Positions 1 to 64,000 of a stretch of 64,000 bases of DNA are shown one piece after another (the first letter of the stretch is position 1; the number at the start of each line of letters is the position of its first letter). The stretch is from Candidatus Eiseniibacteriota bacterium (GTDB lineage Bacteria > Eisenbacteria > RBG-16-71-46 > CAVPCR01): NCBI GenBank assembly GCA_963823555.1, contig CAWGMA010000001.1, positions 544,001 to 608,000 of the forward strand, given 5' to 3'. A program made the translations under genes and the position numbers. The notes under the pieces were generated by a model. That model was not told the origin of the DNA and ran no database searches. It was given only the letters and a program-made list of their open reading frames with translations.

Positions 1-4063
<4,063 letters not shown>

Positions 4064-4067
<4 letters not shown>

Positions 4068-4609
4068 AGCAGCACACCGCAACCCCGATCTTCGGCCTGA
4101 TGGCCGAGTTCGCCTCAGCACAGGCGTTGCTCGACGCCGCTCACGCCGCCCACCACGCAGGCTACAAGAAGGTCGAGGCCTATAGCCCGTTCCCCGTGGA
4201 GGGGATGGGGGAGGCGCTGGGGCACGCCCCGTCGCCGCTGCCCTGGATCGTGCTCATCGGCGGGGCCATCGGCGGGATCGGTGGCTTCATGTTCCAGTGG
4301 GTATCGTTCGCTCGCTTCTACCAGCTCAACATCGGCGGCCGGCCGTTCTTCAGCTGGCCGAGCTTCGTGCCCGTGACCTTCGAGCTCACTGTGCTCCTGG
4401 CGGCGCTCTCCTGTGTCGTCGGCCTGATTGTCCTGTGCGGGCTACCGATGCCCTACCATCCCGTCTTCAACGCTGCGCGCTTCGCCGGCGCGTCCCGCGA
4501 CCGGTTTTTCCTCTGCATCGAGAGTGCGGATCCCCGGTACGACCGCGCGGAAACCGAGCGTTTCCTCAAGGGTATGAACCCCAGCGAGGTGATCGAGGTT
4601 GAGCCCTAA
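4064..4609 (+). CDS. actD: Alternative complex III subunit D (DUF3341)
   Basis: AYSPFPV, NIGGRP, PVTFELTVL motifs; position after actC. Confidence 0.93.
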
Positions 4610-5237
4610 GCTTCGGCGCGGGCCGATCCCGCGCGCCCTGTTCATCTTGGCGGGCCTGTTCCTGCTCGCTACCAGCACCGGCTGCCATCGGGACTTGCGC
4701 GACCAGCCGCGCATCGATCCGCTCGAGAAGTCCCGCTTCTTCGCCGACGGTGTTGGAGCCCGGCCGATTCCGGCGGGAACGGTCGCGCGCGGGCAGCTCC
4801 GGGAAGACCGCACGTTCTACACCGGCCAGGATGGGGAAGCGTTCGCCGCCTCGATCCCGCTCCCGGTCGATCGGGTTCTCCTCGAGCGCGGCCGGGAGCG
4901 CTTCAACATCTACTGCGCGCCTTGTCACGGCCAGACCGGAGACGGCCTCGGGATGGTGGTGCGACGGGGTTACATGCAACCGCCCTCCTTCCACATCGAT
5001 CGCCTACGCCGCGCCCAGCCCGGCTACTACTTCGACGTGATCACGAACGGATTCGCCAAGATGCCGAGCTACGCGAGCCAGGTGCAGCCTGCCGACCGCT
5101 GGGCGATCGTGGCGTACATCCGCGCGCTGCAGCTGAGCCAGAACGCCACCCTCGAAGATGTGCCTGCCGAGGTAAGGCGAGATCTCGAGGCGGCCCCGCC
5201 GGCGCCCGAATCCCATGAGGATGCCCAGAGCCCATGA
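4599..5237 (+). CDS. actE: Alternative complex III subunit E (monohaem cytochrome c lipoprotein)
   Basis: Lipobox-like TSTGC, GTVARG, haem motif CAPCH, MPSY, DRWAIVAYIRALQ. Confidence 0.92.
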   Translation: MSPKLRRGPIPRALFILAGLFLLATSTGCHRDLRDQPRIDPLEKSRFFADGVGARPIPAGTVARGQLREDRTFYTGQDGEAFAASIPLPVDRVLLERGRERFNIYCAPCHGQTGDGLGMVVRRGYMQPPSFHIDRLRRAQPGYYFDVITNGFAKMPSYASQVQPADRWAIVAYIRALQLSQNATLEDVPAEVRRDLEAAPPAPESHEDAQSP

Positions 5238-6415
5238 GCGCGACCTCCAATTCCCATCTTCCTCCGGCCGACCTCGACAAGATCCGCCGGAACGCGCTCG
5301 TGATCGGCGTTCTCGGGATCATCCTCACGGTGGTCGGGGGCATGGCGAACATGCCGCAGTTCTATCGCTCATATCTCCTGGGCTATCTCTTCTGGCTCGC
5401 CATCCCGCTCGGGTGCCTTGCCATCATGATGCTGCACCACCTGACCGGAGGGGGCTGGGGGATGTTGATCCGCCGCGTCCTGGAGGCGGCCTCGCGCACG
5501 CTCCCGCTCATGCTCGTGCTCGGCCTGCCGGTCCTCTATGGGCTCGGTCAGCTGTACGAGTGGGCTCTCCCCGAGCATGTCGCGGGAGATGAGCTCCTCG
5601 AGCACAAGGCGCCCTATCTCAATCCCGGCGCCTTCACCGGGCGCTACATCGGCTACTTCGCCATCTTCCTGTCCCTGACCTTCCTTCTCGATCGCTGGTC
5701 TGCGGCCCAGGACCGCGACGGGGACCGGGGCCACGCGCAACGGATGCGTTCGCTCTCGGCTCCCGGTCTCATCCTCTTCGGCGCCGCTGCGACCTTCTTC
5801 GCTTTCGACTGGATGATGTCGCTCGAGCCGCACTGGTTCTCGAGTATCTACGGCATCTACTTCATCGGCGCCGCCGGGCTCGCGGGGATGGCTTTCACGA
5901 TCGTCGTGGCGGCGTTCCTCGCCGCCCGTGAGCCGATGGCCGGTATCTTCCAGCGCAAGCACTTCTTCGATTACGGCAACCTGCTGTTCGCCTTCATCAT
6001 GTTGTGGGCTTACTTCTCGGTGTCGCAACTCATCATCATCTGGTCGGGGAACCTGCCGGAGGAGATCACCTGGTACATGCACCGGTTGCGCGGCAGCTGG
6101 CAGAAGCTGGCGCTCGCCCTAGCCATTCTCCACTTCGCGCTGCCGTTCGTTCTCTTGATCACGCGCACCGCCAAGGGGTCGATACGGATCCTGAGCTGGA
6201 TCGCGCTCCTGGTGCTCGCCATGCGCTGGGTGGATTTTCTGTGGCAGACTCGACCGCCCTTCCACGAGGTGGGGCCGCCCTTCCATTGGCTCGACCTGGC
6301 CGTGGTGGCCGCGATCGGCGGGGTCTGGGTCGCCCTCTTCGTGACGCTCCTCAAGCGGCGCCCACTGCTTCCGGCCAACGATCCCCGTCTCGCGGAGGTG
6401 CTCCATCATGCGTGA
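5234..6415 (+). CDS. actF: Alternative complex III subunit F (membrane subunit)
   Basis: Multi-TM protein with DWMMSLEPHWFS and WSGNLPEE; operon position. Confidence 0.92.
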   Translation: MSATSNSHLPPADLDKIRRNALVIGVLGIILTVVGGMANMPQFYRSYLLGYLFWLAIPLGCLAIMMLHHLTGGGWGMLIRRVLEAASRTLPLMLVLGLPVLYGLGQLYEWALPEHVAGDELLEHKAPYLNPGAFTGRYIGYFAIFLSLTFLLDRWSAAQDRDGDRGHAQRMRSLSAPGLILFGAAATFFAFDWMMSLEPHWFSSIYGIYFIGAAGLAGMAFTIVVAAFLAAREPMAGIFQRKHFFDYGNLLFAFIMLWAYFSVSQLIIIWSGNLPEEITWYMHRLRGSWQKLALALAILHFALPFVLLITRTAKGSIRILSWIALLVLAMRWVDFLWQTRPPFHEVGPPFHWLDLAVVAAIGGVWVALFVTLLKRRPLLPANDPRLAEVLHHA

Positions 6416-6842
6416 CAAGCATGGGCACAAGCCACCGGCGGCCGAGGATTCGCATGCCCCAGGCCAGATCGATCGCGAGATCAATGTCCGGAGCATCGTC
6501 GCCTTCCTGGTCATCGTGATGGTGGCGACGGCCGTTTCGGCCGGTCTCATGTGGTTCCTGTTCAAGGGTCTCCTCGCCACGGAGGTGGCACGTGATCCAC
6601 AGCCGCTTGCCATCGTCGAGCGCACGGCGCCGCCGCCCCCACCCGCGCCGCGCCTGCAGGTGGACGGGGCGACGGATCTGAAGACGATGCGGGCCGAGGA
6701 AAGCGCGGTGCTGGAGGGATACGGCTGGACCGACCGGGCCGCAGGCCGGGTCCGCATTCCGGTTGCGCGCGCCCTGGATCTGGTCGCCGAGCGCGGCCTG
6801 CCCCCGGTTCCCCCACCCCCGCCTGCGGAGGCACGACCATGA
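6408..6842 (+). CDS. actG: Alternative complex III subunit G-like single-TM protein
   Basis: One TM helix, PPPAPRLQ, YGW.D....VRIPV..A; lies between actF and SCO. Confidence 0.75.
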   Translation: MRDKHGHKPPAAEDSHAPGQIDREINVRSIVAFLVIVMVATAVSAGLMWFLFKGLLATEVARDPQPLAIVERTAPPPPPAPRLQVDGATDLKTMRAEESAVLEGYGWTDRAAGRVRIPVARALDLVAERGLPPVPPPPPAEARP

Positions 6843-7747
6843 GACGGATCGGGGTCATCGGTGCGTTCATGCTTGCGATCTGGCTCGGCAACCTGGCCGG
6901 AATGACCCTCGCGCTGCCCGGTTCTCCGGCGCCAGGCCCGGGCGAAGTGCGTGAGGAGAAGGGGCTGCCGGCCGATCTCGAGGGCGTCGGCTTCGATCAG
7001 AACCTGGGGGCGCAAGTCCCGCTCGCTCTCGTCTTCCGCGACGAGAGCGGGGCCGAGGTTCAACTGGGCCAGTACTTCGGGGAGCGTCCGGTTCTCCTCG
7101 TGCTCTCGTACTACGAGTGTCCGATGCTGTGCACCCTTGTCTTGAACGGTGTCGCGTCGGCGCTGAAGGCGGTTCCTTTCGATCCCGGTCAGGATTTCGA
7201 GATCGTGACCGTGAGCTTCGATCCCGGAGAGAAGCCGCCGCTCGCTGCCAAGAAGAAGGCGAACTATGTCGCCGAGTACGGGCGTGCCGGAGCCGGGACG
7301 GCATGGCACTTCCTCACCGGCGACGAACCGTCGATTCAAGCACTCACCGCCGCCGTCGGGTTCCGTTATCGATACGACCCGGAGAGTGACCAGTACGCGC
7401 ATGCCACCGGGATCATGGCGCTGACGCCGGGGGGCCAGATCTCGCGCTACCTGTTCGGCATCGAGTACGCCCCCAAGGACATCCGCCTGGCCTTGGTCGA
7501 GGCCTCGGCGGGGAAGATCGGGAGCTTCGTCGATCAGTTGCTCCTCTTCTGCTATCACTACGATCCCGAGACCGGCACCTACGGGGCGGCGGCGATCAAT
7601 GGCATCCGCGCCGGCGGCGTCCTGACGCTGGCTGGAATCGGACTCTTCATGTTCCTTTCGTGGCGCCGCGACCAGCGCGCGCGGCGGGGGGACGGCGGTA
7701 CGGATGGCCCCGCTACCGGCGGCCCCGCGGCACCGAGGATCGTCTAG
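6839..7747 (+). CDS. SCO1/SenC family copper chaperone
   Basis: YYECPMLC (CxxxC), conserved His in QYAH, LLFCYHYDP and a C-terminal TM. Confidence 0.92.
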   Translation: MRRIGVIGAFMLAIWLGNLAGMTLALPGSPAPGPGEVREEKGLPADLEGVGFDQNLGAQVPLALVFRDESGAEVQLGQYFGERPVLLVLSYYECPMLCTLVLNGVASALKAVPFDPGQDFEIVTVSFDPGEKPPLAAKKKANYVAEYGRAGAGTAWHFLTGDEPSIQALTAAVGFRYRYDPESDQYAHATGIMALTPGGQISRYLFGIEYAPKDIRLALVEASAGKIGSFVDQLLLFCYHYDPETGTYGAAAINGIRAGGVLTLAGIGLFMFLSWRRDQRARRGDGGTDGPATGGPAAPRIV

Positions 7748-7749
7748 CG

Positions 7750-8761
7750 ATGTGGGAATACTTTCGCTTCCTTCCTGAGCGCGCCTCGACCCTCGCCGGC
7801 GAGGTGGATGCGATCTTCCTCTTCCGTCGCGGTCACCATCTTCTTCTCGATCCTCATCGCCGGCCTCATCATCCTGTTCATGGTCCGCTACAAGCGGCGG
7901 GCGGCCGGCGAGTTCGGGAAGCCCGTGCACGGCTCGACCAAGCTCGAGATCGCCTGGACGGTGATTCCGCTCGCCATCGTGCTCTTCCTGTTCGGCTGGG
8001 GGGCGAAGGTCTTCTTCTCCCTCTCGCGGCCGCCGGCCGACGCCGTCGAGTACTTCGTCGTCGGCAAGCAGTGGATGTGGAAGATCCAGCATCCCGACGG
8101 CAAGCGCGAGATCAACGAGCTGCACGTGCCGGTCGGACCGCCGATCAAGCTGACGATGACCTCCGAGGACGTGATCCACAGCTTCTTCGTCCCCGCCTTC
8201 CGCGTCAAGGCCGACGTCCTGCCCGGGCGCTACACGACGATCTGGTTCGAGGCGACCAAGCCGGGCCGATACCACCTCTTCTGCGCCGAGTACTGCGGCG
8301 CCGAGCACTCGCTCATGGGCGGCTGGATCTATGTCATGGAGCGCGCCGACTACGAGAACTGGCTCGCCGGAGTGACGACCGGCCAGACGGTCGTGGCGAG
8401 CGGCGAGGAGCTCTTCACGCAGCGGGCCTGCAACACCTGCCACCGGCCCGACACCAAGGCGCGGGCGCCGATCCTCCACGGTCTCTTCGGTGCCAAGGTG
8501 CTGTTGCGCGACGGATCGCAGGTGGTGGCGGATGAGAACTACCTGCGCGAGTCGATCTTGAACCCGGCGGCGAAGGTCGTGGCCGGCTACGAGCCGGTGA
8601 TGCCCACCTTCCAGGGGCAGATCACCGAGGAGGAGCTGATCCAGCTCATGAGCTACTTGAAGACGCTGAAGCCCGCGGGCGCGGACTCGACGGCGGCCGC
8701 CGGTACCGCGGCCGCCCCGGGCACCGCGGCTCTCGGGCGCTCCCTCCCGGACGGCGCGTAG
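7750..8761 (+). CDS. coxB: Cytochrome c oxidase subunit II with fused cytochrome c (caa3 type); one frameshift near 7825 as assembled
   Basis: The N-terminus MWEYFRFLPERASTLAGEVD is in one frame, and LEIAWT, DVIHSF, the CuA motif CAEYCGAEHSLM and haem CNTCH are in the next. Confidence 0.92.
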
Positions 8762-8783
8762 GAAACGGCGGAACCAAGGCCAG

Positions 8784-10421
<1,638 letters not shown>

Positions 10422-10429
<8 letters not shown>

Positions 10430-11181
10430 CGCTCATGGGCCCGCAGGCGAAGGCAGCGCGGCCCCGCCGCTCGCCCATCACTTCGAGACCCTCGAGCAGC
10501 AGCGACGAGTCGACCTCGCTCGGGATGTGGATCTTCCTGGTCACCGAGATCATGTTCTTCGGCGGGCTGTTCACCGCCTACGTGGTCTACCGGAACGCCT
10601 TCCATGAGGCTTTCAACGCGGCGAGCCATCACCTCGACGTGCGCCTGGGCGGGATCAACACCGCGGTCCTGATCGCTTCGAGCTTCACCATGGCGATGGC
10701 GGTGCGCGGCGCCCAGCTCGGGAAGCGCACGGCAACCGCCGGATTCCTCGTCCTGACCCTGATCCTCGGGTTCACCTTCCTCGGCATCAAGGCCTACGAG
10801 TATCACCACAAGTTCGAGGAGCACCTGTTCCCTGGGCCGAGCTTCCAGTTCCAGACGCATGCCACGGCAGATCTGGCAGCCGCCGCAGCGCGGGGAGACG
10901 TGTCCCACCACGCAGCGAGTGGAGTGTCGCCGCACTCCCAAGTGGTGGATCCACGGCATGCCCGCATCTTCTTCTCGCTCTACTTCGCCATGACCGGCCT
11001 CCATGCCCTGCACATGGTGGTGGGGGCGGGGCTTCTGATCTGGCTCTTGAAACCCACCCTGGCCGGGCGCTGGAGCGCCGCCTATTACGATCCGGTCGAG
11101 TGCGTGGGTCTCTACTGGCACTTCGTCGATATTGTCTGGATCTTCCTCTTCCCGCTGCTCTACTTGATCGGGCGGCACTAA
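10422..11181 (+). CDS. coxC: Cytochrome c oxidase subunit III; one frameshift near 10503 as assembled
   Basis: [53 protein letters not shown]. The N-terminus [16 protein letters not shown] is in the adjacent frame. Confidence 0.92.
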
Positions 11182-11196
11182 GGAGCGTTTCGAGGC

Positions 11197-11505
11197 ATGT
11201 CCGAATCTGCAGCGCACGTCGTTCCGGCTCGCACCTATGTGCTGATCTTCGCCGCCCTCATGGCCCTCACGGCGACGACGATCTACGTTGCCTTTCAGGA
11301 CCTCGGTCCGCTCAACAACATCGTGGCGCTCTCGATCGCGGTGGTGAAGATGACCCTCGTCGTCCTCTACTTCATGCACGTGCGCTATGCGACCCGTCTC
11401 ACGTGGCTCGTGGTGGCCTCGGGATTCGTCTGGCTCGTTTTCCTGATCCTGATCACGATGAGCGACTACTGGTCGCGTGGCTGGCTCGGCGTCCCCGGCA
11501 AGTAG
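11197..11505 (+). CDS. coxD: Cytochrome c oxidase subunit IV
   Basis: Three TM helices, K..LV.LYFMH motif; last gene of the operon. Confidence 0.9.
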   Translation: MSESAAHVVPARTYVLIFAALMALTATTIYVAFQDLGPLNNIVALSIAVVKMTLVVLYFMHVRYATRLTWLVVASGFVWLVFLILITMSDYWSRGWLGVPGK

Positions 11506-11737
11506 CAAGCGATAAGTGATGTCATATCTTTGGTTTGGGTGCGCCCGGCGGGGCCTGCCCGACGTGTTCGGACCTCCCTCTCAGCCCACCCGTCAAGGCC
11601 CCGATCCCGGGCGTCGATAACTCCTCAGGTGCTTGACCCGGCCTGCGCCGCGGCGCGGGCGCGGGCCCACCCGCGTCTGCCGCGCTCCCGCGGCGTCGTG
11701 GGCGCGCCGCCGCGCATCCCGCAACGAGGGGGGAATC

Positions 11738-13027
11738 ATGTCTGGCCGAAGGTCATCCAGCATTATCGAATGGGCGGAATGGGTCCCGGGGTCGCGCCGC
11801 TCGCCGACGCGATGCTGCGTCCTCTGGACCCTCCTGGTCGCTGCTGTGACGCTTCTCGCGAGCGGCTGCGGCGACGAGGGGGACGATGGCCAGACCAACG
11901 CCGAGACCATGAACGCGGCGCTCGCCGATCTCGGGGACTTCGCCACCGATCTCACCGCCAATCCGGCCTTTCAGATGACGGGGAACGCCGCCGTCGAGGA
12001 TCTCTTTGGCCGCATCGGTTTCAGGCTCGATGCCGTTTGGGGCGCCGGCGTGATGCCTCTCGACTTCACGGCGGCCGGGATCACTCGACCGTCACTGACT
12101 GCTTCCCGAAGCCGGGTCGCGGGTGGTGCGAGCGTTCCTTTCGGGACCTACGAGCGCGACGTGACGAGCGCGGCCGAGCCCTTCCCGGGCTGGGTGTTCG
12201 TCTCGGAGTCGCCGGCAGACGGGCTCATCTTCCATTTCAGCGAGGACGACGACTTCGTGATCCGGGGGGGGACCGGCGAGCGCCATGTCTCCGGCGAGAT
12301 CCGTTTTCTCCAGATCGTGCTGGAGACGGTCGGTGTCGAGTCCTTCCTGACCCACGTCGTATGGGAGATCCAGGTCGATCCGATCGCGCTTCCGCTCATC
12401 CATGTCCCGTTTGCCGCCACCTTGGATGAGACAGCGGGCGGCTACAGCCGCGTGGCCTTCGGAGACGTCGACGCCCCGAACAGCCTCAGCAACTGCTACA
12501 TCGGGAACCTGGCCTTTGACTTCCTTCTCGATGCCACGACCGAGGATGTGCGCACGGCCCTTCTCGCCGTCGACACCGCCCCCGATCCCAACTACGTGCT
12601 CGCCCTCGACCTCCACCAGTGGAACGTGGTCGACGACATGCCGGAGGAGATCACGATCGTCTTTGGTTTCGGCCGCTCGGACGACGCCGAGAATCCAGGG
12701 ATGGTGATTGCCGCCAGCTTCGCCGACTTCCGCCTCGATCCAGGAACGCAGGAGATCCTGGCTGACGTGAGTGGCTCGGCCACTCACCGCGGGCGGCTAC
12801 TCGCCACCTTCGCCGGGTCCACGGCCGAGATCCCGGTCGCGGTCGACACCGATGGTGATGGGGACGTGGATGGTGACGACACCTGTGTCGACATCGACAT
12901 CACCTTCACCGACGATGGCCAGACCATGAACCTGTGCGAAGCGTTCAGCAACACCGTCCGCATCGTCGGCGTGCCCCTGCCGCGCGCGGTCGCGGGCGGA
13001 CTCTCCTGCGGACCAGTCTGCTTCTAG
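11738..13027 (+). CDS. Hypothetical acidic lipoprotein
   Basis: G-rich RBS before ATG 11738; hydrophobic stretch ending LASGC; C-terminal DTDGDGDVDGDD Ca-binding-like loop. Confidence 0.75.
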   Translation: MSGRRSSSIIEWAEWVPGSRRSPTRCCVLWTLLVAAVTLLASGCGDEGDDGQTNAETMNAALADLGDFATDLTANPAFQMTGNAAVEDLFGRIGFRLDAVWGAGVMPLDFTAAGITRPSLTASRSRVAGGASVPFGTYERDVTSAAEPFPGWVFVSESPADGLIFHFSEDDDFVIRGGTGERHVSGEIRFLQIVLETVGVESFLTHVVWEIQVDPIALPLIHVPFAATLDETAGGYSRVAFGDVDAPNSLSNCYIGNLAFDFLLDATTEDVRTALLAVDTAPDPNYVLALDLHQWNVVDDMPEEITIVFGFGRSDDAENPGMVIAASFADFRLDPGTQEILADVSGSATHRGRLLATFAGSTAEIPVAVDTDGDGDVDGDDTCVDIDITFTDDGQTMNLCEAFSNTVRIVGVPLPRAVAGGLSCGPVCF

Positions 13028-13199
13028 CGCAGCGCGGGCGGGGATGAACGGAGGCTGGGTCGCCAAGGGTCCGGCCTCCGCCACATTGGGGGATGTTCCT
13101 GCCGCTGGCCCTTTGACGCCCCGCCCGATCGGCGCTACGATCATGGGTGCGCCATCCCGGACGCTTCAGTCGCACGCTCGCGACGGAAAGGGGGGGGCG

Positions 13200-13679
13200 A
13201 TGCCATCGGCACGACTCAAGAAGTTCCTCGACGAGCAGAACGTCAAGTACTTGAGCATCCAACACTCCCGAGCCTTCACCGCCCAGGAAGTGGCCGCCAA
13301 GATGCACATCCACGGGTGGGAGTTGGCAAAGACCACCGTCCTCAAGGTGGACGGCAAGTTCGTGATGGCGGTCATGCCCGCCCCGGTTCATGTCGACATG
13401 AGCGCCTTCCGCGAGATCGTGGGCGCCAAGTCGGTGGCGCTCGCCGCCGAGGAGGAGTTCAAGCAGCTCTTCCCGGAGTGCGAGCTGGGGGCGATGCCGC
13501 CGTTCGGAAACCTGTACGGGTTGCCGGTCTATGTCGATGAGAGGCTGGCGGAAGACCCGTCGATCGTGTTCAATGCGGGAACGCACACCGAGGCGGTCCG
13601 CATGGATTTCGGCGATTTCCGGCGGCTCGTGCAGCCGAAGATCGCGCACTTCGGTGTACCGGCCGCGGCCCATGCCTGA
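13200..13679 (+). CDS. YbaK/EbsC family aminoacyl-tRNA deacylase
   Basis: AKT.VLK, FPECELGAMPPFG, FNAGTH motifs. Confidence 0.92.
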   Translation: MPSARLKKFLDEQNVKYLSIQHSRAFTAQEVAAKMHIHGWELAKTTVLKVDGKFVMAVMPAPVHVDMSAFREIVGAKSVALAAEEEFKQLFPECELGAMPPFGNLYGLPVYVDERLAEDPSIVFNAGTHTEAVRMDFGDFRRLVQPKIAHFGVPAAAHA

Positions 13680-13714
13680 GAGGCGCAACGCCTGAGCGGT
13701 GGCCGAGAACAGTG

Positions 13715-13756
13715 AGAAGGGCCGGATCCCTTCCCGGGATCCGGCCCCTTCTTCTT
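13715..13756. terminator. Bidirectional intrinsic terminator between convergent ybaK-like and RRM genes
   Basis: 12-bp stem GGGCCGGATCCC / GGGATCCGGCCC with AG-rich and TC-rich flanks. Confidence 0.75.
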
Positions 13757-13796
13757 GGCTCCGTGAAGAGCGGCGCGAAGACGGAACTAGTCGGGA

Positions 13797-14135
13797 TTAG
13801 TAACCGCCGCGCCCGCCGCCGCCATAGCCACCGCGCCCGCCGCCGCCATAGCCGCCACGGCTGCCGCCACGGCCGCCGCCGCCCGACTCCTTGGGACGAG
13901 CCTCGTTCACGGTCAGAGTGCGCGAGCTCACCTCGGTGCCGTTCAGCTCGGCGATCGCCGTCTGCGCTTCTTGATCGCTCGACATCTCGACGAAGCCGAA
14001 ACCCTTGGAACGGCCGGTGTCACGGTCGACGATAACCTGCGCCGACTCCACCGAACCGTACTGCGAGAACAACTGCTCGAGATCGCTGTCATTGATGTCG
14101 TAGGACAGATTTCCCACGTACAACTTCTTGCCCAT
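13797..14135 (-). CDS. RRM (RNP-1) RNA-binding protein with Gly-rich tail
   Basis: RNP2 LYVGNL, RNP1 KGFGFVEM, VNEARP, RGG repeats. Confidence 0.95.
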   Translation of the reverse strand: MGKKLYVGNLSYDINDSDLEQLFSQYGSVESAQVIVDRDTGRSKGFGFVEMSSDQEAQTAIAELNGTEVSSRTLTVNEARPKESGGGGRGGSRGGYGGGGRGGYGGGGRGGY

Positions 14136-14360
14136 CTTGGGACTCCTCTTTCTCTATCTGCTTTCTTACGGCGACCCCACCAGAACGGTGGCGTAACCGG
14201 AAGGGCATGTTTCGAACAACTCGTTCGTGCCCGTCCTCGAGCCAGGTCCCTTGCGACAAGGCAAGAAGATGCTGAGGATCGATCGAACTTCCCCCCGCCC
14301 AGGGTGGCTAGACCCCGCTCCCTGGACAGGAGTCACGCGGATGATAGCACGTCCAGGCCT

Positions 14361-14545
14361 GGGGGGGGGGAAGGGCCGGGGCGGCCGGGGGAGGGCCGGG
14401 GCGGCCGGGGGAGGGCCGGGGCGGCCGGGGGGAAGGGCCGGGCGGCCGGGGGAGGGCCGGGCGGCCGGGGGGAGGGCCGGGGCGGCCGGAGGGGAGGGCC
14501 GGGCGGCCGGGGGGAGGGCCGGGGGCGGCGGCGGGGCGGCCGGGG
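14361..14545. repeat. G-rich tandem repeat, about 8 copies of a ~20-bp unit GAGGGCCGGGGCGGCCGGGG
   Basis: Directly visible; there is no T on the + strand over about 185 bp, and it starts with a G10 run. Confidence 0.9.
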
Positions 14546-14782
14546 CTCATTCGGATGGACCCACGCAAGCCCCCCGGGGGTCTGTGGCGATCCTCACTAC
14601 CGGCACCTGGATCCAGACGCTCCGGATCCTCGACGCCAAGCTCGAAAGGAGCGACACTCCGGGCCTGTGATGACTTCCTCGAGACGCCCGATCGCCTTGC
14701 TTCCGCTGGTGATGTGGGTGTCGCCCTGGCGATGGCGCAGGTAGCGATCGGGCGTTCTTCGCGGTCAAGTGGCAGGAGTCCA

Positions 14783-15679
14783 ATGAAGAAGCGCGTTTCT
14801 CCGCTGTGGCCGACCGTTCTGTTGACCGCCAGCTGCATGGTGACGACCATGCCCTCACTGGCGGATGAGGCGACCGAGCCTCTCGCCGTTGAGGAAGGCT
14901 ACGTCGAGGTCGATGGCGGCAGGATCTTCTACGAGGTGGCAGGCCACGGTCCGCCGGTCGTCATGATCCACGATGGCTTGTTGCACCACGAGACATGGGA
15001 TCCTCAGGTCGACGCCTTCGCCAAGAGCTACAGGGTGATCCGCTGGGACCGCCGCGGCTACGGACGGTCCGACAAACCACAAGCTCCGTTCTCCCCCCGT
15101 GATGATCTGCTTGCGGTCATGAATGCTCTCGGGGTCGAGCGCGCAACACTGATGGGGTGTTCATCGGGCGGACTCCTGGCCATCGAGTTTGCGCTCGATC
15201 ATCCGGAGATGGTCTCATCGCTGGTCCTCGTCGGTCCCATCGTCAGCGGGTTCGGATTCTCCCAGCACTTCAGGACACGTGGCCAGCGGGGCGAACCAGG
15301 CCGTGATGCGCCTGTGGAGGAGAGGATCGAGTATTGGAGCCGGAAGGATCCCTGGATCATGGCTCCTGAGAGCGCAGCCGCCAGAGAGCGCATGCGCGAG
15401 TTACTGATCGCGAATCCCCAGAACATGGAAGGATCGGGGCGATATGCCCGCCGCCCGGACCAGCCGGCACTGGGTCGACTGGCCGAGATCCATGCGCCGA
15501 CGTTGATCGTGGCCGGGGAATCCGACATCCCCGACGTTCACGTGCATATCGGGGCGATTCAAGCCGGGATCGGTGGATCCGAGCGCGTGGTGCTGGCTCG
15601 CAGTGGACACCTGTGTCACCTGGAAGTGCCGGATGCATTCAACAAGGCAGTGCTCGACTTCCTGGGCAAGGTCAAGTGA
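14783..15679 (+). CDS. Secreted alpha/beta hydrolase
   Basis: RBS AGGAG, signal peptide, WDRRGYGRS, nucleophile GCSSGG, GESD, SGH. Confidence 0.88.
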   Translation: MKKRVSPLWPTVLLTASCMVTTMPSLADEATEPLAVEEGYVEVDGGRIFYEVAGHGPPVVMIHDGLLHHETWDPQVDAFAKSYRVIRWDRRGYGRSDKPQAPFSPRDDLLAVMNALGVERATLMGCSSGGLLAIEFALDHPEMVSSLVLVGPIVSGFGFSQHFRTRGQRGEPGRDAPVEERIEYWSRKDPWIMAPESAAARERMRELLIANPQNMEGSGRYARRPDQPALGRLAEIHAPTLIVAGESDIPDVHVHIGAIQAGIGGSERVVLARSGHLCHLEVPDAFNKAVLDFLGKVK

Positions 15680-16016
15680 ACCCAGCCCATGGCCGCTTGT
15701 AGCGCCGATGGCGAGCTGGCAACGGATGGCCTAGAATCAGGTCATGAAATCCAATCCGCCGCTGCCTGTGTCGATCGAGAGCACCGTCTCGCCACCGGGC
15801 TCCCTTGGGAGAAACCACGCCGCCGGATGGAGAAGGTCGTTGTCAAGGCGATTCAGGAACATCGGTCTGCCGCCGCTTGCGGCATCCGGGCTCCCCATCA
15901 CGCCGTTGTTTCGCGGTCACACAAGGGCGGTAGAGTCCTTGAAGGAGTGCAGGAGCGATGCTCCAGCCAGGATGCCCTGATCTCGGCATGCTGGCCCATC
16001 TATCCGGGAGATCTTG

Positions 16017-16460
16017 ATGTCGCTGACCGAACTCGACCACTACTTCATCAGAACCAAGGATCTCGAGCGTTCCCGGGCCTTCTATTGCGACGTGCTCGGG
16101 TTCGACGTCATGCCACGGCCAGACCTGCCCTTTCCTGGCTACTGGCTCGGCGTGAGCGGCAAGATCCAGGTCCACATGGGCCCGGACGGGATTCCAGGCG
16201 AGGCCAGTCTCTACTTCGGCACATCAGCACGATCGGCACGAGACAACGCCGGCGTTGTGGACCACATTGCATTTCAAGGCACGGATCCGGGGGAGCTCGC
16301 CCGGCGTCTGAGTGAGCACGGACTGCCCTCACGGACCCGGTACATTGCCGAAATCCAGCTCTTCCAGATCTTCGTCGCCGACCCCGACGGGCTCATGATC
16401 GAACTCAACTACCCCGGCGTCGCGACGGAGCCATCCTGGGCGGACGGCCACGCTATCTGA
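16017..16460 (+). CDS. VOC/glyoxalase family protein
   Basis: LDH...TKDLERSRAFY..VLG, DHIAF, DPDG..IEL. Confidence 0.9.
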   Translation: MSLTELDHYFIRTKDLERSRAFYCDVLGFDVMPRPDLPFPGYWLGVSGKIQVHMGPDGIPGEASLYFGTSARSARDNAGVVDHIAFQGTDPGELARRLSEHGLPSRTRYIAEIQLFQIFVADPDGLMIELNYPGVATEPSWADGHAI

Positions 16461-16490
16461 TCCCGGTCTTGAGGAGGCCATGGGGAGGAG

Positions 16491-17171
16491 ATGAAGGTCT
16501 GCATCGTCGGGGCTTCAGGGAAGCTGGGCCGGTACATGGTGCAGCACGCCCTGGACCGAGGTCACGACGTCGTCGGCGTTTGCCGCGAGCAGAGCGTCGG
16601 CAAGCTCGACGCGTTCAGGGGGCGGATCACGGTCGTTCCGGGCGCCACGAACGACCGCAAGGTCATCAAGCGGGCCGTGACCGGGTGTGACGGCGTGCTC
16701 ACGGTGCTGGTGCCCTGGGGCGTCGAGCAGTATTCGACGGGAACGGCGCAAGCGGTGCTCGACCACGCGCCTCGAGGCGCGCGCCTGGTCTTCTCCTGCG
16801 GCTGGCACATCACACGGGACGGGCAGGACACGTATTCGCCCGCCTTCAGGGCGCTGGTCAGAGTCTTCGGCTGGTTCGCGCGGCTCGTCCGCTTCGCCGA
16901 CATCGACGACCAGGTGGAGGCATGCCGGCGCATCTTCACGAGCGACACCCGGTGGACGGTGGTTCGCGGGAGCGACCTCGAGGAGGGGGAGAGCCAGGGA
17001 TTGCCCGTGTGGAGCCGGCACGTCGGCGACCCGATCCTCGAGAGCAACAAGACGCGCCGGGTGGACTTCGCTCTCTTCATGGTCGCGGCCCTCGAGAACG
17101 ACGAGCTGGTCCACGAAGCACCGGCGATCGTGGGTCGTCTCACGCCGTCGGCGCTTGTGCACGGTGCATGA
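16491..17171 (+). CDS. NAD(P)-binding oxidoreductase (flavin-reductase/atypical SDR-like)
   Basis: Rossmann GASGKLG, WTVVR, RVDFA; RBS GGAGGAG. Confidence 0.85.
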   Translation: MKVCIVGASGKLGRYMVQHALDRGHDVVGVCREQSVGKLDAFRGRITVVPGATNDRKVIKRAVTGCDGVLTVLVPWGVEQYSTGTAQAVLDHAPRGARLVFSCGWHITRDGQDTYSPAFRALVRVFGWFARLVRFADIDDQVEACRRIFTSDTRWTVVRGSDLEEGESQGLPVWSRHVGDPILESNKTRRVDFALFMVAALENDELVHEAPAIVGRLTPSALVHGA

Positions 17172-17297
17172 CCGGAGCCCAAGGGGCATGGGCAAGACCG
17201 GCATGGGGTGGCTTGAACGAGATGCATCGCTGATGGTAAGGAAGCGATGGCTCGATCCATGTGGAGCGCATTCTCACATGAAGAAAGGAGAGATCCC

Positions 17298-17687
17298 ATG
17301 CCCAGCAATGTCGAGACGATCCGCAATCTGTACGCATCCTTTGCCCGCGGTGACATTCAGGGGGTCCTGGGGGCCTTCGCGCCCACTATCGAGTGGACCC
17401 AGGCCGAGGGGTTCCCGTACGGCGGTACCTTTGTCGGTCCGGATGCCGTCCTCCAGAACGTCTTCATGAAGCTCGGTACGGAGTGGGATGGCTGGACCGC
17501 GGTTCCCCGGGAGCTCGTAGCCGAGCGCGACACGGTGGTCGCCCTGGGTGACTATGGCGGGACGTACAAGGCAACGGGTAAGAGCATCAAGGTTCCCTTC
17601 GTCCATGTCTGGAAGCTCCAAGGCGGCAGGGTCGCGACGTTCACGCAGCATACGGATACGGTGGTCGTGCAGCGGGCGCTGAAGTAG
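17298..17687 (+). CDS. SnoaL-like / NTF2 family protein
   Basis: YASFARGD, GFPYGGTFVG, HVWKL..G, QHTDT; RBS AAGGAG. Confidence 0.9.
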   Translation: MPSNVETIRNLYASFARGDIQGVLGAFAPTIEWTQAEGFPYGGTFVGPDAVLQNVFMKLGTEWDGWTAVPRELVAERDTVVALGDYGGTYKATGKSIKVPFVHVWKLQGGRVATFTQHTDTVVVQRALK

Positions 17688-18245
17688 CCGCGCCGTCGCG
17701 GTCGGTGAACAGGGGTGGTGGCTCGAGAAGGAGAAATGGTGCAGCTCGTGGCCGCCGGTGCAATCGTCTTCACGCTGGCCGTGCCCCTCGGAGGGTGCGC
17801 TGACGAGCCATCACAGCGCTCGCCAACGCAGCTTGCGCCCGGCGTCGACTTAGGCTCCACGAGAGTGTCCCGCCCTCCGCATGTGAGGTGGCCCCGGCTG
17901 CACGTCGAGATTGCTTCAGCGATCCCCCTGCCGGGCCGGAGGGTCCGGGACCGCCCTCCGCTCCGCTGCGCGACCTGCTCGATCTTCCGGCCGCTGGCGA
18001 GCGCTGGGTCGTACTTCACGTCCAGCGCGAAGGGATGTTGGCGAAGTTCTGACTCAATCCGGTCCGTGGCTCGGTCCACAGGTTTTTCGACATGGGAACT
18101 CCGGAGAATCCAGGCGATCGTGCTTGAGAACTCGACCATAGCGCGTCAATCACTCTGACTGGTCGCGCCTCCTGATCGGTATCGCTGGCGGCTAAGCGTC
18201 AGCTCGAGACACATAGGTGAAGGGTGATCAACAAGGAGATCTCGC

Positions 18246-18599
18246 GTGAAGACTCAGATCGCGCATCGTCGGATGAGGCTGGGCGTAATCGCTATGCTCT
18301 TGACCTGGGTATCGCTCCTGGTTGCGGGCTGCGCTACGGTGGGCCGAGACTTCCCGACGAACAGAGTCGTTGACATCCGCATGGAGGAAACGACGCAGGA
18401 GCAGATCCGTGATATGTTCGGAGATCCGTGGCGGGTTGGCGTCGAGGATGGGCGGACCACCTGGACATATGGGAAGTACCGGTACCGCCTGTTCGGCGAG
18501 GACAGCACAACCGATCTCGTGGTCCGTTTCAATCAGGCGGGTCATGTTGTCTCCTACTCCTTCAGCACCACGGAGTACCAAGAAGAGGATGCCGATTGA
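18246..18599 (+). CDS. BamE/SmpA-like small lipoprotein
   Basis: Lipobox VAGC, TT.EQI..MFGDP, WTY, DLVVRF; RBS AAGGAG before GTG. Confidence 0.8.
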   Translation: MKTQIAHRRMRLGVIAMLLTWVSLLVAGCATVGRDFPTNRVVDIRMEETTQEQIRDMFGDPWRVGVEDGRTTWTYGKYRYRLFGEDSTTDLVVRFNQAGHVVSYSFSTTEYQEEDAD

Positions 18600-19035
18600 C
18601 CTGGCGTGGCGATCGACCCCACCGAACGCATCCTGGCCCGCTATTGCTGGTGACGTGGCAGTGCTCTGAGCGCTAGTGGACGCGCGGCGTCGACCGCGTG
18701 GGTCGCAGCAGTCCTTCCGAGTTGACCTCCAGCCGTTCCGACCATACCGTTCAGGCCGTGAGAGGGCTCGCCGTCAATGGACTACGAAACCTACCGCCGA
18801 ACGTTCTTCACCCGGCCTTCACCCGAGCGGCGCTTTGCCTTTGCAGGTCTCCACGGTATCAGCGGGTGCTCGGCCCACCAACCTACGTTGAGGCGGGCGG
18901 CTCCGGCGATGCGCCTAGTGACCAGTTGATGTATGAACCGGTTCGCTCGTGTTCAGTCCGGGAGCCATCTGGAACAGAGATCCTGATCAACGCACCCTTG
19001 CTGGCATCCAGGCAGGGGAGCAGGCCGGGACTGGA

Positions 19036-19974
19036 ATGAAGGTCATCCGCGGCGGACTCGAGGATTCGCGCATTCAGGCGCTCCTGGAGCACCACGCCAT
19101 GACCGCGCGCGCGGAGACGGCCCCGGGGAGCGCGCATGCGCTGGACATCGGCGACTTGATGTCACCCGGCATCGAGTTCTGGTCCGCCTGGGAGGGGGAC
19201 ACGCTCCTGGGTGTGGGTGCACTCAAGCGGCTCTCCGACACCCATGGCGAGATCAAGTCGATGCACACGGCCGGGCTCCATCGTCGGTCGGGAGTGGGCA
19301 CTGCCATCCTGCGCCACATCATCGCCGCTGCCCGGATGGGTGGTCTCCGGCGCCTCAGCCTGGAAACCGGCTCCTCGCCCTACTTCCAGCCGGCGCTGGC
19401 GCTATATCGTCGCCATGGGTTCGCGGAGTGTCCGCCGTTCGGAGACTACATTCCAGACCCGAACAGCGTGTTCATGACGCTCGAGATCCCTGAAGCGCAC
19501 CGGTTCCAGCCACTGATCGACCGCGCCTGGCAATTGGCCTATCGAGCGGCGTTCCTCTCGCTCCGGACCTGGTGGCGCATTCGCCATCCCCGCTCCGAAG
19601 GCTCCCTGGTTGCTCTCTGGTACGATGGCCGCGTCCTTCTCGTGCGCACGAGCTACCGGCGCCCGCTTCTCCTCCCGGGCGGGAGCGTGCGCCGAGGGGA
19701 GTCACCGCGGGACACCGCCCTCCGGGAGCTCCAGGAGGAGCTCGCGATCACGCTCGAACCCGATGCTCTGAGGGAGGCGTGGTCCGGCACGCATTTCTTC
19801 GAGGATCGGCATGATACGGTCACCATCTGGGCCGTCGACTGCGCCCTCCCGCCGTTCCCGCGGATCGATAACCGGGAGATCGTCGCGGCGTTCTGGTGCA
19901 CTCCGGTGGAGGCACTGGCATTCGCGCTTCTCCCTCACGTGCGCGATTACCTGACGGAGGCTCTCCCCGACTGA
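19036..19974 (+). CDS. GNAT N-acetyltransferase fused to NUDIX hydrolase
   Basis: N-terminal half has GEIKSMHT..HRRSGVG, LSLETG, LYRRHGF. C-terminal half has Nudix box GGSVRRGESPRDTALRELQEELAI. Confidence 0.85.
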   Translation: MKVIRGGLEDSRIQALLEHHAMTARAETAPGSAHALDIGDLMSPGIEFWSAWEGDTLLGVGALKRLSDTHGEIKSMHTAGLHRRSGVGTAILRHIIAAARMGGLRRLSLETGSSPYFQPALALYRRHGFAECPPFGDYIPDPNSVFMTLEIPEAHRFQPLIDRAWQLAYRAAFLSLRTWWRIRHPRSEGSLVALWYDGRVLLVRTSYRRPLLLPGGSVRRGESPRDTALRELQEELAITLEPDALREAWSGTHFFEDRHDTVTIWAVDCALPPFPRIDNREIVAAFWCTPVEALAFALLPHVRDYLTEALPD

Positions 19975-20014
19975 TGGGCGTGAGCCCACCCGATACAACT
20001 CTAACCAATGGAGA

Positions 20015-20524
20015 GTGGTGATGATCACGAGGGCCCTGCTCACGCTCGTCATGTTGGCCGCGACTGTCCTTACCGGCTGTGGCAGTCCAGAACCGAGCAA
20101 GGAGGTCGCAGCATCGACCGCGGCATCGGGAGGCGAAGCGCCGGAGTACTTCCTCTTGCGACCGGAGGTCGAAAAGGCCTATGGCTATACGCACGCCGTC
20201 AGGATTGGCGACGACATCAAGATCTCCGGTGCGGTGAGCATGGACGATGAGGGCAAGCCCACCGCCGTTGGGGACCTTGAGCAACAGATGAAGAACGCCT
20301 ACTCCGACCTCGACAAGGTCTTGAAGCACTACGGCTGCACCTTCGACGATGTGATCGTCGAGAATGTCTATACGACCGACATGGCGAAGTTCCTCGAGCT
20401 GTCTTCCTATCGCAACACGATCTACACGAAAACCTTTCCGACTGGAACCTGGGTCGAGGTCAAGGGATTGGCGCTTCCCGAGTTCATGATCGAGATCGAG
20501 CTGGAAGCGCACCGATCGCGATGA
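20015..20524 (+). CDS. RidA/YjgF family protein with lipoprotein signal
   Basis: LTGC lipobox, GYTHAVRIG, ISG, V.GLA.P...IEIE. Confidence 0.85.
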   Translation: MVMITRALLTLVMLAATVLTGCGSPEPSKEVAASTAASGGEAPEYFLLRPEVEKAYGYTHAVRIGDDIKISGAVSMDDEGKPTAVGDLEQQMKNAYSDLDKVLKHYGCTFDDVIVENVYTTDMAKFLELSSYRNTIYTKTFPTGTWVEVKGLALPEFMIEIELEAHRSR

Positions 20525-20728
20525 GGCCGACCCCGGAGATATCCGCCCGAGACTTCAGAGGCATGAGCGGTGGGCAACCTGCCGCAATCAGGCGACGACC
20601 GCGCCGCGTTCGGCCAGTCGGGACATGAGAGGAGATCGATCGATGAGGATACTTGCCGTTCCTGCCGCCACTAAGATGTCAATGCGCGCGGCGCCGTTCA
20701 TTCTGCCTGGGCGGACCCGCTCTTGAGC

Positions 20729-21286
20729 ATGAAGAAGCGCTGTGATTGGGCCCGGACACCTCTCAGCGTCCTGTACCACGATACCGAGTGGGGTGTTCCG
20801 GTTCACGACGATGCTGTGTTGTTCGAGTTTCTGACGCTCGAGGGCGCACAGGCCGGTCTGAGCTGGGAGACGATCCTGAAGAAGCGAGAGGCATATCGGG
20901 AGGCGTTTGCCGGCTTCGATCCGAGGAAGGTGTCGCGGTTCACGCCCGAGCGAGTGGAGCTCCTGCTCAAGACCAGCAATATCGTCCGCAATCGACTGAA
21001 GGTCGAGAGCGCTGTGAGCAATGCGCGTGCCGTGGTGACGATTCAGCGTGAATGCGGCAGTTTCGACGCCTATCTGTGGACTCTTGTGGGCGGATGTCCG
21101 CGGGTAAATCGCTGGCGCACCCTGCGGGATGTGCCGGCGCAGACGCCCGAGTCCATGGCAGTAAGCCGTGCACTCTCGAGTAGAGGGTTCAAGTTCGTCG
21201 GCCCGACGATCTGCTATGCCTTCATGCAGGCCGTCGGCATGGTGAATGACCATATCGTGGAGTGCTTCCGACATGGCGAGGTGTGA
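20729..21286 (+). CDS. tag: DNA-3-methyladenine glycosylase I
   Basis: RCDWA, YHDTEWGVP, LEGAQAGLSW.TIL.KR, IVRNRLK, GFKFVGPTICYAFMQAVGMVNDH...C. Confidence 0.95.
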   Translation: MKKRCDWARTPLSVLYHDTEWGVPVHDDAVLFEFLTLEGAQAGLSWETILKKREAYREAFAGFDPRKVSRFTPERVELLLKTSNIVRNRLKVESAVSNARAVVTIQRECGSFDAYLWTLVGGCPRVNRWRTLRDVPAQTPESMAVSRALSSRGFKFVGPTICYAFMQAVGMVNDHIVECFRHGEV

Positions 21287-21324
21287 CGCGAAACGGCCCT
21301 CCTGGCGAACGGAGCGGATGGGGT

Positions 21325-21553
21325 GTGAACTCTGTGCCGATATGCTTGATCGAGTGGATTACAATCCCTGTTCCTGATCTGGAGGCAGCAAAGCGGTTCT
21401 ATACCCTCCGTGCAGCAGTACGAGGCGCGGCTGCAGGAATTCGGGTGCGATATTGTCCGTGGGCGCCACGAGCTTGGGCCCGGCACGGGGTTCTGTTGCA
21501 GGTTCCGCGATCCAAATGGCAACATGCTCGAGATCTACTCCGCCAGCGACTGA
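21325..21553 (+). pseudogene. VOC-family remnant with internal deletion and frameshift
   Basis: IEWITIPVPDLEAAKRFY abuts, in another frame, PSVQQYEARLQEFGCDIVRGRHELGPGTGFCCRFRDPNGNMLEIY*. The central part of the domain is missing. Confidence 0.7.
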
Positions 21554-21704
21554 CGCCGGAAGTGCCTTGCCGGACCATTGACCGACTTGCTAGCTTGGCG
21601 CCGGTCGACCCCTCTCTTGCCCAAGAAGGAGTGAATGGCGGTGCGGACGGGTTGGCGGTAGGGAGGATCCGCAGCTGCTGGAGACATTCGTCCGGAGGCG
21701 GTCC

Positions 21705-22511
21705 ATGAACGCAGCCCCGATCATCGCATCCATCACTGCGAGCGACATTCCCATGGGGATTCGCTCGGCACGACACCTCGACCACTGCTGGCGCGACATG
21801 ATGCGTGGGCGCGATGGCGTGGAGGGTGACGGCTTCTTTCGGGTGATGACTGGAGAGAACCACCCACTGGGGAACGTGGCCATCATCTCGGACGCCAGCA
21901 ACCTGGAGGTCGCACGAGCGGCCGTGGGGCCCTTGATCGATCTGAGCCTGCCGGCCATGGTTCTCTACACCGAAGGCATCACCGAAGGCGTTGCTCAGTC
22001 GCTGGTTGGCCGTGGCTTCGTGCCCGGGGGAGCAATGCCGGCCATGGCGATCGATATCGAGCGATTGCCGGCGAGAGCACTGCCTCCAGGGTTCAACTGG
22101 GTGCGCGTGGATGCGCATGGGAGTGGGTCGGCTTGGTCCGACGTGCTGGCCAAGTGCTTCGATATGCCGCCAACTCTCGCCCGGCGTTTCTCGCCGGAGA
22201 GCCTGGGTGCGGACATGGCGGTGGATGCGCCGGTGCAGTTCTTCGGGATCACCCGCGGTGGAGAGATGGCTGCAACCTCGATGCTCTTTCTCGCTGACGG
22301 GCTGGCGGGCATCTACAGCGTGGCAACCCTGCCCCCTATGCGAGGCCAGGGGCTCGGTGCGTACGCCACGGCGGAAGCACTACGTACAGCTCATCGCCTT
22401 GGCTATCGCGTCGGTGTTCTGCAGTCCTCGGAGTCTGGCCACTCCGTGTACCTCGGACTCGGGTTCCAGGACCTGGGCTCTGTCTCGATGTTCATCCGGA
22501 TGCCGGCCTGA
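21705..22511 (+). CDS. GNAT family N-acetyltransferase
   Basis: AGIYSVATLP..RGQGLG, VLQSS..G..VY..LGF; RBS GGAGG. Confidence 0.88.
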   Translation: MNAAPIIASITASDIPMGIRSARHLDHCWRDMMRGRDGVEGDGFFRVMTGENHPLGNVAIISDASNLEVARAAVGPLIDLSLPAMVLYTEGITEGVAQSLVGRGFVPGGAMPAMAIDIERLPARALPPGFNWVRVDAHGSGSAWSDVLAKCFDMPPTLARRFSPESLGADMAVDAPVQFFGITRGGEMAATSMLFLADGLAGIYSVATLPPMRGQGLGAYATAEALRTAHRLGYRVGVLQSSESGHSVYLGLGFQDLGSVSMFIRMPA

Positions 22512-22622
22512 CAAAGCTCGGCGCCGGCGGCGCGCCGCCTGAGTCGCACCGCCGGCGCTTCCTCCGCCTCCGCCCTCACGGGCGGCGCGGAAAGGCTATG
22601 AGGCGCTTTCCTCCGCCCCGCC

Positions 22623-23021
22623 CTATCTCGCGGTCCGCACGAACTTGTACCCGTAGCAGAGGACGCCCGACTCGCCGTCCTGGCGCACGCGCCGGAACTC
22701 GAGCCGTACCGGGTCTCCGATCTTGATCGCCTCGGGTTCGCAGTCGACGATCTGTCCGGTGACCTTGACCCCGTTCGCGAGCTTGACGATGCCCACCGCG
22801 TAGGGGGCTTCGTCGCCGAACCCGCTCGGTGCCACGCGAATGACCGTGAACGTCTCGACGGTGCCATCCAAGGGCAGCGTCACCTTGTTGAAGACCCGAC
22901 CCCAGCAACCGCTGCACACGAGTCGCGGAGGGAAGAAGATCTTCTCGCACTTGGCGCACTGGGCCGCCTCGTAGCGGTAGCGCTGCGGGATCTCTCGCCA
23001 GTAGCGTGGTGATCCGATCAT
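22623..23021 (-). CDS. Zn-ribbon/OB-fold DUF35 protein
   Basis: CAKC...FFPPR..CSGC, GTVETFTVI, YGYKF; directly after the thiolase. Confidence 0.93.
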   Translation of the reverse strand: MIGSPRYWREIPQRYRYEAAQCAKCEKIFFPPRLVCSGCWGRVFNKVTLPLDGTVETFTVIRVAPSGFGDEAPYAVGIVKLANGVKVTGQIVDCEPEAIKIGDPVRLEFRRVRQDGESGVLCYGYKFVRTAR

Positions 23022-23036
23022 TTCTCTTCTCCCCCC

Positions 23037-24194
23037 TTACACGCGCTCGAAGATGTGAACGACCGTGCTGGCGCCGGTCCCGCCCATGTTCTGCGTGAGT
23101 CCGTAACGCGCATCCTGGACCTGGCGCTCCCCGGCGTCGCCGCGGAGCTGGAGCACCGCCTCGCGGATCTGGGCGACTCCCGTCGCGCCTACCGGGTGCC
23201 CCTTGGACTTGAGCCCGCCCGAGGGGTTGACCGGAATCTTGCCGCCGAGCGCGGTCATCCCGCTTTCCGCTGCCTTCCCGCCCTTCCCGCGCTCGATGAG
23301 TCCCAGCGCCTCGATCACCATGACCTCAGCGATCGTGAAGCAATCGTGGACCTCGACGAAGGAGAGCTTCTCGGGGCCGATCCCCGCCTTCTTGTAAGCG
23401 ATCTCGGCCGCTTTCGCGGTGGCGCTGAGCCAGCACAGATCCTCGCGGTCATGGAGCGCGATGGTGTCGGTCGCATGCGCCGACGCCAGGACCTTGACGT
23501 GCGGTCCCTTCTTGATCTTCTTCGCCTCATCCAGCGAGGCGACGACGACCGCCGCCGCCCCATCGGTGATGGGCGAGCAGTCGAGGATGCGGAGCGGATC
23601 GGCGACGAGCACCGATTCCATCACCTGCTCGGCGGTCACCTTGCTCTGGAACTGGGCGAGCGGGTTCCTGGCGCCGTTGGCGTGGTTCTTGACTGCCACC
23701 GCTGCGAGCTGCTTCCGCGTCGTCCCGTAGCGGTGCATGTGTACGTTGGCCATCATGGCGTAGAGGCCCGGGAAGGTGATCCCGTGATAGCACTCGTACT
23801 CCTGATCGGCGGCGGTCGAGAGCGCATAGGTCGCCGCCCCGCCGTCGACGTCGGTCATCTTCTCGACCCCGCTCGCGAGCACGATGTCGTGCTCGCCTGC
23901 CGCAACCGCGAGCACTGCCTGCCGGAAGGCGAGGCCTCCCGAGGCGCAGGCCGACTCGACCCGGGTCCCCGGAATCGGTCCCATACCAAGCTGCTCCGCG
24001 AGGAGTGCCCCCAGGTGCTCCTGTCCGACGAAGAGCCCGCCGGACATGCAGCCGACATACATCGCATCGACGCGATCGACGCCGGCGTCCTGCACGGCTT
24101 CGAGCGCGGCCTCGGTCCAGATGTCGCGGTGTGACTTCTCCCAGAGCTCGCCCCACCGGTTCATGCCTACCCCGATGACTGCCACGTCACGCAT
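23037..24194 (-). CDS. Archaeal-type acetyl-CoA acetyltransferase (thiolase)
   Basis: VESACASG catalytic Cys, [39 protein letters not shown]. Confidence 0.93.
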
Positions 24195-24209
24195 GGTCGA
24201 TCTCCCTCT

Positions 24210-25269
24210 CTAGGCCTCGGCGAGCTTCTTGATCTTGCCGCGGAACTTGGCGTAGGTCCCGTAGTCGACGTAGATCGGATGGTCCTCGAGCTGCGCCCGC
24301 GTCTGCGGGGCGAGCGTCTGCGCTTCGGTGATGCGATCGGTAACCCGCCAGATGAAGCCGTCGCTCCCGGAGCCCGAGCCGTAGCTCACCATCAGGATGC
24401 GGTCGCCCGGCTTCGCGACATCGAGGATGGCCGTGAGCCCCATCGGCGACGAGCCGGAGTAGGTGTTGCCGAGGGTCGGGCAGAGCCAGCCCTGCTCCAC
24501 CTTGCTCCTTGGGGAAGCCGAGCTCGGCCGCGGCCCGCATCGGGAACTTGCCGTTCGGCTGGTGGAAGACGGCCCAGCGGAAGTCCTCGGGCTTGGTCCC
24601 CGACTTCTCCATGATCCCGTGGGCGCAACCCAGGATGTGCTTGAAGTAGGCCGGCTCCCCGGTGAAGCGGCCGGCATGCCGCGGGTAGAACTGGTACTCG
24701 CGCCGCCAGAAGTCGGGCGTGTCGGTCATGTAGGAGTAGGTCTCCTCGCAGACGGCGAGGAGCTTCTCCCTTCCGAAGATGAAGGCCGCCGCCCCGGCCG
24801 AGGCCGAGTACTCGAGGGCATCCCCGGGGGCGCCCTGCGAGGTATCGGCGCCGATCCCGAGCGCGTAGTCGATCTGGCCCGCCTTGACGAGCGAGAGCGC
24901 GACGAACATGCCCTCGCTGCCCGCCTTGCAGGCGAACTCGAGGTCGGCGCAGTGGATCTCGGGCGTGGCCCCGAGCGCCTCGGCGACGACCGTGCCGCTC
25001 GGCTTCACGGCGTAGGGATGGGACTCGGAGCCGATGTAGATCGCACCGATGCTCGCGGGATCGACGTTGCCGGCGCGGCGGAGCGCGTTCCGCGCCGCCT
25101 CGACCGACATCGTGATCGTGTCCTGGTCGGGGGTCGGCACCGACTTCTCGCGCAGCATCAGGCCGCGCTTGTAGGACGGGGCGTCGGCGCCCCAGACCTT
25201 GGCGATCTCCTCGACCTTGATGCGGTGGCGCGGGACGTACGCCCCGTAGCCGACGATTCCGACATCCAT
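24210..25269 (-). CDS. Archaeal-type hydroxymethylglutaryl-CoA synthase; one frameshift near 24505 as assembled
   Basis: [47 protein letters not shown], then [16 protein letters not shown] in the next frame. Confidence 0.92.
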
Positions 25270-25345
25270 GCTTCGCTCCGTCTTGTGGCGTTGAAAGCGC
25301 CCGGGTGCGCTGCAGCGAACCCGGGCCTGATGGCAAAGGCTCTAG

Positions 25346-25801
25346 TTACTCGTGGCACTCCTCATGGCGTTCGAGCATGCCACGCGCCCGGAACACGAGA
25401 TAGGGATGCACCTGAAAAGCAGCGGCCACCTCCCCCGGCGGGCCCTCGACCAGGAAACGCACGCCGCGAGTGTCCCCCTCCGCCTGGCGCACGAGCTCCT
25501 TCGCCGCCAGGCAATCCGCGGTGGGGGAGGCGACGGTCGCCGCCCTTGCCGCCCCCTGTCCTCCGCCCTCGCTGCCGGTCCGCATCCGCTCGTGAGCCCG
25601 GCGCACTTCCTCGATCAGGACGGCTCGGCCGTCCACCGTCTCCAGATAGGCGCGTGCGGCGTCGACGACGAACGGATGCACGCCGAGGGTCACCGCCACG
25701 CTCTCCAGGTAGGCCTGATGCAGGAATCCAAGGCCATGCGGATGCCGGGCGATGCGCTCGACCAGATCAGCAAGTTCAGTTGGCAGGGGTGGAGAGACCA
25801 C
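25346..25801 (-). CDS. Hypothetical protein with two internal ~45-aa repeats
   Basis: RBS GGAGG before GTG. Repeats GLGFL....ESVAVTLGVHPFVVDAARAYLE and GVRFL....GEVAAAFQVHPYLVFRARGMLE. Confidence 0.7.
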   Translation of the reverse strand: MVSPPLPTELADLVERIARHPHGLGFLHQAYLESVAVTLGVHPFVVDAARAYLETVDGRAVLIEEVRRAHERMRTGSEGGGQGAARAATVASPTADCLAAKELVRQAEGDTRGVRFLVEGPPGEVAAAFQVHPYLVFRARGMLERHEECHE

Positions 25802-26177
25802 CGGCGATCCTCCATCAGCGGCCAGGGCATCAGACCAACGTCAGGTCCCTGCGCATAACATGTGCCGCGCATTTCGGACCCGAGCTGTGCCCTTAACTCA
25901 TTCTCAAGACGGCGATTTCGCCCATTCACCACATCGTGGGACTCCGGTTCACGGCTTCATTCTGTCACATGCATCGGGTCGGATCGGTCATTCTGTCGCA
26001 AGCGTCAGACGCAATGGCGCAGTCGCTCGGCTCCGGTCGGGCGAATGGACACATAAGAAAATAGGGAGGTTAGCTCGGTTCGGGGTTGAAATACGAGGAG
26101 CAGTCAATTTCGAGGTGTAAAATGGTGATTGCAGATAACTCTTCCGTCTCCTCGCGCCAACGATCCGGGAGGCGAAG

Positions 26178-26717
26178 ATGCGCACCAGACAATCCGCCGC
26201 GACAGCAAACAGCGCGCCGGCCGCGCACGCTGCTTACCGCAGAGAGGTCGGTAACGGGAACGGCGCGCGAGCATTTCCCATCTACGAGCGCTCCTACTCG
26301 ATCGGTCACGTGGCGCGGATGCTCTATGTGTCCGCGCAGACGATCCGCTACTACGAGCGGGAAGGGCTCATTCTTCCCACCAGAACATCCGCAGGAACCC
26401 GCCGTTACACGACGAGCGACCTCGCGCGATTGAAGCGCATTCGCGATCTCATCTCCGATGAGGGCCTCAACGTCGCCGGCATCCGGCACATGCTGGGCAT
26501 GCTCCCATGTTGGGAACTGCGCGGATGCGGCGTGGAACGGGCATCCGAGTGCTGGCAGTTGCACGATGATCGTCATCCCTGCTGGACCAATTCCTATTGC
26601 ATGTACCGGGACGGTCCCAAGACGTGTCGGGCATGCAATGTCTACCTGCGAGCCTTCGACGTGCTTGCGGGAAGGCGCGTGCTACGCCTCATGCCTTCGG
26701 GCTGGCCGCAGGCCTAG
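26178..26717 (+). CDS. MerR/HspR-like transcriptional regulator with Cys-rich (CW-type) C-terminal domain
   Basis: YSIGHVARML.VSAQTIRYYEREGLI.P.RT..GTRRY, GLNVAGI; tail contains 7 Cys. The start codon is uncertain. Confidence 0.88.
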   Translation: MRTRQSAATANSAPAAHAAYRREVGNGNGARAFPIYERSYSIGHVARMLYVSAQTIRYYEREGLILPTRTSAGTRRYTTSDLARLKRIRDLISDEGLNVAGIRHMLGMLPCWELRGCGVERASECWQLHDDRHPCWTNSYCMYRDGPKTCRACNVYLRAFDVLAGRRVLRLMPSGWPQA

Positions 26718-26754
26718 GCCGCAAATAGAGGCCGCAATCCAGGCGCACACAAGA

Positions 26755-26786
26755 CGGCGCCCCGGTCGGGAGGGACCGGGGCGCCG
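26755..26786. terminator. Hairpin between convergent merR-like and peptidase genes
   Basis: 13-bp stem CGGCGCCCCGGTC / GACCGGGGCGCCG. Confidence 0.65.
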
Positions 26787-26815
26787 GTGTGATTCTGGCC
26801 TGGATTCTCGTCCCG

Positions 26816-28540
26816 CTAGCGGGCGATGAGCGCGCGGAGGGATGTCTCCTGCCCCGCGGCCTCGAGACGGAGGAAGTAGACGCCGTTCGCGAGTTCGCGC
26901 GCCGAGCCGTCGCGCCCGTCCCAGACGACGGCGTTGGCGCCGGCCGAACGCGACTCATCGACGAGCGTCCGCACGTGTCGGCCGCCGGCGTCGAAGACCT
27001 GCAGCCTCACCCGCCCTGGCGCGGGCACGGTGAAGCGGACCGTGGTTGCCGGGGCGAACGGATTCGGTGACGCGGCGAGAAGGAGCGGACCGGCACCCGG
27101 GGCGCTGGCGCCGGGGTCGGCCACCGCGGTCACGTTGGTCTCGGCGCTGTAGGTGTAGTTGGTGCCGCCAGCGGCCGAGATCCCGGCCGACACCATGACC
27201 GCGCGATCGTAGACGGGGCCGACATCCGGTAGATCGATCGTCCCCGCCTGGAGCGGATCGAGGGCCACCCGGGTCACGCGTGGCGGGAGCGTCGCGTCGA
27301 GCTCGAGCGCCCATAACGCATAGCGCGTGATGTCATTGCCGTCGAAATCGAAACCCACTCCGCTCTGCGGGTTCAGGAGCTGGATGTAGTCGGCGGCCCA
27401 GTGATTCACCGTCGCGTTGATCGGCCCCACCGGATAGGTCGAGTGTGTCGCCGAGTGGTTGAAGGGCGGGAGATCCTCACCCACATAGCCGAAGCGCCCA
27501 TCGCCGATCGCCGGGTCATCCAGGTAGTTGGCGACGACCCAGTCGGCGAACACATCCTCGAAGTTGTCGGTGTAGCCGCGTCGATCGAGCACCGCATCGT
27601 AGCCGGCGATCGAGTTGCCCGGCTCGTGGACGACATCGTAGAGCGCGGCCTCGCCGCCGTAGCGCTCGTAGAAGTAGAGCGACCACAGGTAGGTCTTGAT
27701 GTAGTCGGCCCAGGCGCCGTTGAAAACCGTGAGGTTGTTGTCGGGCTGGGAATTGAACGAACTGATGTTGTCCGGATTCCCGTAGAGCCACATGGCGACC
27801 TCGGCCAGCCCCTCGTCCACCCACGACGACTCGTTCTGGTCATGCTGCCAGTGGATCATGTGCTCGAACTCGTGGGCCAGCACCCCGAGGAGGTAATCGC
27901 CGCTGGGGGAGTTGTCCGAATCGTTGATGTAGACCACCTCGCACTCGTTGCTGGCGTAGGGCTGGCTGCCATCCGGATACTGGTCGAAGATCCAGAAGAA
28001 GCCGTCGGAGCTGACGTCGAAGTCGTAATACATGATGTAAATGCGCGGATCGTTGTCGAGGGCGTCGGGCGGGACGCCGAAGGCGGCGACGTTGATGTCG
28101 TAGATGCCCTGGTCGGGGTGCGGGCCGATGGACATCAGGTCGAAGCGCTCGATGATGCGGTCGACGTCGGCCTGGTCGATGTTCACGTTCCACTGCGAGT
28201 CCTCGACCACGACGTAGCAGTTCTGTCCCACGCCGCGGATGGTGCAGGGCAAGAGGTCGGCCACCGGAGGGCCGTTCAGGCGCCAGATGTACCACAACCA
28301 CTCGTCACCGAGGCCGGGGTTCGGCGGCGGTCCCGCCGGCGTCACCTCGGGGCCGGCGCCATCGGGGGCCGGCGGCAACGGCTCGGGCACGAGACTGCGC
28401 GCGACCTGGGTCAGGCAGCGACCATCACGGGCGGTGGGGTCGGCGGCAGGCGCGTTGCCCGCAGTCGCCGTGGCGAGAAGGAGCGCCGCGGCGAGCACGA
28501 GTGCGGGACGGGCGGCGGATCGCAAGCGGATCGAGGGCAT
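26816..28540 (-). CDS. Secreted zinc metallopeptidase (M30/M6-like) with C-terminal FlgD-Ig domain
   Basis: Signal peptide, AHEFEHMIH..WVDEGLAE; C-terminal PNPF...V.L.VFD..GR.VRTL...WDGRD..G..NGVYF. Confidence 0.85.
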   Translation of the reverse strand: MPSIRLRSAARPALVLAAALLLATATAGNAPAADPTARDGRCLTQVARSLVPEPLPPAPDGAGPEVTPAGPPPNPGLGDEWLWYIWRLNGPPVADLLPCTIRGVGQNCYVVVEDSQWNVNIDQADVDRIIERFDLMSIGPHPDQGIYDINVAAFGVPPDALDNDPRIYIMYYDFDVSSDGFFWIFDQYPDGSQPYASNECEVVYINDSDNSPSGDYLLGVLAHEFEHMIHWQHDQNESSWVDEGLAEVAMWLYGNPDNISSFNSQPDNNLTVFNGAWADYIKTYLWSLYFYERYGGEAALYDVVHEPGNSIAGYDAVLDRRGYTDNFEDVFADWVVANYLDDPAIGDGRFGYVGEDLPPFNHSATHSTYPVGPINATVNHWAADYIQLLNPQSGVGFDFDGNDITRYALWALELDATLPPRVTRVALDPLQAGTIDLPDVGPVYDRAVMVSAGISAAGGTNYTYSAETNVTAVADPGASAPGAGPLLLAASPNPFAPATTVRFTVPAPGRVRLQVFDAGGRHVRTLVDESRSAGANAVVWDGRDGSARELANGVYFLRLEAAGQETSLRALIAR

Positions 28541-28635
28541 GACTCCTCCCTGGACATGGCTTCAAGCCGGGCCAAGTTGTCGAAGGCGGTTGCGAAGATG
28601 GCTGCACCTTAGCTTATCACAGAACGAGCGCAGGC

Positions 28636-30591
28636 TCACGCCGCTTCGGAGCGCTGTGCCCTCGCCGTGCGGTAGAGCCAGGTCGCGAGCAGCAGGAAGA
28701 TGACGAGGGAATAGGCCTCCCACGCGAATCCGCCCAGGAATGGCTGGATCCCCCAGTGAATGTGCGCGATCTCGATCAGACCGATGGTGAGGAGTCCGAT
28801 GATCGCGTCACCGGCCACGAGCCCCGAGGAGACGAGAACGCCGCGTTCGAGTCGCGATGCCGGCGGGTCGGTGCCGGGCCGCGAACGGCCGAGGAGCCAC
28901 GACACGATGCCCCCGGTGAACATGGCGGTGGAGGTCGAGAACGGGAGGTAGATCCCGATGGCGAAGGGCAGGGTCGGAATGCGCGCCAGCTCGGAGGCGA
29001 CGCCGATGCCCATGCCGATCAGGACCAGGGTCCAGGGCAGGTTGCCCCCGAAGAGCCCCTGCACGATGAGGGACATCAGGGTCGCCTGCGGCGCCGGCAG
29101 CTCCTCCGAGCCGATGGTCTTGGTCTCGTGCAGGAAATAGAGGACGAAGCCGATGGTGGCGGCGGCGGCGAAGTTGCCGACCACGTTCATCGATTGCTGG
29201 CGCCATGGCGTTGCACCCAGGATGTAGCCTGTCTTCAGGTCCTGCGACATGTCCCCGGACATGCAGATCGCGATGCAGATCACGGCGCCGACCGTCATCG
29301 CCGCGATCATGCCCGAGGTCCCGGTCCAGCCGACGCCGAGGAAAATGAGGCAAGTGACGAGGAGGGCGGTGATCGTCATGCCCGATACCGGCGAGGCCGA
29401 GGAGCCAACCTGCCCGCAGATGTAGGCGGCGACGGCAACGAAGAAGAAGGAGAGAATCGTCGTCGTCGTCACCCCGACGAAAGCGCGCCACTCCCCGAAC
29501 CCGAGCAAGCCCCAGAGAAAGACGATGGCCACGACGGAGCCGAGAAGGAGCCAGCGATTCGAGAGGTCGCGCTCGGTGCGGAGGCGCGTGTCGCCCGCGC
29601 CGCGCGTTCCGCGCACGTCGCGGAAGATCGCGGTGAAGGCGCCCACCATGAGACCCGCCGACCGCATCACTGCCATGAAGCCGCCGACCGCCACCGCGCC
29701 GGCGCCGATGTATCGCAGGTAGCGGCCCCAGATCTCCGATGGTGTCATCGTGGAGAGCGGTTGGTCGGCGAACATCGGGTTCAGGTGGCTCGAGCCGTAG
29801 GCGTGCAGGAGCGGCAGGATGATCATCCAGCCGAGGAAGCCGCCGGCGAACATGAGGGTCGCCATGCGCGGGCCGACGATCATGCCGACGCCGAGGAGCG
29901 CCGGCATGCCCTCGCCGGCCACGGTGGCCTGGTGGAGCCGCTGGAAGGTGAAGGTGAACTCCCGGTTCCAGAGCTGGAACATCTCGACCACGAAACGGTA
30001 GACGGCGCCCATCCCGATCCCGCGCATGACGAGACCGAACTGCATCCCGCCGTGCTCCCCGGCCTTCAGGATCTCGGCGCAGGCCACGCCCTCGGGATAG
30101 GCGAGCTTGCCGTGCATGCGCACGATGAGGTAGCGGCGGAGCGGGATCATGAACAGCATGCCGAGAAGACCACCGACCCCGGCGAGCGCGAAGATGAGGG
30201 CGAGGGATGGGCGCTCGCCGAGGAAGATGAGCGCGGGCACGGTGAAGATGACGCCGGCGGCGAGCGACTCGCCGCTCGATCCGATGGTCTGCACGATGTT
30301 GTTCTCGAGCACGTTCCGTGATTTGAACACGGTCGAGAGGAGGAACATGCCGATGACGGCGGCGGGCAGCGAGGCCGAGACCGTCTGGCCCGCGAGGAGG
30401 CCCAGGTAGGCATTGGCGGCACCGTAGACCACGCCGATCAGGACGCCGATCGCCACGCCGCGGAACGTGATCTCGGGCGGGCTCTCGCCGGCCGCGATGT
30501 AGGGAATGCGGTGCGGATCGTGGGCGCTCGTGCGGCCGCCGGCGGGGTTCGTGGGGAATTCGCGGCGGGTGGGCCTGGTCGCGTCGCTCAT
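28636..30591 (-). CDS. OPT family oligopeptide transporter
   Basis: EITFR, ANAYLGL, ENNIVQT.GSSGE, IPLRR, YPEG.A, QDLKTG, LPAPQA.LM; RBS AAGGAG. Confidence 0.93.
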   Translation of the reverse strand: MSDATRPTRREFPTNPAGGRTSAHDPHRIPYIAAGESPPEITFRGVAIGVLIGVVYGAANAYLGLLAGQTVSASLPAAVIGMFLLSTVFKSRNVLENNIVQTIGSSGESLAAGVIFTVPALIFLGERPSLALIFALAGVGGLLGMLFMIPLRRYLIVRMHGKLAYPEGVACAEILKAGEHGGMQFGLVMRGIGMGAVYRFVVEMFQLWNREFTFTFQRLHQATVAGEGMPALLGVGMIVGPRMATLMFAGGFLGWMIILPLLHAYGSSHLNPMFADQPLSTMTPSEIWGRYLRYIGAGAVAVGGFMAVMRSAGLMVGAFTAIFRDVRGTRGAGDTRLRTERDLSNRWLLLGSVVAIVFLWGLLGFGEWRAFVGVTTTTILSFFFVAVAAYICGQVGSSASPVSGMTITALLVTCLIFLGVGWTGTSGMIAAMTVGAVICIAICMSGDMSQDLKTGYILGATPWRQQSMNVVGNFAAAATIGFVLYFLHETKTIGSEELPAPQATLMSLIVQGLFGGNLPWTLVLIGMGIGVASELARIPTLPFAIGIYLPFSTSTAMFTGGIVSWLLGRSRPGTDPPASRLERGVLVSSGLVAGDAIIGLLTIGLIEIAHIHWGIQPFLGGFAWEAYSLVIFLLLATWLYRTARAQRSEAA

Positions 30592-30869
30592 GCGGGGGCT
30601 CCTTGTGCGTCCGCCGCATCCGCCCGCGGCGGACGATCGCACTCCAGGGGCCGGCCCGCGGGGCGGGCCGAGGCAAAGGCGCGAGGCAACGGAAAGGCGG
30701 GAGAATAGCAGAGAGCCGGCCCCCCGTCGCGGTGGGGGAGGAATCCCTGCCAAGATCCTCGCCGCGCAGGGCGTCTTGGATTACTCTTCCCCTGGTGGGT
30801 CGGGCCGGTGCCGGCCCGGCCTCGAGGGGCCCGCCGCCACGCGCGTGACCAGCGCATGATCCGGAGCGC

Positions 30870-31763
30870 ATGATCCGACTGAGCGTGATCATCCCCGCAT
30901 TCAATGCGGGCTCGCTGCTCGCTGAAGCGGTGGCTTCGGTGGCCGCATTTCTGCACGACGACGTCGAGGTCATCGTCGTCGACGACGGCTCGACGGATGG
31001 CTCGGCGGAGGTCGTGGCCACGATGCGCGGCGTCGTGGCGCTCCGCCAGGAGAACCAAGGGCCGGGTGCCGCGCGGAACACGGGGCTCGCCGCCGCCCGT
31101 GGGGAACACGTGGCGTTCCTCGATGCCGACGATGCCTGGCTTCCGGGACGCGTGGACGCGCTCCTGGCCACGGGCTCGCCCGAGTCGCAGGCGCTCGCCC
31201 GGGCCGATCTCGTCTATTCCGATTACGTGATCCGCGATCTCGTGCGCGGCACGCGCCGCTGCCACCGGTGCCCGCCGCTCGTCGAGCCTGCGGCGTGCAC
31301 CATCCTCCTCCACAATCCGATCGGCACCTCGACGGTGATCGCGCGGCGCGAGGCGGTCCTCGCTGCGGGAGGCTTCCGCACCGATCTCCGTTTCGCCGAG
31401 GACTGGGATCTCTGGCTCAAGATGGCCGAGCGTGGTCGCGTCGAGCACATCGCCAACGCCTGGGCTGAGCACCGCGAGCGCAAGGGAAGCCTTGCCGGGG
31501 GCGATTTCTCGCTGCTGCACCGCGCTGGAGAAGCGGTGCTCGAGGCGGCGTTCGAGCGGGCACCCGCCGTCTACCGCCCCGTGCTCGTCCGCGCTCGCGC
31601 CGGCCTGGATCTCAGAAGCGGGCTCCGCGCCTACCGGGCTCGAGATTTCGTTCGCGCGCGTGACTACTTCGGGCGAGCGGTCCGCGGCGGTCAATTGCGG
31701 CCGGGGCTCAAGCTGTATCTGGCCTCCTTCCTCGCGCGCAGCCGTCCGGAGCGCCGCGGATGA
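30870..31763 (+). CDS. Glycosyltransferase family 2
   Basis: SVIIPAFN, VVDDGSTD, GAARNTG, FLDADD, EDWDLW. Confidence 0.93.
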   Translation: MIRLSVIIPAFNAGSLLAEAVASVAAFLHDDVEVIVVDDGSTDGSAEVVATMRGVVALRQENQGPGAARNTGLAAARGEHVAFLDADDAWLPGRVDALLATGSPESQALARADLVYSDYVIRDLVRGTRRCHRCPPLVEPAACTILLHNPIGTSTVIARREAVLAAGGFRTDLRFAEDWDLWLKMAERGRVEHIANAWAEHRERKGSLAGGDFSLLHRAGEAVLEAAFERAPAVYRPVLVRARAGLDLRSGLRAYRARDFVRARDYFGRAVRGGQLRPGLKLYLASFLARSRPERRG

Positions 31764-33304
31764 CGACATCGCCCGAGTTGTCGCGGCGCCTGGTATCGAA
31801 TCTCGCCGCCTCGTTCTGGGCGATGGGGCTCAGACTGCCGGTCACCTTTCTCCTCACCCCGTTTCTCCTCACCCGGCTCGGCGATGCGCGTTTCGGCACC
31901 TTCGGCGTCTTGCTCTCGCTCCTGGCGTACCTCAACCTCGCCGGTGGCCCCTTGCACTCCTCGACCGGCCGCGAGTACGCCCACGCCGGGGACGATCCCG
32001 AGAAACGATCTCGCGTGCTGGCCAATGCGGTCGTCACCTCGGGCCTGGTTGCGCTCTTGACGGCGGTTGCTGGTTTCGTCCTCGCTGGCCCCCTGGTGGA
32101 CGCCATGCGCGTACCGCCGGCCTTTCGCGCCGAAGCGATCTTCTGCTTCTACACCCTGATCGGCACCGTGCTCGTGAGCCAGGTTGCGACTCCCTTCCTG
32201 GGGCTCCTCATGAGCGCCAACCGTTACGACCTGATCGACGTGATCCCGGCGGTCGGTCAGGTCCTCTATGCGGGCCTCGCCGTGGCTGCCTTTCGCTGGC
32301 GTGGCCCCTCGCTCGAGCTGCTGGGTCTCTCGCATCTGGCCGCGCACACCCTGGCCATGGCGGTCCTCTCGAGTCTTGCACTCAAGCACCTGGGCGGGGC
32401 TCGGCTCCGGGCCGGAGCGCTCGACTGGCAGGAGCTCAAGACCGTGCTCGGCTTCTCGGGAGAACTCCTCGTCATCAACGTGAGCGTTCTCCTCACGTAT
32501 CAGACCGACAACATCGTCATCTCCCGCATGCTCGGAGTGGCGGCGGTCGCGCACTACACGGTGGCTTCGAGCCTGATCACGCGTTTCCGCCAGATCTCCT
32601 ACGGGCTCTCGCGCACCTTCATGCCGGCAACGGCTGATCCCTCGACCACACCCGAGCGCCGGCGTGAACTCCACTTCCGCGGGACACGCTATTCGACTTT
32701 GCTCGTCGCGGTCCTCGGCGCCGTGGCGGCCGGAGTGGCCGTTCCCTTCTACGAGCGCTGGCTCGGCCCCGATTACCGGGAGAGCGCCGGGATCTTCGTG
32801 CTCCTGATCGTCGCCAATCTCTTCGCCATGAGTCAGTACGTGACCAACGCGGTCCTCACCGGGTTGCGTCACACCCGCCCGCTCATGGTGAGCGAGGTCC
32901 TGGCCGCGCTCCTGAACCTAGCGCTCTCGATCGGGCTCGTGAGGGCCGGGTTCGGACTCGTCGGCGTAGCACTCGGCACGCTGGTGCCCATGGTCCTCAG
33001 GAACTCCTGGCTTGCGGTGCATGGCGCGCATGTCGTGGGCGCGCCGGTCTCCGCCTACGTGCGACGGATCTACCTGCCGTCGGCCGTGGTGTTCATCGTG
33101 ACCACGCTCGCTCTCGCCCTGGCGGCGCGGGGTGGGTGGTTCCCGAGCTGGCCTGCGCTCTTCGCCGCGGGCGCCATCGGGTTCGTCCTGGCCGCTGTCC
33201 TCGCCAATCGCCTGGTCCTCGACGATACGGACCGGTGCTTCATCCGAGGTGCGCTGGCGCGGGAGCGGGACCGGAGTTCGGGGCCGGGCGGAGCGGGATC
33301 GTGA
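31760..33304 (+). CDS. Wzx-like oligosaccharide flippase
   Basis: About 14 hydrophobic segments, TPFL...LG...FG, D.IVI...LG..AVA.Y; ATGA-coupled to the GT2 gene. Confidence 0.85.
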   Translation: MTTSPELSRRLVSNLAASFWAMGLRLPVTFLLTPFLLTRLGDARFGTFGVLLSLLAYLNLAGGPLHSSTGREYAHAGDDPEKRSRVLANAVVTSGLVALLTAVAGFVLAGPLVDAMRVPPAFRAEAIFCFYTLIGTVLVSQVATPFLGLLMSANRYDLIDVIPAVGQVLYAGLAVAAFRWRGPSLELLGLSHLAAHTLAMAVLSSLALKHLGGARLRAGALDWQELKTVLGFSGELLVINVSVLLTYQTDNIVISRMLGVAAVAHYTVASSLITRFRQISYGLSRTFMPATADPSTTPERRRELHFRGTRYSTLLVAVLGAVAAGVAVPFYERWLGPDYRESAGIFVLLIVANLFAMSQYVTNAVLTGLRHTRPLMVSEVLAALLNLALSIGLVRAGFGLVGVALGTLVPMVLRNSWLAVHGAHVVGAPVSAYVRRIYLPSAVVFIVTTLALALAARGGWFPSWPALFAAGAIGFVLAAVLANRLVLDDTDRCFIRGALARERDRSSGPGGAGS

Positions 33305-34508
33305 GCATCACGGCGCCGGCCATGAGGATGGCGGCCACCCAGTAGGGCGCTCCGATGCCGACGTGCTCGAAGAGGTTCCCGCCAAGAATCGGTCCGAGGA
33401 CGCGGGCCAGGCTCGACAGCGACTGGCCGATGCCGAGCGTGCCTCCCTGCTCGTCCGCGGCCGCGTTACGCGACAGGAGCGACTGCAAGGTCGGCCCCAG
33501 GAGCCCGCTGCCGGCAGCGATCAGGATCAGCACGGGATAGAGAGATCCGATCTTCGCTGGCCAGGAGAAGAGAGCGAGACCGAGGGCCAGGAGGACGAGT
33601 CCCGTGCGTACCAGCCGGACCTCGCCGAAGCGGCGCGTCAGGCGCCCGATCAGGCCGCCCTGGATCAGGGCCGAGATCACCCCGATCACGAACAGCGCAG
33701 CCCCGGTAGCGCGCGCCGCCGCTCTCTGCGTCGAATGGTCGCCGATCGCGGGCAGCACCGGCGGTGGTGGCCCGAAGGCCGGTTGCTCGAGCGTGAAGCG
33801 ATGCTCGATATAGAGCGAGAAGGTGGATTCGAGCTGGGCGAAGGCGAAGGTGGCGAGGAAGAAGAGCGCGAGGATCACGCCCACGTTCGGCCGCTCGATG
33901 GCGATGAGGAAGGCGCGCACGTTGGCTCCAACCCCGCGCTGCCCGGCGGCGCTGACCTGGCGCGCGGCCGGCTCGGGGAGCATGATGGCGGCGAGGATGA
34001 GGTCGAGCCCGGTGAGCACAGCGGCCGCGACAGCGGGGAGTGGAATGGCGATGCCGCCCAGGAAGCCGCCGAGCGCCGGGCCGAAGACGAATCCGAGACC
34101 GAAGGCCATGCCCACCAGGCCCATGCCGCGGGCCCGCTCCTCCGGGCGCGTGACGTCGGCGATGTAGGCCTGAGCGGTGGGGATGTTGGCATTGCCTATG
34201 CCGGCGAGGATCCGTGCGGCGAACACGAGCGGCAGCGTGTCGGCGACGGCCAGGAGGGCGTAGCCGGCGGTCGAGACCGCGAGGCTCATCAGGATGATCG
34301 GGCGCCGCCCGATGCGATCGGAAAGTCGCCCCCACACCGGCGCGAAGAGGAACTGCATGAGTGAATAGGACGCCATGAGGAGGGTGATGACGGCGGGCGA
34401 GGCGCCGAATCGCTCGGCGAAGTAGGGGAGAATGGGGATGATGATCCCGAAGCCCAGGAGGTCGAGAAAGACGGTGAAGAAGATGATGAGGAGCGGTTTC
34501 GAGCGCAT
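33240..34508 (-). CDS. MFS transporter (TetA/DHA1-like)
   Basis: D.LGFGIIIPILP, motif A GRLSDRIGRR, AYIAD, GPALGG. Confidence 0.92.
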   Translation of the reverse strand: MRSKPLLIIFFTVFLDLLGFGIIIPILPYFAERFGASPAVITLLMASYSLMQFLFAPVWGRLSDRIGRRPIILMSLAVSTAGYALLAVADTLPLVFAARILAGIGNANIPTAQAYIADVTRPEERARGMGLVGMAFGLGFVFGPALGGFLGGIAIPLPAVAAAVLTGLDLILAAIMLPEPAARQVSAAGQRGVGANVRAFLIAIERPNVGVILALFFLATFAFAQLESTFSLYIEHRFTLEQPAFGPPPPVLPAIGDHSTQRAAARATGAALFVIGVISALIQGGLIGRLTRRFGEVRLVRTGLVLLALGLALFSWPAKIGSLYPVLILIAAGSGLLGPTLQSLLSRNAAADEQGGTLGIGQSLSSLARVLGPILGGNLFEHVGIGAPYWVAAILMAGAVMLTIPLRPAPNSGPAPAPAHLG

Positions 34509-34735
34509 GCAGTCTCCTGCCGCCGCCGCGCGCCGATCGCGCGGGCGACGGAACGTGCGATTGAACCGCAGTCGGCTGCTGCGCGCAAGGGCGGTGAGGC
34601 GTCGCTGCCCGGATAGATGGCATGACGCGGCTGCGGGAGGGCGATCAGGAGCGGCTGCCCGGATGGCGGCCGAGCCGCCCCCTCCCCGATCAGTCCCGGG
34701 GGCAGTATGCTAGGGAATGACGGAGGAGAGACCCC

Positions 34736-35725
34736 ATGCCGGCCAACCTGACCCCGCAGTACAAGGCGGCCGAGGAGCGCTATCGAGCCGCCACCGATCC
34801 CGAAGAGAAGCTCGCCGCGCTGCGCGAGATGCTGGCGGTGATGCCCAAGCACAAGGGCACCGAGAAGTTGCAGGGCGATCTCAAACAGCGGATCGCCAAG
34901 CTCACGCAGCAAGCGCAGAGTCGCGGTGGGGCGCGGCGAACCACGTTCGACCACGTCCCGCGTGAAGGAGCCGGGCAGGTCGTCCTGATCGGTCCACCGA
35001 ATGCGGGCAAGTCCTCGCTCCTGGGGGCGTTGACCCGCGCCGAGCCGGTGATCGCCCCCTATCCCTTCACCACCCACGTGCCGCAGCCGGGCATGATGCC
35101 GTTCGAAGATGTCATGGTCCAGCTGGTCGACACCCCGGCCCTCGCCGCCGAGCACACCCCGCCCTGGCTTCCCGGACTCGTGCGGTCCGCGGATCTGGCG
35201 CTCCTCGTCGTCGATCTGAGCTCGCCAGCCCTGCTCGAAGAGGTGGAATTCGCCCTCGATCGCATGGCTCAGTCCCGCGTGCACCTCCGCCCGCCCGGCG
35301 ATGGGAGCCCGCCGGAGGATCCCTCCGCCGAGGCCGTGCAGGCGGTGGTCGTCGGCACGCACGCCGAGCTCGAGGACGCCACGATGGGCCGGGATCTCCT
35401 TGGCGAGTTCCTTGCCGGGGGCCTGCCCTTCACCACCGTCTCCACCGTTGATCGCCGCGGGCTCGAGGAACTCCGGAGTCGGGTCTACGCCCTCCTCGAT
35501 GTCATCCGGGTCTACACGAAGGAGCCGGGTAAGCCGGCCGACCGGGAGCGGCCCTTCGTCCTCAAGCGCGGCTCTACCGTCGGGGACCTCGCGGCGTTGA
35601 TTCACAAGGATCTGGCCGCCAAGCTGCGCTTCGCGCGGGTCTGGGGCACCGCGACCTTCGACGGGCAGACCGTGCACCGCGACCACCCGCTCTCCGACCG
35701 GGATATCGTGGAGCTGCACGAATAG
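34736..35725 (+). CDS. DRG-like OBG-family GTPase with TGS domain
   Basis: MPANL...[10 protein letters not shown]-terminus, G1 GPPNAGKS, G2 YPFTT, G3 DTPA; TGS IRVYTK..IH.D...ARVWG..L.D.DIVE. Confidence 0.9.
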
Positions 35726-35744
35726 CGGCGTCTCAAATAAGTCG

Positions 35745-35773
35745 TTGCCTTTTGTAGGGTTATCTGCTATGGT
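35745..35773 (+). promoter_or_regulatory. Putative sigma70 promoter for the PKD protein gene
   Basis: TTGCCT-17 bp-TATGGT with TGn extension in an AT-richer patch. Confidence 0.5.
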
Positions 35774-36028
35774 CTGCGGGTTACAGCGAGGGTGGCCTTC
35801 GTGGCTGCTCCGCAGCCCGTACCCGTCGCACCCGAGCCAAAGCCTGATCCAGCCGCCAGCGCCCCCCGCTCGGACCGCCATCCGTTCGAACCACCATCTC
35901 GCTGGTCTTTCGATTTCGCTTTGGCTGGCTTTCGGGAGCTCCCGCCAGGGATCCCTCGGTTGTCCCGCCTTGATTCTGTCTCCGGAAAGTCAACGACATA
36001 GTCAACGATGATCAGCCTGGGAGGCATC

Positions 36029-39000
36029 ATGAAGAGAGCTTGGGTATCGTGGCTCGTGGCCTTGAGTATCGGGTTCCTGGCCACCGCCGCGTTCGCAGCG
36101 GATGCGCCGCTGGAGAGCGACGGCCAAACCGCCCTCTTGCCCTTGACGCCCGTGATCGGTGTCGATCCGACCAGCCTCGACTTCGGCAAGGTCTGCGTCG
36201 GCCAGGGCGCGGAATTGACCATCAACCTCTTCAACGACGTAGCCGATCCGACAAGCGTACTCACCATCTCCGGCCTGCAGATTGCTCCGGGGGATTACAG
36301 CCTCGTGAGCCCGCCGCCGCTCCCGCTCACCATCCCCGGTGACGGCACGCAGGTTCCGGTCACCATCCGTTTCGCGCCGGCGAACCCGGGCCCCGTCGCG
36401 GGCACGTTCATCATCACCGCCGACGCGCCCGTGCTGCCGCCGAACCCGCTCATCGTCGACCTCGCCGGCACGGGCAATCGGCCGCCGGTCTGCAATGCTG
36501 GGGGACCCTACAGCGGGACCACCGGCCAGCCAGTCTCATTCAACGGCAGCGGTTCGAGCGATCCCGACGGGGATCCGATCACGTACGCATGGAACTTCGG
36601 TGATGGCGCGACCGGCTCGGGCGCGACCCCGACGCATACCTACGCGGCGGGCGGGGTCTACACCGTGACCCTCATCGTGACCGACAACTGCGGTGAGAGC
36701 TCGACCTGCGAGACGACGGCGGACATCAACACGCCGCCAGTCTGCGATGCCGACGGTCCGTACTCCGGCAACGTCGGCCAGCCGGTCTCGTTCGATGGCA
36801 CGGGCTCGAGCGACCCCGACGGGACGATCGCGTCGTACGCATGGAACTTCGGTGACGGCGCGACCGGTTCGGGTGCGACCCCGACGCATACCTATGCGGC
36901 GGGCGGGGTCTACACCGTGACCCTCACCGTGACCGACAACGACGGCGCGAGCTCGACCTGCGAGACCACGGCGAACATCAACACGCCGCCGGTCTGCGAT
37001 GCGGGCGGTCCCTACACCGGCACCACCGGCCAGCCGGTCTCGTTCGATGGCACGGGCTCGAGCGATCCGGACGGCACGATCGTGTCGTACAGCTGGAACT
37101 TCGGCGACGGCGCGACCGGTTCGGGTGCCACCCCGACGCATACCTACGCGGCCGGCGGGGTCTACGCCGTGACCCTCACCGTCACGGACAACGACGGCGC
37201 GAGCTCGACCTGCGAGACCACGGCGGACATCAACACGCCGCCGGTCTGCGACGCGGGCGGTCCTTACTCGGGCACGGCGGGCCAGCCGGTTACGTTCGAT
37301 GGCACGGGCTCGAGCGACCCCGACGGCACGATCGCGTCGTACAGCTGGGACTTCGGTGACGGCGCGACCGGTTCGGGTGCGACCCCGACGCATACCTACG
37401 CGGCCGGCGGTATCTACGCCGTGACCCTCACCGTCACGGACAACGACGGCGCGAGCTCGACCTGCGAGACCACGGCGGACATCAACACGCCGCCGGTGTG
37501 CGACGCGGGCGGTCCTTACTCGGGCACGGCGGGCCAGCCGGTTACGTTCGATGGCACGGGCTCGAGCGACCCCGACGGCACGATCGCGTCGTACAGCTGG
37601 GACTTCGGTGACGGCGCGACCGGTTCGGGTGCGACCCCGACGCATACCTACGCGGCGGGCGGTACCTACACCGTGACCCTCACCGTCACGGACAACGACG
37701 GCGCGAGCTCGACCTGCGAGACCACGGCCAACATCAACGCGCTTCCCATCTGCGATGCGGGCGGTCCGTACTCCGGTCTCGTCGGCCAGCCGGTCTCGTT
37801 CGACGGCACGGGTTCGAGCGATCCGGACGGCACGATCGTGTCGTACAGCTGGGACTTCGGTGACGGCGCGACCGGTTCGGGTGCGACCCCGACGCATACC
37901 TACGCGGCGACCGGCGTCTTCACTGTCACCCTGTGCGTGGTGGACGACGACGGCGCCGAGAGCTGCTGCACGACCACGGTCTCGATCGGCGAGCAGAACC
38001 TCCCGCCGATCTGCGATGCCGGCGGTCCGTACACGGGCACCATCAACCTGCCGCTTTCGTTCGACGGCACGGGCTCGAGCGATCCCGACGGCACGATCGT
38101 CTCGTACGACTGGGACTTCGGAGATGGCTCGACCGGTTCGGGCGCAACCCCGACCCACACCTACGCGGCGACCGGCGTCTTCACTGTCACCCTGTGCGTG
38201 ACGGATGACGGCGGCGAGCAGAGCTGCTGCACGACGACGGCCGACATCCAGCCCGAGCCCAACGAGCCGCCGATCTGCGACGCGGGCGGTCCGTATTCGG
38301 GGCTTGTCGGCCAGCCGGTGTCGTTCGACGGCACGGGCTCGAGCGATCCCGACGGCACCATCGTCTCGTACGAGTGGGACTTCGGGGACGGCTCGACCGG
38401 CTCGGGCGCAACCCCGACGCATACCTATGCGGCGGCGGGCACGTACACGGTCACCCTCTGCGTGACCGATGACGACAACGCCCGGAGCTGCTGTACGACC
38501 ACGGCGACGATCGAGGCCGAGAACCTGCCGCCGGTCTGCGATGCCGGAGGGCCGTACTCGGGTGATGCCGGGGCCTCGATCCAGTTCGACGGTTCCGGTT
38601 CGAGCGATCCCGATGGCACCATCGTCTCGTACGCCTGGGACTTCGGGGACGGCGGCACGGGAACGGGTGCCACCCCGACCCATGTCTACGCAGCCCCGGG
38701 TACCTATACCGTCGTCCTCTGTGTGACGGATGATGACGGGGCCCAGAGCTGCTGCACGACCCTCGCCGATGTGTTCCCGCCGTCGGCGGTCGAGATCTCG
38801 ACCTTCACGGCGAATAGCGAGGACGGGGTTGTGGTTCTCACATGGCGGACTGCGTTCGAGCAGGACAACGCGGGCTTCCATGTCGAGCGCGCGGCGGTCG
38901 GCAGCGCCGACTTCGCCCAGGTCAACGAGACCATGATCACGGGTAACGGTGACACGCCGGGTCAGTACTCGTACACCGATCGCACCGCCGAGGGTGGTGC

Positions 39001-39370
39001 CACGTACGATTACCGGTTGGTCGCGATCGATCTCTATGGTGCACGCGATGTCTTCGGACCGATCCAGGTCCAGGTCACGCTCGCCGCGCCGAAGGAGCTC
39101 GCACTCGGCCAGAACCGGCCGAATCCGTTCAATCCGACGACGACGATCACCTTCGCCCTGCCCGAGGCGGAGCGGGTGGCGCTGCGGATCTACGATGCGC
39201 AGGGTCAGCTGGTGCGTACCCTCGTCAACGGCGAGATGTCAGCCAGCGAGCATGCGGTGGAGTGGGATGGCAAGGACGACCGGGGCACCCAGGTCGGATC
39301 GGGCATCTACATCTACCGTCTCGAGCTGGGGTCGACGGTGCTCCAGAACAAGATGGTCCTGATGAAGTAG
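36029..39370 (+). CDS. Secreted protein with N-terminal Ig-like domain, 9 PKD repeats and C-terminal FlgD-Ig domain
   Basis: Signal peptide; 9x [C.AGGPY...F.G.GSSDPDG.I.SY.WDFGDG]; C-terminal QN.PNPFNPTT.I.F...WDGKDD.G..V.SGIY. Confidence 0.93.
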   Translation: MKRAWVSWLVALSIGFLATAAFAADAPLESDGQTALLPLTPVIGVDPTSLDFGKVCVGQGAELTINLFNDVADPTSVLTISGLQIAPGDYSLVSPPPLPLTIPGDGTQVPVTIRFAPANPGPVAGTFIITADAPVLPPNPLIVDLAGTGNRPPVCNAGGPYSGTTGQPVSFNGSGSSDPDGDPITYAWNFGDGATGSGATPTHTYAAGGVYTVTLIVTDNCGESSTCETTADINTPPVCDADGPYSGNVGQPVSFDGTGSSDPDGTIASYAWNFGDGATGSGATPTHTYAAGGVYTVTLTVTDNDGASSTCETTANINTPPVCDAGGPYTGTTGQPVSFDGTGSSDPDGTIVSYSWNFGDGATGSGATPTHTYAAGGVYAVTLTVTDNDGASSTCETTADINTPPVCDAGGPYSGTAGQPVTFDGTGSSDPDGTIASYSWDFGDGATGSGATPTHTYAAGGIYAVTLTVTDNDGASSTCETTADINTPPVCDAGGPYSGTAGQPVTFDGTGSSDPDGTIASYSWDFGDGATGSGATPTHTYAAGGTYTVTLTVTDNDGASSTCETTANINALPICDAGGPYSGLVGQPVSFDGTGSSDPDGTIVSYSWDFGDGATGSGATPTHTYAATGVFTVTLCVVDDDGAESCCTTTVSIGEQNLPPICDAGGPYTGTINLPLSFDGTGSSDPDGTIVSYDWDFGDGSTGSGATPTHTYAATGVFTVTLCVTDDGGEQSCCTTTADIQPEPNEPPICDAGGPYSGLVGQPVSFDGTGSSDPDGTIVSYEWDFGDGSTGSGATPTHTYAAAGTYTVTLCVTDDDNARSCCTTTATIEAENLPPVCDAGGPYSGDAGASIQFDGSGSSDPDGTIVSYAWDFGDGGTGTGATPTHVYAAPGTYTVVLCVTDDDGAQSCCTTLADVFPPSAVEISTFTANSEDGVVVLTWRTAFEQDNAGFHVERAAVGSADFAQVNETMITGNGDTPGQYSYTDRTAEGGATYDYRLVAIDLYGARDVFGPIQVQVTLAAPKELALGQNRPNPFNPTTTITFALPEAERVALRIYDAQGQLVRTLVNGEMSASEHAVEWDGKDDRGTQVGSGIYIYRLELGSTVLQNKMVLMK
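36476..38775 (+). repeat. Intragenic tandem repeat of PKD units (252-bp period for the first six)
   Basis: Equivalent TGC codons at 36491, 36743 and 36995; units 4 and 5 are nearly identical at DNA level. Confidence 0.9.
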
Positions 39371-39410
39371 TGAGGACCTGACGCATTCCCGCGCCAGAGA
39401 GCTGCGGGTG

Positions 39411-39449
39411 AACGGGGGGCGGCTGCCGAGAGGCAGCCGCCCCCTTGTT
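39411..39449 (+). terminator. Intrinsic terminator after the PKD gene
   Basis: GGGGGCGGCTGCC-GAGA-GGCAGCCGCCCCC followed by TTGTT. Confidence 0.8.
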
Positions 39450-39602
39450 GTGCGCGCCGGAGAGGGCCGAGCTTTCCTTCCGCATCGCCTCCCGGGAGCG
39501 TAGAATCCCCGATCCGCGCCGCCTGCGGCCCCGGGGCGGGAGCGAGCATGGCCCGGGCGCGAGACATGGCCGGCGGGATCAGCGCGAGGAGGGCAAGAAC
39601 CG

Positions 39603-40757
39603 ATGAAGGTGGGACTGGTGGGGGCAGGTCTGCAGGGCACGGCCATCGCCTGGGATCTGGCGCAGCAAGAGGACGTCGAGAAGATCATCATCACCGATCT
39701 CGATGGTGCACGGGCGCACCGCGTGGCCGAGCTCGATCCTGGACGGCGCACCGAGGCGCGGGTGCTCGATGCCGCCAAGACCGCGGGCGTGGCCACCCTG
39801 GCCGAGGAGGTGGATGTCCTGGTCTCGGCCACTTACTATGGATTCAACCTGGAGCTTGGCCGAGCCGCCATCGCCGGCGGCGCGCACTTCTGTGATCTCG
39901 GCGGCAACAATGAGGTCGTCGACCGCGAACTCGCTCTCGACCGCGAAGCTCGGGCGGCCGGGGTCACCATCATTCCCGACTGCGGACTCGCTCCAGGGAT
40001 GGCGACCGTTCTCGGAGCGCTCGCGGTCGAGCGCCATCCTGCGCCCGAATCGCTCCACATCCGGGTCGGCGGACTCCCGCTGCGACCCAAGCCGCCGCTC
40101 GATTACAAGCTGGTCTTTGCCCCCGAAGGACTCATCAACGAGTACGTGGAGCCGGCTCGCGTACTGCGTGACGGGAGGATCGTCGAGGTCGAATCCCTGA
40201 GCGGGGTCGAGCGGGTGACCTTCCCCGGCTTCGGACCGCTCGAGGCCTTTCATACCTCGGGTGGATCCTCGACCCTGCCGAGCACGCTCGGGAGCAAGCT
40301 GCGCACGATCGAGTACAAGACCATCCGTTACCCCGGGCATTGCGAGCGGATGCGCTTTCTGCGGGACCTCGGGTTGATGGCCTCGACGCCCATCCATTCC
40401 TGGGAGCGCGGTCTCGCGGTCTCGCCGCGCGAGGTGCTCGAGGCGGTGCTGGCCGATCGCCTCCAGGATCCGGGGGAAGACGTCGTGCTGATGCGGATCG
40501 AAGCGGCAGGCCGGAGCGGCGGGCGCCTCTTGCGCCACGTCTTCGAGATGGTCGACCATGCCCATGCCGGAACCGGGCACACGGCCATGATGCGCACCAC
40601 CGGCTATCCGGCCGCGATCGTCGCCGAGATGCTCGGGCGGGGCGATATCGCGGTTCGCGGTGCCGTGCCCCAGGAAGAGGCGGTGCCGGGCGAGCTGTTC
40701 CTCGCCGCGCTCAAGGCGCGTGGCTTCGCCATCATCGAGCGAGAGGAGGTCGAGTGA
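39603..40757 (+). CDS. Saccharopine dehydrogenase family / lysine 6-dehydrogenase-like
   Basis: GAGLQG, DLGGN, DCGLAPG, VGGLP, GLINEY, EYKTIRYPGH, AMMRTTG. Confidence 0.9.
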   Translation: MKVGLVGAGLQGTAIAWDLAQQEDVEKIIITDLDGARAHRVAELDPGRRTEARVLDAAKTAGVATLAEEVDVLVSATYYGFNLELGRAAIAGGAHFCDLGGNNEVVDRELALDREARAAGVTIIPDCGLAPGMATVLGALAVERHPAPESLHIRVGGLPLRPKPPLDYKLVFAPEGLINEYVEPARVLRDGRIVEVESLSGVERVTFPGFGPLEAFHTSGGSSTLPSTLGSKLRTIEYKTIRYPGHCERMRFLRDLGLMASTPIHSWERGLAVSPREVLEAVLADRLQDPGEDVVLMRIEAAGRSGGRLLRHVFEMVDHAHAGTGHTAMMRTTGYPAAIVAEMLGRGDIAVRGAVPQEEAVPGELFLAALKARGFAIIEREEVE

Positions 40758-42715
40758 TGCGATCGGTGCCGGCCTGGATCCTGATCCTCACCCTGGTCCA
40801 GATCACGTCGGCGGGGGAAGTCCCCGCGGCCGGGGAGGCACCGGCCGCCGCGCTGCCCCCGATCGAACGCTTCCTCGAGATCCGGGGGCAAGCCGGCGGA
40901 GCCATCTCGCCGGACGGGGGCACGATCGCCTATCTCGATCGCGTGACCGGGGTGGCCGAGGCCTGGATGGTCCCGGCCACGGGCGGGTGGCCGGAGCAGC
41001 TCACCTTTTTCGGCGAGCGCGTGGCCTCGATCTCGTGGTCTCCCCATGACCGCCGGCATGTCGTCGTCGAGCGCGATCTGGCGGGCACCGAGCGCCGGCA
41101 GCTGTTCCTCATCGATCCCCAGGGCGGGATGCCGGTGCGCCTGACACATGACGATGGCAGCGTCTACGGTGTCGGCGGCTTCTCGCCCGACGGCCACACC
41201 ATGGCGCTTCGCACCAATCAACGCGATCCGGCCCATTTCGATGTGCATCTCCTCGACCTCGTGACGAGAGCATCGCGCCCCCTGGTCGAGCGGGACCAGT
41301 TCCTCTTTCCCGGGCGATTCTCTCCCGATGGCACAAAGCTCCTCGTCACGCGTGCCATCGGCCCGGATCAGAACCAGCTTCTCCTCGTCGATGTGGCGAC
41401 CGGGGAGGTGACCGCGCTCACGGCCGAGTCCCCGCCGGCCCGTCATTCGGCGCCGCACTGGGCGGCCGACGGGAAGTCGGTTCTGCTGCTCAGCGATCGG
41501 GGTCGGGACAACATGACGCTGGCCCGGCTCGACATCGCCACGCATGAGCTGCGTTTCTTGCGCCAGGATCGCATGGATGCGGAGACCATCGCCGTCTCGG
41601 CGAACGGGCGCTACCTCGCCCTCGTCCTCAACGTCAATGGTCTCTCCGAGGTGGTCCTGCTCGATCTCGGCCGGGGCGAGGCGCCGGTGCTCGAGTCGTC
41701 GCCGGACCTCCCGGTCGGAGTGATCCTCGGTCTCGACTGGACGCCTGACGGCTCCCGCCTGGCGGTGACGATGGCGACGAGCCGCAGTCCGGGCACCGTC
41801 TACGTCTATGACCGCGTGCGACGAGTGCTCACCCAGGTGACGCGGCCGGCCCTGGCCGGTGTCCAGCAGGAGATGATGGTCGACCCCACGGTCGTCAGCT
41901 ACCCCTCCTTCGACGGCCGCACGATCACCGGGCTTCTCTACCGCCCGCGCGAGCCGGCCTCGAACCCGCCACCCTGTGTCGTCCTCGCTCACGGCGGTCC
42001 GACCTCGCAGTCACGACCAGGGTTCAGCGCCATGACGCAGTATTTCACGAGCCGCGGGTGTGTTGTTTTCAAGCCGAACGTGCGCGGCTCGAGCGGATAC
42101 GGACGTGCGTTTCGTGCTCTCGACGATCGGGACAAGCGGGAGGACTCGGTCGCCGATCTGGAGCGCGGCGTGGTTCATCTGGCGCGCGCGGGGGAGATCG
42201 ATTCGACGCGGGTCGGAGTCTACGGTGCGAGCTACGGCGGATACGTGGTGCTGGCCGCGCTCACGCTCTATCCCCAGCGCTTCGCCTGCGGCGTCGATCA
42301 GGTCGGGATCGCCAACTTCGTGACCTTTCTCGAGAACACGGCTTCCTATCGCCGGCCGCACCGCGAGCTCGAGTACGGTTCGCTCGAGACCGACCGGGAG
42401 CTGCTCGAACGGCTGTCTCCGCTCGGACGTGTCGATCGGATCCGGGCTCCGCTCCTCGTCATCCATGGGGCGAACGACCCGCGCGTCCCGGTCGGCGAGG
42501 CCGAGCAGATCGTCGCGGCGCTGAAGGCGCGGGGACTGGCCGTCGAGTTCCTTCGCTTCGAGGATGAGGGCCATGGGGTGGCACGGCGCGAGAACCGGAT
42601 CCGGGCCTACGGTACGGTCGCCCGCTTCCTCTGCGCTCACCTGGGGCTTCCCGTCGACCCGCCGGCCGAGGCGCCCCCGAGCAAGAAGGATGAGGGGAGC
42701 GAAGGCGAGGAATGA
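40757..42715 (+). CDS. S9 family (prolyl oligopeptidase-like) peptidase with beta-propeller
   Basis: Signal peptide, SPDG repeats, HGGP, GASYGG, HGANDPRV, DEGHG. Confidence 0.92.
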   Translation: MRSVPAWILILTLVQITSAGEVPAAGEAPAAALPPIERFLEIRGQAGGAISPDGGTIAYLDRVTGVAEAWMVPATGGWPEQLTFFGERVASISWSPHDRRHVVVERDLAGTERRQLFLIDPQGGMPVRLTHDDGSVYGVGGFSPDGHTMALRTNQRDPAHFDVHLLDLVTRASRPLVERDQFLFPGRFSPDGTKLLVTRAIGPDQNQLLLVDVATGEVTALTAESPPARHSAPHWAADGKSVLLLSDRGRDNMTLARLDIATHELRFLRQDRMDAETIAVSANGRYLALVLNVNGLSEVVLLDLGRGEAPVLESSPDLPVGVILGLDWTPDGSRLAVTMATSRSPGTVYVYDRVRRVLTQVTRPALAGVQQEMMVDPTVVSYPSFDGRTITGLLYRPREPASNPPPCVVLAHGGPTSQSRPGFSAMTQYFTSRGCVVFKPNVRGSSGYGRAFRALDDRDKREDSVADLERGVVHLARAGEIDSTRVGVYGASYGGYVVLAALTLYPQRFACGVDQVGIANFVTFLENTASYRRPHRELEYGSLETDRELLERLSPLGRVDRIRAPLLVIHGANDPRVPVGEAEQIVAALKARGLAVEFLRFEDEGHGVARRENRIRAYGTVARFLCAHLGLPVDPPAEAPPSKKDEGSEGEE

Positions 42716-43458
42716 GGGCGAGGGGAAGGACAGCGCTCGTCACCGGTTCGACGCGGGGCATCGGGCGGGCCATCGCGGTCCGTCTGGCCAGCGATGGCTA
42801 TCGCGTCGTCGTGCACGGCCGGGACGGCGGGACGCCCACGCCCGATGTCCTCAGCTCCCTCTCCGGGAGCGGGCACGCCTTCGTGGCCGCCGACCTCGCT
42901 GCCGAGGATGCGCCGGAGCGTCTGTTCACCGCGGCCCTCGCTGCCGTCGGGCAACTCGATCTCCTGGTCAATAACGCAGGTATTTACGAAGAAGCGCCAT
43001 TTACCGCCGAGAGCCTCGAGACCTGGCGCCGGGCCTGGCGCCGGACGCTCCGGGTCAATCTCGATGCCGCCGCCGACCTCGCCTTCCTGGCCGCCGCCCA
43101 CATGCGCGGGCGCGGCGGGAAGATCGTCCAGATCGCGTCACGCGCCGCATTCCGGGGCGAGACCACATTCCCTGCCTACGGCGTGTCCAAGGCGGGAATG
43201 GTGAACCTCACCGTGTGCCTGGCGCGAGCGCTGGCCGGAGAGCGGATCTACGCCTACACCGTGGCTCCCGGCTGGACCGATACCGACATGGCCCGGGCGA
43301 GCATGACCGATGAAGCCGAGGTCATGAACCAGATCCCCTTCGGCCGGATGGCGACGCCGGAGGAAGTGGCCTCGGTGGTGGCCTTCCTGGCGCGGGATGA
43401 GGCCGACTACCTGACCGGCATCACGATCGATGTCAACGGGGCCTCCTACTTTCGCTAG
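42712..43458 (+). CDS. SDR family oxidoreductase
   Basis: TGSTRGIG, NNAG, YGVSK, PGWTDT, VNGA. Confidence 0.92.
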   Translation: MRARGRTALVTGSTRGIGRAIAVRLASDGYRVVVHGRDGGTPTPDVLSSLSGSGHAFVAADLAAEDAPERLFTAALAAVGQLDLLVNNAGIYEEAPFTAESLETWRRAWRRTLRVNLDAAADLAFLAAAHMRGRGGKIVQIASRAAFRGETTFPAYGVSKAGMVNLTVCLARALAGERIYAYTVAPGWTDTDMARASMTDEAEVMNQIPFGRMATPEEVASVVAFLARDEADYLTGITIDVNGASYFR

Positions 43459-43607
43459 GCCCATGTGCGCATCGCGCAGTACGCGGAGGGGATTGACAGT
43501 CGGAACCACGTCCGGCATGGTCCCCTGCTCATCGGTCGCGCCCGGCCCAGACCCCGCGGTCCAATTCGAGGATCCGTGATGATGTCCACCTCTGCTTCCC
43601 CGACACG

Positions 43608-43862
43608 ATGACGGTGCGTACGATGCTCCGCGAGGGAGGCTATGACGGCGTCCTCATCAGCTTGGAGACCGACAAGCGGACGGAGTCCTGCTACGTCCCG
43701 GGCTCGACGAATCTGGTCCAGACCAGCGGCTGGTGGGATTACTACGGGCGCTATCGAACGACCTACGAGGAGGTCTCGACCCCGGGCTGCACCGAGACGA
43801 CGACGATCCGGGATCTCCGCACCGATATCTGGGCGGCGGCCCGTGCCAAGAGAGTCTTCTGA
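43608..43862 (+). pseudogene. Fragment resembling the middle of a DUF4136-like lipoprotein
   Basis: GYDGVLI....YVPG...WWDYYG.Y...Y..V.TPG pattern; lacks N-terminal signal and C-terminus. Confidence 0.4.
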
Positions 43863-43912
43863 GTCCGCCGTTGGCACCTGTGTCGGAATGCTCCGCGGAA
43901 GATCGCCGCCGA

Positions 43913-44974
43913 ATGCGGCGATCGCTCTTGCGGTGGTATGCCCGTGCCGCGCGCGATCTGCCGTGGCGCCGCGAGTCGGATCCCTACCGGATCTGGGTCG
44001 CAGAGATCATGTTGCAGCAAACCCAGGTGGCGACGGTCGTGCCCTTCTACGAGCGGTTTCTCGCCCGCTTCCCAGAGCTCGAGGACCTGGCGTCGGCGGC
44101 CGAGGATGACGTTCTCGCGGCCTGGCAGGGGCTCGGCTACTATCGGCGGGCACGGCAGCTCAAGGCGGCCGCAGAGCTGGTCGTGGCACGCCATGGGGGA
44201 CGGTTTCCCGACGATCTCGATGCGGCCATGGCATTGCCCGGGGTCGGGGCCTACACCGCCGGCGCCGTGCTCTCGATCGCCTACGATCGGCCGCTCCCTG
44301 CCGTGGACGGAAATGCGGACCGAGTCCTGGCGCGGCTCCTGGGCGAGGATCGTCCCCTCGCGATGGCGACGGTCCGTTCGCGTCTCCGCGCCGCCGCCAT
44401 CGCGCTGGTCCCGGAGCAGGGCGCGGGCGACTGGACTCAGGCCCTGATGGAACTCGGAGCGCTCGTCTGCACGCCGTCCCGCCCGGTTTGCCCATCCTGC
44501 CCGGTCGCCGATTTCTGTGTCGCTCGAGCCCTGGGCCGCGTCGATGAAATCCCCGCGCCGAAGCGCAGGAAGTCCCCGCCGCGAGTCGAGGTGGCGGTGG
44601 CGATCGCGGTGAGCCGAGATGATCGCCTGGTCTACGTGCGACGCCCGAAGCGCGGCGTCCTGGCCGGGTTCCTCGAGTTCCCCAGCGCCGACGTGCCCCC
44701 GGGCGCCGATCCCCGTGCCACGCTGGCCCACGCCATCGCCGAGCACGGGGCCACCAGGATCGAGGTAGGGGAGATCCTGGCCCGGGCCGAGCACGTCATG
44801 TTCCATCGCCGGGCCCGCCTCACCGCGTACCGGGTGCGCGCGCGCTGGGTCCTCGATGGGCGAATCCTGGCCTTGACCCGATCGGCGGCCGCGGCGGCGC
44901 CGGTGACGACGGCCAGCCGCAAGCTACTGGCCCTCATCCCTCGCGGGCGCAAGGATCAGAGGGGGAGTCGGTGA
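43913..44974 (+). CDS. mutY: A/G-specific adenine glycosylase
   Basis: RDLPWR, EIMLQQTQV, W.GLGYY.RA, LPGVG.YTAGA, VDGN, Fe-S CTPSRPVCPSCPVADFC. The start is uncertain. Confidence 0.93.
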   Translation: MRRSLLRWYARAARDLPWRRESDPYRIWVAEIMLQQTQVATVVPFYERFLARFPELEDLASAAEDDVLAAWQGLGYYRRARQLKAAAELVVARHGGRFPDDLDAAMALPGVGAYTAGAVLSIAYDRPLPAVDGNADRVLARLLGEDRPLAMATVRSRLRAAAIALVPEQGAGDWTQALMELGALVCTPSRPVCPSCPVADFCVARALGRVDEIPAPKRRKSPPRVEVAVAIAVSRDDRLVYVRRPKRGVLAGFLEFPSADVPPGADPRATLAHAIAEHGATRIEVGEILARAEHVMFHRRARLTAYRVRARWVLDGRILALTRSAAAAAPVTTASRKLLALIPRGRKDQRGSR

Positions 44975-46305
44975 TGGGTGACATCGACAGGGAAGAGAGA
45001 GCCGCGCACCGCGTCGTCATTCTCGGCGGCGGTTTCGGTGGCCTGGCCGCAGCCCAGGCGCTGGCTCGCTCGGCGGTCGCGGTGACGCTGGTTGATCGGC
45101 GAAACTTCCACCTCTTCCAGCCTCTGCTCTACCAGGTGGCGACCGGCGCGCTGTCGCCAGGGGATATCGCCACTCCGCTGCGCGCGCTCCTTCGCCACCA
45201 GCGGAACGCCCGAGTCCTGCTCGCCGAAGCTGTCGATCTCGATGCCAGCGGCTGTCGGGTCCTCTTCTCCGATGGCGAGATCGGATACGACTCCCTCATC
45301 GTCGCCTGCGGGTCTCACCACCACTACTTCGGACACGCCGAGTGGGAGAAGCTCGCGCCGGGACTCAAGACCATCGAGGACGCAACCGAGATCCGCCGCC
45401 GCTTGCTCCTCGCGTTCGAGGCCGCCGAGCGGGAGCCGGACCCGGCACGGCGTGCCGAGTGGCTCACCTTCGTCATCGTCGGCGGCGGGCCGACGGGCGT
45501 CGAACTGGCGGGAGCACTCGCCGAGATCGCCCAGCACACGCTGCGCGAGGAGTTTCGCCGCAGCGATCCCCGAGCGGCCCGCATCCTGCTCGTCGAAGGG
45601 GACGACCGCCTGTTGCCGTCCTACCCGGCTGAGCTCTCCGGTCAAGCCGAGGCATCGCTCGCGCGGCTGGGAGTCGAGGTGCGCAGGCAGACGCTGGTAA
45701 CGGGGGTCGACCCGGCGCAGGTGGTGCTCAAGCGCGGGGAGGAGCATGAGGTCATCAGGGCTCGCACCGTGCTGTGGGGAGCCGGCGTGGCGGCCTCGGG
45801 ATTTGGGCGGGTGCTCGCCGAGCGAGCCGCGGCCGCTCTTGATCGCGGCGGTCGCGTTGTCGTCGGGCCGGATCTCACGGTGCCGGGGCATCCCGAGATC
45901 TTCGTTATCGGCGACCTGGCGAGCGCCGCCCCCGAGGGTGGGAATCCACTGCCGGGTGTCGCGCAGGTGGCCATCCAGGAGGGCCGGTACGTGGCCGAGG
46001 TGGTGCATGCCCGCGTGGGTGAGGCGCCGGCGCCGGCGCCTTTCCGCTACCGCGATCGCGGTAACATGGCGGTGATCGGGCGCGGTGCCGGGGTTGCCGA
46101 ACTGGGCCGCGTTCGCCTGCATGGATGGCTGGCCTGGCTGGCCTGGCTCTTCGTTCATCTCATGGCGCTTGTCGATTTCGAGAACCGGCTCCTGGTCTTC
46201 ATCCAGTGGGCCTGGAACTACTTCACCTGGAACCGCGGTGCCCGTCTGATCACGGGTGAAAGCCCCTTCCCGCTGCGGCAGAAGGGCGATGGAGGAAGCG
46301 ACTGA
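44974..46305 (+). CDS. ndh: Type II NADH:quinone oxidoreductase
   Basis: GGGFGG, HLFQPLLYQVATG, GGGPTGVELAG, IGD, AQVAIQEG. Confidence 0.92.
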   Translation: MGDIDREERAAHRVVILGGGFGGLAAAQALARSAVAVTLVDRRNFHLFQPLLYQVATGALSPGDIATPLRALLRHQRNARVLLAEAVDLDASGCRVLFSDGEIGYDSLIVACGSHHHYFGHAEWEKLAPGLKTIEDATEIRRRLLLAFEAAEREPDPARRAEWLTFVIVGGGPTGVELAGALAEIAQHTLREEFRRSDPRAARILLVEGDDRLLPSYPAELSGQAEASLARLGVEVRRQTLVTGVDPAQVVLKRGEEHEVIRARTVLWGAGVAASGFGRVLAERAAAALDRGGRVVVGPDLTVPGHPEIFVIGDLASAAPEGGNPLPGVAQVAIQEGRYVAEVVHARVGEAPAPAPFRYRDRGNMAVIGRGAGVAELGRVRLHGWLAWLAWLFVHLMALVDFENRLLVFIQWAWNYFTWNRGARLITGESPFPLRQKGDGGSD

Positions 46306-47159
46306 TGCGTTGGCAATCCGGAAGACGCAGCCAGAATGTCGAAGATCGCCGCGGCATGGCGCCGCGGGCCATGGTGGGTGGCGGGCTGGGGCTCCTCCTC
46401 GTGATCCTGCTGGCCCTCATCTTTGGTGCCGACCCGCAATCCCTCCTCGAGCAGGTGGCCGTCCAGGAACCCGCCCCGGGGCTGGCGCCGAGCACGAGCC
46501 CCGGAGAAGACCCGATGGCCGATTTCATATCGGTGGTGCTCGGTGATACGGAGGATGTGTGGCGGGATCTCTTCGCCCGCCAGGGTTACGTCTATCGCGA
46601 GCCGACGCTCGTTCTCTTCACCGGCCAGGTGCAGTCCGCCTGCGGCTACGCCAGCGCCGCCGTCGGTCCCTTCTACTGCCCGTACGACGAGAAGTTGTAC
46701 ATCGACCTGCGCTTCTATCAAGATCTACGCGATCGCTTCCGTGCCCCCGGGGACTTTGCTCAGGCCTATGTCATCGCGCACGAGGTCGGCCATCATGTAC
46801 AGAATCTGCTCGGAATCTCCGAGCGGGTGCAGTCGGCCCGCGGCCGGGTGAGTGCGGAAGAAGCGAATCAGCTCTCGGTGAAGCTCGAATTGCAGGCCGA
46901 TTTCCTCGCCGGCGTGTGGGCTCATCACGCGCAGCGGGCGCGCAACATACTCGAAGCCGGCGACATCGAGGAGGGGCTCAGGGCGGCGAGCGCGATCGGC
47001 GACGATCGCTTGCAGATGCAGACACAAGGCTACGTGGTTCCGGAGTCCTTCACCCACGGCACGTCCGAGCAACGCGTCTACTGGTTCCGGCGCGGACTCG
47101 AGAGCGGCGACCTCCAGCAGGGCGACACCTTCAACGCCCCTGAGTTGAATCCGTCCTAG
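46305..47159 (+). CDS. ypfJ: Neutral zinc metallopeptidase, YpfJ family
   Basis: S.NVEDRRG, SACG, GPFYCP, AHEVGHHVQ, ELQAD, FTHGTS.QR..WF. Confidence 0.9.
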   Translation: MRWQSGRRSQNVEDRRGMAPRAMVGGGLGLLLVILLALIFGADPQSLLEQVAVQEPAPGLAPSTSPGEDPMADFISVVLGDTEDVWRDLFARQGYVYREPTLVLFTGQVQSACGYASAAVGPFYCPYDEKLYIDLRFYQDLRDRFRAPGDFAQAYVIAHEVGHHVQNLLGISERVQSARGRVSAEEANQLSVKLELQADFLAGVWAHHAQRARNILEAGDIEEGLRAASAIGDDRLQMQTQGYVVPESFTHGTSEQRVYWFRRGLESGDLQQGDTFNAPELNPS

Positions 47160-47174
47160 ATCAATCCCGGCGCT

Positions 47175-48245
47175 CTACACGCTGAAGCGCACCGTCATCA
47201 CATCCCCGTCGGCAAGGACGTATTCCTTGCCCTCGAGGCGGAGGATGCCGCGCTTCTTGCACGCATCGAGCGACCCGCAGGCCATCAGGTGCTCGTAGCT
47301 CACCACCTCGGCGCGGATGAACCCGCGCTCGAGGTCGGAGTGGATCTCCCCGGCGGCGGCTTGCGCCACCGTCCCCGCTTCGATGGTCCACGCCCGCACG
47401 TCCTGATCGCCGATCGTGAAGAAGGAGATGAGGCCCAGGAGCCCGTAGCAAGCGTGGACCAGACGGTCGAGCGCCGATTCGGTGATCCCGAGGTCGGCGA
47501 GGAAGGCGGGGCGCTCCTCCTCCGGCAACGCGGCGATCTCCTCCTCGATCTTGGCGGCCACCAGGAGCGGAGGATCCTCGCCCCAGAGCTCGGCAATGCG
47601 CTCGGACTCGGGCATTCGATCCTCGCTGACGTTCACCAGACGCAGGAGCGGCTTCTGCGTGAGCAGCTGGAAACCGCCGAGCATGGTTCTCTCCTCGGGG
47701 GTCAGCTCGAGCCGGCGCAGCGGGGTGCTGTCGCCGAGCGCCACTTCACAGCGCTGGAGGAGCGCATCCTCGCGCTCGTCTTCGGGTCGTTTTCCCTTCT
47801 TCATCTGCCGGCCGAGGCGTTCACGGCGGCTTTCGACGATGACGAGATCGCCGACCAGCATCTCGGTCTCCATGAGCTCGGCGTCGGCGCGCCAGGCGCG
47901 CACCTGATCGGCGAGATCAGCGGGCTGGTCGGTGAAGCCCCCGATCACCTCGAGCAGGGCGCGCGAGTTCTTGATGTGGACGAGGATCGATCCCGGCACG
48001 CCGTGCCCGCGTTCGCGCCGCAAGTCCAGCCCCGGCACGTCGAGATACTCGATCGTCGCCGGCGTGCGCTTGGCGCGCGGATAGAGGGCGTGTAGGCGGT
48101 CGAGGCGTGGATCGGGAACGCGCACGACCGAGTGGGCGACCGGCCCCCCGCCGGCCGGCGGCGCGCCCGTGCCGGAGTAAGCGGCCAGGGTGCGGAATAA
48201 CGTCGTCTTTCCCGTCCACGGCAGGCCGATGATCGCGATCTGCAT
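47175..48245 (-). CDS. ychF: YchF-family ATPase (DUF933 C-terminus)
   Basis: GLPWTGKT, VPDPRL, DVPG, LLTQKP...NVSE, FFT.G..VRAW, IHSDLERGFIRAEV, RLEGKEY...DGD. Confidence 0.88.
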   Translation of the reverse strand: MQIAIIGLPWTGKTTLFRTLAAYSGTGAPPAGGGPVAHSVVRVPDPRLDRLHALYPRAKRTPATIEYLDVPGLDLRRERGHGVPGSILVHIKNSRALLEVIGGFTDQPADLADQVRAWRADAELMETEMLVGDLVIVESRRERLGRQMKKGKRPEDEREDALLQRCEVALGDSTPLRRLELTPEERTMLGGFQLLTQKPLLRLVNVSEDRMPESERIAELWGEDPPLLVAAKIEEEIAALPEEERPAFLADLGITESALDRLVHACYGLLGLISFFTIGDQDVRAWTIEAGTVAQAAAGEIHSDLERGFIRAEVVSYEHLMACGSLDACKKRGILRLEGKEYVLADGDVMTVRFSV

Positions 48246-48270
48246 GGCATCCCATCTTGAAGAGGCTTGC

Positions 48271-48299
48271 TTGACACCCCGAGGGCCCGATTCTAGCAT
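48271..48299 (+). promoter_or_regulatory. Sigma70-type promoter for the lytS/lytR-like pair
   Basis: TTGACA-17 bp-TAGCAT, 74 bp upstream of the ATG. Confidence 0.75.
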
Positions 48300-48372
48300 C
48301 CGTGGCGGAGCGTCACGACCGTCCGGAAGCGGCGTCCAGCCAAGAAGTGGGTCCCGGTCTCCAGATCATTCC

Positions 48373-49731
48373 ATGCGCGAAGTCACTCTCACCGGCGATC
48401 AGTTCATCCTCGTCCTGGCCCTGGTCAAGCTGGGGGTGATGGCGAGCCTCACCAGCTTTCTGGTCCGATCGCGGCGTTTCGCCGGTGCGCTCTTCACCAG
48501 CCGGCGAACGGTGGGCACCCAGGCCATCATCGCCCTCTGGCTGGGTGTTCCCTTCATGCTGGGGAGCCTCCTCCGCGTGATCCTCAACTACCAGGCTCTC
48601 GACCTGAGTCTCGAGGGTGCGTACGTGGCCGGGCTCGTGGGCGGCATCCACCCCGGGCTCCTGGTCGGTGCCCTGGTCGGGGCGCCGGGTCTCGTCCGCG
48701 GGGAGTGGCTGGCGCTCCCGGCCATGGTCACGGTCGGCGCCGTCGGTGGCCTCGTGGGTCGCGGGCGGCTCCTGGGAGAATCGATCTGGGAGTTCTCGCC
48801 GATCCCGCCGCTCGATGTCTACCAGACGCTCCGCCGCGCGGTCACCGGCCACGGTCTCGACCCGCGGGGAATCCTCACCGGGACCGCCCTCGTCCTCTGC
48901 ATCGCCCGCGACTCGGTCAGCAGCCTGAAACCGAACTGGCTCTACAGCGTCCAGCCCGACCACGTCGGCACGCGGATCGCCGTGTGGGCCGGGGTACTCT
49001 CCGCCATCGGCATTGCCATCAAGGTCTTCAACTCGGAGCGCATGGAGACCAAGCTCGAGGACCAGGCGCGGCTCCTTGCCCAGGCGCGTTACGATGCCCT
49101 TCGCAGCCAGATCAATCCGCACTTCCTCTTCAACACGCTCAACTCGATCAGTTCATCGATCCGTACCAACTCGGATCGTGCGCGGGAGATGATCGTCAAG
49201 CTGTCGGCCATTCTCCGCAGAGCTCTCGAGCCTCACGAAGATCTGGTTCCCCTCCGGGACGAGCTCCAGTTCATCGATGACTATCTCGACATCGAGACCG
49301 TGCGCTTCGGTCCGCATATGCTGCGGGTCGTCAAGGAAATCGACCCGTCCTTGCTCGGGGTTCCGGTGCCATCGATGATGCTGCAACCGCTGGTCGAAAA
49401 CGCGATCAAACATGGCATAGCCGCCTCGCTCAAGGGTGGCACCATCCTGATTCGTGCCGAACGCCAGGATGGCCAGCTCCTCCTGACGATTGCCGATGAC
49501 GGGGTGGGGATGCCGATCGAACGCGCGTCGGAGGTCCTCACGCGAGGTATCGGCGTGCGCAACGTGAACGAGCGGCTGCGCGTGATGTACGGTCCGGACC
49601 ACGGTCTCGAGCTCACCAGTCGCCCCGGGTTGGGCACCGAGGTGCGCATTGCCATCCCGACCAGCGAAGCGGTCCAGGGGAGCGTACGTGGCGGCGAGCC
49701 GGCGAACGGATCCCCGATCCGAGCCCGTTGA
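48373..49731 (+). CDS. LytS/YehU family sensor histidine kinase
   Basis: N-terminal TMs, LRSQINPHFLFNTLN, LQPLVENAIKHG, DDGVG, GIG.RNV..RL. Confidence 0.93.
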   Translation: MREVTLTGDQFILVLALVKLGVMASLTSFLVRSRRFAGALFTSRRTVGTQAIIALWLGVPFMLGSLLRVILNYQALDLSLEGAYVAGLVGGIHPGLLVGALVGAPGLVRGEWLALPAMVTVGAVGGLVGRGRLLGESIWEFSPIPPLDVYQTLRRAVTGHGLDPRGILTGTALVLCIARDSVSSLKPNWLYSVQPDHVGTRIAVWAGVLSAIGIAIKVFNSERMETKLEDQARLLAQARYDALRSQINPHFLFNTLNSISSSIRTNSDRAREMIVKLSAILRRALEPHEDLVPLRDELQFIDDYLDIETVRFGPHMLRVVKEIDPSLLGVPVPSMMLQPLVENAIKHGIAASLKGGTILIRAERQDGQLLLTIADDGVGMPIERASEVLTRGIGVRNVNERLRVMYGPDHGLELTSRPGLGTEVRIAIPTSEAVQGSVRGGEPANGSPIRAR

Positions 49732-49754
49732 CTCCGGCCTACCAGGAGGTCTTC

Positions 49755-50564
49755 ATGCGCACGCGCAACGAAACGGCGGACACGACCCAACCCATCACCC
49801 GGCTGCGGGTCGTCGTTGTCGATGATGAGCCACTTGCCCGCGAGGAGCTCGTGCACCTCCTGGCCAGCTTTCCCGAGATCGAAGTGGTGGGCGAAGCGCA
49901 GAACGGTGTTGAGGCGGAGGCGCTCATCGAGCGCCTGCGGCCGCACATCGCCTTTCTCGACATCAAGATGCCGGGGGCCGACGGGTTCCAGGTGGTCAAG
50001 AACCTCGATCGCCGGCAGATCGCTCCCCAGATCATCTTCGTGACCGCCTACGATCAGTATGCCATCCGGGCCTTCGAGGTGAGCGCCACCGACTACCTCC
50101 TCAAGCCGGTCGAGAAGAAGCGGCTCAAGGCGGCCATCGAGAAGGTCAAGGGCCGCCTCGGTCAGGTCGATGCCGGCGCTCCCGATCTGGAAGCCCTGAT
50201 CGGGGTCCTCAGCCGGCGCGGCGAGCACTTGAAGCGGATCCCGGTGCGGCGCGGAGAACGGCTGGGGCTCATCGATTCCGAGTCCATCGTCTACGCCTAT
50301 ATCGCCGACGGCACGGTGTATGCCGTCACCCAGACGGCCAGTGAGGTGACCGGCTACCGGACGCTGGAAGAGCTGGAGGCCGATCTCGACCCGGATGTCT
50401 TCATCCGCGTGCATCGCAGCTATCTCGCCAACATCAACAAGGTCGTCGAGATCATTCCATGGTTCTCGGGCACCTACCGCTTGAAGACGGCCGACAAGAC
50501 CGGCACCGAGATCCCGCTGTCCCGGGCTCAGGCCAAGCGCCTGCGCCGTCTCCTCAAGTGGTGA
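49755..50564 (+). CDS. LytTR family response regulator
   Basis: VDDE, FLDIKMP, FVTAYD.YA..AF, DYLLKP, F.RVHRSY..N; RBS AGGAGG. Confidence 0.94.
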   Translation: MRTRNETADTTQPITRLRVVVVDDEPLAREELVHLLASFPEIEVVGEAQNGVEAEALIERLRPHIAFLDIKMPGADGFQVVKNLDRRQIAPQIIFVTAYDQYAIRAFEVSATDYLLKPVEKKRLKAAIEKVKGRLGQVDAGAPDLEALIGVLSRRGEHLKRIPVRRGERLGLIDSESIVYAYIADGTVYAVTQTASEVTGYRTLEELEADLDPDVFIRVHRSYLANINKVVEIIPWFSGTYRLKTADKTGTEIPLSRAQAKRLRRLLKW

Positions 50565-50586
50565 GATCGGAGCCTGCCGGCCAAGC

Positions 50587-50620
50587 GAAAGGGCTCGCTG
50601 CTCGAGCAGCGAGCCCTTTC
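50587..50620. terminator. Perfect 34-bp palindrome, bidirectional terminator
   Basis: GAAAGGGCTCGCTGCTC|GAGCAGCGAGCCCTTTC between convergent genes. Confidence 0.8.
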
Positions 50621-50643
50621 TCGTTCCTGGGTTCGGCCTGACT

Positions 50644-51696
50644 CTACGGCATCACGTCGGGCAGGGTGGCCCGGTAGGGAACGAGCTGGAAGATCGCGCC
50701 GTCGGTATCCACTCCCTGGCCTGGAGGCTGCTGGGCGTTCAGCATGTCGGGTTCGATCGAGATCATTACCCGCTCGAGATCGAGCGGCTCGGGGAGTCCG
50801 TCGCCGTCCGAATCGCCGGGATTGACCGCACCCGTGAGGGTTGCATCGCCGACGATGTTGGGATTGAAGCGGGCGATGCTCAGGTACCGCGGCGGGGAGG
50901 TGTCGTCGTCAACGAACCAGGCCTGGTAGATGAGTCCCGGATCGGCTGGCGGCGAGCTGCGAGTGAAGTATGGCATACGCTGGAACTGGAGCTGGAACTC
51001 GCCGGTCGCGGCGTTGAGGAGCGCCTCTCCATCGAGGGTGCTGAAGTCACCGGCCTCGGGCGTGCCGACGTTAAGCGGCATGATGACCGTCACCGTCGTG
51101 TCCGCGACTGCGGGCAGATCGCCGTTCGAAACGAGGATGTGCGAGTAGCCCACGGTGTTGGGGTCCGGATCCGGATCCTGCTCGATGGCGAGGAGGAAGG
51201 TGACCCCGTCGGTGAAGTCGAGCGTGTCGGGCATCGGCTGGCCCTGGGCCAGCGGCATGCCCGTGGACAGGAGTTCGAAGCCCCCGGATCGCATGTAGGT
51301 GAATCGCGCCACCCCGGTCGGGAACTCCGGATCCTGATTGGTGGCTGGGATGCGGAAGCGCCCGGTGGAGATGTAGCCTCGCGACTCCCCGGTGTCGGGG
51401 TAGCTGATCCAGCCCTCGTAGGCCCACCCCAGCTGGCCCGAAGCCGGGCCCGTGAGCACGGGAAGGCCGGTCACGGCCACGGTGATCTGGTTGCCGCCAG
51501 GCTCGATCGTGAGATCGCCCGCGGCAACGAGGGCCGTTCGCGAATCGTAGACGACGGGGACCACCCGCTGATTCGCCGTCAGACGAGGGGGATCATCCAC
51601 ATCACAGGCGACGATGGCCAGGGCGAGGAGAGCGGCAAGTACCACGGCCGCCTGGATGGGCGGACGGCGGGGTGGCCGAGACGGGTCATGGCGCAT
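50644..51696 (-). CDS. Hypothetical lipoprotein with two repeated RskA-like beta domains
   Basis: Lipobox IVAC; duplicated YEGW..YISTGRF..LAIEQD and YQAW..YLSIARF..ISIEPD. Confidence 0.72.
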   Translation of the reverse strand: MRHDPSRPPRRPPIQAAVVLAALLALAIVACDVDDPPRLTANQRVVPVVYDSRTALVAAGDLTIEPGGNQITVAVTGLPVLTGPASGQLGWAYEGWISYPDTGESRGYISTGRFRIPATNQDPEFPTGVARFTYMRSGGFELLSTGMPLAQGQPMPDTLDFTDGVTFLLAIEQDPDPDPNTVGYSHILVSNGDLPAVADTTVTVIMPLNVGTPEAGDFSTLDGEALLNAATGEFQLQFQRMPYFTRSSPPADPGLIYQAWFVDDDTSPPRYLSIARFNPNIVGDATLTGAVNPGDSDGDGLPEPLDLERVMISIEPDMLNAQQPPGQGVDTDGAIFQLVPYRATLPDVMP

Positions 51697-51960
51697 GATT
51701 GAAAACCCGTAGGGGAAGGTGAACATCGAGCACAGTAACATGTGGGAAGCTGGGAAGATAGGGGAGCGGAGCCGAGTTGTCAAGGCGTGCCCGGTCGCCC
51801 CCCGCGGCCGGTTGAGCACCGGGGCGGGTAGGGGGTAAACTCCGCCCGGTCTTGAGCCTTCCCCCCGCAGCGGCGCTGGTTGTCCCGCCGCCCCCATTCG
51901 CGTCCTCAGTTGACCGCGGCCGCGCCATCCTCGCCGGGCGGGCGGCGCCGAGGTGATCTC

Positions 51961-52752
51961 ATGTCCAGGTCCCGACGATCCAATCCGGGAAACCGCCTCA
52001 CAGGCAAGCGGCTGGTCGCCGTTTTCGCCCACCCCGATGACGAGACCTTCGGCCCCGGGGGCACCTTCGCGCGCTATGCGGCTGCCGGGGTCGAGATGCA
52101 TCTCGTCTGCGGCACGCGAGGGGAGGCTGGATCGATCGGACACTCGCGATCCTATGGTCCCGAGCTTCTCGGGCGGATCCGGCAAGCGGAGCTGGAGGCC
52201 GCAGCCGAGGTCCTCGGTTTCCGCGGGTTGACCTTTCTCGGTTACCAGGACGGGCGAGTGTCGGCGGTGGACAAGGAACGCGGCATGGCCGATGTCTACC
52301 GCGTGCTCCAGGCGGTCCAACCCCACGTTGTCGTGGCCTTCCACCCCACCGGGATCTCCGGGCATGTCGATCATCAGACCATGACCGCGTTCGCCACGGC
52401 GGCGGTGGAGCGACTGTGGACCGAGGGAACAGGGGATCCGGATGACCACCGCACGGACCTCCAGCTGCATTACTACACGATTCCGGCCTCCGTGGTGCGC
52501 CAGATCCAGTTCCGCGAGATGCCTCTCGTGCCGGATGAGGACATCACGATCGAGCTCGACACGGCGGCGTTCGCCGAGGTCAAGCGTCGCGCCATCTTCT
52601 GCCACAAGACTCAGCTCGCCTTTTACGAGCGTCTGAGGAGCGTGCCCGGCCCGGATGGGCGGTTCGCGATCGAACGCTACGTGACGCACCGGGCGGCGCC
52701 GCGCGCCCGGCGCGGGACCGATCTCTTCGCTGCCAACGGGCGTCCAGGTTAG
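51961..52752 (+). CDS. PIG-L family deacetylase (MshB/BshB-like)
   Basis: AHPDDE, TRGEAG, R..EL..AA..LG, GHVDH, CHKTQ. Confidence 0.9.
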   Translation: MSRSRRSNPGNRLTGKRLVAVFAHPDDETFGPGGTFARYAAAGVEMHLVCGTRGEAGSIGHSRSYGPELLGRIRQAELEAAAEVLGFRGLTFLGYQDGRVSAVDKERGMADVYRVLQAVQPHVVVAFHPTGISGHVDHQTMTAFATAAVERLWTEGTGDPDDHRTDLQLHYYTIPASVVRQIQFREMPLVPDEDITIELDTAAFAEVKRRAIFCHKTQLAFYERLRSVPGPDGRFAIERYVTHRAAPRARRGTDLFAANGRPG

Positions 52753-52797
52753 CCGTGTCCCCCACGGGAGCGCGCGCGGATGGGGCCGCGGCTGCGA

Positions 52798-54733
52798 TCA
52801 GGCTTCCTCCTCCGGCTCGTGATCAGGCTCCTCCCACGCGCTTGCATCCGAGGCCGGGTGGAAGAAGTCATGGATCTCCCGGGCCGCGCCGCGTCCGATT
52901 CCGGGCACCTGGGCGAGCTCCTCGACCGATGCCTCCTTCACCGCAGCGAGCGAGCCGAGCGTGGTCAGGAGGGCGCTCCGCCGCCGGGGACCGATTCCGG
53001 GAATGGCCTCGAGCTTGGAGAGCGTCAGACTCCGCCGCTTGAGTTGCCGCTGATACGTGATGGCAAAGCGGTGCGCCTCGTCTCGGATGCGAACCAGAAA
53101 GTGATTCTCGGGTGAATCCTGGCGCAGAACGATCGGTTCATCACGGTCGGCCGTGTAGACGCGTTCCTCCGTTCGGATCGCGGCCGGAGCCCGGTCGCTC
53201 CCGCCGAGCGCCGGGCGCCGCTTTCGCCGGGACTTGGCTAGCCCGATGACATCGATATCGACCACGTTGTGCTCGGCCATCACTTCGCGCACCCGGTCGA
53301 GCTGGCCCTTGCCACCATCGATGATGAGGAGATCGGGTAATGATCCTTCTTTGATCCCCCGCTCGAGGCGACGGGAGAGCACCTCGGCGAGGGCGCCGAA
53401 GTCATCTCCCGGCTGCGCCGATCGCACGCGATAGCGCCGGTAGCGGTCCTTGTCGGCCACACCCCCGACAAAGGTCACGCGCGAACCCACTGTCTCCCGG
53501 CCCCCGAGGTGCGAGATGTCATAACATTCGATGACCTCGGGTGTGCTGTTCAGGGTGAGTTTCTCGCGTAGCGACTCGAGGAGCTCCGCGTGGCGATCGC
53601 GCTCGGCGCGGCTCGTGACCAGCGCCTGGGCCGCGTTCCGGTTCGCGATCTCGACCTGGGCTCGCTTGTCCCCTCGCTTGGGGACCCGGATGCGAACGGC
53701 ATGTCCCGACTTCTCCCCGAGCCACTCGCCGAGCACCGATTCATCCTCGATCTCGACCGGCACCAGGATCTCGGACGGGACCATCTTCTCGCCATCATAG
53801 AACTGCACGAGAAAGCTCGATAGGAGTTCGCCCACCGGCATCAGGGCGCGGAACCGGTGGGCCGTCGAGTGCGCCAGCTTGCCCTCGCGAAAGAAGAGCG
53901 TCTGGATCGCCAACTCACCGCCTTCCCAGTGGTAGCCGAAGACGTCACGGTCGTAGCTTTCTCCGGTCACCTCGGTGTGCTGCCGCTCGACGGTGAGTTC
54001 GATGGCGCCCATGCGATCGCGGAGCTCGGCCGCCTCCTCGAAGCGTCGCGCTGCTGCGGCCTCCTGCATCCGGCGCCGCAGCTCCTCGAGCACCGAGCGG
54101 TTGCGACCGCGCATGAACTGAATGAGCCCCTCGACATAGCTCCGGTAGATGTCTTCGCCCACGATGGTCGACGCAAGGAGCGGAACACATCCGGATGTCG
54201 TAGTAGACGCAAGGACGATTTCGATTGGCTAGAGTGTGATCTGTGCACAACCGGAGCGGGAAGACCCGCTGCAGGGCCCTGATCGTCGCACGCAGCTTGT
54301 CGGCCGAGGAGTAGGGTCCGAAGTAGAGGGCACCGTCGTCCTTCGCCCCCCGCGTCACCAGGGCCCGTGGCCAGCGGTGATCGACGTTGATCTTGAGGAT
54401 GACGTAGGATTTGTCGTCTCGCAGCCGCACGTTGAATCGCGGCTTCGCCTTCTTGATCAGGTTGTTCTCGAGGAGGAGCGCGTCCTTCTCGGTCGTGGTG
54501 ACCAGGTACTCGATATCGACCACGCGGTCGACGAGGAACTCGACCTGATAGCGCCCGTCGCCGGTGGTGCGGAAGTACGAGCGCACGCGGCTATGGAGGT
54601 CCTTGGCCTTGCCGATGTAGAGGACCTCGCCGGTGCTGTCGCGCATGAGGTAGACCCCGGGTGAGCGCGGGGCCTGGTCGAGACGCTCGGCCAGGCGGGG
54701 AGTGATCGGGATCGGGAGGTCGTGTTCCGTCAT
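52798..54733 (-). CDS. uvrC: Excinuclease ABC subunit C; one frameshift near 54165 as assembled
   Basis: GIY-YIG PGVYLM..YIGKAK.L..RV.SYF, N.RLRDDK.Y, then IECYDISH, DLLIIDGGKGQ, RDEAHRFA and HhH motifs in the next frame. Confidence 0.93.
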
Positions 54734-54894
54734 GGCTTCGGCGGTTGCTTCCGCGCGGGTAGCGCCTTAAGATCCTCATCTCATGATGTGCTCGCGTCGC
54801 GCCAGGTCGAACCTGGCCCTCGCTTGAAGCATAGACCACCGGTCGCTCCGGCGTCGCGCTGGAGCACGATCCCCCCGCCGAGACCTCAAGTGCC

Positions 54895-55716
54895 ATGGAA
54901 GTGATGATCGGTTCCACGCGCCTCGACCTCGTCGAGGGCGATCTGACCGCGCTCCCTGCGGATGCCATCATCAACCCCGCGAATGCGGAGCTCCAGCTCG
55001 GCGCGGGGGTCGCCGGCGCGATCCGGCAGCGGGGCGGCCCGGCAATCCAAGCGGAGTGCGCCGCTCTGGCGCCGATCGCCGTGGGGCAGGCGGTCCTGAC
55101 CGGTGGGGGCGCGCTCCCCGCGCGGCACGTGATCCATGCGGTGGGGCCGCGCTGGGGGGAAGGCGACGAGGACGAGAAGCTCGCCCGGGCGACCCGGGCG
55201 AGTCTCACCCTGGCCGAGGAGCGCGGGCTCGGCTGGGTGGCGTTTCCAGCCCTCTCCACCGGTGTGTTCGGATTCCCCATCGACCGGTGTGCCGCGATCA
55301 TGCTGGGAACGGTGATTGCCTTCCTGCTTCCCGGGAGCCACCTCCGGCGCGTGACCTTCAGCCTGTGGGGAGCCGAGGCCTATCAGGTCTTTGCAGCCGA
55401 ACTGGCCCGGCACGACCTGGGCGGCGGAAATCGCCTCCCACCCGGGCCAGAAGCCGCGGAGGCCGGGAGCATCGTTGTCGAGCTGCTTCTCTTCGCCGTA
55501 CTGCGCGATGCCATCGGCACGGACCGCGTGCGCCTCACTCTCCCCGCGCCAGCCACGGCCGGTGATGCCCTGGCCGCCGTCGTGGCGCGTCATCCGGCAG
55601 TGGCGCAGCACCAGCCGAGCCTCCGGCTCGCGGTCAATTGCGAGTACGCGGACCCGGGCCGAGAGCTCGCAACCGGGGATGAAGTGGCGCTCATTCCCCC
55701 TACGTGTGGCGGATGA
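54895..55716 (+). CDS. Macrodomain (MacroD-type) fused to MoaD/ThiS ubiquitin-like sulfur carrier
   Basis: N-terminal GDLT...DAIINPAN..L..GAGVAGAI, HVIHAVGP, FPALSTGVFGFP. C-terminal LLLFA.LRD..G, LAVN.EY, GDEVALIPPTCGG-stop. Confidence 0.9.
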   Translation: MEVMIGSTRLDLVEGDLTALPADAIINPANAELQLGAGVAGAIRQRGGPAIQAECAALAPIAVGQAVLTGGGALPARHVIHAVGPRWGEGDEDEKLARATRASLTLAEERGLGWVAFPALSTGVFGFPIDRCAAIMLGTVIAFLLPGSHLRRVTFSLWGAEAYQVFAAELARHDLGGGNRLPPGPEAAEAGSIVVELLLFAVLRDAIGTDRVRLTLPAPATAGDALAAVVARHPAVAQHQPSLRLAVNCEYADPGRELATGDEVALIPPTCGG

Positions 55717-56144
55717 CGCCGGTCTCGCCGCCGCGTGTCGCGCTGTCCGCGACGACGATCGACGCGGCCCAGGTGGCGGGCCTCGTCGCCGGTAGCGGCG
55801 CCGGGGGCCTGGTCCTCTTCATCGGGACCGTGCGTGACGAGAACCGCGGGCGGGCCGTCATCCGTCTCGTCTACGAGGCCTACGCGCCGATGGCGATCAA
55901 GGTCATCGAGAGGGTCGCAGCCGAAGCCCGCGACCGATTTGCCGTTCTCGATGTCGCCGTACACCATCGCACGGGTGAGCTGGCCCTGGGCGACGTGGCC
56001 GTGGTGGTCGCGGTGGCTGCGGTGCATCGTGCGGAGGCCTTCGTTGCCTGCAAGTATGTGATCGATGAGCTCAAGACGCGGGCGCCGATCTGGAAGAAGG
56101 AGATCTACCGGGACGGTGAATCGTGGTTGAGTCACGGTCCCTAG
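55713..56144 (+). CDS. moaE: Molybdopterin synthase catalytic subunit
   Basis: F.GTVR, L.YEAY.PMA, HR.G.L, HR.EAF..C...IDELK..APIWKKE; ATGA overlap with the fusion gene. Confidence 0.93.
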   Translation: MTPVSPPRVALSATTIDAAQVAGLVAGSGAGGLVLFIGTVRDENRGRAVIRLVYEAYAPMAIKVIERVAAEARDRFAVLDVAVHHRTGELALGDVAVVVAVAAVHRAEAFVACKYVIDELKTRAPIWKKEIYRDGESWLSHGP

Positions 56145-56187
56145 CGCATGGTGGGTGGATGGTCCCGGACGGACGAAGGGGAATCGG

Positions 56188-57003
56188 ATGATGGCGGCAG
56201 ATCATGCTGCGCTCGAGGCTCGACGGCGCGTGGCTACGGCGGCCGCCCTCGAGGCCGGTCGCGCTTTGCGGCAGTACTTCGGCAAGCCTCTCGAATCGCG
56301 CCTCAAGCAGGGTGGGTCCATGGTCTCCGCGGCCGATCACGCCGCGGAGGACATCCTGCGCGAGTGGGTCGCCAGGGAGTTCCCCGGGGATTCGATCCTG
56401 GCCGAGGAAGGCGGGTTCGTGCCGGGAGACCAGACCTGGTGCTGGACGCTGGATGGTCTCGATGGAACGCAGAATTTCCTGGCGGGGATTCCGCTCTTCG
56501 CCGTTGCCTTGGCGGTGCTCATGGAGCGCTCGCCCGCCGTGGCCGTGATCCACGATCCGGTGCGGCAGGTCAGCTACACGGCGCACAGGGGGGGTGGGGC
56601 ATGGTGCGAGGATGATCCCATCAGGGTCAACCCCCGCCCCCTCGATCCATCATCGTTGATTGCCGTGAGGCATCGCTTCCTCCGGCGCGAGGCCGATCGA
56701 ATCTACGATGCCCTGCCGTCGAGGAAGTTCCGCAGTCTGGGTAGCATGTCGATCGAACTCGCCTACACCGCCAGCGGTGCGCTCGCCGGACTGGTGGCCA
56801 ACAGGCCGCACCTGTGGGACATCGCCCCCGGCGTGCTCCTCATCGAGGAAGGAGGAGGCTCGGCCCTGAGTTTCGACGGCAGCACCATCTTCCCTCTTGG
56901 CCACGAGCCTGGCAACGAGCCCGACCGCCGCTACAGGATTGCTGCCGGGAACCCGACGGTCGTCACCGAGCTGGTGGCGCACCTGCGCGACCTGCCCTTG
57001 TAG
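56188..57003 (+). CDS. Inositol monophosphatase family protein
   Basis: AD..AE, ILAEE, WTLDGLDGTQNF, R.LGS, WDIAPG.L...EGGG. Confidence 0.9.
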   Translation: MMAADHAALEARRRVATAAALEAGRALRQYFGKPLESRLKQGGSMVSAADHAAEDILREWVAREFPGDSILAEEGGFVPGDQTWCWTLDGLDGTQNFLAGIPLFAVALAVLMERSPAVAVIHDPVRQVSYTAHRGGGAWCEDDPIRVNPRPLDPSSLIAVRHRFLRREADRIYDALPSRKFRSLGSMSIELAYTASGALAGLVANRPHLWDIAPGVLLIEEGGGSALSFDGSTIFPLGHEPGNEPDRRYRIAAGNPTVVTELVAHLRDLPL

Positions 57004-57066
57004 GTCCGGCAAGCGGTTCCCAGGCCTGCCGGCGTGCCGTTGTCGTCGTCGCGTGGTCGCCAGGAT

Positions 57067-57372
57067 CTAGTAGCTACTTCCGCCGTAACCGCCGCGTCCA
57101 CGGCCGCCGCCACCACCGCCGCCCTCACGCGGTCTCGCCTCGTTGACCGTCAGAGCCCGGCCCTTCATCTCCATGCCGTTCAGCGCCGAGATGGCCGCCT
57201 GGGCCTCTTCGTCCGAGCCCATCTCGACGAAGCCGAATCCCTTGGAACGACCCGTCTCCCGATCCACGATTACCTGTGCCGACTGCACAGCCCCGTGTGC
57301 CGCGAACATCTGCGCGAGATCATCATCGCTGACATTGTATGGCAAGTTGCCGACGTAAACCCTGTTACCCAT
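57067..57372 (-). CDS. RRM (RNP-1) RNA-binding protein, second paralogue
   Basis: VYVGNL, KGFGFVEM, VNEARPR, Gly-rich tail; RBS AGGAG. Confidence 0.95.
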   Translation of the reverse strand: MGNRVYVGNLPYNVSDDDLAQMFAAHGAVQSAQVIVDRETGRSKGFGFVEMGSDEEAQAAISALNGMEMKGRALTVNEARPREGGGGGGGRGRGGYGGSSY

Positions 57373-57519
57373 GCGTTTCGTAGCTCCTGAACCATTGAGA
57401 GTGCCGGCCAAGCCATCGCCCCTCGTGGGTCCCGACTGTGGACGGCGGGGAAGAACCCGCAACATGCAGCAGATCGGCGTGAAGAATGCGGTCGTTGCCA
57501 GCGCGGGTTCAAAACAAGA

Positions 57520-58629
57520 TCAGAATGTGGAGTCTAGAGCCCTTTCCTCGCCTGAAGATTCCGCGTCGCCACTTGGACTTCCCTGCGTGGCGGCGGAATC
57601 CGGGTCCTCTGGATCGCGGTCGCCTTCCGGCGCGGCATCCAGCCCTTCGGGGGCTGAAACCCCGGCTTCGTCCGCGGGGGGAGGCGATGGTTGTGGTTGC
57701 CCATCGATCTCGCCCACCGGGAGAGCCTCCAGAACCATCGTCTGGCCGCTCGTCACCATGCACCATTCGATCTCGGCCGGCTCTTCAAGGATCTCCTCCA
57801 CGCCGAGCGCCATGGTGCATAGATTGCGGATGGCCGGGTCCTTGAGCACGACCGAGTTCCGGCGGTTCTTGGGCACCGGCACGATGCCGCTTGCCGAGAC
57901 CATGATGTCCTTGGTGACGATCCGCTTGTAGCGCAAAGCCATCGTCCGCCGGTCGACATGGTAGATGTCCGGGGTCGCCTGCGCCGCCGAGCCTTGACCC
58001 ATGCCCCAGAAAGCAGTGATGACCAGCCGATCCCGGTCGCCCGTGCCGGGATCCGCGGTGAAGATGGTGCCCGAGGACACCGGGTGCACCATGACTTGAA
58101 TGAGCACCGCAGGGCGCAACCGGGCATGATCGACCCCGGCGCGCTGTGCCGCCGTGATCACCGACGGCTGCCAGATCGAAGCCCACACGTCGCGCACGGC
58201 CTGGAAGAGATCTTTCTCTCCAAGCACATTGAGATGCGGCTCGGCATGTCCGGAGACTGGACTCCGCATGAGATCGTCGCAGGCCAAGGAAAGGCGTACG
58301 ACCACGCGGGGACGCTGGCCCAGCGTGCGGTAGACGGTCGACAGGCTGAACGCTACCTCGGCGGGAATCGCCGCTTCGAGGATGCGGGCATGGATGGTCT
58401 CGGCGGTGGAGAGGACATCGGGACCTTCAGGCAGGGCATGGAAGGCCGTGACGGCGTCCCCGATTCCGGAGTCCTTGAGGAAGGCGTCGTAGGCAAGAGC
58501 CTTGAGGCAGAAGCCCTTCGGTACTGGAACGCCACGGGCGAGAACCTCACCGAGAAGCGCCCCCTTGCCGCCGGCCTGGCTCACCTTGGCACGGTTAATG
58601 TCTTCCAGGCCAACAACATATTCATCCAT
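57520..58629 (-). CDS. Stand-alone PEP/pyruvate-binding (PEP synthase N-terminal ATP-grasp) domain protein, degenerate
   Basis: GGKG..LG, VPVPKGF, VWAS, AVLIQ.MV, FTADP, EIEW; no His-swivel or C-terminal domain; acidic tail. Confidence 0.82.
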   Translation of the reverse strand: MDEYVVGLEDINRAKVSQAGGKGALLGEVLARGVPVPKGFCLKALAYDAFLKDSGIGDAVTAFHALPEGPDVLSTAETIHARILEAAIPAEVAFSLSTVYRTLGQRPRVVVRLSLACDDLMRSPVSGHAEPHLNVLGEKDLFQAVRDVWASIWQPSVITAAQRAGVDHARLRPAVLIQVMVHPVSSGTIFTADPGTGDRDRLVITAFWGMGQGSAAQATPDIYHVDRRTMALRYKRIVTKDIMVSASGIVPVPKNRRNSVVLKDPAIRNLCTMALGVEEILEEPAEIEWCMVTSGQTMVLEALPVGEIDGQPQPSPPPADEAGVSAPEGLDAAPEGDRDPEDPDSAATQGSPSGDAESSGEERALDSTF

Positions 58630-59102
58630 GCAGTCTCGCCCTCCACCAACCCGAGATCGAAGAAGGCTACCATTAAACGAGCACAGCCGGGACCTGTAAA
58701 GGGGAAAACCGGCCTGAGCGCACCGAATCGCCGGTGCATCCACCAATCTGGTATGGGCTTGGGAATGCCGCCGAACCCTGCAGAGGAGCTGGCCGGAACG
58801 TCGGCGGGAGCCTGGCGGCCGGGCGGGAACCCTCGTTCTCGTAGGGTCTCCTTTTCGGACTACCGGGCCTTGTGATAGCGTTCTCCGATGGCAGGTGGCG
58901 GGGCAGGCGCGTCCGACGTCCCTGGCCCTCGGCTTTCCGGACCGATTACCTATCTATAATAACTCCAGTGACTTAAGCCCGAGTGGCAGTTGCCGCGGGC
59001 GGTCCTGGGATACCCTCAGCTCGCGACGGCTCGTCACGGTCATGAGTCCGGCGCGGTCGCCGGCTCCCGGCGGGGCCGGGAGGATGACGGGGAGGTTGCA
59101 TC

Positions 59103-61193
<2,091 letters not shown>

Positions 61194-61225
61194 GGACGGT
61201 GTGCGGGGACCGTTAAGGAGCGGCG

Positions 61226-61984
61226 ATGTCAGGCCATTCGAAGTGGAGCCAGATCAAGCGCAAGAAAGGCAAGGCCGACCAGGAGCGGGGGCGGCTCTTC
61301 GGCAGGCTCATCCGTGAAATCACCATCGCTGCGCGCGATGGCGGTGGCGATCCCGATGGCAACGCGCGGCTGCGTGCCGCCATCCAGACCGCCAAGGCCA
61401 ATGCCATGCCTGCGGCCAACATCGAGCGAGCGATCAAGAAGGGCACGGGCGAACTCGAGGGTGAGAGCTACGAAGAGTTCAGCTACGAGGGATACGCTCC
61501 TGGTGGCGTTGCGCTGATGATCGACGTTCTCACCGACAACAAGAATCGGACCACCTCTGAGATTCGCCATCTGCTCTCACGCGCCGGTGGCAATCTCGGT
61601 GAATCGGGATGTGTGGCCTTTCTGTTCGCCGACCGTGGTTCGATTCAAGTTGACCGCAAGGTATGCGATGAAGAGACGATCCTCGAGGTGGCAGCGGAGG
61701 CCGGAGCTCTCGATGTCAACATCGAGATGGAGGAGACCTTCGAGGTATTGACCGAGCCGAACGCCCTGCATCAGGTTGCCCGCTATCTCGAGCAGAAATC
61801 GATCCCGCATCACGATGTGCGCCGGGTTCGCATGCCGACGACCACCGTGCCTCTGGACCGCGAATCCGCCGGCAAGGTGCTCAAGCTCCTCGACCTGCTC
61901 GAGGATCATGATGACGTGCAGAACGTCTGGTCCAACTTCGACATTCCGGACGATGTCATGTCCAGCCTGACCTCGGCGGCCTGA
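61226..61984 (+). CDS. yebC: YebC/PmpR family protein
   Basis: MSGHSKWSQIK, YEGY.PGG, TDNKNRT, LEDHDDVQNV. Confidence 0.95.
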   Translation: MSGHSKWSQIKRKKGKADQERGRLFGRLIREITIAARDGGGDPDGNARLRAAIQTAKANAMPAANIERAIKKGTGELEGESYEEFSYEGYAPGGVALMIDVLTDNKNRTTSEIRHLLSRAGGNLGESGCVAFLFADRGSIQVDRKVCDEETILEVAAEAGALDVNIEMEETFEVLTEPNALHQVARYLEQKSIPHHDVRRVRMPTTTVPLDRESAGKVLKLLDLLEDHDDVQNVWSNFDIPDDVMSSLTSAA

Positions 61985-62005
61985 GATCCGACCGATGGGT
62001 GCCTC

Positions 62006-62533
62006 GTGGTGATCCTCGGGATCGATCCCGGCGCCGCCGCGACGGGCTACGGCTTTCTCGTCGGGGATGCCAACGCGTGGCACTATCTCGATTCCGGCGT
62101 CATTCGCCCACCTGCTCGAGTGCCGCTTGCCGATCGACTGCTTGCCCTCGACCAGGCGCTGCGCCAGCTCGTCGATCGCCACGCCCCGGATGAGGTGGCC
62201 GTCGAGAGCTTGTTCCATGCCCGGAGCCCGCGCACGGCCATCGTCCTCGGCCATGCCCGCGGCGTCGTGCTCCTGGCGGCGGCCAGCCGCGGCGCGGGGG
62301 TGGCCGAATACGCGCCGCGCGAGATCAAGATGGCGGTGACCGGCCTCGGCGCCGCCTCCAAGGAGCAGGTACGGGCGATGGTGCGCCGCTTGGTAACGAC
62401 CCCGCCGAGACTGGCGCTGGACGCCGCCGATGCCCTGGCGGTAGCCCTCTGTCACGCGCAGCGGCGGCAGATCCAGGCCACGCTGGCCCGAGCGGTTCCC
62501 GGCGGCGCGGGCTCTTCCCGGGGGCGGCGATGA
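62006..62533 (+). CDS. ruvC: Holliday junction resolvase
   Basis: ILGIDPG, AVE, GHARGV, K.AVTG.G.ASKEQV, DAADALAVA. Confidence 0.95.
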   Translation: MVILGIDPGAAATGYGFLVGDANAWHYLDSGVIRPPARVPLADRLLALDQALRQLVDRHAPDEVAVESLFHARSPRTAIVLGHARGVVLLAAASRGAGVAEYAPREIKMAVTGLGAASKEQVRAMVRRLVTTPPRLALDAADALAVALCHAQRRQIQATLARAVPGGAGSSRGRR

Positions 62534-63138
62534 TCGCGCGAGTGGCGGGAAACCTCGTCGAGAAGCTGCCGACCCAGGTCCTGGTCGATGTCGGGGGAGT
62601 GGGTTACGAGATCGCGATCCCCGTTTCCACGTTCCAGCGCCTACCCGAGCCTGGAAGCCGGGTCGTGCTGCTCACCCACCTCGTCATGCGCGAGGATGCA
62701 GCCCTTCTCTTCGGGTTCGGCACGGCCGAGGAGCGCGAGCTGTTTCGGATGCTCATCACCGTGTCGGGGATAGGTCCCAAGACCGCGCTCGCCATCCTCT
62801 CCGGAATCGAGCTCGGTCGTCTGCGCAACGCGATCACCAGCGCTGAGGTCGACGTCTTGCGTGCGATCCCCGGGATCGGGAAGAAGACGGCCGAGCGCCT
62901 CGTCGTCGACCTTCGTGACCGCCTGCCAGCGGCCGGGGCCGAGGAGTCGGCCGCGGCGCATGCCGCCCGCGCTCTCGGATGCCCCCCTGAAATGTACCGC
63001 GACGCGGTAGCCGCCATGGTCTCGCTCGGCTACAGCGCCTCCGCCGCCCAGGCGGCGGCGAAGCGGGTGCTCGCCGCAGCCGAGGAACCGCTTGCGCTCG
63101 ATGAGCTCGTGAAGCGCGCGCTCGCGGCGGCGCGCTGA
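62530..63138 (+). CDS. ruvA: Holliday junction branch migration protein
   Basis: DVGGVGY, RED...LFGF, VSGIGPK.A, PGIGKKTAER, SLGY. Confidence 0.95.
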   Translation: MIARVAGNLVEKLPTQVLVDVGGVGYEIAIPVSTFQRLPEPGSRVVLLTHLVMREDAALLFGFGTAEERELFRMLITVSGIGPKTALAILSGIELGRLRNAITSAEVDVLRAIPGIGKKTAERLVVDLRDRLPAAGAEESAAAHAARALGCPPEMYRDAVAAMVSLGYSASAAQAAAKRVLAAAEEPLALDELVKRALAAAR

Positions 63139-63141
63139 TCC

Positions 63142-63170
63142 TTGACACTCGCCCCGCGCCTGCCTAGTCT
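63142..63170 (+). promoter_or_regulatory. Sigma70-type promoter immediately after ruvA
   Basis: TTGACA-17 bp-TAGTCT, 41 bp before ATG 63211. Confidence 0.7.
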
Positions 63171-63210
63171 GCCCGCAGCCGATCCCGGGCCCGTCTTCCG
63201 GATTGCACCC

Positions 63211-64000
63211 ATGAGGCCGAACTTCCTCCTACTAGCTCTCATGTTCGCCGTGGTCGCCGCTTGCACCGGCGGGTGCGGCTCGAGTGGGCCGCCTGCTCCC
63301 CCGCCCGGTCTGACCGACATGCCGACCCGGTCCGACGCGCCGCCGGCCTTCTACGTCGATACCACCTCCCTGGTCGCCGACGAATCCTCGACCGGGGTTC
63401 GCGTCACCGTCTCCGCGCCCCTCAATCAGCTGCCGTTCACCAAGCGTCAGGGTGGGGGCTACGAGGCCGAGTTCGAGATGTCGGCCATCTTCTATGACAA
63501 GAACGCGGAGCAGGTGACGGGCGACGTCTGGCGCTACAAGACGACCGCCGAGCACTATCGTGAGACCACATCCAGCCGCAAGAGCTACACCGCCACTGCT
63601 GACTTCGCTCTGGAACCGGGTGAGTACACGCTGGTCGTTCATGTCTCGGCGGTCGGCGGCTCCGGCGGCTCGTCGGCGACACGCGTCGTCTACGTGAGCC
63701 CCCTCTCCAGCCAGGGCGTGCAGGTCTCGGCCATCGAGATCGGGTCATGCGCGGATTCCCTCTCCGGGGTGGCCGGTCCGGATGCCACCGCCTTCACGGC
63801 CAGTCTGACCCGTCGCTTCGGCGACCCGCTCCCTCACGTTTGCGCCCGCGGCGAGGTCTTCGCGCGGGGCGCAGGGGCCGGGGAGGCGGTGATCCTCACC
63901 ATGGAGACCATCGACCGCAGCGGGCAGGGCCATTCGACCACCGTTGACACGCTGATCGTGGTGGGCACCCGAACGGCGTTCTTGATCCCGATGCCGGTGG
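63211..64000 (+). CDS. Exported/lipoprotein, 3'-truncated; resembles N-terminal region of GWxTD-domain proteins
   Basis: Open frame MRPNFLLLALMFAVVAACTGGCG...QLPFTK...YEAEFEMS.IFYD...QVTGD...LEPGEY.L runs to the window end. It is missing from the ORF track because it has no stop. Confidence 0.7.
   Translation, partial: MRPNFLLLALMFAVVAACTGGCGSSGPPAPPPGLTDMPTRSDAPPAFYVDTTSLVADESSTGVRVTVSAPLNQLPFTKRQGGGYEAEFEMSAIFYDKNAEQVTGDVWRYKTTAEHYRETTSSRKSYTATADFALEPGEYTLVVHVSAVGGSGGSSATRVVYVSPLSSQGVQVSAIEIGSCADSLSGVAGPDATAFTASLTRRFGDPLPHVCARGEVFARGAGAGEAVILTMETIDRSGQGHSTTVDTLIVVGTRTAFLIPMPV

Follow-up and report, generated by a model that had tools for sequence, protein, structure and literature searches.

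A macrodomain joined to MoaD at a labile molybdopterin-synthase locus: probably a tolerated passenger

The N-terminus of MoaD points away from the faces that contact MoeB and MoaE. MoaX and other MoaD-MoaE fusions (M. tuberculosis, D. radiodurans and the engineered SAMP1-MoaE) are cut by JAMM proteases. To our knowledge, macrodomains have no known link to the molybdenum cofactor (Moco). PMC3227635 describes how the C-terminal glycine of MoaD is adenylated and thiocarboxylated and how its sulfur then passes to cPMP on MoaE; N-terminally tagged His6-MoaD was also thiocarboxylated and active. According to PMC4443979, Flag-SAMP1 is functional in that it complements its own deletion, and SAMP1 is conjugated to MoaE, from which JAMM1 removes it, in Haloferax. 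Natural fusions reported for such carriers include AOR-MoaD of Azoarcus and sulfite reductase-ThiS of actinobacteria (PMC1779556), in which no cleavage is needed because the carrier is C-terminal, and Ubl-Cgi121 in Thaumarchaeota (PMC2948915); the term 'macro' does not occur in the main text of either paper. Among macrodomains, Af1521 and TTHA0132 have Ala at the position of the catalytic Asp, and Af1521 is reported as active (PMC5413906).

We analysed a 64,000-nt window of DNA from one genome (G000; assembly 92.5% complete), and all coordinates are positions in that window. An ORF of 273 aa on the forward strand (54895-55716) joined a Macro domain, through a Gly/Pro/Ala linker, to a ThiS/MoaD domain (Table 1). 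Pfam placed Macro PF01661 at residues 26-136 (E 2e-36) and ThiS PF02597 at residues 198-273 (E 2e-11; 44.5 bits against a cut-off of 22.5). The NCBIfam model moaD TIGR01682 matched residues 195-273 with 57.4 bits, below its equivalog cut-off of 66.15; despite this score it is the nearest family for the MoaD half, and the pathway context agrees. The protein ended in PPTCGG followed by TGA, leaving Gly-Gly terminal and free, and this TGA overlapped the ATG of moaE as ATGA (55713-55716). All three forward frames lacked stop codons across 55352-55563, and no in-frame ATG, GTG or TTG was present across 55351-55528. These results agree with the preliminary description, which had claimed a 273-aa Macro and MoaD/ThiS ORF ending in PPTCGG-stop, a linker with neither a forward stop nor an in-frame ATG or GTG, and a moaE overlapping by ATGA with an inositol-monophosphatase-family gene next. 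The AlphaFold model (nine-row alignment) had a mean pLDDT of 74 and a pTM of 0.54; residues 192-267, in the MoaD half, were confident, and linker residues 176-187 fell below 50. Foldseek matches to this model spanned the macro half, and a search of the ESM Atlas gave single-domain Macro clusters only, at 0.78.

Table 1. Features of the locus and the evidence for each (positions in the 64,000-nt window)
Feature	Position	Strand	Evidence
uvrC, divergent neighbour, split by a 1-nt insertion near 54170	52798..54733	-	Pfam GIY-YIG and UvrC domains on two ORFs
Macrodomain, Af1521/TTHA0132 type	54895..55419	+	Residues 1-175; PF01661, TTHA0132 (2dx6) match, residue table
Gly/Pro/Ala-rich linker, predicted disordered, not conserved	55420..55467	+	Residues 176-191; pLDDT
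MoaD, beta-grasp sulfur carrier, free PPTCGG	55468..55716	+	PF02597, TIGR01682, PDB profile matches
moaE, large subunit of molybdopterin synthase	55713..56144	+	PF02391 E 2e-37; PDB 2wp4, 1fm0
Inositol-monophosphatase-family gene (ATG to stop)	56188..57003	+	PF00459 E 2e-46; tblastn on loci

The MoaD half matched the profiles of human MOCS2A (5mpo) and E. coli MoaD (1fm0) over all 81 positions. Three ThiS-family matches were found in G000, namely the fused one, a thiS before thiG and one behind a BNR propeller gene, and the fused copy was the sole MoaD found linked to moaE. One gene combining ThiF and rhodanese domains represented the E1 (MoeB-type); MoaC and MoeA were present, as were molybdopterin-oxidoreductase and xanthine-oxidase-type genes, and AOR gave no match in this 92.5% complete assembly. 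The check for a separate moaD and for moeB, proposed at the outset, therefore yielded no second moaE-linked MoaD and a single E1. Because it is the sole moaE-linked MoaD in a genome with E1, MoaC, MoeA and molybdenum enzymes, the fused Gly-Gly domain is most likely the MoaD of the cell's molybdopterin (MPT) synthase. Only one copy of moaE was found in G000, and MoaE residues K121, K128 and E130 were invariant in all nine aligned sequences. The PPTCGG end was likewise invariant in 9/9 fused proteins apart from T/V. The Cys before Gly-Gly, two positions ahead of the terminal Gly, occurred in every macro-linked MoaD seen, these sequences being kin rather than independent cases; it was found in none of the 31 readable other moaD ends of the phylum and was also absent from the one genome of the order whose locus lacks a macro gene (G003). 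The phosphatase gene started 43 nt past the moaE stop in G000, without overlap, and tblastn placed it downstream of moaE in G000, G001, G003, G004 and the loci L092-L094. We considered whether the phosphatase contributes to the fusion and rejected this: it follows moaE in macro-less G003 too and is thus tied to the operon and not to the fusion. No match to a sigma-70 promoter or a terminator was found in 54650-57200.

The fused copy was the only macro match in G000. Its pocket residues D16, N27, N30, G36, G38, V39, S121, G123 and F125 were kept, and GDxT, NxxN, the glycine-rich loop 1 and the STGxF/YG loop 2 were all present. However, alignment to MacroD2 and DR_2288 showed that Ala40 and Arg44 replace the catalytic Asp and His of MacroD. 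The earlier label of an intact-looking MacroD-type domain thus holds for the motifs but not for the class: canonical MacroD proteins (MacroD1/2, YmdB and OiMacroD) have Asp in helix 1 together with His, whereas this domain, with Ala at the Asp position and the rest of the pocket intact, is of the Af1521/TTHA0132 type and not of the MacroD2/YmdB type. Its best single-domain PDB match was TTHA0132 (2dx6), with the same LGAGVAGAI motif, and all 11 ADP-ribose-related NCBIfam equivalogs listed scored under their cut-offs. Because the pocket is kept and the Ala is as in active Af1521, the fused macrodomain is likely to bind ADP-ribose, and hydrolysis is possible by analogy. Compared with G001, the domain showed a pN of 0.16 and a pS of 0.56, pointing to purifying selection like that on its neighbours. 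Relaxed selection on the intact fused macrodomains was not found (6.75 deviations vs 6.33 in standalone kin, p 0.91), and all eight intact fusions kept the pocket, apart from one with A40E and two with G126R. Three of the five genomes of the order, G000 among them, encode a sirtuin, which is a source of O-acetyl-ADP-ribose, as do 10 of 14 control genomes.

The join might be an assembly error, the true state being split as in the closest relatives. This assembly does carry indels, as seen in the insertion in the adjacent uvrC relative to G001 and G002 in the DNA alignment. In addition, 14 of the 147 ORF pairs compared between G000 and 315 kb of G001 showed a frame switch, some rows being antisense duplicates and either genome possibly being at fault, and the exact G000 protein forms a one-member cluster. 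However, only 7 of 1048 single-base edits of the junction yielded a split macro gene and a started moaD, and all seven needed a TTG start at 55391, inside the last helix of the macrodomain. The G000 linker is also longer than the G001 junction and dissimilar to it, and the same architecture occurs in seven other clusters from several sources as well as in G004. We thus consider an assembly error extremely unlikely; a single indel hardly explains the fusion, as had been claimed, and the Macro and MoaD architecture is real.

The order comprises five genomes, in all of which uvrC diverges from moaD-moaE (tblastn). The locus exists in four states: intact and fused (G000), split (G001, of the same genus, and G002, of the same family), fused with a decayed macrodomain (G004) and macro-less (G003, which has one macro gene elsewhere). 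In G001, G002 and the metagenome locus L093, a separate macro gene has its stop overlapping the moaD start as ATGA, and a macro gene adjoins moaD in four of the five genomes and in L093. The G004 fused protein has 227 residues, and hhalign identified its N-terminal part as a macro remnant (96.5%, E 8e-10) in which GDxT, NxxN and STG are lost and Pfam Macro finds no match. This remnant deviates at 46 of 68 conserved positions, compared with a mean of 6.75 in the intact fusions, and has a pN of 0.43-0.48 with a pS of 0.54-0.55, vs 0.31 and 0.60 for the MoaD of G004, so that it evolves almost free of constraint by comparison; its C-terminal half is still 35-42% identical. A single-sequence fold of the protein gave a pLDDT of 41. 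Two further macro genes are present in G004, one with GGGVDGAIH. The decayed fusion was confirmed by P0139 (four members, found in other samples), which differs from the G004 protein by one residue. A search of metagenome contigs for the DNA pattern of ALIPPTCGG-stop gave three loci: L093, which is split, and L092 and L094, which lie on short contigs. Conservation of the neighbourhood therefore holds in part: moaE stays with the locus, as does the phosphatase in the genomes and loci named above, but the macro gene is separate, decayed or absent in the relatives.

The G000 macrodomain was 68-78% identical to 12 standalone relatives, a set that may include cut-off fusions such as P0010 (206 aa with a linker-like tail), compared with 59-71% to the seven other intact fusions, which formed a branch of their own (support 96/95). 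A single origin of all fusions was not rejected (p-AU 0.12 for the macro tree, 0.14 for the MoaD tree and 0.09 for the joined tree), the G004 remnant being left out of part of this analysis as a long branch. The tree of neighbouring genes (uvrC, moaE, moaD and the phosphatase), which has six rows and none of the seven metagenome fused clusters, was ((G003,G004),(G002,(G000,(G001,L093)))); all three inner branches had support of 100/99 or better, and the split lineages as one clade were rejected (p-AU 0.001). At least two changes between the fused and split states are needed because G000 nests between split G002 and split G001/L093, a conclusion that does not require the root. That is, the tree suggests either an independent fusion in G000 or separate splits in two lineages. 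Only the neighbour-gene tree forces two changes; the domain trees alone do not. The linkers of the nine fused proteins ranged from 8 to 31 residues and were unrelated in sequence, the junction of P0002 and P0004 being only 8 residues long.

Both Pfam domains were found in 8 of the 120 best homologues (from 1906 at E <=0.001 among 8000 candidates), i.e., the G000 protein and seven clusters, from three sources. These clusters were 57-67% identical to the G000 protein and all ended in IPPTCGG; with them and G004, the fusion is not a singleton, a point on which the preliminary description had made its proposal depend. The fusion profile matched 21 of 206 genomes of the phylum (E <=1e-50), across both domains in G000 and G004 only, with 12 candidates scored per genome, so that other decayed fusions could be missed. 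Among the best 150 of 1.84 billion representatives, two spanned both domains, both from the set already found. A profile search of genome contigs, covering 44 of 64 parts, gave no fused locus among the 53 loci listed. Outside the order, moaD or moaE was found near none of 47 macro loci of other genomes (flanks up to 6 kb) and none of 26 macro loci of the class (1.5 kb flanks). Similarly, none of 32 other moaD loci of the phylum had a macro gene within about 3.3 kb; one of these negative rows is L186, from the unpublished genome G053. Judged from these searches, the Macro-MoaD fusion is confined to one small order and is labile.

We favour, with a probability of about 0.68, the reading that the macrodomain is a passenger, tolerated as MoaD needs only a free C-terminal Gly-Gly. 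We take the join to be probably a merger of adjacent genes that the cell tolerates, not a new signalling system, and each half probably functions on its own. In this order, a macro gene would have come to lie in front of moaD and moaE as the first gene of their operon; with the macro and moaD frames abutting at the ATGA overlap, small indels could then join or part them. Joining would cost little and would be tolerated because MoaD chemistry sits at the C-terminus. The one MoeB-rhodanese enzyme of the genome would adenylate and thiocarboxylate the free Gly-Gly of the MoaD half, which would then deliver sulfur to MoaE; the macrodomain would bind, perhaps hydrolyse, ADP-ribose adducts, as predicted for its unfused relatives. 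Where it is the sole macrodomain, as in G000, the macro half would be kept under selection; where other copies exist, as in G004, it would decay to a leader that supplies the start codon and that is nonetheless retained, since translation of MoaD begins there.

Several observations count for the passenger reading: the four locus states within all five genomes of the order, the two or more state changes, the pocket lost in fused G004, the unrelated linkers, the macro-moaD pairing not seen outside the order, and a macrodomain closer to standalone relatives than to the other intact fusions. Active His6-MoaD, functional Flag-SAMP1 and the natural AOR-MoaD fusion also count for it, although both tags are small peptides, against a domain of 19 kDa. 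On the other side, fusion arose or persisted on more than one occasion, and its maintenance with an intact pocket in seven clusters at 57-67% identity goes beyond a recent accident. The macro gene staying beside moaD in four of five genomes and L093, the domain trees permitting a single origin of all fusions, the Cys before Gly-Gly in all macro-linked MoaD seen and the residual identity in the C-terminal half of the G004 remnant count against the passenger reading as well.

Functional coupling is an alternative, in which the macrodomain would be a ligand-sensing module for MPT synthase, in cis where fused and in trans where split: ADP-ribose or an ADP-ribosylated partner would change how MoaD is loaded or how MoaE docks, perhaps via the lineage-specific Cys before Gly-Gly. 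Adjacency and repeated fusion, the pocket kept in 8/8 intact fusions (the three substitutions above aside), a CGG end seen only in macro-linked MoaD and sirtuins in three of the five genomes are consistent with such coupling. However, the pocket is lost although G004 is fused, the macro gene is missing from the G003 locus, pairing was not found outside the order, the linkers are unrelated, and sirtuins are common in the control genomes too; we therefore hold coupling to be unlikely. The earlier proposal that ADP-ribose signalling is coupled to sulfur transfer was not borne out for these reasons, together with the split state of the nearest relatives and the need for at least two changes. Its most ambitious form is doubtful: here the macrodomain, fused or free, would be a dedicated ADP-ribose-sensing subunit of MPT synthase that controls the loading or docking of the Cys-Gly-Gly MoaD and ties Moco synthesis to NAD/ADP-ribose status, or, at the extreme, the fusion would be a Ubl modifier carrying its own reader onto targets. 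In a related proposal, the E1 would conjugate the whole fusion through Gly-Gly to target lysines, tethering an ADP-ribose reader or eraser there. A free Gly-Gly and an E1-rhodanese enzyme do occur in G000, and incidental conjugation is chemically possible because SAMP1 is conjugated to MoaE in Haloferax. Nevertheless, Prok-JAB PF14464 had no match in G000 (92.5% complete), and three of the five weak matches in relatives are RadC-like in sequence. Such delivery is impossible for the split relatives, in G004 it would deliver a dead domain, and Gly-Gly is fully explained by Moco synthesis. Delivery by conjugation is thus very unlikely, and the suggestion of an eraser delivered in this way was likewise not supported, the deconjugase being unfound in G000, the G004 domain decayed and the relatives split.

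A free MoaD could also be produced from the fused gene, either by cleavage in the linker or from an ATC start at 55471 behind GGAGG, and the cell would then contain a macrodomain protein and a MoaD, just as the split relatives do. The linker is predicted to be disordered (pLDDT), and the ATC lies 8 nt behind GGAGG, at a position where the separate moaD genes of G001 and L093 have an in-frame ATG. The GGAGG at 55458 and the ATC had been described as a possible relic of a moaD start; both are present, and the aligned codon is the second in-frame ATG of those two genes, but this codon is ATC in split G002 and in fused G004 too. Moreover, about 9% of 50-nt stretches here are expected to contain GGAGG by chance, ATC initiates translation poorly, the linkers share no conserved cleavage motif, and the P0002/P0004 junction has just 8 residues. 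A separately made MoaD is therefore improbable, and the tolerated passenger remains our preferred reading.

No description of a Macro-MoaD fusion was found in the open-licence literature (supplements aside), and the claim of an undescribed architecture apparently stands. One JGI annotation names both domains in the relative P0002. Across five genomes, this one locus shows separate genes, an intact fusion, a fusion whose first domain is dead and no such domain at all, and thus represents a fusion in flux. It suggests that MoaD can bear a whole folded domain on its N-terminus and cautions that a Macro-Ubl fusion need not mean that two pathways are linked; the versions found in nature (split, fused and decayed) are a ready control set. 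If coupling were true, it would be the first tie known to us between ADP-ribose signalling and the sulfur transfer of the molybdenum cofactor.

Compared with the known systems, the protein resembles the MoaD of MoaD-MoaE MPT synthase (E. coli 1fm0; human MOCS2A/B 5mpo) in its beta-grasp fold, free Gly-Gly, coupling to moaE and MoeB-type E1 elsewhere in the genome. It differs in its 191-residue N-terminal extension (macrodomain and linker) and in ending with PPTCGG instead of PPVSGG/PPVTGG. As in MoaX and MoaD-MoaE fusions, MoaD is joined to an operon neighbour, and 12 of the 32 other moaD loci of the phylum are of that kind; however, Gly-Gly is internal there and terminal and free here, where no JAB gene was found in G000. 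A system of the SAMP/TtuB type is matched by the E1 and the Gly-Gly carrier, but the JAMM/JAB deconjugating protease was not found in G000. The macrodomain is like Af1521 and TTHA0132 in its Ala for the catalytic Asp, and shares the LGAGVAGAI loop with TTHA0132, but those are single-domain proteins. As in AOR-MoaD, sulfite reductase-ThiS and Ubl-Cgi121, a whole domain is joined to a Gly-Gly carrier, although AOR, sulfite reductase and Cgi121 share a cofactor, sulfur or tRNA pathway with theirs. At the probability given above, we thus regard the protein as an ordinary MoaD with an N-terminal passenger, one that groups with the fusions of other domains to MoaD.

All macro-linked copies of MoaD, fused and split alike, ended in Cys-Gly-Gly (window and loci L088, L089, L090 and L092-L094). 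The ending was Ser/Gln/Gly-Gly-Gly in G003, a genome of the order with a macro-less locus, and in 31/31 other readable moaD genes of the phylum. Judging from the sequence, the Cys-Gly-Gly end would place a thiol beside the predicted thiocarboxylate of macro-linked MoaD.

Coordinates of features in the window and in related loci
Feature	Location	Strand	Remark
Cys codon before MoaD terminal Gly-Gly	window 55705-55707		
uvrC, two ORFs	window 52798-54733	-	frame broken by 1-nt insertion near 54170
RRM gene	window 57067-57372		adjoins PPDK/PEP-synthase-domain gene
PPDK/PEP-synthase N-terminal nucleotide-binding domain gene	window 57520-58746	-	
BNR/propeller gene, small MoaD-family gene directly after	L003:255-1755 (source genome G000, contig C2)		
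Hydrophobic gene, about 180 residues	L091:6864-7415 (G003); also L089 (G002, same family)		immediately downstream of moaE
Fused MoaD with decayed macrodomain	L090:3931-4614 (G004, same order)		
Additional macro gene	L156 (G004:C188:1073-1513)		

In G004, the macrodomain of the fused protein has lost its ligand loops, and its C-terminal half is still 35-42% identical. An additional macro gene of this genome has altered ligand loops, with FYASH replacing VNAAN and GSGHG replacing GxGV.

The hydrophobic gene had no Pfam match in G002 or G003, and no such gene directly followed moaE in G000, G001 (same genus) or G004. The PPDK/PEP-synthase-domain product carries the N-terminal nucleotide-binding domain as its sole part of that enzyme, plus a long acidic tail. 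The insertion in uvrC was recognized by reference to G001 and G002; the break is either an assembly error or a real pseudogene.

The MoaD-family protein behind the propeller gene has a CALSGG C-terminus, and this pair stands apart from all Moco and thiamine genes. Among the 32 other moaD loci of the phylum (L157-L188), moaD and moaE were joined with an internal GG in 12 and separate in the rest; therefore, the moaD operon fuses in both directions.
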